Positions 1 to 64,000 of a DNA stretch of 64,000 nt are shown here, piece by piece. Every line of letters starts with the position of its first letter. The first letter of the stretch is position 1. Under the pieces are notes generated by a model. It searched no databases and was not told where the DNA came from. It worked only from the letters and a program-made list of their open reading frames with translations. This stretch comes from Heptranchias perlo (lineage: Eukaryota), in NCBI RefSeq assembly GCF_035084215.1, contig NC_090346.1, positions 31,062,001 through 31,126,000 on the forward strand, written 5' to 3'. The position numbers were made by a program, and so were the translations under genes.

Positions 1-355
1 TTTTGGAACATCCTGGTTTTTAAATTAGTACATTAATAAACTTATTTCAAGTCTCAACCCTGATTAAAAAGTTCATGCTGCAGCAATTTAAGCACTTTTA
101 ACAATTTTTTTAACCAGTAGGCATTTTTGAAAATCTTTAAATAATGCTCTAGTATGTTCAGAAATTATCTTAAATAACTTAGAATATAATTTTTTATAAC
201 TATCATTGCAAACAAAATCAAAGCTTTCTTACTAAAATCTATTAATGTCTCATACCAGTTCTCAATAGCAAACTGAGTTATGATTTTGATATATTCGCAA
301 AAAGCCATCACAACCATCAAATGACATAAATAGACATAGCAGATTAGAAGTTAAT

Positions 356-1109
356 GGGCCAGAATTTGCTGTAAGCAGGGCATCTAATGGCATCTGCCAT
401 TAGTTAGACTTGCCCTTGCACCTTTCAGCTCAAAAAATTTGTGCCTACAAAGTTGCTGAAAGTGCAAACTGATAACAGCGCAGTGAGGGGAGCAGGGCAT
501 CTGGGACCTGAGTGAACAGGGCAAGAAACAGGGTATCTCCTTAATCAATAAGATTTAAAGATTGGGAAATAAACACAGGAAGGACTGAGAAGGAGGGTGA
601 ATTAAAGGGGGTGAATGCAATGTCAAATCAGGTACAGAAAGAGAAATAAAGGGAAAGAAAGATTGGATTAAGAGAAAGAGAAAAGAGGGACAGAAAGGAA
701 AAGTAAGAAAAAAAATTTAAAATTTGAAATTTGATATTCCCTGAAAAATTCAAAAATCCATGTTTGTAAAATTAATTTTCAATGCCAGAAAGGTTGATTG
801 GCAGTAATTAACAATTATCATGTTGTTAAAAGGGTACTGACACTACTAATTACTAGCCCTAAATATCTGCAGCAGATTTAGTTTGTATCTATGGCGCAAA
901 TACAGCAACTTCATGACATTCAATGCATGGCAATGGTGAGGTAGACAGAGAAATGCCGTTTCCGCAAAGTTAACGGTGGAGCGACACAACTCAGACAGCA
1001 ACTTTCGGATATTGACATCTGTTCCCCACCTAAAGTTCCTGTAACATTTATGCATAGATAAAGCGAGCGCAATTAGCTTCATCGTTATTTTGACAGCAAA
1101 TTCTGGCCC
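356..1109. mobile_element. Non-autonomous PIF/Harbinger-type element (MITE), family A
   Basis: TIRs GGGCCAGAATTTGCTGT ... ACAGCAAATTCTGGCCC; 3-bp TSD AAT (353-355 and 1110-1112); internal similarity to 61647-62414. Confidence 0.85.
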
Positions 1110-3019
1110 AATACTCTTTGTACTTAAGAGGAGAAGAATCAAAATACCAGAACAGCTGTCAGTGAGTTACTGGTAATCAGGTCTGCTGTCTGTTGTCGCT
1201 CATGACAACAAAAATGCCAACGGGTCAGCGGTTACATCTTAGGTTAATTACACCAGTGCCTCTGCAGAAAGGCCAATGGGACACCATCCTAGTCTTCAAA
1301 AATGAAATACATGTACCAGCATATTGATCACCTGGAGAAGAAGAAAAAAATTACTGAATGTGATCTATATTTTAGTGAATGTTTTTAACACCCCGATTTT
1401 TACTCAAATTCCTGTAAGTATAGTTGCGGAATTTAAGAATTTTTTTTAAAAACCTATCAAAGTAGAATTTTAAAACATTATAAAAATATAGAAGGGAGTA
1501 TTCCATGGATTTAATTAACTCTTGCGTTACAAATTTTGGGTTTCCCTTAGATATTCTCTCATGTTAGCATCACCAGTCTCTCCTAGAAGTGAATCATGTA
1601 CATCATGATCAGGATTTTATTTTCACTACCCAAAAAATGATAACGTAACCTGGGTTGTGTAACAATGTGACCCCCTTGGTATATGAACTGGATTTGTGAT
1701 CTTTACACCTGCCTTCACATGTGCTTCTCTAATCTTCCAAAAGACAGACTGATTGGTACTTTAGTGAAACGAGGCCAGATACAAATTGCTAAGCTGCTTT
1801 ATTTTACAGTCAGTAAGTGAAATTACGGAGTAACAGTTATAACAAATCTCGCCTTCAACTTAATTTCAGTCTCTCCTTGCAATAAAGAAAATAATAAAAA
1901 TACAGCACGCTATCCTGGTTAGCTGTCTAGATACCATTTTATTTTGGTCAGCCTTATCACTGAATTAGACCAGATCTTTCCAGTGCTGGCCCCTTCATGG
2001 TGGAGAGCCTGGGGGTTTTATTGGAGCACAGAGCCCAAGTATTGACACAGTTCTGCTCATTAATATTGTGTCAATCATTATTGAGATCTTGGGCTCCAAC
2101 ATTAGAGGCTCTCACTAGAGGTTAGGGGATCAGCTTGCAAGGAACTTCATGGCAGGCTTTGTGTTTTTTAGTGTCAGACAATGGTCTGGGCCCACAAGGT
2201 CTGATCCCTTGTGATCCAAAGGGGTAACCAACAATGGGGAATAGCAGGAACAGCCATGGATAAGGACTTGCCCTCTCAGGCTAGCATCCATCTGCCCCTT
2301 CCGAGCTGACTACAGAAGAGGCAGGTAGGAAACAGGAGCAGCCAGCCAGTGCAGATGTTGAGGTGGCAGGTTCGACTTATGGCCCAGCAGAAACCAGGTA
2401 TTCACCACAGGTAAGTCACGAGGTTCTCACTGAGGCGTAGTAGTGCGTCACAAATTAAGAAGTAGATGACGCACACCCTACACACACCCAGGGAAAGCAT
2501 TGGAGCAGCAAATATTGATACAGGGACATACATGTGCAGTAATAAAGTGAAATGGTTGCACCTTCTTTGGAATTTTAATTATGTTACTGACCAGAAGGGA
2601 CCTATGAATGTTAATGTTGGGGGCAAACATGTAGGATGGTAGTGAAGGCATGAAGCATTTTTCCAGCATGTTGGAATGCAGAGGGGGTATTACTGAGAGG
2701 GCCACAGGACTCTTCATATAGGGACTTAAGGGCTGCTTTTGAGTTCTATCAATCACTCCTTGATGCACCAGTCAACCAGGCCATGCATCAGCCTCAGCAT
2801 CTTCCTCCTCCTCTTCTTCCTCTGCAGTCAAGGCTACTGGCTTGCCTCCCAGCTTTTCTGGCTACGTGAGTTCCTCTTAATGAATGGCAAAGTTGTGCAG
2901 CGCACAGCAGGCTTAGTTGATCAGAGCCACCGACAGCTGACCGGTTGTGATAATAACATGCTCAACTGAATAGGTGGCACGGATACCCACCCAATGCCAA
3001 CGAGGTCCTTTTTTACATG

Positions 3020-3387
3020 TCGCATCCAAATGACGTCATCAGGACCCGACTGCAATTTCAACTTGGCGGCCTGATTGGGAAGCCACACTGGATTTGCCGC
3101 CAGGCCAACATAGTGAGAAAAGGGATCAGAAGAGGCCCAAAAAAGTATGTTTTTTAAACTTCTCTTTATTTTTCTGTGAGGCCATGAGGATTGCAGAACC
3201 CCTGCGGGACAGCCTGGTAGCCAATGCTGACACCTGGTCTTGGTGGGCGACCGCTTCCTACCGGCAGGATTTAAATGAGGCCCAGGAGTTAAAATACCCT
3301 GGGCCTCAATTGTGGATCAGCGGGTGAGTTTCTAATTCACACCCCTGCCCATCCACCCAAAACTGGCCCGGAGTTAAAATCAGGACC
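3020..3387. mobile_element. End of a Harbinger-like non-autonomous element
   Basis: Ends in GAGTTAAAATCAGGACC (TIR-like); 3025-3085 is the reverse-complement homolog of about 6437-6497. Confidence 0.5.
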
Positions 3388-4180
3388 ATTATATTCTTAT
3401 TTTCTTACAGCAATAGCTCTACCAGTTAGTCTGAACAATGTTAATGGGGAAAATTTCAGCCTACTGTTCATCAGAGATATTTATCAGAAATACATATATT
3501 AGCATGCATAAACTGTCAATAATCATTCAAGATGGCAATGCAATGTTTTGTTTCTTTGTGGGGTTTCTATGCCAAATAAATAGATGTGCCAGAGAAATTC
3601 CAAGGGTTAAGAATTGCACAACAAATCTATGTAGGCACATGACAGTCATTGACTCTGTGTGAGTCACAGAAAAAATGGCCCTGGACTAATGTTTGCAATA
3701 GCTTCACATGGTGTAGAGTTTTAAATGGAGATAGTTGGTTGTGCAATGGTAAAAGAACATATATAAGCACTGCCTCTTAAATGATATTTAAGAATTTCTG
3801 GCTACATTTTTAAATATTAGTGTGTGTCACAATTTGCTGTATTCTGCTAAAAACTATTCCCACATTGCTACTATCGTTATTATCATCTCAGTTATGTCAT
3901 GCTAATCCTACTATGTTAACAATGATACAAGGAAACCGGGTGGCAGACTGGGAGTGAATCTAAGGCAGTAATTCACTCAACAGACGAACTGACATTCATA
4001 AACTGCTTGAACTTCACTCAGTTGTTTATGAGGGCATCAGAACAACTCAATCAAATTGTTGCCTTCAGCTCCCTGCCAGACATCCATTATTCTATGTATC
4101 TTGCTGAAAATAATACAAATTATTTTGGTCTGACTGAGTTGGTGTTATTATGGAACTACTTTGAGGCACTTTGCAGTTGA

Positions 4181-5884
4181 ATCGGTATTTACGGTTGAGA
4201 AAGGCATGGATGTTAGGGAACTTGGGGAAATAAATAGGGATGTCTTGAGGAGTGTACATATTATAGGGAGGGAGGTGCTGGAAGTCTTAACGCGCATCAA
4301 GGTAGATAAATCTCCGGGACCTGATGAAATGTATCCCAGGACGTTATGGAAGGTTAGGGAGGAAATTGCGGGTCCCCTAGCAGAGATATTTGAATCATCG
4401 ACAGCTACAGGTGAGGTGCCTGAAGATTGGAGGGTAGCAAATGTTGTGCCTTTGTTTAAGAAGGATGGCAGGGAAAAGCCTGGGAACTACAGACCGGTGA
4501 GCCTGACATCTGTAGTGGGTAAGTTGTTAGAGGGTATTCTGAGAGACAGGATCTACAGGCATTTGGAGAGGCAGGGACTGATTAGGAACAGTCAGCATGG
4601 TTTTGTGAGAGGAAAATCATGTCTCACAAATTTGATTGAGTTTTTTGAAGGGGTAACCAAGAAGATAGATGAGGGCTGTGCAGTAGACGTGGTCTACATG
4701 GACTTTAGCAAAGCATTTGACAAGGTACCGCATGGTAGGTAGTTACATAAGGTTAGATCTCACGGGATCCAAGGTGAGGTAGCCAATTGAATACAAAATT
4801 GGATTGACGGCAGAAGACAGAGGGTGGTTGTAGAGGGTTGTTTTTCAAACTGGAGGCCTGTGACCAGCGGTGTGCCTCAGGGATCGGTGCTGGGTCCACT
4901 GTTATTTGTTATTTATATTAATGATTTGGATGAGAATTTAGGAGGCATGGTTAGTAAATTTGCAGATGACACCAAGATTGGTGGCATTGTGGACAGTGAA
5001 GAAGGTTATCTAGGATTGCAACGGGATCTTGATAAATTGGGCCAGTGGGCCGATGAATGGCAGATGGAGTTTAATTTAGATAAATGTGAGGTGATGCATT
5101 TTGGTAGATCGAATCGGGCCAGGACCTACTCCGTTAATGGTAGGGCGTTGGGGTGAGTTATAGAACAAAGAGATCTAGGAGTACAGATTCATAGCTCCTT
5201 GAAAGTGGAGTCACAGGTGGATAGGGTGGTGAAGAAGGCATTCAGCATGCTTGGTTTCATTGGTCAGAACATTGAATACAGGAGTTGGGATGTCTTGTTG
5301 AAGTTGTACAAGACATTAGTAAGGCCACACTTGGAATACTGTGTACAGTTCTGGTCACCCTATTATAGAAAGGATATTATTAAACTAGAAAGAGCGCAGA
5401 AAAGATTTACTAGGATGCTACCGGGACTTGATGGTTTGACTTATAGGGAGAGGTTGGATAGACTGAGACTTTTTTCCCTGGAGAGTAGGAGGTTTAGGGG
5501 TGATCTTATAGAAGTCTATAAAATAATGAGGGGCATAGATAAGGTAGATAGTCAAAATCTTTTCCCAAAGGTAGGGGAGTCTATAACGAGGGGGCATAGA
5601 TTTAAGGTGAGAGGGGAGAGATACAAAAGGGTCCAGAGGGGCAATTTTTTCACTCAAAGGGTGGTGAGTGTCTGGAACGAGCTGCCAGAGGCAGTAGTAG
5701 AGGCGGGTACAATTTTGTCTTTTAAAAAGCATTTGGACAGTTACATGGGTAAGATGGGTATTGAGGGATATGGGCCAAGTGCAGGCAATTGGGACTAGCT
5801 TAGTGGTATAAACTGGGCTACATGGACATGTTGAGCCGAAGGGCCTGTTTCTATGTTGTAAACTTCTATGATTCTATTCTATGA
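4181..5884 (+). mobile_element. Young 5'-truncated CR1 LINE (ORF2 RT region and 3' tail) in the GPR139 intron
   Basis: KSPGPD, NYRPVSLTS, QHGF, DFSKAFDKV, PQGSVLGP and KFADD motifs; in-frame stops at 4740, 4788 and 5154; (ATTCTATG)-type tail. Confidence 0.95.
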
Positions 5885-6065
5885 ATACTTCTGGCAATTT
5901 ACTTGTGGAGTTTACAGCCCGAGTGGATAATGTGTATATTGAGCTTAATCCAGTGTTTTGTTTAATACTCTGAACAGCCAGACCAGAAGGACAAAAGGCT
6001 TTATGTGCACTAGAACACTGTGGCTAGGATTTTCCGCTGTTGCAGAATCTCGAAGGCTCTTCCAT

Positions 6066-6685
6066 GGGGCTGGACTTCCACCCACTGCAAGGACGGGTCC
6101 CTGATGGCAATCTATTTTCTGGTTTCAGGGTCATTTGGATTTTTCAGGCCGGTTCCCCGGCCTACACCGGGGTCTCTGCCTTGAAGGGTGGCTGTGGCAG
6201 GCCTTGGAGCCAGTGGCAAACCACAGGAGTCAGTTTGTTTCTGACCCACCTGATGGCAGAATGATGCCACGTTCATTTTAACCGTCGAACCTCATTACCT
6301 CATTACTGGATTACCATGCTGCTGGTCCACTCCTGCTCCTCCTGGCCCCACACAAGATAGTAAAAAACTTACCTTGCAGGGCCTCTTCGCATCCCAATCC
6401 TCTTCCCACCTGCTTCAGTCTGGCAGGGAAGCCAGCAGCTTTCCCACTCAGGCCTGAGTTAAAATCGCAGTTGGAGTCCAATGACATCATCGGATCCCAA
6501 TCTGCATTTTTAAAGAAGAACCCACCCCCTCGGCTTCAGGTGGGTGCCTTTGACACCTGCTGAGAAGGGCAGATTAAAATGAAATATCGTTGGGATCCAG
6601 GTGGGAAATGGACGGGTAAGTCACCCAGGGCATTTAAGCTGCCCACTTGCCAGGTTTCCACAGGGCAGTTAGGGTGAAAATCCCC
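6066..6685. mobile_element. Harbinger-like MITE (degenerate)
   Basis: GGGGCTGGACTTCCACCC ... GGGTGAAAATCCCC ends; internal homology to 3025-3085. Confidence 0.5.
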
Positions 6686-8062
6686 CTCCCCCCAAAGTTT
6701 TGTGTCAATGTGAAATTGTTATGTATTGTCACCATGACAACAGTTTGGACTATTTTAAGCCTGTTGCTACAAAAATGTTATCTGCTCTGCCCACCCCTAT
6801 TCTCCAATGTAAGTACTCATCATTTTTAAGAGGCACTTACATTGAAAGGTCATTTGGTTTGTGACCCAAAGGAAATGATTTGATGCACATTTCTGCCATT
6901 ATAATCGTCAGTGATAAATAATATATAGTTTTCCTGGCCAAACAGCTTGAGTTTTGATCAAGTCCTGAAAGGTCAGTCCATCAGACCAAACAACTTCAAA
7001 AAGTGGCCAAAAGCTAATCAATAATTCCATGTTGCAGTTAATGCTTCTCAGTTTTCATAAGTACTGCTCTGCTGACATTCTTAGGATTTTGACAAGCTTC
7101 TTAGTGTCTTGTCAACGTACCTGAAAGAAAGACTGGCTGACAGAAAGATTTTTGTGGCTTCTGCTTGAAGTTCCTATCAATGCTCAAGACGCTCATCACC
7201 ATGAAATATCCCTTCCAAAGTAGGTTTAGACACAAGGCCTCAAATTGCTTGGCATTTCTGAAACATTCCCACTGCAACCCTGGCAGAAGTGTGGCGGAAA
7301 GGCATGGGTCTCGGCCGACACTGGGAGTTCCTGCTCGGCCTTGTAAGGGTGGGAGCTTTCTCAGGTCGGTTCGGACTGTCAGACACCCGAAGGAAGGTTG
7401 GAGGCTGTTACTCTTAGTGATGTGAGGTGTACCCACCACCAGAAGGACGCAAGTGGGACCCACTGGAAGGGTCCAAGCCAGGGAAGTAGCTAGACCCACA
7501 AAGTTTAGCAGAATTTTTAAAAAATTATTATTGACACCCTTACCAATTGTTTCTTGGGGGGTGGGGGGCGAGTGAGACCAGGAATTCCCCCACAGAATAG
7601 CAGCAGCATTGGGCTGGCGAGCACCCAAGGTGTGCCTGTAGTGGTGCAGGTATCCACAGGGGCCATTCCAGTGAGGTGCCCTCCTACTGACCTGGTGGGG
7701 TCAACACTGCAGGGCACTTGTAGTTACGATCCTGGCATCACTGCCAGGATTGCAGCTATGCAATTTCAGGGCACTTTTTTAAAAATAAAAGGACACCAAA
7801 AGGACCAAGATTGTTGCCTGCTTTATTTATCTCAAGGAAAAGATCAAAAAGTACGTTATTTTCTGATGTAGCAACACATAATTAAAAATTATGTGAAGGA
7901 GTGACTTGAGAGAAAATAGAAAATGCATTGCCTGAAATCAATTGAGAGATATCTTAGCTTTTCTTTAGGTAAATAAAGCAACTGCAATCAACCCAAAAGT
8001 TTAAAATGACGAATTGCCTTGTAATACATGAATGTCTGAATAAACTTTTCTTTCTTTCGCAG

Positions 8063-8997
8063 CCAACATACTCACGGTAATCATCCTTTCTCGGTTGGTG
8101 GCTCGGAGACAAAAGTCCTCCTACAATTATCTCCTGGCACTAGCTGCTGCAGATATACTGGTCCTTTTCTTCATTGTATTTCTTGATTTTCTGCTTGAAG
8201 ACTTCATTCTAGGCCGACAGCTGCCTCAAGTACTGGACAAAATAATTGGAGTCCTAGAATTCTCTTCCAATCACACATCTATTTGGATAACTGTTCCTTT
8301 AACCATTGACAGATACATTGCTGTATGTCACCCACTTAAGTACCATACAGTGTCCTATCCCGCACGTACTCGGAAAGTCATAATGAGTGTGTATGTCACT
8401 TGTTTCTTGACCAGCTTACCATACTACTGGTGGCCCAACATCTGGAGTGAAAACTATACAAGTACTTCCATGCATCAAATCCTGATCTGGGTCCACTGCT
8501 TTACTGTATATTTGGTTCCATGTTCAATTTTCTTCGTTCTGAATTCAATTATTATTCACAAACTTAAAAGGAAAAGTAACTTTCGCATGAGGGGATACTC
8601 CACAGGGAAGACAACAGCTATTTTGCTCACTATTACGACCATATTTGCAATACTCTGGGCACCAAGAATGGTGATGATTCTCTACCACCTCTACGTATCA
8701 CCTATAAATAATGGTTGGTTAGTGCACATAGTGTCAGACATAGCCAACATGCTTGCTTTGCTGAACACAGCCATCAATTTCTTCCTTTATTGTTTTATCA
8801 GTAAACGTTTCCGCACAATGGCAGCTGGGACACTGAAGGCCTTCTTTAAATGTCAGAAACAGCCGGTGCAATTTTATACAAACCACAACTTCTCAATCAC
8901 CAGCAGTCCATGGATCTCCCCTGCCAACTCCCATTGCATCAAGATGCTTGTGTACCAATATGATAAGGACGGAAAACCTCTGAAGATATCACCATGA
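8063..8997 (+). CDS. GPR139: G protein-coupled receptor 139, terminal coding exon (end of TM1 to C-terminus); exon 1 lies upstream, outside the window
   Basis: Polypyrimidine tract and AG acceptor (ttttctttctttcgcag, AG at 8061-8062), phase-1 junction giving (A)[36 protein letters not shown] motif, WAPR in TM6, NFFLY in TM7, C-terminus [44 protein letters not shown] at 8995-8997. Matches the human GPR139 sequence as I recall it almost residue for residue. Confidence 0.97.
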
Positions 8998-11715
8998 GCT
9001 AGAAACTTATTGCCTAAGTGGAAAACATTTTTGATGGCTGAATTGTTATTTGAAGATCACAATGCCTGATCATTTATTGTTCAAATAGTTGCATATTTTA
9101 GTGTCAACTTCTGTCTCTTCCACCATTTTAATACAACTTTGCTCACCTTTGAGGTGTTAGCAACTTTTGAACATATATGGCATTAATAGCATCTTCTCCA
9201 AGAACAAATTAACAATGACATGCAAGTTACTGTAAGATCTTTGCATGAATAATGGAGCAAAAAAATAATGTGTGGAAGAGGTAGCAAAAACTGGTGCAAA
9301 AGGATAACAGACTGCAAAAAAAAAACTTAGTGCTTAATTTACAATCACTTATACCAAAAGATTGTATGCTATGTATTATCTAAACAGTAATATTCCTTAA
9401 GAGTGCTTAAGGTTTTTTTGGTACAAATTCAATTGAGTGGAAGTAGAGTACTGATTCCCTTGGATTTTTAGTATCCAATTCAGTAGGGTCCTACAGTGCA
9501 AATATAGGAGGGTGTTTTCTGCAACGATGTTATAAACGTATTTAATTTATCATGTTTTGTGAGTCATTTAGGAATGTCCTCAGATGAAATATTTGAGTAA
9601 ATGTGATTTCTATGTTGCCTGGTCTGTTTTCATTGGAATTCTTAAGCACATTATTTTCCGCAAATTAAGAGGAATTTGCTGTAACAATTAATAGTTGTAA
9701 AAAGGATAGTCATAGATAGTGCCATTTATGGTTTTTATTCTGAAAGGTAAAGCTACTTAGTAACAGTCCACAGCTACTCATAGAGCAGCACACAACAATT
9801 TATCATATCTATTGTTTTACAAAGAGGAAAAAATATTCAATTCAATTGCAGAGAATTTATTTAATAATTGTATGGACTTTATACACAGAAGCAAAGAGAT
9901 TGTTACTGATTGGTTATCCTGAATATGTGAGTTTATTCAACTTTTAGAAACAATCAATGGGAAACAGTTGCTGAAATACAGATTTTGTAATTCTGTGTTA
10001 TTAACAAAATTGTGAAGATTAATATTACTGCACGTTTTATAATTAGACAAGAGAAGAACTCTTGAAAAGTTGAAATTGTGCAGAATGAGTATGGGTTTTA
10101 GTACTGCAGATAACTACAAGTCCACATTGTATTCCTTGGTCAAAACATCCAACTGACAGAAATAGAACTTTAAACACTTGTTTGTAACAAAGTAAATAAT
10201 GGTTGTATTGTGAATGCACTGTGATCGTTGAACACTATTATTCTTGCTTACAATACTTTGCACAGTAAATTTAAAAGAATGCTAGCTGACAGGTTTTATA
10301 CGCTCACTAAATGTTTAATTTTTGCCTATAGGCTAATATTAGTAGCTTTAATGCTTTTTCTGCCTTAATTATAAACATTATCTGGGAGTGGGCTTCTCAT
10401 AAGCTGCTTCTTACTGTTAAAAAAACAACCAAAGCCTACACTTTCCATGGAATATACTGGACCAGATTTAGTTGCTTTTGTTTCATTAATGCTTTTCCTA
10501 TATTTAAATCAATTTCAAAATAAAATGTGCTTTACTTGTGTTTTGATTTCTATTATTATGTTATCCTAGGTGATGTCTAAAGTTGTTCAAAATTGATTGT
10601 ATGAATTGACTCTCTGAACCATCTCCTGTGTCTGTCCATGTACAGAAAGATATTCTTTTGTTGCTTTTGAAATGAACCTAGGTATTTATTGGGAATGATT
10701 TCAAAATGCATATTTCAATTTTTAAGAAGGACCTGGTCTTTGGTTATCTCTTCATTGCAAATCACTATGTTTAAGCACATAGTGAGTTCTTTTCTAAATG
10801 ACTGAAATAGTCCTTTGAAATTCTATACATTTAAATAGTAAAAACAATGCTGTAATATGCCTGAATCTAATTTTTTACATATTTCATATTATGGAAACGT
10901 TGAACAGAAAGTAAAATCGCTCGTATTATACTACATAATATCACAATATTGGCACCAGTGAACAAGAGAGATGGTATGCTTTCCAATAGATGTCAAAACA
11001 GTATATCAAAAATCATCATAGATGATTGTGAAAAATAGATATCAAGGAAAATACAGCATAAAAGTATTTATTGTGAAAATTTTCATTACTAATTGGCGAT
11101 GGAAAGGATATAGCAATATCCTTGAGGTCCCAATAGCTGGGGCTTTATTATTAGGCTACAAACACCATAGATAACAAAAAAATCCAGCTATCAGCATATT
11201 ATACTTGGATCCTCCAATTGCCAGCTACTGTCTGCCATTGTAAACTGGTAAATAAACATCGCTATAGAGTTGGAAGGGAAAGAGCCATAACAAAAATCAA
11301 TGTGTCAAGAAAAAGTATCCAGAAATATTATGTTACATTATGCACCATCTTCCTTCACATATATTACCTAATATTGCTGCTCCTACATACTTCAAATAGG
11401 CATTTTATAGAAATTAGTCTTTTAATTAAATTACTAAGTTACTGTATCACATGGTGTTATGACGAAAAAATGAGCAACAAAAAATGTATTGAATGAAAAT
11501 TCGTTGGTAAACTATTTAAGATATGGGACTTGTGCATTAAAATAAAATGAGTAAACATTTAATATTGAATTGATTTAAATTATGAATACAATATATTTGA
11601 CAGTTGTATATGTGTAAATGTTTTTGTTAAATACATATTTTAATGCTTCTGTATTTTACAGTGTAGAATATATACGTATTGTTTTTTTAAAAATAAAGTG
11701 TTGGAAAGAAAAAGA
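8998..11715 (+). other. GPR139: Putative GPR139 3'UTR (AT-rich, no recognisable TE)
   Basis: No recognisable repeat from the stop codon to about 11717. AATAAA at 10519, 11541 and 11692; the last follows a U/UA-rich block, and TE sequence starts right after it. Confidence 0.55.
11692..11697 (+). terminator. Candidate distal polyadenylation signal
   Basis: AATAAA preceded by TGTA and T-rich elements, at the end of the repeat-free region. Confidence 0.5.
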
Positions 11716-11717
11716 AT

Positions 11718-11853
11718 GAACTTGTATTTATAATGCACCTTTCACGACCTCAGTTCATGGCCAATTTTGAAGTGTAGTCACTGTTGTAATGTAGGCAAAT
11801 AGGGCATCCAATTTTCACACAGCAACAGCAATGAGATTAATGACCAGATTATC
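11718..11853 (-). mobile_element. DeuSINE (SacSINE1/AmnSINE1-like) 3' fragment, interrupted by a LINE 3' end
   Basis: aacttgtatttata...ttttgaagtgtagtcactgttgtaatgtagg...atgaccagat; SINE sequence resumes at about 12381 (ttttagtgatgttg). Confidence 0.75.
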
Positions 11854-12230
11854 TTTTTTTTTATTCGTTCATGGGATGTGGGCGTCGCTGGAGAGGCCAG
11901 CATTTATTGCCCATCCCTAATTGCCCTTGAGAAGGTGGTGGTGAGCCACCTTCTTGAACCGCTGCAGATCGTGTGGTGAAGGTTCTCCCACAGTGCTGCT
12001 AGGAAGGGAGTTCCAGGATTTTGACCCAGCGACGATGAAGGAATGACGATATATTTCCAAGTCGGGATGGTGTGTGACTTGGAGGGGAACATGCAGGTGG
12101 TGTTGTTCCCATGTGCCTGCTGCCCTTGTCCCTCTAGGAGGTAGAGGTCGCAGGTTTGGGAGATGCTGTCGAAGAAGCCTTGGCGAGTTGCTGCAGTGCA
12201 TCCTGTGGATGGTACACACTGCAGCCACGG
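11854..12230 (-). mobile_element. 3' end of a poly(A)-tailed CR1/L2-group LINE (family B)
   Basis: ORF C-terminus ...SFIVAGSKSWNSLP...FKKVAHHHLLKGN*; ends CCCATGAACGAATAAAAA; further copies at 12729, 28194 and 36279. Confidence 0.8.
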
Positions 12231-12239
12231 ACTGGCTGT

Positions 12240-12370
12240 TTTGTGGAAAGGTCTATGTTCGAGATATCGACTAATTTGTGTTCTCGACAGAAGCTGCCTG
12301 ACCTGCGGAGTGTCTCCAGCATTTTATGCTTTTGTTTCCGATTTCCAGCACTGGCAGTATTTTGCTTTAT
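12240..12370 (+). mobile_element. Decayed Penelope-like terminal fragment
   Basis: cagaagctgcctgacctgcggagtgtctccagcatttt...gatttccagcactggcagtattttgc; related pieces at about 21700-21790 and 31620-31860. Confidence 0.55.
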
Positions 12371-12485
12371 GTTTATACTGCTTTTAGTGATGTTGTTTGA
12401 AGGATGATTGGTGTGGGAAATAGAAAAAAAGTTACGCAAGAATTTGACTACAGTTTCCAATAAATAGTGAAATAAAAAGAGAAAG

Positions 12486-12728
12486 AACTTGCACATATAT
12501 AGTACCTTTCACACCCTCAGCATGTTCCAAAGTGTTTCACAGCCAGTTTGAAGTGCAGTCACTGTTGTAATTTGGGGAAAACGGCAGCCAATTTGCAAAC
12601 AGTGAAGTCCCATAACAGCAATGAGATAAATGTCCAGATAAGCTGTTTTAATTGTGTTGGTTGAGGGGTAAATGTTGACCAGGCCACCATGAGAACTTCT
12701 CTGCTCTTCTTCAAATAGAACCATGGAT
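12486..12728 (-). mobile_element. DeuSINE (SacSINE1/AmnSINE1-like)
   Basis: Deu-domain-like ggttgaggggtaaatgttgaccagg...ctgctcttcttcaaatag..ccatggatctttt. Confidence 0.75.
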
Positions 12729-12909
12729 CTTTTTTTTTACTCATTCATGGGACGTGGGCGTCGCTGGCGAGGCCGGCATTTATTGCCCATCCCTAATTGC
12801 CATTGAGAAGGTGGTGGTGAGTCACCTTCTTGAACCACTGCAGTCCGTCTGGTGAAGGTTTTCCCACAATGCTGTTAGGAAGGGAGTTCCAGGATTTTGA
12901 CCCAGCGAC
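12729..12909 (-). mobile_element. LINE family B 3' end inserted in a DeuSINE T-run
   Basis: Near-identical to 11854-12035. Confidence 0.8.
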
Positions 12910-13831
12910 ATCACACCCACAAGCAGACTTCATTCATTTAAAGTTAGCATTCTGGAAGTAGGAAAGACAACGTAGTTTATGGGGCTTTGTTATATTGTCA
13001 ATTTTGCTTCATAACATAAAAGTAACCAAACAAGTTTGGAGTTAGATCAAGCAAATTAAAATAGGAGCAGTGAAACTCAGTAGTTCAGGGTTTCAAGTCA
13101 GTTTTCTAGTTCACATTATAATTCTGGTCTCCTGGATTCTGTGTGTTCTTAATATGATATGAATCTGCATAGATGAAGGTGTATGTGTGTCATCACACTG
13201 ATATCTACAGTATGCTCATACCCTGGGATCCAGAACCAGCTATGGAACTGCTGAAAAATTCAGGAAATGTATCACAGTATAGCTCCAACCTACGTGCACA
13301 TCATCATAAATCAGTATGTGCAAATTGACTACAAGAATATTTGAAGAACATTTGACATAAGTATTGGCAATAATAGCAACAATAAATGGAGGTGATGCCT
13401 AAGACATTTATTGAAATTCTTTGTGGTTTTGATAGGACTGAAATTTTAGGGAAAAAAATCTGACCAATATTTTCCACCAAATTTAACCCGTTGCATACTG
13501 TAGTTGTGTTATTCATCTAGGCGTCTATTCCTCAGTGGGCACCTGGATATTTTACTCATCCCTTAGACTATTTTTCCCATATCATGTCAGAAAAATTGCA
13601 TCTATAATATGATCTACTAATAGTAATCGGCTTACTGGAATATGTGTAATCACATGCTGCACTGCCCACTCTTTAATTGTTGGATGTAATGTGCAAAGTC
13701 CATTAATTATCTTTTGTAATTATTGTCCCTGTAGAAAAACAAAATTCCTCATTCCTAGCAAAGCACATTTCGTAAATTTTGTCTTTTTGTATCAATCTTG
13801 GTATTGGTACATTGATTGGAATTAAAACATG

Positions 13832-13997
13832 ATGGGGAGAATTGCCGTGGAGTTTTGTTGATTTCCCACCATAACTGTGGAAGAAGATCAGTGGAAACCC
13901 TAGAGAAATGGCATAAATGGCCGTTTTTAGCCATTTACACCATTTCTCTGGGAGTTCCACTGATCTTCCACCAAAGAACCCTTGTGAAAATTCCAGG
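13832..13997. repeat. Palindromic MITE-like hairpin element
   Basis: Arm gaagatcagtggaaaccctagagaaatggcataaatggc pairs with gccatttacaccatttctctgggagttccactgatcttc; related copy at about 41572-41713. Confidence 0.65.
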
Positions 13998-14374
13998 TGC
14001 ATGTATAGAAAATACTCTTCACATTACAGGGTCCTCCATCTGACCAAATCCTAGAACTTAGAATGATCTGTTGAGCGAAAAAAAATTGTTTTCTAACTTT
14101 TTCTTTGTTTTGAAGTCAGGATTTCAGACAGACAATGCTTCCAGCTTGATGCAATTAAACATAGTGGATATTACACACTATATAAGTAAGATCAATACAT
14201 TTTTTTTATGTCAATATCTGTATAATGCATGAGATCCCAGATGAACTAATGTGTTAGCTCAGTATCAGTGGAATTTGATGTAGGAATTTCCTACAATTCA
14301 TATTGTAGTAACCATTTGCAATTTAAATTAGCAAACTAATCTAACTTGAGTTCAAAGAAAAACTTTGGCCATGT

Positions 14375-15175
14375 CATCCAGCATTGGATGAGCAGAAATT
14401 TCCTCCAACTAAATATTGGGAAGACCAAAGCCCAATGTCTTCGGTCCCTGTCACAAACTCAGTTCCCTATCCATCGATTCCATCCCTCTCCCTGATCACT
14501 GCCTGAGGATGAACTAGACCATTCGCAAACTTGGCATCCTACTTGACCCTGCGGTGAGTGTCCAACCCCATTTCCTCTCCATCACCAAAACTACCTACTT
14601 CTGCCTCCGTAACATGACCCATCTCGTCCCCTGCCTCAGCTCATCTGCTGTGAAACCCTCATCCATGCCTTTGTTACCTCTAGACTCGACTATTCCAATG
14701 CTCTCCTGGCTGGCCTCCCACCATGTACCCTCCATAAACTTGAGCTCATCCAAAACTCTGTGGCCTGTATCCTACTTCGCATCAAGTCCCATTCACCCAT
14801 CACCCCTCTGCTCGATGACCTACATTGGCTCCCAGTTCAGCAATGCCTTGATTTTAAAATTCTCAAATCCCTCCATGGCCTCACCCCTCCCTATCTCTAT
14901 AACCTCCTCCAGCCCTTCAACCTTCCGAGATCTCTGAACTCCTCCAATTTTCATCGCTCCACCATTGGCAGCAGTACCTTCAGCTGCCTATGCCCTAAAC
15001 CTCTCTGGCTCTCTACCTCTCTCTCCTCATTTAAGATGCTCCTTAAAACCTACCTCATTGACCCAACTGTCCTAATATCTCCTTATGTGGCTTGTTGTCA
15101 AATTTTGTTTGATAATGCTCCTGTAAAGCGCCATGGGACGTTTTACTATGTTAAAGGCGCTATATTAATGGGAGT
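14375..15175 (+). mobile_element. L2-clade LINE 3' fragment
   Basis: WMSRNFLQLNIGKT, SRLDYSNALLAGLP and ITPLLDDLHWLPVQQCLDFKIL motifs; 3' end aaaggcgctatat. Confidence 0.85.
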
Positions 15176-15208
15176 TGTTTGTTTGTTTGTTTGTTTGTTT
15201 GTTTGTTT
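15174..15208 (+). repeat. (GTTT)n microsatellite at the L2 tail
   Basis: Visible tandem repeat. Confidence 0.9.
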
Positions 15209-15323
15209 GCTGTTTGTGGGATCATCTGTGCACAAAATTGGGCGCCGCATTTGCCTACGTAACAATAGTGACTGCACTTCAAAAGTAATTCATCTTATGT
15301 GAAGTGCTTTGGATTATTCTGAA
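15209..15323 (+). mobile_element. DeuSINE 3' fragment
   Basis: gctgtttgtgggatc...agtgactgcacttcaaaagtaattcat...gtgaagtgctttgga. Confidence 0.65.
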
Positions 15324-16126
15324 GATATTGTGACAAAAACAATCGTTTCTCACAACTCACTGATGTAATTTTAGGGTATTTTAATGATCTGTTCCCTCTC
15401 CCGACAGCCCCATAAACTGGAAGCTTCAGCCTCATGGTTTTCTGCCTGTGCAGAGACCTCTTGCTATTTGAGATTAAAATCCAAGTTCCCTGGTGCCTGC
15501 TGCACTTTATTTATCTCCAAGTCACTTCGGTAGACAATAGACAATATTGGATAACCCCTGAAAACAGGCATTGGGATCGCGGTGCACGATTAACCCGCGC
15601 CCATTGGTTGCGATGCAGTTGTACATTCGTTCGTGCTGCCTGGTGATTTCTATGTTTGCTGCGTGCAGCCAGCGCTACCTGTGCCGTTGAGTGGCTGCAT
15701 GCACCAATAGGGAGCCCCGATATCGGGAGTGGCTAGCATCACTTAAAGGCAGCCTGCACCTCTTAAAGGGGAGGTGCACTGAGGCTGCAGGAAATGCTTC
15801 AAGTCCATTTGGAAGTAAATCTGTGCTGGACTATAGTGAAGAATGGTGATGATGGGAACTCTGGAATTTTTAATGAGCAACAACTTGGCAGCTCAAAGTT
15901 GGCGGGACTCTTATATTTTCAAAATATCAGATACGGGTCTGAATGGAGTCTGAATTGAGATCAGAAATCGCACACATAAAACACAGATGCAAGTCTCGTC
16001 CTTATGTTTAAAAACTGTTGTTTTAATTTAAAATATTGAATAAAGGTTTCACATAACTATGTCCCACATCCTCTAATCTGCACGCCAGACTCTGCCAATC
16101 TGCTGATCTGAGTTTGTACCGGGGCC

Positions 16127-16680
16127 TGCAAGAGAACGTGCACCAAGGTTCTCTGATGATGCACTAGAGGCCTTGGTGTAAGAGGTGGACAGAAGGAGGG
16201 GCATCCTATATCCGCAGGGGTGAGGGGGCAAGAGGCCCTCCAGACACATGCTCCTGAGGCAGTGGGAGGCAGTAGGGGACAAGGTCAATGACAGGAGCAT
16301 AGCACCATGAACATGGATGCAGTGCAGGAAGAAGTTCAGTGATTTAACATGAGTTGTCAAGATGAGCGAGTTCAAGTTGCAAGTAGCATATCCTACCAAC
16401 TGCACCACTAGCCGCATCCACTGCTCCATGCACTACACCCCCCATCACCCACCTACCAACAACCTCTCTCAATCAGTACTCAACTCTTCTAATCAGATAT
16501 TTCACCTCAGCCTCACACATTACCAGTGTTGCAAGCTGCACACCTACAACTCACAGGTCACACACACTGGCAGCTATTCAACTATGACAGCCAGATCAAC
16601 CAAACATCTTGCAGGACACTCATCGATACACTTCCCGCTTTCTTGCAAGAGAAGGTGGCGCATAACAGGAGACAGCAAGT
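16127..16680 (+). pseudogene. Harbinger Myb/SANT-domain gene remnant (exon, intron, exon) within a decayed element of about 15550-17338
   Basis: ARERAPRFSDDALEALV*EVDRRRGILYP...QWEAVGDKVNDRSIAP*TWMQCRKKFSDLT*VVK, then the second-exon peptide EKVAHNRRQQ at 16649; several in-frame stops. Confidence 0.8.
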
Positions 16681-16802
16681 GGTAGTGACTCCATGGAACA
16701 TGAACCTGCTGTCCTCTCTCAGGATGACAGCATTCCTGTCCCACCCTTGCTGTTGCCTGTCAGCTAGCCAGCCCACTCCCTGTAGAGTATTGAAACTTTA
16801 TT

Positions 16803-17078
16803 ATAGGATCATAGGAACAGGAGTAGGCCATTTAGCCCCTCAAGCCTGTTCTGCCATTCAATGAGATCATGGCTGATCTGTGACCTAACTCCATATCCCT
16901 TAATACCTTTGGTTAAAAAAATCTATCAATCTCAGATTTAAAATTAACAATTGAGCTAGCATCAACTGCTGTTTGCGGAAGAGAGTTCCAAACTTCTACC
17001 ACCCTTGTAGAAGTGTTTCCCAACTTCACTCCTGAAAGTCCTGGCTCTAATTTTTAGGCTATGTCCCCTGGTCCTAGT
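16803..17078 (-). mobile_element. CR1 3' fragment
   Basis: ataggaacaggagtaggccatttagccc tail; homologous to 21875-22170. Confidence 0.85.
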
Positions 17079-17760
17079 ATTCATGTATAGGAGACCTCCA
17101 AAAACAGGTACAAATGTGTTGGCTGGAGCATGGAGTTTCAAAATAGCTGTGGTCTCTTTAAATCAGCATTGTGCACTGTTTACATGTTGCTGGCGTTCGT
17201 TAGGTGCAATCACCTTTACCAATATGGCGTCTTTGCACATCATGCCAGAAGTGTGCACGCACTTCGGACGCCATTTTCGGGGCTTGGGTGTCCGCATAGC
17301 GCCTACAGAACAGGCGCTACAAGGCCCAATATAGCCCCCCATGTATATTGTTAACACATGGCACTCTAATTGGGCTCAGATTCTGAATGAACAAGAAATT
17401 AAACAAGTAGAACACATACAGAACAGTAAAAGCTTGTGTGGAATGACAGTAGAAACTACCAAATCTTTCAAAGATGCAATCTGCCCCACCAGAAGTAAAA
17501 GCAGAGCCCCTTTACCAACAGTCCAATCATGGCACAGCGCTTCCTGTCAGTTCTGTCTCACCCTGGATCACCCTCGTCCTCATGCTTTTTGTGCTTCAGA
17601 ATTTCTCTCTCACTGGGCTCTAAGATCAATGATCAATTAGCCTTTGATCTGCCTGGATCACATATTAATGGTTTGATATTTGCTCTGACAATCCTATTTC
17701 CGAATTGAATGTTCCACAGGTGGGATTTGTCCACATCCTTCAATCAAGGTCTTCCTGGCT

Positions 17761-19160
17761 TAGAATCATAAAATCTTAGAAAGTTACGGCACAGAAGGAG
17801 GCCATTCAGCCCATCATGTCCGTGCTGGTTGAAAAAGAGCTATCCCGATTAATCCCACCTTCCAGCACTTGGTCCGTGGCCCTGTAGGTTACGCACTTCA
17901 ATTGCACATCCAAGTAAAAAGTACTCTTTAAATGAGTTGAGTGTTTCTGCCTCTACCACCATTTCAGGCACTGAGTTCCAGACCCCCACCACCCTCTGGG
18001 TGAAAAAATTTCTCCTCAGCTCCCCTCTAATCCTTCTACTAATTACTTTAAATCTATGCCCCCTGGTCACTGACCCCACTGCTAAGGGAAATAGGTCCTC
18101 CCTATCCACTCTATCTAGTCTCATCATAATTTTATATATCTCAATTAAATCTCCCCTCAGCCTCCTTTGTTCCAAGGAAAACACCCCAGCCTATCCAATC
18201 TTTTCTCATAGCTAAAATTCTCCAGCCCTGGCAACATCCTCGTAAATCTCCTCTGTACCCTTTCGAGTGTAATCACATCTTTCCTGTAATTTGGTGACCA
18301 GAACTGTACATAATACTCAAGCTGTGGCCTAACCAATGTTTTATACAGTTCTAGCATAACCTCCCTGCTCTGATATTCTATGCCTCGGCTAATAAAGGAA
18401 AGTATCCCTCCCGTTTGGCTTTTTAACCACCTTATCTACCTGTCCTGCTACTTTCAGGGATCTGTGGACATGCACTCCAAGGTCCCTTTGTTCCTCTACA
18501 CCTCTCAGTATCTTCCCATTTATTGTGTACTCCCTTGCCTTGTTTGCTCTCCCCAAACGCATTACCTCACACTTCTCTGGATTGAATTCCATTTGCTACT
18601 TTTCTGCCCACCTGGCCAGTCCATTGATATCTTCCTGCAGTCTACAGCTTTCCTCCTCACTATCAACCACATGGCCAATTTTTGTATCATCTGCAAACTT
18701 CTTGATCAAGCCCCCCACATTCAAGTCCAAATCATTAATATATACCACAAAAAGCAAGGGACCCAATACTGAGCCTTGCAGGACCCCACTGGAAACAGCC
18801 TTCCAGTCGCAAAAACACCCGTCAACCGTTACCCTTTGCTTCCTGCCACTGAGCCAATTTTGGATCTAACTTGCCACTTTCCCTTGGATCCCATGGGCTT
18901 TTATTTTTTGACTAGTCTGCCATGTGGGACCTTGTCAAAAGCTTTGCTAAAATCTATGTACATTACATCAAATGAGTTACCTCATCAACCCTCCTTGTTA
19001 CCTCCTCAAAAAATTCAATCAGGTTAGTCAGATATGACCTTTCCTTAACAAATCCATGCTGACTGTCGTTGATTAACCCGTGCCTTTCTAAATGACGATT
19101 TATGCTGTCCCTCAGAATCGATTCCAATAATTTGTCCACCAGCGAGCTTGTAATTACTTG
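17761..19160 (-). mobile_element. CR1 LINE, 5'-truncated and frameshifted
   Basis: MEFNPEKCEV, LVRPQLEY, RRLRGDLIE and WNSVP motifs; tagaatcata tail. Confidence 0.92.
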
Positions 19161-19809
19161 GCTTCATTAATATATTAATGCTGTATGAAAATTGAAAACA
19201 AAAGGCACTTTCTGGAAACCAGATGCACCTGGCCTTCTCCAGTCTTAGTTTTATAATCGTACAAAGCCTAAAATATTAACTTATCTATACACGCAGCCAA
19301 TTCTGCCTCTATATGTCTATATACAATAAAATTACCATGGCATTTGTCACAAGCTGTTTCTTCTCTTGTTTCTTTAAATAAAACCAGGAATGAATGGAAA
19401 AGAAAGCAGGTGAGAAGAATTACATTTTATTTATTATTTTCAAGTTGTTTAAACTTTTTTTCTGATTTAGAATTAATATCCTGACATCTGAGTATACTTA
19501 TTAGAGTACACTTATTACGGTAATATTAGTTTAGTTTCAATACTCCAGAGCATTAGCTAAAAAAAATTTTAAAGGAAGGCTAGAATTTCTTCAAAGTACC
19601 AGCAGTCTAAGTGTTGACATATTACTATTTGAAAATGAAGACATTAAATCAGCATTCAGTTGAAATTATTCAAATTTACTGCCTGAATTACTGGAAATAA
19701 ACTACTTAACCTATGCAAATTGCAGGTAACTTTTCCCCCCACTGCACAATAGTGGTAATTGTAAACAATTTTACAACACCAAGTTATAGTCCAGCAATTT
19801 TATTTTAAA

Positions 19810-19848
19810 TTCACAAGCTTTCGGAGGCTTCCTCCTTCGTCAGGTGAA
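19810..19848 (-). ncRNA. Minimal type I hammerhead ribozyme motif (mirror copy)
   Basis: Exact reverse complement of 19878-19916. Confidence 0.75.
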
Positions 19849-19877
19849 CGATGTGAAAATGTGATATTTTCACATCG

Positions 19878-19916
19878 TTCACCTGACGAAGGAGGAAGCC
19901 TCCGAAAGCTTGTGAA
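19878..19916 (+). ncRNA. Minimal type I hammerhead ribozyme motif
   Basis: TTCAC-CTGACGA-A-GGAGG-AAG-CCTCC-GAAA-GCTT-GTGAA: helix I TTCAC/GTGAA, core CUGANGA, helix II GGAGG/CCTCC, GAAA, palindromic AAGCTT in place of helix III. Confidence 0.75.
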
Positions 19917-20289
19917 TTTAAAATAAAATTGCTGGACTATAACTTGGTGTTGTAAAATTGTTTACAATTGTCAACCCCAGTCCATCACCGGCATCTCCAC
20001 ATCAATAGTGGTAAACAGAGATAATCAGTGAAAAATAGCAGCCAATGTAGAATCACTGCACAAACACAGCTTTTTTTTAAAAGAGCGGGGGAACAGATTT
20101 TATTAAATGGTTGTATTTGTTCACAGAAACAAACAAAAAAAAGCAAATAGTTTAGGGATATAGGAAAACATAGAAAGCTGGACATTGTGGATGGTGGGCT
20201 TATCCACTTGCACATTGTAGTTTGATTTGAAATTAATTTTCAAATTTACAAATTGTGCCGTAATATTTTTTAAAGGATTCAAATCACAA

Positions 20290-21580
20290 TCTGGCAATTA
20301 TAGACCAGTGAGTTTAACCTCAGTAATGGGGGAATTGATGAAAAGCATCATTAGGGATGCTATTAATCATCACCTATAGTGCATGGGCTTGATGGGGGAT
20401 ATTCAACAGGGTGTTGGACACAGAGGTCATGTTTAACAAAGCTGATCCGGTTTCTTGAAGCAGTCACTAAAACAGTAGGTCAGGGAGATGCGCTAGTTGT
20501 CACCTACTTGGATTTCCAAAAAGCTTTCAATGAAGTGCCACATTAGGGACTCTGCTAAAATTAAGTCCCATGGTGTCAAGGGTTATTTTAAGAGATGGAT
20601 TGTAAATTGGCTAAAGGACCTTAGGTAAAGGTAAAGCATGGATTTAAATGCTCCCGAATGGGGTCCAGTCACTATTGGGGTGTCCCAGGATTTGTTGCTG
20701 GTTTTGACCTGTTTATTAATGATCTTGAACAGGGTATAGTGCAGCTATTAAATGCATGGATAATACTAAATTGTGTGGTACATTCAGGACTTTAGAAGAA
20801 GAAAGTAACAACTGGATTTAGATAGATTAGGGACGAGGGCCTGAGACTGGCAAATGTCCTTCAATGTAGACAAGTATGCAGTTATGCACCTAGGTGCACA
20901 GAATTCGGGTATAGAAAATAGCATGTGGATGTAGATTAAAGGTAGCAGGAAGAGAGTGGCACTCAGAAATGATTATTGATCACTCCCTAAAGAGGCAAGT
21001 GCAGTGTCAGGTATCTGTATCCAAAATAAACAGGGTCCTGGCTGTATTGCCCAGATTTTTCAGTATAAAACTAAGGCCATGATAATAGGGTTAGATAAGG
21101 CTTTGGTGACACCTCATAAGACCATAAGACCATAAGAGATAGGAGCAGGAGTAGGCCATTCGGCCCCTCGAGCCTGCTCCGTCATTCAATGAGATCATGG
21201 CTGATCTGATTTTTACCTCAACTCCACTTTCCTGCCTTTTCCCCATATCCTTTGACTCCCTTCCTGATCAAGAATTTGTCTAATTCAGCCTTGAATGTAT
21301 TCAATGACTCAGACTCCTTGCAGTCCTTTAAAAGGCATTGAATTCATCTTTGGAAAACTAGGAGCTTACAGCAGAAGGAAAATAGGATTTTGGGTAATAA
21401 CCAATAGGCTGAGGTAGCCTCCTGGGGCTTGCCTGTTTGCATTTGAGATGTCAGAAAGTAGTTTTTGACAGAGGTTTCCAGAATTGGCTATAGTTCTGTA
21501 CATTTTTCTGCCTCTCCCACAAGGATGAGTCCAATCAGATGTGAGGCAAGTATGCATGGGCCCGATGGCCTTTTCTCATC
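20290..21580 (+). mobile_element. Old, highly decayed CR1 RT fragment, interrupted by a younger CR1 tail (21114-21312, minus)
   Basis: ggcaattatagaccagtgagtttaacctca (GNYRPVSLTS) and gatttccaaaaagctttc (DFQKAF); insert starts cataagaccataagaccataagagataggagcaggagtaggcc. Confidence 0.75.
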
Positions 21581-21874
21581 CTGAGCCACAACAGAACAGA
21601 AGTCATTTATCTTTTACAATCCCTTTACGATTTAAAAACTTCTGAACATGCCATAGCACTTTTCATGATATTTGGAATAAGCAGGTTCAATTGATCATAG
21701 ATAAAAGCAGAAAATGGAAATGCACAGCAGGTGAATCAGCTTCTGAATGCGAGGTTAATGTTTGGATGAGAACTTTTATCAGAACAGATAAAGAAACCAT
21801 CTGATTTTTTTTCCCACATACTGGTCTGTGCTATCTGTTCTTCATTACACTGGGATTCTTCTTGTATTAAAAAT

Positions 21875-24241
21875 ACATAGGAACAGGAGTAGGCCATTTA
21901 GCCCCTCGCGCCTGCTCCACCATTTGATAAGATCATGGTTGATCTGTGATCTAACTCCATATACCTGCCTTTGGCCCATATCCCTTAATACCTTTGGTTG
22001 CCAAAAAGCTATCTATCTCAGATTTAAATTTAGCAATTGAGCTAGTATCAATTGCCATTTGCGGAAGACAGTTCCAAATCTCTACAACCCTTGGTGTGTA
22101 GAAATGTTTTCTAATCTCGCTCCTGAAAGGTCTGGCTCTAATTTTTAGACTGTGTCCCCTACTCCTAGAATCCCCAACCAGCAGAAATAGTTTCTCTCTA
22201 TCCACCCTATCTGTTCCCCTTAATATCTTATAAACTTCGATCAGATCACCCCTTAACCTTCGAAACTCCAGAGAATACAACCCCAATTTGTGTAATCTCT
22301 CCTCGTAACTTAACCCTTGAAGTCCGGGTATCAGTAAACCTACGCTGCACTCCCTCCAAAGCCAATTTGTCCTTCTGAAGGTGTGGTGCCCAGAACTGCT
22401 CACAGTACTCCAGGTGCGGTCTAACCAGGGTTTTGTATAGCTGCAGCATAACCTCTGCCCCCTTGTACTCTAGTCCTCTAGATATAAAGGCCAACATTCC
22501 ATTTGCCTTCTTGATTATTTTCTGCACCTGTTCATGACACTTCAATGATCTATGTACCTGAACCCCTAAGTCCCTTTGGACATCCACTGTTTTTAACTTT
22601 TTACCATTTAGAAAGTACCCTGTTCTATCCTTTTTTGATCCAAAGTGGATGACCTCACATTTGTCTACATTGAATTCAATTTGCCACAGCTTTGCCCATT
22701 CACCTAATCTATCAATATCGCTTTGTAATTTTATGTTTTCATCTACACTGCTTACAATGCCACCAATCTTTGTGTCATCGGCAAACTTAGATATGAGACT
22801 TTCTAGGCCTTCATCGTTAATAAATATTGTGAATAATTGAGGCCCCAAGACAGATCCCTGCGGGACTCCACTAGTCACATCCTGCCAATGTGAGTACCTA
22901 CCCATTATCCCTACTCTCTGTCGCCTTTCGCTCAGCCAACTTCCTAACCAAGTCCGTACTTTTCCCTCGATTCCATGGGCTTCTATCTTAGCTAACAGTC
23001 TCTTATGTGGGACCTTATCAAATGCCTTCTGGAAGTCCATATAAATAACATCCATTGACATTCCCCTGTCCACTACTTTAGTCACCTCTTCAAAAAATTC
23101 AATCAGGTTTGTCAGGCATGATCTACCTTTCACAAATCCATGCTGGCTCTCTCTGATTAACTGAAAATTCTCGAGGTGTTCAGTCACCCTATCCTTAATT
23201 ATAGACTCCAGCATTTTCCCCACAACAGATGTTAGGCTAACTGGTCTATAATCCCCTGGTTTCCCTCTCTCTTCTTTCTTAAAAAGCGAAGTGACATGTG
23301 CAATTTTCCAATCCAGAGGGACAGTTCCTGAATCTAGAGAACTTTGAAAGATTATAGTTAGGGCATCTGCAATGTGTTCACCTACTTCCTTTAAAACCCT
23401 GGGATGGAAACCATCTGGTCCTGGGGATTTGTCACTCTTTAGTGCTATTATTTTCTTCATTACTGTTGCTTTACTTATGTTAATTTTATCGAGTCCCTGT
23501 CCCCGATTCAATATAAGTTTTCTTGGGATTTCCGGCATGCTATCCTCTTTTTCGACTGTAAATACTGACGCAAAGTAATTGTTCAACATGTCCGCCATTT
23601 CCCCATTGTCAATGACAATATCCCCACTTTCAGTTTTTAATGGGCCAACACTGCTCCTGACCACCCTCTTTTTCCTAATATAACTATAAAAGTTCTTCAT
23701 ATTGGTTTTGATATCCCTTGCGACTTTCTTTTCATACTCTCTTTCTGTAGCTCTTACTATCTGTTTTGTGACCCTTTGTTGATCTTTGTATCTTTCCCAT
23801 TCGCCAGGATCTGTGCCATTTTTTGCCTTTTTGTATGCCCTTTCCTTATGTCTTATACTGTCCCTTACCTCTTTAGTTGTCCATGGCTGTTTTTTTTTGG
23901 CAAGTAGAGTTCTTGCCCCTCAAGGGTATAAACCGATTCTGTATCACGTTAAATGTTTCTTTAAACATTTCCCACTGATCATCAGTCGTTTTACCCATTA
24001 ACAGATTTGCCCAGTTTACTGTCGACAGTCTCTGTCTCATCCCATTGAAGTCAGCCTTGCCCAAGTCTAGAATCTTAGCAGCTGATTCACTTTTTTCCCT
24101 TTCAAACACTACATTGAACTCAATCATGTTACGATCACTATTGAATAGATGTTCACGCACAGTTAAGCCGTTAACTAAATCTGGTTCATTACTCATTACT
24201 AAATCTAGTATGGCTTGCCCCCTTGTTGCCTCTAGGACATA
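21875..24241 (-). mobile_element. CR1 LINE with a 484-aa open stretch of ORF2 (RT) plus the end of the endonuclease domain
   Basis: ORF 22246-23700 has KSPGPDG, YRPVSLTS, QHGF, DFQKAFDKV, PQGSVLGP and FADD; upstream ILDLV...SDRNMIEF; frameshifts on both sides. Confidence 0.95.
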
Positions 24242-25370
24242 GAAGACACTGACCACAACCTGGCAGCTGAGTGTCCAGATGTGCCATTTGTTCCATAAGC
24301 TATACAAGCTTGTCACAGGAGGCACTCTTACGCACTGTGTTCCCTGCTTTAGAGTATAATTATGGAATAGGATTTTAATATTTCACAATTTATTGTAAGA
24401 TTCTATTTCAAAAGCTCATTTTTGAAATGCGCCCATTTCAAAATGAAAGTTAACCCTGAAGCCACTGAGAGGTTCAGGGAAATTCCAGGTGATGGGCATT
24501 TAAAAAGAATTGCAGCTCACATACTGAAATTCAAACAAACATCAATATTACATTCCTCAAATGTTATCAGGACACTAATACTGCAATATTAGCCCAAAAC
24601 AACTGAAATAATTAAAATATAATTTTAAATAAAATAAATGATTTTCACACACTTGACTTCTGCTCCCCCATCTGAACTTTCTCTACTTGCTCTCCCTTCA
24701 ATGAAAAGGAAAATCGGGCGGGATGTATAATGGGCACCTGATCCGATATCGCCCGTCTCGCACCCCCACCGAAGTTGAATTCTAACCCCCTTGGCTTTTT
24801 GCATGACAAAAAGTAGCAATTAGCAGTACAAGTCAAGCAATTTTTAAATATAAATCTCACCCCTTTGATTCTCTATTCCCTTCAATATATGTTTTAATTC
24901 ATTTCATTAAAAGCTTCAAAACCACTGATACCAGATAGCTTATACTTTTTTTGGATTCTCTGAACAGCTGGGACCCAGTATGTTGTCTTTTTTTTCCAGG
25001 TGTTCAATATAAAGTTAAAGCTGTGACTTGTGACGATCATGATGCACTGCTGGAAACATGACACGTATGCAATAAAACCGACTATAAATGATAAAATTAC
25101 TCTGTGCTGCTTGAAGACTAATATCGCTGGAAAAACAGGTGCTGGGCTGCTGCTGTGCAGCACTGAGTAGGGTTGCAAAGGGAATGCTTTTAAGACTGAG
25201 GACTCTTGTGTGTGACTTAAAAGAAGTAGCTGAGCAATAATAGGGGATCTTACAAATGCGGTGGACATCTGGAGACTGTGAAAAATGCACTGCATTGTAG
25301 ACCATCACTTCCTTTACCAATCCATTCCTGGTTCTCCACCAACTTGCCTATCTCCCACCACCTCCTCAGA

Positions 25371-38139: not shown

Positions 38140-39169
38140 GAGATGTTTTAATGAGGAATATATTCTAGGATAAAATCGACAAAACCATTCTGCACAGCCT
38201 TATTGTTCAGTATTCCTGCAAACTGCTAATTATTGGGCCATATAATAAAATTCAGCATTTACCAATCCCCAGAATATAAATATCATGGTCCTCCAGCAAT
38301 AAGTGGCTTTCCCTGCACAGCTCCTTTTGATGTAATTCACCTGCAAAAAATTCAGTCACAATTAATTACAGTAACAATGAGCATAACTAATCATGCAAGT
38401 CTGACAAAGTACCAATTTACTTCACAAGCTACGTGACCAAACTGCTGTCACAGTAACATTAAACATCTCTGCAAGGTATCTCGGCACCAAGACAAAATGT
38501 AAAAGTCTTCCTCTTCTACATTTCCCATTAACAGAAACTCTGGACAGCTTGCAGGTCTTTGAAAACAAATTGGTTGGTTCTGTGAACCTTCAACAGATGT
38601 AAAAGGCAAATGGTTAAAGGCTAGAAATTGGTTGATGGGGAGTGCCAGGAAGTTATGTGATACTGAGGCAGGCTATGTAGAGCCAGCTGTATAACATTAA
38701 ATTGATGACTTCATCCTCATGTGAGTAGCACACAGTAAGTGAAATCCACTGTGAAATTTTAACAAATTCTACTCTAAATTTCAAATTATACTTCATCGTA
38801 TTCTGCACAATCTCCTCTATAAATGTATATTTGTGATAGGAAAATAATGTATTTTTGATTAAGTTTTTGTGAAAAAAATCAGTCATTATTCATTAATATT
38901 TTCATTTCTACTTTCCCCAAAAAGACTGACATAAACATGATGAGACTATGCCCCCTAGTTCTAGACTCTCCAGCCTTCTGAAAGCAGCAGCAATTTGTCA
39001 TGCATCATGTGTACAGATGACATTTAAGTGAGAAGTGAAAGATGATTTAAAACCCTGTAGGACTTGTACTGCAGCCTCACCAGACACCACCCTCCTGACA
39101 TGCCCCCTGCCTACAATGTCCATCACCCACTCTTCAAATAGGGACAGCACATGGATAAATCGTGGCTCT

Positions 39170-39682
39170 CCTCCTGTGGCTGCCTGCACCCTGTTGTGTG
39201 TGACCTTGTCCTGCAACAAAGAAGGAAGTGTGTCAGTGTTAAGAGTAGCGAGGGTAGAACGGTATTACTGGTATCTGAAAGATGGCAGAGGTGTGAGGAG
39301 GTGAAGAAAGTAACAGTGAGGAGAGTAGCAGGTGCAGAGTGGTGTAGTAGGAGGAGAAGGAGGTGGAGTGAGGTCTGCTGATTGAAGGAGAGTGCTGGTA
39401 ATTGGGGGAGGGAAGGGTTGTGTGTGCAGGTGTGTAACAGGTAGTGCAAGGCTAAGCAGAGAGAAGTGAGATATATGAGTAAGGAGGCTTACTTTAGCTA
39501 TCGTTGCGAGGTCATTAAACTTTTTTGGTATTGCAGCCATGTCCTGGGGGCGATACCTCTTGCACTCCACTTTGAAAACTCTATCCACTTGTGCCGGGCA
39601 GCTTGCCTGGATATCTTCCTACTACCTGGTGGATAGAACATCGCCCTCCTCCAGCCGACCTCCTTCACCCAAACCTCCAGCG
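39170..39682 (-). pseudogene. Harbinger Myb/SANT gene remnant; element end TIR-like at about 39981-39993
   Basis: LEVWVKEVGWRRAMFYPPGSRK...KW...KKFNDLATIAK|GTAAG; acceptor TGCAG| then DKVTHNRVQ. Confidence 0.75.
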
Positions 39683-40089
39683 TCCAAAAACCGGGGGTGG
39701 GGTGGGGGGGTGCCCCATTGAAGTTTCTGCTGTGCCTGCCATTGAGCGGAATCTTCACTGACAGGTCCCTGCAGCCAAAGTGTACCTCACCTCACCTATA
39801 AATATCGTCAGCAACGTATGAAATTGGCGCCTCCCGATTAGGTGAGCTGCCAATGAACAGTGCAAATAAAGCTGGCAGCCCGCCTATTTTATTTAAATTA
39901 ATGAGGGACACGAATTTGGGGCCAACATGTTAGGGCCAGGTAATTGCGGCACCCATTCTGTGCACGAAGACGCACCTACAGCAATTTCTACCCTGCCGTT
40001 TCTTGTGAATGCTCAACTTTAAAAGTGAAGTCAAAATTCAGAACAACACTACAATTGTTCAATTTCTGATCAACATATATCTACTATTT

Positions 40090-40345
40090 CTACAGTGATG
40101 CAGTGGTTTGTCTTATCACATCCAGGCCCTGGGTCTAAATCCAGCCCAGATCAATGCGATTCAAATTGTGCATGAGCTGCCTGTTAGAGTCCTATCGACA
40201 ATGAGATAACTGAGCAGTTAGAAGCAATGAGGTTGAGTGATGTAAGAAGTGGAAAAACTCACACTAGTGCAAATAATTCACTTCAGAGGTCGGAACAAAG
40301 ACAATAGTATGTGAGCTTTATCTGCATTTGACCATGCCCGGTTGT
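40090..40345 (+). mobile_element. Decayed tRNA-derived SINE resembling LF-SINE
   Basis: atcacatccaggccctgggtctaaatccagcccag (B-box-like head) and gagctttatctgcatttgaccatgc; similarity judged from memory of the consensus only. Confidence 0.4.
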
Positions 40346-40353
40346 AACACCTC

Positions 40354-40519
40354 GCCCTGATTTTAACCTAACCCGCCCTGTGGGAACGCAGTGGGTTCAG
40401 GTCTGGCACCAATTTTACACCCCAACTTCAATGCAGTGTAAAACTGGGCAAAGTGTAAAATAGGCATCCAACCCAAAGCCACCCCAATCCCGCAGGGTGG
40501 GTTAGATTAACATCAGGGC
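40354..40519. mobile_element. Short palindromic MITE
   Basis: 32-bp TIRs (GCCCTGATTTTAACCTAACCCGCCCTGTGGGA), 4 mismatches. Confidence 0.75.
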
Positions 40520-42806
40520 TAGGGTTTCAAAATTTAAAGTGTGTTCCTTTCCCCACCACTCACTCCCCTCATCTTGATGAGCACAAACATTCCCCAAAAA
40601 CTAAAAACTTATACAAACAGTTTGAGCATCACTCTCCAGAAATTTAGGCTATATCATTTTCCATCCCACAGAGTATAATTGATTGAATTTTGAAAAAAAT
40701 AAAGTTTAAAATCAAAACTAAGTATTTGAGTTCATTTAAAGAAAAAGGGGATGAAATTGATCTTCGTCAGTAGTGTGAAATCGACGGCCCGTTTTACACT
40801 GTACCTGATTTTCTTTTCCATTGGTAGAGAACAATTTCACTCCCAAAATGCTCCAGTTTGTTACTCGATTTCTTTAAGAACTATTTCAGTAGCTTTTCAA
40901 TTTTTGTATCAATCATTTTAAGTAGAGAAAAATGCAGAGTCAGTGCTACAACAATCCTTTTTGTGCTGAATGAATTATGACTCAGTCAATGTGAAACATT
41001 CCATAATCCAGTTATTGACATGCCCTGATAATTCGTGCATGTACTGCACTTTGACTAGCTCCTGTTCTTCCACTTTGCATTCGTGTACACATGAGATGCC
41101 ATCTGAATTTACGCAGCAACACATTCTGAATGTGCAAAATAGCACATTTTTATTGTTTCCATTGGCACAAACTGGGATAGTATATATATATATATACATC
41201 TTACAAATGTGTCAAACGTAAATGATCTGGAAATGTGATTTAAATACATCCTAATGATGCTTGGTTCAACGATGGCGTAGTGTCAAAATGTGGCTTCGCC
41301 AGAATGAGAAATGTGTCAAAATACCTGACAGCAGCAATTGAGTAAGAGTGCCAGGATAATGAATGTTCAATATAATGACTCTGACCTCAAATTTATTGTG
41401 AATAGTTGCACCATGCATCACTAATTTGGAGTGACAATCGCATTTTCATTCAAAAAGTTGACTTCCATTGATGTATCTCACTCCTAAAAATAAGCACCGA
41501 TCCAGTCTTCTGTCAGTCTTGCTGATCATAAATACAAACCTGTTAACATTGAGAAAATGATATATGTCACTGCCGAGAATTTCCGCTGTGGCTCTCCCGA
41601 TCAGCCATCATAATTTTGGTGGAAACCCTGGATAGACATGTAAACAGAGTTTCAGCCAGTCTTCTGGCAAAGTTACGGTGACCAATTAGGAGAACCCTGA
41701 GGAAATTCCCAGCAAAGATTTGTAGTTACTACTTAGCCACATACCCTGATGCCAAAATCAAACATGTTAAACACAGCAAGCTTTATATGTCCCTCGGGTC
41801 ATATGGGACAACCTATCCATGCTTTGATCCTAGGTTCCATGTCACGTTACTGCTGGCGTGGCAGCTTGGAGTCACCGAAGTTCTTCAGTATCATTAGAGC
41901 ATTTCCTGGAGCAAGTCCAAGAAGTGTTTTTAGTTAATCACTTATCGGAAATCACCTGGAAGAGTGTCTTCACTTGGAATGATGGCGCAAAGGTCTAGCA
42001 AGGAAAATAGGTTTTTAAAGTTTGAAAAACTCTGGTGGCTTGCTGTACCATAATTCACATTTTAATGATTGAGGGTTTTTTTGGTTACCCTAGTGTCTGA
42101 TGTGCACTGCATCCCATCAAGTCTCCAAACCAAGATACTGAGCAATCTATGCTAGTAGAATTTCTATTTGCCTAATATTGACTGCACACAATCTATCCAT
42201 AGCGACACACTAATTACTTAAGTCCGGGGGCTTACGCACAAGTTGGCAGAGCCAAGGCCTAGGGCCCTCGTCCCCAGGTGCTGCTGGAGTTTAACCAGAT
42301 AATAACCATGCAACTTACCAGCACAGTGGTAAGGTTCTCACTGTTGTCCAATCAGGACCACCCAACCCTTTAGGGCATTTGCTTTCAGACTCACCTAAAG
42401 CCAAGTGGGAAGAATCCCAGCCTTTCTTATTGGTCTACTCCTCTGGGATTCCATTAGTGATCCTGCAGATCTGTGGATTTTCCTGTTTCAGGTATCAGAT
42501 TACCAATCTACCACAAATGATCGACTTGGTTTGAACTTTCATTGCCAGATGTGTCATTTGTCATCTCAATCCAAAAACACCCCATGTACATCTCTCTTTC
42601 CCACCTTCCCAAGTGGGTTAGTCATTAATTGGTTGTTGGATAACAATAACAACAAAAGCAACAACTTGCATTTATATAGTGCTTTTAACACAGTAAAGGC
42701 ACTTCACAGGAGCATAATCAGAAAAAAATTGATAACTGACTAGGATAGGTTGGCCTATCGCTAGGAAGAACTCAGTTACCAGGAACTCCTCACGAGTGAG
42801 GTGATG

Positions 42807-43052
42807 AGTGACTTCAGTTACGTGGAGAGACTGGAGAAGCTGGGGTTGTTCTCCTTAAAGAAGAGAAGGTTGTGAGGAGGTTTGATAGAAGTATTTAAAA
42901 TCATGATGTGTTTAGCTAAAATAAACAAAGAGAAACAGGGGAAAGAGCGGGGGAATGGGACTAACTGGATTGCTCTTACAAAGAATGGCACAGACTTCAT
43001 GGGTTGAATAGCCTCCTTCTGTGCTGTAACCATTCTATGATTCTCTGATTCT
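42807..43052 (+). mobile_element. CR1 3' fragment with an internal deletion
   Basis: gacttcagttacgtggagagactggagaagctgggg; tail ctgtgctgtaaccattctatgattct. Confidence 0.85.
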
Positions 43053-43116
43053 AAAATCATACATTGCTGGAGAAAGGACTCCAGCTCCATTCAAGTGTAG
43101 AGGTGTTCTTTTAAAG

Positions 43117-44625
43117 ATAGAGTGGGGCCGATTAGGGACCAAAAAGCAAATCTTCTTGTGGAAGCAGAGGGCATGGCTGGGGTCCTAAATGAGAACTTCA
43201 CATCTGCCTTCACAAAACAAGAGGATGCTGCCAATGTCACAGTAACAGAGGAGGTAGTAGAGAAATTGGATTGGATAAAAATAGATAGCGAGGAGCTACT
43301 TAAAAGGTTGGCAGCACTTAAAGTAGAAAAATCACCCAGCCTGGATAGGATGCAGCCTTGTTGTTGAGGGAAGTAAGGGTGAAAATAGTGGAGGCTCTGG
43401 CCACAATTTTCCAATCCGCCTTAGGTATGGGAGTGGTGCCAGAGCACTGGAGGGTTGCAAATGTTACACCCTTGTTCAAAAAAGGGGAAAAGGGATAAAT
43501 CAGTCAGTGAGCCTAACGTTTAGAGACAATAATCCGAGACAAACTTAATTTTCACTTGGAAAGACATGGGTTGGTAAATAACAACCTGCACGGATTTGTT
43601 AAAGGCAAGTCGTGTCTGACAAACTTGATTGAGTTCTTCGATGAAGTAATGGAGAGGGTTGATGAGGGTAGTACGGTTGATGTTGTGTACCTGGATTTTC
43701 AAAAGGCGTTTGATAAAGTACCACATAATAAACTTGTCGGCAAAATTGAAGCCCATGGGACAGTGGCAGCATGGATTCGAAATTGGCTCAGGGACAGAAA
43801 GCAGAGAGTAGTGATGAACGGTTATTTTTCAGACTGGAGGGAAGTATACAGTGGTGTCCCCTAGAGGTCGGTACTAGGACCACTGCTCTTTCTGATATAT
43901 ATTAATGACCTGGATTTGGGTATACAGGGCATAATTTCAAAGTTTGCAGATGACACAAAATTTGGAAATGTAGTAAACAGTAAGGAGGATAGTAGCAACT
44001 TCAGGAGCACATTGACAGACTGATGAAATGGGCTGATGCATGGCAGATGAAATTTTATGCAGAAAAGTGTGAAGTGAAGCTTTTTAGAAGGAAGAATGAG
44101 GAGAGGCAATGTAAACTAAATGGGACAATTTTAAAGGGGGTTTATGTACACAAATCTTTGAAGGTGGCAGGACATGTTAATAAGGTTGTTAAAAAGCATA
44201 TGAGAACTTTGGCTTTATAAATTGAGGCATAGAGTACAAAAGCAAGGAATTTATGCTAAACCTTTCTAGAACACTGGTTAAGCCTCAGCTGGAGTATTGT
44301 GTCCAATTCTGAGCACCACACTTTAGGATGGATGTCAAGGCCTTGGAGAGGGTGCAGAGGAGATTTACTAGAGTAGTATCAGGGATGAGGGACTTCAGTT
44401 ACGTGGAGAGATTAGAGAAGCTGGGGTTGTTCTCCTTAGAGCAGAGGAAGTTAAGGGGAAATTTAATAGACGTATTCAAAATTTTGATGGGTTTTGATAG
44501 AGTACATAGGGAGAAATTGTTTTAACTGGCTGGAGTTAACCAGAGGACACAGATTTAAGGTAATTGGCAAAAGAACCATAGGAGAGATGAGGAGAAATGT
44601 TTTTACGCAGCGAGTAGTTGTGAGG
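43117..44625 (+). mobile_element. CR1 ORF2 fragment (decayed)
   Basis: GPIRDQK, HGFVKGKSCLTNL, DFQKAFDKV and FADD motifs. Confidence 0.92.
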
Positions 44626-44629
44626 TTCT

Positions 44630-44765
44630 ATATATAGAACCTCACATGGCCTCAGGGCATTCAAAAGCACTCTACAGATAATGAAGTATTTTTGAAGCTC
44701 ACTGTTGTAATGTAGGCAAATGTGGGAGCCAAATTACAGATAGCATTGAGATAAATGACCAGAAT
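44630..44765 (-). mobile_element. DeuSINE 3' fragment
   Basis: ttttgaagctcactgttgtaatgtaggcaaat...gagataaatgaccaga. Confidence 0.65.
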
Positions 44766-45710
44766 AATGGGAAAGAAATTGGTATACGTCATGCCCAATT
44801 TCTGGGTGCAAAATCAGGGTTAGAGGATGAATTTCAGGTGATGGTATCACGTGCCCGATCCCCCCAGAAGTGTGCCGACTGCCAAATTGTGTCCAATGGA
44901 CCTATCTGAAACAGCTATTAGGTTCCTTGCATATACTAATTAGGGGGTAAGACCAGTTTCACTACCTCACTCCGAAATTCAGCAGAAACAGAGTGCATGC
45001 TCCGCTCAGTTTATCCAGGTCTAACGCGGCCTAACCATCAGCCCTTAAAGGGAGTCAGTTCCCTCTGGACAGAAGGGATGAAAATTGGGGAAAAATAAAG
45101 GTTATAGATCCATCATCATGTCTTCCATGAGCTCACCATCCCTGTGGCATTCTAGTTCTAACTTGATACCACAACGCTCAATGTTCCTGCGGGCATTTTA
45201 TGCAAATCAAGGCTGGGCAGTAGTAACCCCAACCATTCCAGGTTTAACTCAGCTCTGCTTAGGCCAAATTGAAACAGCCCAGTGCGTATAAAGTATTTTA
45301 AAATTGATTTTTTTTTCAACAATTGCTGAATTCTTATCCTCAGAGGCACCACCAGTGAACCAGGATTTCAAGCATAAATAGCTGAATCTAAATAAGTACA
45401 TTGAACAACCCTGCTGTTAATACTGGAGTTGAGATCCAGACTATTCCCCACTTGCATCATTTCCACTGAATGAAAATTTGGTCTCAAGTCATTAATCTAG
45501 CACACTTCAAACAAGTATGTTTTTTCATCTCCCTCACACTGTTAGGCCCGATAATTACTCCAAACCAATTCCTCAGTGAGTATTAAGTATGAAAAGAAAC
45601 AAATTCTGTATCTGAATTTTTTTTTGATTTTTGAAGGGAATATAGTTGGCATTAATACTTGCTCTATAATCTCTTCAATCTTTAATCCTTGTAAAATTTT
45701 GTAACAATAC

Positions 45711-48700
45711 GGGCCTGTATTTTCTGGGAAGTAGCCCCATGGTAGTGATGCATTAATGGTGAGCCCCATTATTAATACATAAATGTTCCAGCAAATAGTG
45801 TAGTAAATGAGATGCGCCATGAGTTACGTTAATTTACTGGAACATTTGCGCCAATCCGCCGACAGCCTCGCCTAAGACGATAAAAGTTAGTCCTCGTTGC
45901 TCAGCCCACCGTTGCAGTCACTGGCAATCGCAAATTTGCTGGGTTTACGGCATTATTTAACAACACAGCCACTTAGAACGGGAAAATAATGGCGTGGGTG
46001 ACCTGATGATGATGTGATTTACGGCCCTCACCTGACTCTCAGCCTCCGGGGCCAACAAAGGGACCATTACAGCTGTGGAGTCTCACTCCATCAGTCTGGA
46101 AATTGTTTTCAGAATATTTTTAAAAATCTCTCAGTTCTGGCAGTCATTTCTCGTGCTAATTGTCTGCGATGCCCTACTGAGGATCCTGCATTGGGGAAGC
46201 TTTCATGATGCCTTTGTCCTTCGTCACTCCAATATCCCTGACTTAGTCAGCAAGGAGGGACATGGAGGTGGGTGGATCCTTGGAGACAAGGCCTATCCAC
46301 TGAAGCCATGGCTAATGACAGCATTCTGTCACCAACAATGCAGTACAGGAAAGGTTCAACCGTTCACACGTGGCGACTCAGCAAGTGATGGTGAGGAGAA
46401 TCGGGGTGATTAACTCACACTTCCGGTGCCTGGTCAGTTCAGGGGGGTGTTCTACATCTGTACGCCCCTGATAAAGTGGTGAGGATTATAGTGATCTGCC
46501 GTGCAATGTACAATTTTGCTCTGCAGGAATCCCTTGCTTAGCAGAGGATCCCGACTCGGATGTCCCCGGGCCCATGGGTGGTGGTGTCCTGGAGGCAGTG
46601 GTACCAGAAAGCAACTGGTGGCTCAGGACAATGATAACCACCCCAACCCTTGCCACCCACCTCCGCCCCCCGAAGTTCCACCAACGGAACAAATTCTCTG
46701 TGGAATGGTGGTGTGAACACAAAGAAGGACAGGCAAGATTAAAGCAATAAACAATTGAACTTTTACTCAGTGCAACAGTGTAAAAAATCAACAGCCAACA
46801 AACAACATCAGTGTAAAAGCAGAGGAGAACAAAAAAGCAGTAAACTCTCTCAGGAAGACTCAACAAAAAAGTACTGCATAGTTTTATAAATAGTGCAGAA
46901 CTTTTTCTGTAACAAGATTTTAGATTTAAATGTTGTTAACTGTGGTAAATAAATATTCTACAATAAATGTGTCTACATCACTGCCTGTGAACTAAGCAGC
47001 AGAACTGTATTGAGGGAGTCAATTGAAAAGTAGTGGTTGGTTTTATAAACAGTGAAAAACTTTCCTGTAACAACAGTTTAAATGTAAATTTATTCAATAG
47101 TATTAAACAGTTTTAAAACAGCTAGAATTTCCAAACAACTTTTTATAACAGTAAACATAACAGCCTGGAGTTTCCTCCACATTTGTGCCCAGAGAGAGAA
47201 ATTGCATGACTTAAAAGATCCCAGAATTTTGGGCGTAACTGAGTTACACGAGTAACTACGATATGCCCAAAATCTCAAGATCTCCCCGATCTTTTACATT
47301 GGTCCATCAAAGCCTTCGTCCGAATGAATATCCTCCCACAAAACTAGCCACCACCCCCTCCCAGCTCTCAAAGGCGAGTAGCCTCCAATTGCGTTTGTTC
47401 GGGAAGGGGTCTCTTAACATTGCAGCCACAGGCACCCGTGGTTACCTGATGCAAGCGTAGATCAGCTGATCAGGAGAGAATTGAAGCCTCCATCATCTCT
47501 GCTGCTGCAGAAAGCGCCAGCTACATTGAAATTACGCCTGAGGCCCAATATCAGGGGTGACTCGGGCCTCACCATTCAGGGGCAGGGAATGTACCCTGCA
47601 CCTCCCCACACCCAAAAATGGACATGCCCAAATTTGTGCCCCTTGATTCCTTCAAAAAGGCATTTCCTCCTCCACTTCGCACACGTACCCACGTGTTATG
47701 CGCCAATTTGCTCTGTGGAGGGAAAACAAGTAAAAGGTTAGGTGGGTTAGTGAGGTAGAGGCATCTCAGCACTGACAAGGGCAACCATTTTTAATCCTCT
47801 TTTTTTCTTCCCACAGGACAGGCATTCAAATAGTGACTAAATCTGTCAAATTCATCAAATAGCCACTCAGAAAGGGCTGTCTCCCAGGGCAAAAGACTTT
47901 TATAAATCACTTGCCTTTGGATTCTGCCTTGAGCAAACAAACAGATCACATCTTGAAAGTACCTAACCCTCCTCTACTGAAGGACAACTCCTTTGCAATC
48001 TTAAGCCATTCTATAGAAGATAATTACAGAGACAGACAACTTTTGGTTTTCTATTACTTATAATAGAATTGTGAGTTCTGAATTGAAGCACAGAGAATGT
48101 TTACCTTGCCTGCCCTGGTTGGGTCATTGTATTTTTTATGATATGAGTCCCCCAATCGTGGGACAACCAAAGCTCAACACTTTGGCCACCTCCCTCCACA
48201 CCACCTGGCTCGCCTTTCGGGGATCCCTCATCGTTACAGTCCCCAGCAGCTAGTCTCACCAATGGTCACCTCATCCTAAAGAGCAGGTTCTCTCCTCAAT
48301 TGATGACCTCTTTCTCTATTCTTCCTGTGACATTTCTGTGGAAAAGGGGATGTGCAGACATTAGCGATTACATTTGGCAGCCTTTGACAAGGTTTTTTTA
48401 AACTGCTATTAACGTTTTAACATTGATTTAATTTGATTTCAGAAGTTGCAGTTCACTTACCTCCCAGTACCACACCTCAATTTGAGTAATGGCATCTGTT
48501 CTCAGCTATTTATAGCGACATGTGGTTGGTTTGCGGGGTAAGCCATTGGTCGCTCCATCCACGAGACCCCTGATTCGTCATTGGCCTCATCATGCCACAA
48601 ACAGATCGACATCCAGCAATTTGTGGCGCAAAAATAGTGAGATATGAACAGGGAGCTAAAATGTCCAATTAATAATGTTCATCGCCAAACACGCCGTTCC

Positions 48701-48715
48701 AGCAAATTCAGGTCC
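45711..48715 (+). mobile_element. Decayed PIF/Harbinger transposon (about 3 kb)
   Basis: Imperfect TIRs GGGCCTGTATTTTCTGGGA / TTCCAGCAAATTCAGGTCC; contains the transposase remnant; its subterminal region (45820-46005) recurs at 48785-48960. Confidence 0.6.
46141..46525 (+). pseudogene. HARBI1-like (DDE_Tnp_4) transposase remnant, catalytic region
   Basis: LIVCD...WGSFHDAFVLRHS...GWILGDKAYPLKPWLMT; after a frameshift ERFNRSHVATQQV...IGVINSHFRCL...YAPDKVVRIIVICRAMYNFAL. Confidence 0.88.
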
Positions 48716-49488
48716 GACATTAATATGTAAAAGTTCCAAGAAATATCGGAGTAAGTGAGTTATGCCGTTATTTGCGTTGTGCCATAATTTGCTGGAACAT
48801 TTGCACCCCTCTGCCGATAGTCTCGCCTAAGCCGATAAACGTTTGTTCTCATTGCTCAGCCCTCCATTGCACTCAATGGCGATTGCCAGTTTGCTAGATT
48901 TACACCTTCATTTGTGCTGCAGCCACTTAGACTGAAAAATAATGGTGTGACTGACTTGGTATTGCTGCCTGTAAGTAGTGGAAGCCTCATTCAAATATTA
49001 AAATAAGGGTCCTTTGCCTCTTGGAGGACCCCTTTCCCAAATTGAACTGTGGGACCACCGGATTTGTGGATTCTTCATCCCACCCAGTAATTCTTGGTGT
49101 CAACAGTCAGCAAGTAGGCTGTATCAGCAATATTTAACAGGGGTCCTCAGCTACACTCAGGTAAGTCTCTGGTTAGGTGTTCTACACTGCCTAGTCTGCA
49201 AGAAGAAAGGAAGTGCGTTAGTTTGTGGCTTGGTGAAAGGTTGTGACGATGTGCCTGTCAGCGTAGAATAGTGTTGCTGGTGCAAGAAAGATACCACATG
49301 TATGGGGAAGTAAGGGGACTAATTATGAGAACAGTAGCAGATGCAGAGTATGCCATAAGCAGCAGAAGGAAGTTGAGTGAAGTGTGCTGCTGTGATTAGA
49401 GGTGAGTGAGAAAAGGCTTGAGAGTGCTGGGGGTACAAGTGGTACAGGGCTAAGGAGGGAGCAAGAGAGATATGAATATGAGTCTTAC

Positions 49489-49705
49489 CTTAGCAGCTCT
49501 GGTCATATCATTGAATTTCTTGCTGCATTACACTGAGGTCCTGGGTGCAATACTCCTTGCATTGACCTGCTTCATCACCTCTGCCCACTGGTGCCGGGAA
49601 ACTTGTCTCAGAACTCTTCTCTCATCAGCAGGAAATAAAAACTCCCTCCTCCTGGTGACCTCTTCCACGAGGATCTCCACCACAGTGACGGAAAATTAAG
49701 GGGCC
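49489..49705 (-). pseudogene. Harbinger Myb/SANT gene remnant
   Basis: EILVEEVTRRREFLFPADERRVLRQVSRHQWAEVMKQVNARSIAPRTSV*CSKKFNDMTRAAK|GTAAG; acceptor cttcttgcag at about 49196. Confidence 0.8.
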
Positions 49706-49946
49706 ATTCCTGCACCACCTCTGCCTGCCATTTCGATGCTGAACTGCAATATTGATGACAACAGCCAAGGTGCACCTCTCCTTTAAAAGATGCAGGATGC
49801 CTTTAAATGACATCACTGATGCCCATTTTCCCACCCCCTCAATTGGCGAGCTGCCAATGAACAGCATGAGTAGCACTGGCAGCACGCCAGTCATAAGTAA
49901 GTTGAATTTCTCCCCCATTGACTGGAGGATATAGAATTTTTTTAAA

Positions 49947-50276
49947 GACTTGCATTTATATAGCTCCTTTTACGACCTCAGGACAACTCAAAGAGCTTTA
50001 CAGAGAATTAAGTATATTTTTTGAAGTGTAGTTACTGGTGTAATATAGGAAACGCAGCAGCCAATTTGCGCACAGCAAGCTCCCACTATCAGCAATGTGA
50101 TAATGACCAGGTAATCTTTTTTAGTGATGCTGGTTGAGGGATAAATATTGGCCATGACACCGGGGAGAGGTCCCATGCTCTTCTTTAAAATAGTACCATT
50201 AGATCTTTTACATCCACCTGAGAGAACAGGCGGGGCCTCGGTCTAATGTTTCATATGAAAGGCGGCACCTCCAACA
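49947..50276 (-). mobile_element. DeuSINE (SacSINE1/AmnSINE1-like), best-preserved copy
   Basis: gggataaatattggccatgacaccggggaga...tttttacatccacctgagag...ggggcctcggtctaatgtttcatatgaaaggcggcacctcc. Confidence 0.85.
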
Positions 50277-50911
50277 ATTAAGAGCACATCATTGGCGTAA
50301 AGGTCAAGGTAAAGAAAATGACCTCTACAATACACCCAGAGGTTTTTGTGTTTGTTCTTTTTTATCGAGCAGTTCCATCTGAAATGAGGTTGGAGCTGAG
50401 TTTTTCCGGAAATTGATGATAGATTTCTTTTCCCCCTGTTCTTTTTGTCTCCATCCTGAAACAAACATTAGTGACTGAGATTGAGTTGCACACAAGGATG
50501 CACTGTATAATAGATAGGCTGAGCATCGTACAGAAACACTTCCATTGAGCACCATGGAGATATTAGAATATATTTTTGGCTTTTTTGAATATTTTATGAC
50601 AACGTCCAAACGAACATCTTTGGTTCATTTGAATGAATTCCTGTCAAAATGTATTGCTGTCTGATCATGAACAGAATGTCACAAGAGTACAAGTATTACT
50701 ATCAATAAACCTGGCCTAAATAACTGTCATTAGAAATTTAAACTATGACTTTATGTTTTCAAATTTCAAATTAATGTTGGGTTAAACTTTCCAAGCCAAA
50801 TAAATCTGAGTAATATAATTATCTTATATACACAGCATGTATTTGATTTCTAATGTGATGTACATATCTGATCTCTCATTCGATGCATTGCTATGTTATT
50901 TGATCTCCTGT

Positions 50912-53216
50912 TAGAATCGTAGAATCATAGAAAGGGTATAGCATGGAAGGAGGCCAATCGGCCCATCGAGTCCGTGCTAGCTCTATGCACGAGCAATCCA
51001 GCTAGTCCCACTCCGTAGCCCTATCTCTATAGCCCTGCTAATTTTTTCTGTACTTATCCAGTTCATTTTTGAAAGCCATGATTGAATCTGCCTCCACCAC
51101 CGCCTCGGGCAGTGCATTCCAGATCATGACCACTTGCTGTATAAAAAGTTTTTCCTCGTGTCACCTTTGGTTCTTTTGCCAATCACCTTAAATCTATGTC
51201 CTCTGGTTCTTGACTCTTACGCCAATGGGAACAGTTTCTCTCTATCTACTCTGTCCAGACCCTTCATGATTTTGAATACCTCCATCAAATCTCCTCTCAA
51301 CCTTCTCTGTTCCAAGGAGAACAACCCCAGCTTCTCCAGTCAATCCACATAACTGAAGCCCCTCATCCCTGGAATCATTCTAGTAAATCGCTTCACATCT
51401 TTCCTAAAGTGAGGTGCCCAGAACTGGACACAATACTCCAGTTGTGGCCAAACCGTGTTTTATAAAGGTACATCATGACTTCCTTGCTTTTGTATTTATG
51501 CTTCTATTTATAAAGCCCAGGATCCCGTATGCTTTTTTAACCACTTTCTCAACCTGCCCTACCACCTTCAACGATTTGTGTACATATACCGCCAAATCCC
51601 TCTGTTCCTGTACCCCTTTCAGAATTGTGCCCTTTACTTTATATTGCCTCTCCTCATTCTTCCTATCGAAATGTATCACTTCGCATTTTTCTGCATTAAA
51701 TTTCATCTGCCATGTGTCCGCCCATTCCACCAGCCTGTCTATATCCTCTTGAAATCTATCACTATCCTTCTCACTGTTCACTACACTTCCAAGTTTTTTG
51801 TCGTTTGCAAATTTGGAAATTGTGCCCTTTACGCCCAAGTCCAAGTCATTAATGTATATCAAGAAAAGCAGTGGTCCTCGTACCAACCCCTGGGGAACAC
51901 CACTGTATACCTCCCTTCAGTCCAAAAAACAGCCGTTCACCACTACTCTCCGTTTCCTGTTACTTAGCCAATTCTGTATCCATTCTGCGACTGCCCCCTT
52001 TTCTTCCAAGGGCTTCAATCTTGATGACAAGCCTATTATGCGGCACTTTATCAAACACCTTTTGGAAGTCCATATATACCATATCAACTACATTGCCCTC
52101 ATCTACCCTCTCTGTTACCTCATCAAGAAACTCTACCAAGTTAGTTAAACAAGATTTACCTTTAACAAATCCTTCCTGGCTTTCAATAATCAATCCACAA
52201 TTGTCCAAGAAACTGCTATTCTGTCCCAGATTATCGTTTCTAAAAGTTTCTCCATCACTGAGGTTAAACTGACTGGCCTCTAGTTGCTGGGTTTATCCTT
52301 ACACCCTTTTTTGAACAAGGGTGTAACATTTGCAATTCTCCAGTCCGTTGGCACCACCCCCATATCTAAGGATGTTTGGAAGATTATGGCCAGTAGCTCC
52401 GCAATTTCCACCCTTACTTCCCTTAGCAACCTAGGCTGCATCCCACCTGGGTGACGTATATACTTTAAGTACTGCTTGCCTTTCTAGTACCTCCTCTTTA
52501 TCAAATTTTAGCCCATCCAGTATCTCAACTACATCTTCCTTTACTGAGACTCTGGCAGCATCTTCTTCTTTGATAAAGACAGATGCAAACTACTCATTTA
52601 GTACCTCAGCCACGCCCTCTGCCTCCATGAGTAGATCTCCTTTTTGGTCCCTAATCGGCCCCACCCCTCCTCTTACTACCCGTTTACTATTTATATGCCT
52701 ATAGAAGACTTTTGGATTCCCTTTCATATTGGTCGCCAGTCTCTCTCTCTTTGCCCCTCTTATTTCCTTTTTCACTTCCCCTCTGAACTTTCTATATTCA
52801 GCCTGGTTCTCACTTGTGTTATCAACCTGACATCCGTCATAAGCCCCTTTTTTCTGTTTCATCTTACTCTCTACCTCTTTTGTCATCCAGGAAGCTCTGG
52901 CTTTAGTTGCCCTACCTTTCTCCCTCGTGGGAATGTACCTAGACTGTACCTGAACCATCTCCTGCTTACAGGCCGACGATTTTTCAATTACAGTTTTGCC
53001 TGCCAATCTTTGATTCCAATTTACCAGGGCCCAATCTGATCTCATCCCACTAAAATTGGCTCTCCTCCAATTGAGTATTTTTACTTTTGAGTGGTCCGTG
53101 TCCTTTTCCATAGCTATTCTAAACCTTATGATACTATGATCACCGTTCCCTAAATGTTCCCCCACTGACACTTGCTCCACTTGGCCCACCTCATTCCCCA
53201 GAACCAAATCCAGCAT
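50912..53216 (-). mobile_element. CR1 LINE (end of EN, RT, tail), decayed
   Basis: LDLVLGNE, GDHSIIRF, GFVKGKSCLTNL and KFANDKK motifs; tagaatc tail. Confidence 0.93.
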
Positions 53217-54319
53217 CAGGTGACGCCACGACATCAGTGGAACCCCTCATTGCTATATCTAGAATTTAGTTAACACTCAAGTTTAAATTTTGCAGGTAAT
53301 AACTTATTTATTTAAGGTACCAAGGATGCAAAATGACTCAATTCTGAGGCCCATCAATGTATACGATTGAAAGCTACAAAATCCTAATACACCAAGCGCA
53401 GCGTATTTTATTATTTATTTCTATTGCAAACTAATCTTCTTAACCAATGCTAAATAAACATGTCTTTTCCATTGTACAATGGTCCAATTACTTCAACTCA
53501 TATGTTGGATACATTCCCAGGTGCACAGAGTAATATATTTGAAATCATTTTATCAGCTGTTGAATTCCAATTTCCTCTACGATGTACTGCTGGGTATAAT
53601 AAAACTGCAATGTCAATAACTATCTCCAAAGTTTGGGGCATCTGTATACAATTACATAGATCCTTAGGCAATTTCAAACGAGTCTGTTATAGCTACAAAT
53701 AATGGAAGTCTCTATAAGATCTACTGCAGAATGTGCCCCCTCATCTCTCTAGGGAGTACTTTTTTGAAATATGTTTTTAAATTGGCAGGTTGTTCATGGT
53801 AGAATTGCTATACTAATGATTTTGCTACCAACTGCAATTGAAGTATACTGCTCCTTAACTCTACCGAATGAAATTATTGAATGTGGTCTTCTTTCATGTT
53901 TTAAATTTTAAAAAACATGTAAACCTTGTGCATGAGACTGATCTTTAAGCCATGGCCACATATATTTTTGCAAAGGTACAATGATTTTCAATTACGAAAA
54001 AAGCAGCTTACTGTATCAGCAAAAAACAAACATTCATTGCCGTTTGTAAAGAAATCAAAAGGAATTCCTTCGTAGCTACACACAGAGCCCTTGGATAAAG
54101 ACTCGACTTATTCCAATGCGTATGTTTCAAGTTTAAAATTCAGCAATTTCACTGCACAAATCATCAAAAAAAAAGCAATTTTAATGGACGTGCATCCTGA
54201 AGAAGGACCCAAACATGATTAGGTAGCCGGATGGACTGAATGTCCTGTTTCATTTTACATTCTTAGGTAATCGTCCAATATTATAGCACAGAAGGAGATC
54301 ATTCGGCCCATCAATCTGT

Positions 54320-56448
54320 TAGGATCTGTTCAAAATGAACGGGTTGCACCTCAACAGAGCTGGGACCAATGTGCTCGCGGGGAGGTTAACATGTGATGTG
54401 GGGGAGAGTTTAAACTAATTTGGCGTGGGGATGGGCACCAGGATGAAACATTAGAGAGGAGAAACAAAGTGCACACAGGACTGGGAGGGACAATTAGCAC
54501 TAGAGTAAAGAATGGTTCAGAAATAGGAGGGATCAGACAGGGGGCAAATGCGAGGCAGTCTAAGATGAGTTTAGAGTGCATGTACATTAATGCACATAGC
54601 ATGGTAAATAAGGTTGGTGAGCTGCAGAGATTATGAGATGCTGGCAATAGCAGAGACCTAGCTCAATGAAGGGGAGGATTGAGTACTTAATATTCCTGCT
54701 ACAAGATATTCAGGAAAGATAGGGAAGGAGAGAAAGGAGGGGAGTGGCAGTATTGATCAAAGAAACTATTATAGCACTGGAAAAGGATGATGTATTTGAA
54801 GGATCAAAGACAGAATCTATTTGGTTAGAATTAAGAAACAATAGAGGAACTATTACACTACTGGGTGTATACTCCAGGCCAAATAGTGGGAAGGAGATAG
54901 AGGAGCAAATTTGCAGGCAAATTACAGAAAGATGCAAGAACTATAGAGTAGAGATAATGTGGGACTTCAATTATCCTAATATAGACTGGGACAGTAACAG
55001 TGTAAAGGGCAAAGAGGGGGAGGAATTCCTGAAATGTACACAAGAGAACTTTCTGGAACAGTGTGTTTCCAGCCCAATGACAAAGAAAGCAGTGCTGGAT
55101 CTAATTCTGGGGAATAAAGTGGGGCAGGTGAAGCATGTTTCAGTGGGGGAGCATTTGGGGAACTGTGTTCATATTATCATTGGGTTGAGAATAGTTATGG
55201 AAAAGGACAAGGAGCAATCAAATGTGAAAATATTTAACTGGAGAAGGGCTAATTTCAGTGAGTTAAAAAGGGATCTTGCCCCGGTGGATTGGAATCAAAA
55301 ATTGGAAGGCAAAACAGTAATTGAACAATGGGAGGCCTTCAAGAAGGAGTTGGTTCGGGTACAGAGTAGACACATCCTTACAAGGGGGAAATGAAAGGCA
55401 TCCAAAGCTAGAGCTCCCTGGATGACTAAAGATATAGAGATTAAAATGAGACAGAAAAAGGAGGCTTATGACAAATGTAAGGTTCATAATACAGTAGAGA
55501 TCCAGGCTGAATACAGAAAGTACAGAGAAGATCTAATAAAGGGAATGAGGGGCAAAGAGAGAGTATGAGACTAGATTAGCGGCCAACATAAAAGGGAACT
55601 CAAAAGTCTTTTATAAACATATAAATAGTAAAAGGGTAGTCAATGGAAGGGTGGGACCGATTAGGGACAAAAAAGGAGATCTTCTTGTGGAGGCAGAGGG
55701 TAAGGCTGAGGTACTAAATGAATACTTCACATCCGTCTTCACTAGAGAAGACGATGCTGCCAATGTATCAGTAAAGGAGGAGGTAGAAGCGATATTGGAT
55801 AGGATAAAAATAGACAAAGAGGAGATATTTAAAAGTCACCCGGTCCAGTTGGGATGCATCCTAGGTTACTGAGGGAAGTAAGGGTGGAAATTGCAGTGTC
55901 TCTGACCACAATCTTCCAATCCTCCTTAAATATGGGGATGATGCCGGAGAACTGGAACATTGCAAATGTTACACCCTTGTTCAAAAAAGGGTAGAGGGGT
56001 AAACCCGGTCAGTCAGCCTAAAGTCAGTGGTGGGGAAACTTTTAGAGACAATAATCCGGGACAAAATTAATTGGCACTTGGAAAATTATGGGCTAATAAA
56101 TGACAGTCAGCACTGATTTGTTAAAGAAAAATCGTGTTTGACTAACTTGATTGATTTCTTTGATGAAGTAACGGAGAGGGTTGAAGAGGGTAGAACGGTT
56201 GATGTGTATATGGACTTTCAAAAGGCATTTGATAAAGTACCACATAATAGATTTGTTAGCAAAATTAAAGCCCATGGAATTAAAGGGACAGTGGCAGCAT
56301 GGATACAAAATCGGCTAAGGGACAGAAAGCAGAGAGTAGTGGTGAACGGTTGTTTTTCAGACTGGAGGGAAGTATACAGTGGTGTTCCCCAGGGTCAGTA
56401 TTAGGACCACTGCTCTTATTGATATATATTAATGACCTGGACTTGGGA
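54320..56448 (+). mobile_element. CR1 LINE including the ORF1 C-terminus (SGNH esterase), APE endonuclease and start of RT; 3'-truncated
   Basis: DLFKMNGLHLNRAGTNVLAGR; GVAVLIK, ESIWLEL, WDFNYPNIDW, LDLILGN, DFQKAFDKV and PQG motifs. Confidence 0.92.
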
Positions 56449-57140
56449 CACTGTTTGAATTATGGCCTTTTGCATTAAGTCTGTATTATATCTGATGGAC
56501 ACAGGTTGTATATCATGGGACTAAAACTGTGACATCAGAAAGTCATCCTTTGCACCTGGAAGTCAAAAAGCATTTACTGTGGATTTCACAATAATATTTA
56601 TTGACCATCTGTTTATCATCACTAGTTCTGCATTGTGGCTATTAATATTCAAGTAAAACACTTTCAACACGACTACAGCTATTAAAATAACATTGCCCAC
56701 TACCATTGGCATGGTATGACAGAGCCTTTAAATTACCTTTGGTGAAAATAGTGTTTTATTATATTTACATATTTAACTTCATAATCATTTATTGAAACTT
56801 TTTTTTCCCACATTCTGCTTTGGAAAAATGCCTGCAATGCCTATTTAATTTTGCTTTCTTACTATTACCCTTAACAGGGTAAAAATTACTGTAAAAAGTA
56901 CCACCCACTCAAAAATAAGGCAAATATAATCCCATTCTGTGATCTTACATATTACAACTCAGCATCCACAACTTTGCTCCTATCAAACCCTCCACTGCTT
57001 TGAAGTATTTTGGAGAGAATTAGGGTAACAAAGAAATTTAAATCATCTTTGAGTTATAGACACATTCATTATTATTATGCCAGAATAGTTAGTTTGGATT
57101 GGAGGGATGTAGAAGGTAGGAAGTGGAAGACAAACACCAT

Positions 57141-57844
57141 GGTCCCGATATTTACGGGGCGGCGCGGAGGGAGCGGGGGATCGCAGTTGCGGGGGCGAAA
57201 CCCGGAAATCCCGGGAACGCGGAGGTCTTGACGAATTTAACGGCTGGACCTCATTATTGTTTTTTTTATTCTGTTTCCCGCCCGGCAGCTGACCAGATTG
57301 ACATGCTGGCCGGGTGAGAAAGCCAGTGGCAGAAGGCCGCAGCTAGTGACCGCTGGGGACAGTTCCCGGTAATCAGGAAAGATCGGGACTTGGTAGGGGG
57401 GTGGTCGGCTGATCATGGGGCAGGTGCCTCGAGATCGAAGATGGAGGGGTGGGGGTCGGCTGATTACAGCAGTGAGGAGAGGCCGTGATTGGGACACAAT
57501 TTGCTTGAGGGACCGGGGGGGGGGAGCACTCCTGATCTTCCTGGCTCACAAGCAGTGCATTAAAAAGCATTCACCTTCTGGAGCCAGCTGCTCCTATCTC
57601 TATTTCGTTGCTGGATTTCCCGAGCCCTGCACTATGGGAGCCTGATTTAAATATGATAATGAAGTGTCCCGCCTCTAGAGAGCAGGACACAGATACGCCA
57701 TACAGCCCGCCACCGTAAAAAATGGTGGCAGGCGCGTACAAGGCAGGTTGGGGACACAGTTTGTGGTTTTTCATTTTTAACCCACACACCCCCCCTCACC
57801 TCCGATCCTCTCCTGCCCTTTGTGGGGGGGTTACAATTGACCCC
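57141..57844. mobile_element. GC/CpG-rich Harbinger-like non-autonomous element
   Basis: Sharp GC shift; weak TIRs (GGTCCCGATATTTAC / GTTACAATTGACCCC); flanking CAT on both sides. Confidence 0.55.
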
Positions 57845-59448
57845 CATGATTTGATAATTTGTCATACAATTATGGATTCCACCAAAACTATGTGGAATGT
57901 TTCCCAGAAAATTGAACACTGGAAGTGAAACTTGAAATGGTATTCTGTTTCAAACTTCATGGTCATATCAAATTTCTAAGGATTATTGGAAAATGGGACA
58001 ATAAATTCCAACCATGTTAAGTACTCTTTGTTACAGAATCAGAGTCCTGTCTTTTTCAAATTGTAACATTTATTATATCTTTATACAAAATTTTAGATAG
58101 ACTTTAAAGTTCATTGATTGTTGACTGTATTTTGTTAAACAGATACAGCCTACAGATATATACATTCCAATGAGAGATATCCAGTCCTGTTGGTCTCCCT
58201 GGGGGAAAAGGAAATCATTTCATGTTAATTGCATCAGAAATTCTCTCCATTCTTTGAAACAAGACACATAATGATCACTAAGGATTGTTCTGAGGACCAA
58301 GCCATTTTATGTACAAGTCAGATTTTAGAAAATAACAAAACCCATCCAAATACCAGAAGTTCACAAGCTCTCTGCCTGAAAGATAAAATCAATAGCAATA
58401 TATTTGTTGCCTAGTGTTTTCATGAGCAGTGTTCAACAGCTGGTTTGCAGTAAAATAAATGTTTTTTGCTTTACTTGTTTCAACTGTGTGTTTCTAGTTT
58501 ATAATATTGAAACCAAGGAATGCCCACATTGATTGAAGATTGATTGGGGTCCTAGTTAAAATATTCTGAAAAAGACACTTTGGCCATTATTATTTTTGAG
58601 ACAATTTAAGATATAGTATAAGTCAAGCATTGTTTTGCTCATTACATACTGTACTTAGTTAGCTTCTGCATAATTATAAAATCTTGTAAATAAACTCAAA
58701 TAATAGTTTTAGCCTGAATGCAGTGAAGATGGGGAACAACATCTGGTGCAAAATATTGCAGTAAAGGGGTCATTATTAATCATGTGGCACACTATTCTCA
58801 TTCATCAGATACATATGGGTATAGATTTGATCACAAGGGACAAAGGTCTACTGATAGAAACTTCATCTCATTGTAAACATGAATAAAGGGTTGGTATAGT
58901 GTTACAAATCAGCTTCTCTCCCCACCAGAAACCAATATAATTAGCTGCTTCACGTAGTACAGTATTTTGGTTCACTGGAGATCGAAGGATTAGGCAGGAG
59001 TGAAGCATAGTAAAAGGTGTGCATAGTGGCATTCCAAAGGATCATTGGATAAATCTGAGAATATCTGGAGATCATTTAGCAAGATGGCTCAGCAAACTAT
59101 ACCATAATGAATTGGACAAGATAGAAGGATGAATCTGCTATTCTATTGTTTTAATCTTAACTCTGTGCAACTAGGCAAATCTTTGATTCATGATGCTTAT
59201 TTACTTGTACACAATCTCAGTTTGAACATTGTTCCAGCTATATGAGTACCTCCTGTACTGTTTTACATTCTTTCCTAAGCATTATACAAATGTCATTTAT
59301 ACATGCTACAATTCTTGACTTTTCCTCTCTGCCATAATATTGATGCAAGGCCTCGTGCTGATCCACTTCATCGACATTTCTTGCCAACCACAAACTTAAA
59401 AAAACGGACCATTGGACAGTTTTCTTCAAAGGTGAAAGATGACTTAGG

Positions 59449-60630
59449 ACATAGAAACATAAGAACATAGCAGCAAGAGTAGGCCACACAATCCAAACAG
59501 CAGTCCTTACCTTAGGGTTGGAGAAATCTGGACGGTAACTTTTGGAAAAGTACTACATGAACAATTGCTTTAAGGCTAAACAACTTTATTGGCACAAGTC
59601 CATACAACCTTTCTGAAGTAGAGAGTGGTCATTGAGTTTTCTGGGTGATCAGTCCGTTGTACTCAAGGCTGTTGTGTCTTCTTCTGATGTTGTCCTCCTT
59701 CTTGAGGTGAGCTCCTATTGCTCTGTCCGCCAACTGCAGTGTCAGTTCCATTGCAATGTTTTCTTTTTATGTTGTTTTTGCACTTTGGGACATAAGTAAA
59801 GTGAGGGAAGTGTCACTCTGTCCAATCACCTCCTGTGATTAGGCCTCTTTGATGGAGGTACAATTAGCTCAGCACTTTGAATGTGATGGCTCCCCTTATC
59901 TGTGTTCATCTGGCTTTTCAAGCACTTTGGAACGTAAAGGCCCCTCCTTATCTGTGCTCACCTGATTTTATGTGTCCATGATTCTAACTGTCTCACAGTT
60001 TCTCAATGGTATCGGTTCTGTGGTATGTTGACTTGTTTAAAACTTCTAGAAGCTTTTCCATACAAGCTGCGGTTTTAAAATAATCAAAATTCCAGCTACA
60101 CACGGAGATCATGGTAACAGCAGTTCGTTCTGTCTTTTTGGCTGATGCCGTATCTTTCAAGATTGTCCATTGTTTCTAAGTTAATGTTCAATTCCATAGT
60201 GCAAAAAAGCGCTCAAATCTCATACCATTCAGCCCCTCAAGCCCCCCGTCATTCAATTAGATCATGGCTGATCTGTATCAGCTTCATTTCCCTGCCTTAG
60301 CTCCATATCCTTGATACCCTTACCCAACAAATATCAGTTTTGAAGGCTCCAATTGTCCCAGCATTCACAGCCTTTAGGGGAAGAGAATTCCGTATTTCTA
60401 CTACCCTTTTTTGTGGAAAAGTGCTTCCTGATTTCCCTCCTAAATGGCCTAGCTCTAATTTTAAGATTAAGATGTCCCATTGTTCATATTCCCCCCGCCA
60501 GGAAATAGTTTCTCTGTATCTACCCTATCAAATCCCTTTAACATTTTAAACATCTCGATCAGATCACCCCTCAATCTTCTAAACTCAAGGGACTACAAGC
60601 CAAGATTATGCAACCTGTCCTCATAATTTA
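59449..60630 (-). mobile_element. CR1 3' end split by an LTR-like insertion
   Basis: catagaaacataagaacatagcagcaagagtaggcca | ccattcagcccctc...agatcacccctcaatcttct. Confidence 0.85.
59487..60224 (-). mobile_element. LTR-like insertion (738 bp) with atypical termini
   Basis: Interrupts the CR1 tail with CCA duplicated; minus-strand AATAAA (59585-59590) and TATA-like ATAAAAAG (59763-59770); short internal duplication ccttatctgtg. Confidence 0.55.
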
Positions 60631-60832
60631 ACCCTCTAAACCACTAAAATGATTTGAAATGGCGAATACAAATACCCCAGTTGGGTGAATCCAAATCGGA
60701 ATTCCAGACTCAATTTTCAGATCTCTAAATTTCAAATCAGATTCAAGCTTTGTCATTAACTTTGTACACTGAAGCTTACGAGTTTTGAGCCATAACACTT
60801 GTCTGAACCTGAAACAGGCACCTCCAGGCATC

Positions 60833-61200
60833 AGAAGGTATTCAAAATCATGAAGGGTCTAGACAGAGTAGATAGAGAGAAACTGTTCCCATTGGTGGAA
60901 GGGTCAAGAACCAGAGGGCATAGATTTAAGGTAATTGGCAAAAGAATTGAAGGTGACATGAGGAAAAACTTTTTCACACAGCGAGTGGTTAGGATCTGGA
61001 ATGCACTGCCTGAGGGGGTGGTGGAGGCAGATTCAGTCATGGCCTTCAAAAGGGAATTGGATAAGTACTCGAAAGTAAAAAATTTGCAGGGCGACAGGGA
61101 TAGGGCGGGGGAATGGGACAAGCTGTTGCATAGATCGGCGTGGACTCGATGGGCCAAATGGCCTCCTTCCACGCTGTAACCTTTCTAATGATTCTATTCT
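60833..61200 (+). mobile_element. CR1 3' fragment
   Basis: VFKIMKGLDRVD...TRGHRFK...WNALP; atgattctattct tail. Confidence 0.92.
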
Positions 61201-61646
61201 AGAAAGCAAATTAAAATTAACAACATTTTAATTCTGAACAGAACAGAGTTCATAGAAAAAAATCCTTGGGCTGAGTGTTGGATATTTTAGATCTCGCAAT
61301 TTTTTTCAATATTTATCATGTAGTAAAATTGTGAATTGTGAAGATTACAAGAAATATTAATGTTTAGCTGCCGATTTTCAGAGAACAGATCTCTTATATA
61401 GATCCCGCACAATGAAAGAGAATATAATTCTAACACATGCATTACTACGGGAAAGAGAAATAGATTTTTTAAAACTGGTTATTTTTACTGGCATTGGAAG
61501 CACGTGTTTATTAAAAAAAAATCAATATTACTATAGAGTAGAACTGTGAACCAAGGAAAGAAAATTCTAAAACAAAATTTAGCATGGTAGATTTTATCAT
61601 GTTTTATTTGTTTCTCCCCAACCTAGAAGAATTGTTTGTTCATATT

Positions 61647-62414
61647 GGCCCAGAATCTGCTGGAGTGGGGCATCGCGCAGTGAATGGTGTGAGTTGGATT
61701 TTTTTCCTCATCCTTCAGCTCCAATTATTTTTGCGCCACAAATTGCTGGAAATACGAATTCATAACAGGCCGAGGTCAACGGGACATCTGGGACCTTGGT
61801 GAATGACGGGACCAATAGACTTACCCAATTAAATTTAAGAATAGAGAAAGAAACAGAGCAAATGGCGGAGAATGAAATAGGATGAATTAGAGTCAAGTCA
61901 GATACAGAAAGATAAATAAAGAGAGGGGAAGAAAGATTAGATTAAGAGAGAGAGAGATAAAAGGGACAGAAAGGAAAAGTTAGAAAAAAAATTTAAAATG
62001 TTAAATTTTAAAAATTGAAAAACCTCGAGGAACAATTTACTACCTGCAGGAGTGAGACTCCACAGTTTCAATTGTTCTCTTTCTGGACCTCCAAGGTTGA
62101 GTGGCATGTCAGGACTATAAATCACCCTATTAATTGGGTCCTTACTCCATGAAATAGTAGCCCTAACTTTCTGCGGCGAGTTTAATTCGTATTTACAGAG
62201 CAAATCCAGCAATTTCTTGACACTCATGGGGAGGTTGAGGACGAGCTCCTGTTTTTGCAAGGCTAACGGCAGAGCTGCACAAATCGTCCAGCAATTTGTG
62301 GTGATTCTCAACTCATGGCATATCTCTTCCTTGCCACAGATTGCTGGGATTTTTATGCACTAAAAGTGGCGTATGCCTTTAACTTGCTGTTATTTTTCCA
62401 GCAAATTCTGGGCC
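61647..62414. mobile_element. Non-autonomous PIF/Harbinger-type element (MITE), family A
   Basis: TIRs GGCCCAGAATCTGCTGGA ... TCCAGCAAATTCTGGGCC; TSD ATT; shares internal blocks (catctgggacct; gggacagaaaggaaaagt) with 356-1109. Confidence 0.85.
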
Positions 62415-63627
62415 ATTATTTATTGAATAGTGCTCATGTCTTTATTGGAAGTCAAATGGATTTCCTTTGGGCACAGAGCGCTTCAAATGATTGTGTAAAT
62501 TTTCCCTGCCGCCCACAGCTTATCTTATTCTCTTTGTGCCTTCAACACAAAGGCAACCTGGGAGTTTGGCTACAAAGTCTGCCCCCCAAGGTGTATAAAT
62601 GTGGTTATACGAACCTTAACCTTTATCCAGCAGGTTCCAGCTTTATGAAACCGGCTACAGTGGAGCTGACAACCACCTCCTCTGGGCTCTGGAGACAGAT
62701 GAAGCCAATCAGTACTGCTAATTGCAGATGCACATCTCTACAGGACGTCAGTCATCTCTGAAGAGCTCAGGTTCTCCCACTGATAACACCTGGCAGCCTG
62801 TGGAAGGACACCAGCAGACCATACTGTACACAATTAGAATCTGCTAGACAATATTTTGCAGATGCTTCTCTTTAATACATTCATATTACCAGCACTTTTA
62901 AGCTGCAATAAAGCTTTGAGAAAGTCTACAAAGACTATTTCAAATTGGCCATTCAAGTTAAAACTGATTCCCTTTTCACGTGCAATAATTTCCTTAAAAT
63001 TTAAGTATTTACTTAAAAGTAATTTTTGAAGAGTCCATTAAATATAATAGTTATTAAATTCAAATATAATAGTTAAACTTAAATATAATAATTATTGAAT
63101 TCAAAGGCCTAGGAATTCAAACTGGGTCTTCCTATTTTACAGGCATAAAATGGGTGCCTAAAGCTCCAATATGGTGGGTGGCATGTACGTACACATTGTA
63201 TGCTGGAAATGCCCCACACGCCATATTGGATCGGGCTCCTCCGTAGACCAGTGCATGAGCCAGAAGCATATAAAAAGCTAATTATAATATTTAAATAAGG
63301 GTCTTACACTTGTAGGAAACCATTTGTGATCTTGGTCTGCCCCAGCGCCTGACTCGTCCTGTGATAAACTCGATCAACAAATCATGGCACTAACAGCCAG
63401 CAAGGACCCTGCAGCAGGACTAGTTAAAGGGCTCATCCATTACATACAGATAGTTGCTGGTTTGTCCTTTTAGGCTGCTGCTTAACTGCTTGGTGATTTT
63501 TGGCATTCAACAACTTAATTCTGACTTCTGCTAACAAGTTTTTGCTGAAGCTGGACTATTTTTGTTTGCCTTCAGAGCAGTTTTATTGCAGTCGTGGGTG
63601 GCCTGGTAGGCCTTTCTTTCGGGCTAG

Positions 63628-64000
63628 AGGGAGAGGGGGAGCAGCGAAGAAGGCAGGAGAGAGTCAGGACCAGCTGGGAGAGGAGGGAGGAAGAGTGCAC
63701 TGCGCAGGAGACCACAACGGGTCTTCAGAGAGCACTTCTACCTCAACCTGACTGAGCAACAATCTGTCAGGAACCTTCACTTCACAAAGGAGGCTATGAC
63801 CTATCTAGATCACCTGCTGCAGCCACAACTCGAGCCTCGAACCAGAGCATGGACAGCACTGCCTGTGGCTGTCAAGATCAGCATGGCCCTTAACGTTTAT
63901 GCAACAGATTCCTTCCAGGCTGCAGCAGGTGACATCAGCGACATCATCCAGTTTGTGGTGCACCATTGCATCAGGGAGGTCACCGAGACTCTCTACACCA
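63628..64000 (+). pseudogene. HARBI1-like Harbinger transposase N-terminal region, running off the window end
   Basis: Stop-free frame RRPQRVFREHFYLNLTEQQSVRNLHFTKEAMTYLDHLLQPQLEPRTRAWTALPVAVKISMALNVYATDSFQAAAGDISDIIQFVVHHCIREVTETLYT; the apparent N-terminus is frameshifted; TIR-like GGCCTAGGAATT at about 63106. Confidence 0.82.

What the first reader, a model, noticed from the sequence alone, without database searches (positions are those of the whole stretch)
19747..20014. Perfect 104-bp fold-back Penelope-like insertion with a hammerhead ribozyme on each strand
Seen: arms 19757-19860 and 19866-19969 are exact reverse complements around a 5-nt spacer, followed by a 33-nt unpaired tail, all flanked by the 12-bp direct repeat CAATAGTGGTAA. 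Each arm has a full hammerhead core: TTCAC/GTGAA helix I, CUGACGA, GGAGG/CCUCC helix II, GAAA and palindromic AAGCUU, with predicted cleavage after U19911. Known: Penelope-like elements carry minimal type I hammerheads in their terminal repeats, thought to cleave as dimers, and often insert with an inverted partial repeat. Inference: no arm mismatches and an intact TSD imply a very recent insertion of a roughly 245-bp non-coding mobile ribozyme unit, possibly a retrozyme-like family mobilised by PLEs.
Basis: partly seen in the sequence, partly recalled or inferred. Interest (0 to 1): 0.8.

Follow-up and report, generated by a model that had tools for sequence, protein, structure and literature searches.

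The report
Twin-primed Penelope retrotransposon fold-back scar
This 244-base hairpin is one of tens of thousands of dead fragments of an abundant shark retrotransposon (Penelope-like), not a mobile ribozyme of its own; such fragments likely form when both ends of a cut chromosome each copy the start of the transposon's RNA and the two copies are joined head to head.

Summary
In detail: perfect 104-bp arms, a 33-nt tail, a 12-bp target duplication and a minimal type I hammerhead in each arm. The reading as a ~245-bp retrozyme-like unit is not supported: its central junction occurs once in the 3.25-Gb genome. The arm is the terminal repeat of a Neptune-type Penelope-like element (PLE) with intact 902-aa RT/GIY-YIG ORFs and 62,115 exact terminal 32-mers. 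Inverted short copy, one-sided tail and target duplication are described for PLEs, and perfect arms are common (37 of 81). What I did not find in print: (1) 72 of 77 classifiable fold-backs have the tail on exactly one arm, either arm may reach further 5', so neither is simply a copy of the other; (2) short arms end 29-30 nt downstream of the element's TATAAA in subfamilies whose TATA-hammerhead spacing differs by 7 nt. Best reading: both 3' ends of a 12-nt staggered cut prime reverse transcription at the two start sites, run off the uncleaved transcript's 5' end, and are joined. Element identity about 0.98; this mechanism about 0.6, untested at the bench.

The parts
19747..19758 (+). Left target-site duplication, 12 bp; last 2 nt (AA) are microhomology with the arm end
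19759..19860 (-). Short arm: PLE terminal repeat from predicted transcription start (q1 = 19860) to the tail-less end (q102-104)
   Evidence: 99% to natural full copies L099/L100; end class S
19810..19848 (-). Minimal type I hammerhead, inverted copy; predicted cut after 19815
   Evidence: mirror of 19878-19916
19861..19865 (.). Junction insert GTGAT; 19859-19864 (ATGTGA) repeats 19851-19856, i.e. a locally templated insertion; junction unique in the genome
   Evidence: sequence; similar templated inserts at other junctions
19866..19969 (+). Long arm, paired part (q1-q104); 19866 is 29 nt downstream of the first T of TATAAA in full copies (predicted transcription start; TATA itself is absent here)
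19878..19916 (+). Minimal type I hammerhead (helix I 5 bp, helix II 5 bp, 2-bp helix III with no loop); predicted cut after 19911; cleavage untested
   Evidence: PMC4209133
19970..20002 (+). PLE 'tail' (33-35 nt), ending just before the ORF start codon (ATG at q139-141 in full copies)
20003..20014 (+). Right target-site duplication, 12 bp; first 2 nt (CA) are microhomology with the element

Best explanation
The feature is a one-off, promoterless fragment of an abundant Neptune-type Penelope-like retrotransposon, likely made when the element's nuclease cut the target with a 12-nt stagger and both free DNA ends primed reverse transcription, one at the tail end and one about 36 nt inside, each copy likely running off the 5' end of the uncleaved RNA before the two were joined head to head. 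Shown from sequence: parent family with intact ORFs, 12-bp duplication mode, tail on one arm only, arm ends tracking TATA+29/30, unique junction. Inferred: that TATA+29/30 is the transcription start; that both ends are primed independently; that joining is microhomology-mediated repair (polymerase theta-like inserts; recalled knowledge); whether one RNA or two serve as template (a minority of copies show two different source haplotypes). The hammerhead is a passenger: the template was copied through the cleavage site, and the copy is predicted to be unable to move again by itself. Full-length copies would need a read-through transcript from a tandem array, primed at the downstream repeat; promoter-started RNA would yield only these ~100-140 nt 'strong-stop'-like products.
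For: Parent: the 137-nt arm+tail matches the terminal repeat of natural copies with a 902-aa ORF (16 such ORFs in 13 of 111 loci held; RVT_1 E 3e-10; DKG, YIDD, CX4CxxC, VVY..YIG; invariant C/H/R/E/N of the nuclease in 10 aligned sequences); tandem period 3081-3083. Abundance: 62,115 exact hits of a terminal 32-mer, 10,024 of the hammerhead 33-mer, 700 of the tail-ATG joint. Of 88 distinct fold-backs: 72 tail+short, 9 tail+shorter, 2 short+intermediate, 4 short+short, 1 tail+tail; 72/4/1 against 38/21/18 if ends were independent, p 2e-14. Duplications found in 83 of 88, 12 bp in 49, 12-14 bp in 77. The short arm reaches further 5' in 37 of 72, the tail arm in 23, equal in 12: in the 37, each arm holds sequence the other lacks. 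Arm 5' ends: subfamily A mode at TATA+29 (q1), C at TATA+30 (q8), B at +29 to +32. Genome-wide, A falls 6431 to 4287 (-33%) over q1 to q-2, then to 3886 (-9%) over the next 3 nt; C falls 7283 to 5912 (-19%) over q8 to q5, then to 5642 (-5%). 53 loci carry a loop-less palindrome joining q1 to q1 through AT; the 15 fetched have 15 different duplications and differing variants, and L184 has arms of two haplotypes. Junctions: 37 microhomology, 8 blunt, 36 with inserts of 81. In vitro, the anole Poseidon protein nicks and extends both strands, starts at two RNA sites that bound the tail, is modelled as a dimer, and uses uncleaved RNA (PMC11167929).
Against: No RNA 5'-end data: the start site rests on TATA spacing; the only mapped Penelope promoter I read (D. 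virilis) is TATA-less and internal (PMC2377424 passages). 3886 of 6431 A arms that reach q1 continue past q-5, many arms start at q3-q20, and some pivot upstream of the predicted start at self-complementary hexamers, so run-off explains a class, not all. The B pile lies at the limit of subfamily assignment, and 41 of 225 arms could not be assigned. Both arms share a hammerhead haplotype in 29 of 41 pairs against 8.8 by shuffling, which snap-back predicts equally well. The 37:23 excess is not significant (p 0.09); snap-back remains possible for 35 of 72. The in vitro work is on another clade (Poseidon), found no strand difference in start site and did not show coupling of the two ends. 57 distinct single-arm insertions exist (30 short, 25 tail, 2 other), so twin priming is not obligatory.
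Confidence: 0.62

Rival explanations
1. Same parent element, but the inversion arises by self-priming: one cDNA (or an antisense template) folds back and copies itself, as proposed for rotifer Penelope; arm ends reflect ordinary truncation or RT stalling at the structured hammerhead.
For: PMC3846280 discussion passage proposes self-priming from junction palindromes. Arms usually share a haplotype (29 of 41); microhomology at 37 of 81 junctions; tail arm is longer or equal inside in 35 of 72, including this copy. A hybrid (both ends primed, the longer cDNA folds back) fits most data.
Against: In 37 of 72 neither arm contains the other. Loop-less q1/q1 palindromes recur at 53 loci. 5 of 41 pairs and L184, L185 of 15 carry two recurrent haplotypes. 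Arm ends follow the TATA box, not the hammerhead, across subfamilies.
Confidence: 0.2
2. Both arms start at the tail, and the element's nuclease then removes the tail from one end while resolving the intermediate (the short end lies in an AATT/ATT motif).
For: PMC8557442 says the tail most likely results from nuclease-mediated resolution; the anole nuclease prefers ATT; the short end is tight (q101-102 minimal end in 50 of 71). It explains the one-tail rule directly.
Against: The tail-less site is a bona fide RT start on RNA in vitro for the anole protein; short ends show 1-3 nt overlap with the duplication in 47 of 71, as the tail ends do in 40 of 71, as expected of priming; 30 single-arm copies end at the short site.
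Confidence: 0.13
3. One reading: a ~245-bp non-autonomous ribozyme unit (retrozyme-like) that is itself transcribed, self-cleaves and is spread by PLE proteins.
For: Hammerhead helices are kept across subfamilies, with G-C to A-U and wobble changes; animal retrozymes derive from PLE repeats (bioRxiv 10.64898/2026.07.22.740005); some junctions recur; a true retrozyme-like 404-bp array of this family exists (L096).
Against: Junction unique; not tandem; no TATA box and no ORF-start region (needed on the template in the anole system); hammerheads sequestered in the hairpin; recurrent junctions have different outer ends and variants.
Confidence: 0.04
4. Assembly or library fold-back artefact.
For: Perfect palindromes can be chimeras; no contig spans the whole insert, and the central junction is not among the rows shown.
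Against: A chimera gives neither a 12-bp duplication nor a one-sided tail; 83 of 88 sibling fold-backs have their own duplication; short-read contigs of 4 runs (one sample) run from each flank 21 and 23 nt into the element, under the tool's 31-letter bridging standard.
Confidence: 0.01

Closest known systems
Endonuclease-containing Penelope-like elements, Neptune clade (C-terminal GIY-YIG with CX2-5CxxC linker)
   Same: Single RT+GIY-YIG ORF, tandem copies forming pseudo-LTRs, inverted 5'-truncated copy, one-sided 30-40 bp tail, target duplication, hammerhead in the repeat (PMC8557442, PMC3846280, PMC4209133).
   Different: Family not named in anything I read; duplications of 12-14 bp against 8-10 bp in the rotifer examples; no microsatellite targeting seen; ORF starts after the tail, whereas in the anole element it starts inside the hammerhead; both arms here are reduced to the predicted 5' leader.
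Poseidon of Anolis carolinensis (PAc), PMC11167929
   Same: Two RT start sites bounding the tail; AT-rich targets; copied template not cleaved by the hammerhead.
   Different: Other clade (no CX2-5CxxC finger); that study did not report coupling of one start site to each target end or run-off at the transcription start in the parts I read.
Non-LTR retrozymes (PMC7229834; bioRxiv 10.64898/2026.07.22.740005)
   Same: Small, non-coding, type I hammerhead, PLE-derived, long target duplications.
   Different: Retrozymes are head-to-tail tandems yielding circular RNA; this is a head-to-head single event with a unique junction.
LINE-1 twin priming and retroviral minus-strand strong-stop DNA (recalled, not from a call)
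   Same: Both target ends prime, giving an inversion inside one duplication; RT starts near the RNA 5' end and runs off.
   Different: In LINE-1 the two primed segments are different, non-overlapping parts of one RNA; here both arms copy the same ~100 nt from two fixed start sites.

Membership tests
EN+ Penelope-like element (parent family) | Single ORF with RT and C-terminal GIY-YIG nuclease linked to this repeat | tested here: met
   902-aa ORFs between copies of the repeat; RVT_1 hit. Pfam's GIY-YIG model did not hit and PDB gave nothing; the nuclease rests on motifs and invariant residues shared with homologues that carry PF01541.
EN+ Penelope-like element (parent family) | DKG motif and CCHH motif within the nuclease | tested here: met
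   DKG at 296; VVYLIRCRKGCPRAWYIG at 790 in L092 (second C is W in L099); H residues invariant
EN+ Penelope-like element (parent family) | Tandem/partial tandem pseudo-LTRs, inverted truncated copy, 30-40 bp one-sided tail, target duplication | tested here: met
Neptune clade | CX2-5CxxC finger in the RT-nuclease linker (absent in Penelope/Poseidon) | tested here: met
   CHGNLCKTC at 753; criterion from PMC8557442. Shared with Nematis.
Neptune clade | RT phylogeny with Neptune rather than Nematis references | not tested
   No named reference sequences were in hand; only Neptune and Poseidon were reported in vertebrates
Penelope/Poseidon clade | No CX2-5CxxC finger | tested here: not met
   finger present
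Minimal type I hammerhead of PLEs | Conserved core, extra nucleotide after A9, G10.1-C11.1 pair, palindromic rudimentary helix III, helices I and II with covariation | tested here: met
   230 arms selected by a core pattern: helix II pair 5 GC 166, AT 30, GT 23, AC 11; pair 1 GC 223. Copies are related, so counts are not independent; no Rfam hit.
Minimal type I hammerhead of PLEs | Self-cleavage (dimeric or protein-assisted) | not testable with these tools
   Active fold is 2.3 kcal/mol above the minimum for q1-60; helix I probability 0.37 in the single arm, 0.0 in the fold-back
Non-LTR retrozyme | At least two head-to-tail units each with a hammerhead | tested here: not met
   head-to-head arms
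Non-LTR retrozyme | The unit is amplified as such | tested here: not met
   junction 31-mer: 1 hit, the window itself
Non-LTR retrozyme | Abundant linear and circular unit-length RNA | not testable with these tools
   only contigs of runs guessed to be RNA were available

The most novel reading that the evidence does not exclude
Penelope-like elements integrate by twin target-primed reverse transcription: a 12-nt staggered cut, one target end primed at the tail site and the other about 36 nt inside, and promoter-started transcripts give only strong-stop-like copies of the 5' leader. This would explain in one stroke the head-to-head inversions, the one-sided tail, the flood of solo hammerhead fragments in fish and amphibian genomes, and why only tandem copies are productive; the fragment ends would also map the element's transcription start from DNA alone.
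Probability: 0.5. Interest if true: 0.7.

Novelty: new member of a known kind. Interest (0 to 1): 0.42.

Why it matters
The single copy is ordinary debris. The family is useful: how PLE tandem/inverted structures and tails form is called unresolved in PMC8557442 and PMC3846280, and this genome holds tens of thousands of young insertions plus intact, near-identical 902-aa ORFs of the Neptune type, for which my searches found no biochemical study. The one-tail rule, the 12-bp stagger and the TATA-tracking arm ends give sharp predictions for a reconstituted reaction. It also warns that genome scans for hammerheads in such species mostly count passengers that were copied uncleaved.

Tried and rejected
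DNA search of the genome with the 137-nt arm returned 0 candidates because common words are skipped; exact patterns were used instead. Rfam: no hammerhead model matched; miRNA hits reflect the hairpin only. No PLE ORF and no second copy in the window (tblastn empty; blastn). Idea that arms end at the hammerhead cut (q47): only 7 of 219 arm ends fall at q45-55 against 138 at q-10 to q20 (sample partly selected for the hammerhead; in the unselected first 4.9 Mb, 33 of 54 fold-back arm ends at q-10 to q20 and 4 at q49-54), so at most a minor class. Idea that single-arm copies hide a tiny primed tail or short end at the far junction: not seen in 57. Intron 3' splice site as cause of the q1 edge: no AG precedes q1 (A) or q8 (C), no upstream exon attached. 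Cap-templated extra G: not systematic in 19 arms starting q0-q2. Initial guess of Poseidon clade: rejected by the linker finger. Polymorphism: no empty-site joint among the 15 joints shown of 213 in four DNA runs of one sample; inconclusive. Expression: no RNA holder listed on record; four runs guessed to be RNA hold the whole element as contigs, not used as evidence. Earlier scan notes: nothing. Rows dropped: 2 duplicated fold-backs before the count of 88; one further duplicate and one mis-parsed tail remain among the 4 short+short rows; edge-cut loci were skipped; 7 multi-part fold-backs were left out of the 81.

Full report
Coordinates: q1 = window 19866, counting along the long arm. Observation. 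All stated features are present. The unambiguous insert is 19759-20002; 2 nt at each end belong both to the element and to the 12-bp duplication. The 5-nt spacer is mostly a local repeat: ATGTGA at 19859-19864 copies 19851-19856. Rfam has no hammerhead match among 20 hits, but the minimal type I motif of PMC4209133 is met by inspection, and helix changes among subfamilies keep pairing.

Parent element. The window lies in a 3.25-Gb genome. The hammerhead 33-mer has 10,024 exact hits, a terminal 32-mer 62,115, the tail-to-ATG joint 700; reversed-pattern controls gave 0. Loci fetched at tail-ATG hits hold intact 902-aa ORFs, some in tandems of period 3081-3083. The protein has RVT_1, DKG, YIDD, a CX4CxxC finger and a VVY..YIG nuclease with CCHH-type residues. 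By the criteria in PMC8557442 the finger excludes Penelope/Poseidon and points to Neptune (Nematis not excluded by a tree). Best protein hits are from sharks, 93-96% (Heptranchias) and 80-84% (Scyliorhinus, Mustelus), of 750 hits, so the host is a shark or close kin. At least three subfamilies (A, B, C; my labels) differ between the TATA box and the hammerhead; the window copy is A and identical over all 137 nt to 10 arms in my sample. No ORF remnant lies in the window.

Is the 244-bp unit itself a family? No. Its junction 31-mer occurs once. I fetched the places of the first 100 hammerhead hits (29.5 Mb of contig C1), the first 100 terminal 32-mer hits (4.9 Mb; 30 of them with 1.5-kb flanks only) and 20 regions at tail-ATG hits, giving 176 insertion groups in 146 blocks. 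In the unselected 4.9 Mb: 30 fold-backs, 25 single arms, 4 other, 4 edge-cut of 63. Arm lengths run from under 50 nt to full length. 37 of 81 simple fold-backs have perfect arms. The window copy is a typical member.

Rule 1: one tail per insertion. Of 88 distinct fold-backs (window copy included), 72 have one arm ending at the tail (mostly q136-144) and one at the short end (mostly q99-105); 9 tail plus a shorter arm; 2 short plus intermediate; 4 short/short (one mis-parsed, two the same duplicated insertion); 1 tail/tail, which lacks a duplication and joins two subfamilies. Independence would give 38/21/18 against 72/4/1 (p 2e-14). Duplications: 83 of 88, 49 of 12 bp, 17 of 13, 11 of 14. With head-to-head geometry each outer end is a cDNA start, so the simplest reading is that both 3' ends of a 12-nt staggered cut primed synthesis. 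The short arm reaches further 5' in 37 of 72 cases; there each arm has sequence the other lacks, which fold-back of one cDNA cannot give. Arms mostly share a haplotype (29 of 41; shuffles 8.8, max 18), but 5 of 41 pair two recurrent haplotypes, as do L184 and L185 among 15 further loci. One or two RNA templates therefore stays open.

Rule 2: short arms end at TATA+29/30. Arms that do not extend through the TATA box pile at offset 29-30 from the first T of TATAAA in A (18 of 73, the mode), 30 in C (8 of 17) and 29-32 in B (17 of 26, at the limit of assignment), although the TATA-hammerhead distance differs by 7 nt. Whole-genome counts agree: A 6431, 4287, 3886 for starts q1, q-2, q-5; C 7283, 5912, 5642 for q8, q5, q2. 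That spacing, and the pyrimidine-A-T context at q0-q2 in A, fit a polymerase II start (established knowledge; not mapped here). Both window arms end at q1/q0. 53 loci join q1 to q1 through a shared AT with no loop; the 15 fetched all have different duplications and 13 show the tail/short pattern, so they are recurrent events. Limits: about 60% of A arms reaching q1 continue upstream (read-through templates), many start at q3-q20 (trimming at the joint, inferred), and some pivot upstream at self-complementary hexamers.

Mechanism. Inferred steps: promoter-started RNA runs q1, hammerhead (q13-51), stem-loop with the two start sites (fold), ATG at q139. The protein cuts with a 12-nt stagger; each end anneals through 1-3 nt and is extended; both cDNAs run off about 100-140 nt later; they are joined by microhomology or short templated inserts (37 microhomology, 8 blunt, 24 inserts of 1-15 nt, 12 longer, of 81). 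48 of the 65 short fold-backs have both arms starting at or before q20, so the template was not cut at q46/47. This matches the anole Poseidon in vitro data (both strands nicked and extended, two start sites bounding the tail, uncleaved RNA as substrate, protein-assisted ribozyme), which come from another clade and did not test coupling. The window copy has no TATA box or ORF start, and any read-through RNA would be a 104-bp hairpin with both ribozymes locked.

What is known. Inverted truncated copy, one-sided tail and duplication: PMC3846280 and PMC8557442 (passages), PMC8969392 (passages). Paired minimal hammerheads on opposite strands 100-700 bp apart, attributed to truncated PLEs: PMC4209133 (parts 1-2 of 4 read). 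Retrozymes: PMC7229834 (passages), bioRxiv 10.64898/2026.07.22.740005 (parts 1-3 of 5; supplements closed). PMC11167929: parts 1-2 of 4; supplements 1-2 gave only figure labels, and its Fig. S2 on genomic ends may bear on rule 2. PMC2377424: passages. PMC12602865: term search, no hits. PMC10587355: abstract. Searches found no paper proposing twin priming or start-site run-off for PLEs; subscription papers (Arkhipova 2006, Evgen'ev and Arkhipova 2005, Pyatkov 2004) and Repbase/Dfam notes were not seen and may hold part of it.

Verdict. Interest 0.42, carried by the family-level rules rather than by this copy; most novel reading probability 0.5, interest 0.7 if true.

Noticed in passing
L096:1357-5183 (G000:C2:21271500-21278000): About 9.5 head-to-tail copies of a 404-bp unit (q-137 to q266, subfamily C: TATA, hammerhead, tail, ORF start), 0-1 mismatches among 8 units compared, inside one 13-bp duplication and ending at the tail site: a newborn retrozyme-like array, as from a circular template.
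   Followed up: partly
window 8044-8997 (+): Coding exon of a GPR139 orthologue (E 3e-164 to PDB GPR139 chains); the insertion lies 10.7 kb downstream.
   Followed up: partly
window 4134-5798, 21951-24382, 32405-34180, 52590-55394: Several LINE reverse-transcriptase fragments (CR1-like by recalled motifs), the longest open frame 557 aa at 22246-23919 (-).
   Followed up: no
L120, L155, L102, L066: The same 12-bp target (GCAGTTATATAA, or shifted by one base) was duplicated at four independent insertions, probably a preferred site inside another abundant repeat.
   Followed up: no
L092-L093, L094, L095: Tandem arrays of intact 902-aa copies at 99-100% identity, candidate source elements.
   Followed up: partly
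L059 (G000:C1:18246600-18251700): The only tail/tail fold-back: 1.4-kb arms from two subfamilies, no duplication; likely a rearrangement between two insertions.
   Followed up: partly
L130, L140, L128, L113, L120: A few arms start at q49-54, just past the predicted hammerhead cut (q46/47): possibly a minor class copied from cleaved RNA.
   Followed up: partly
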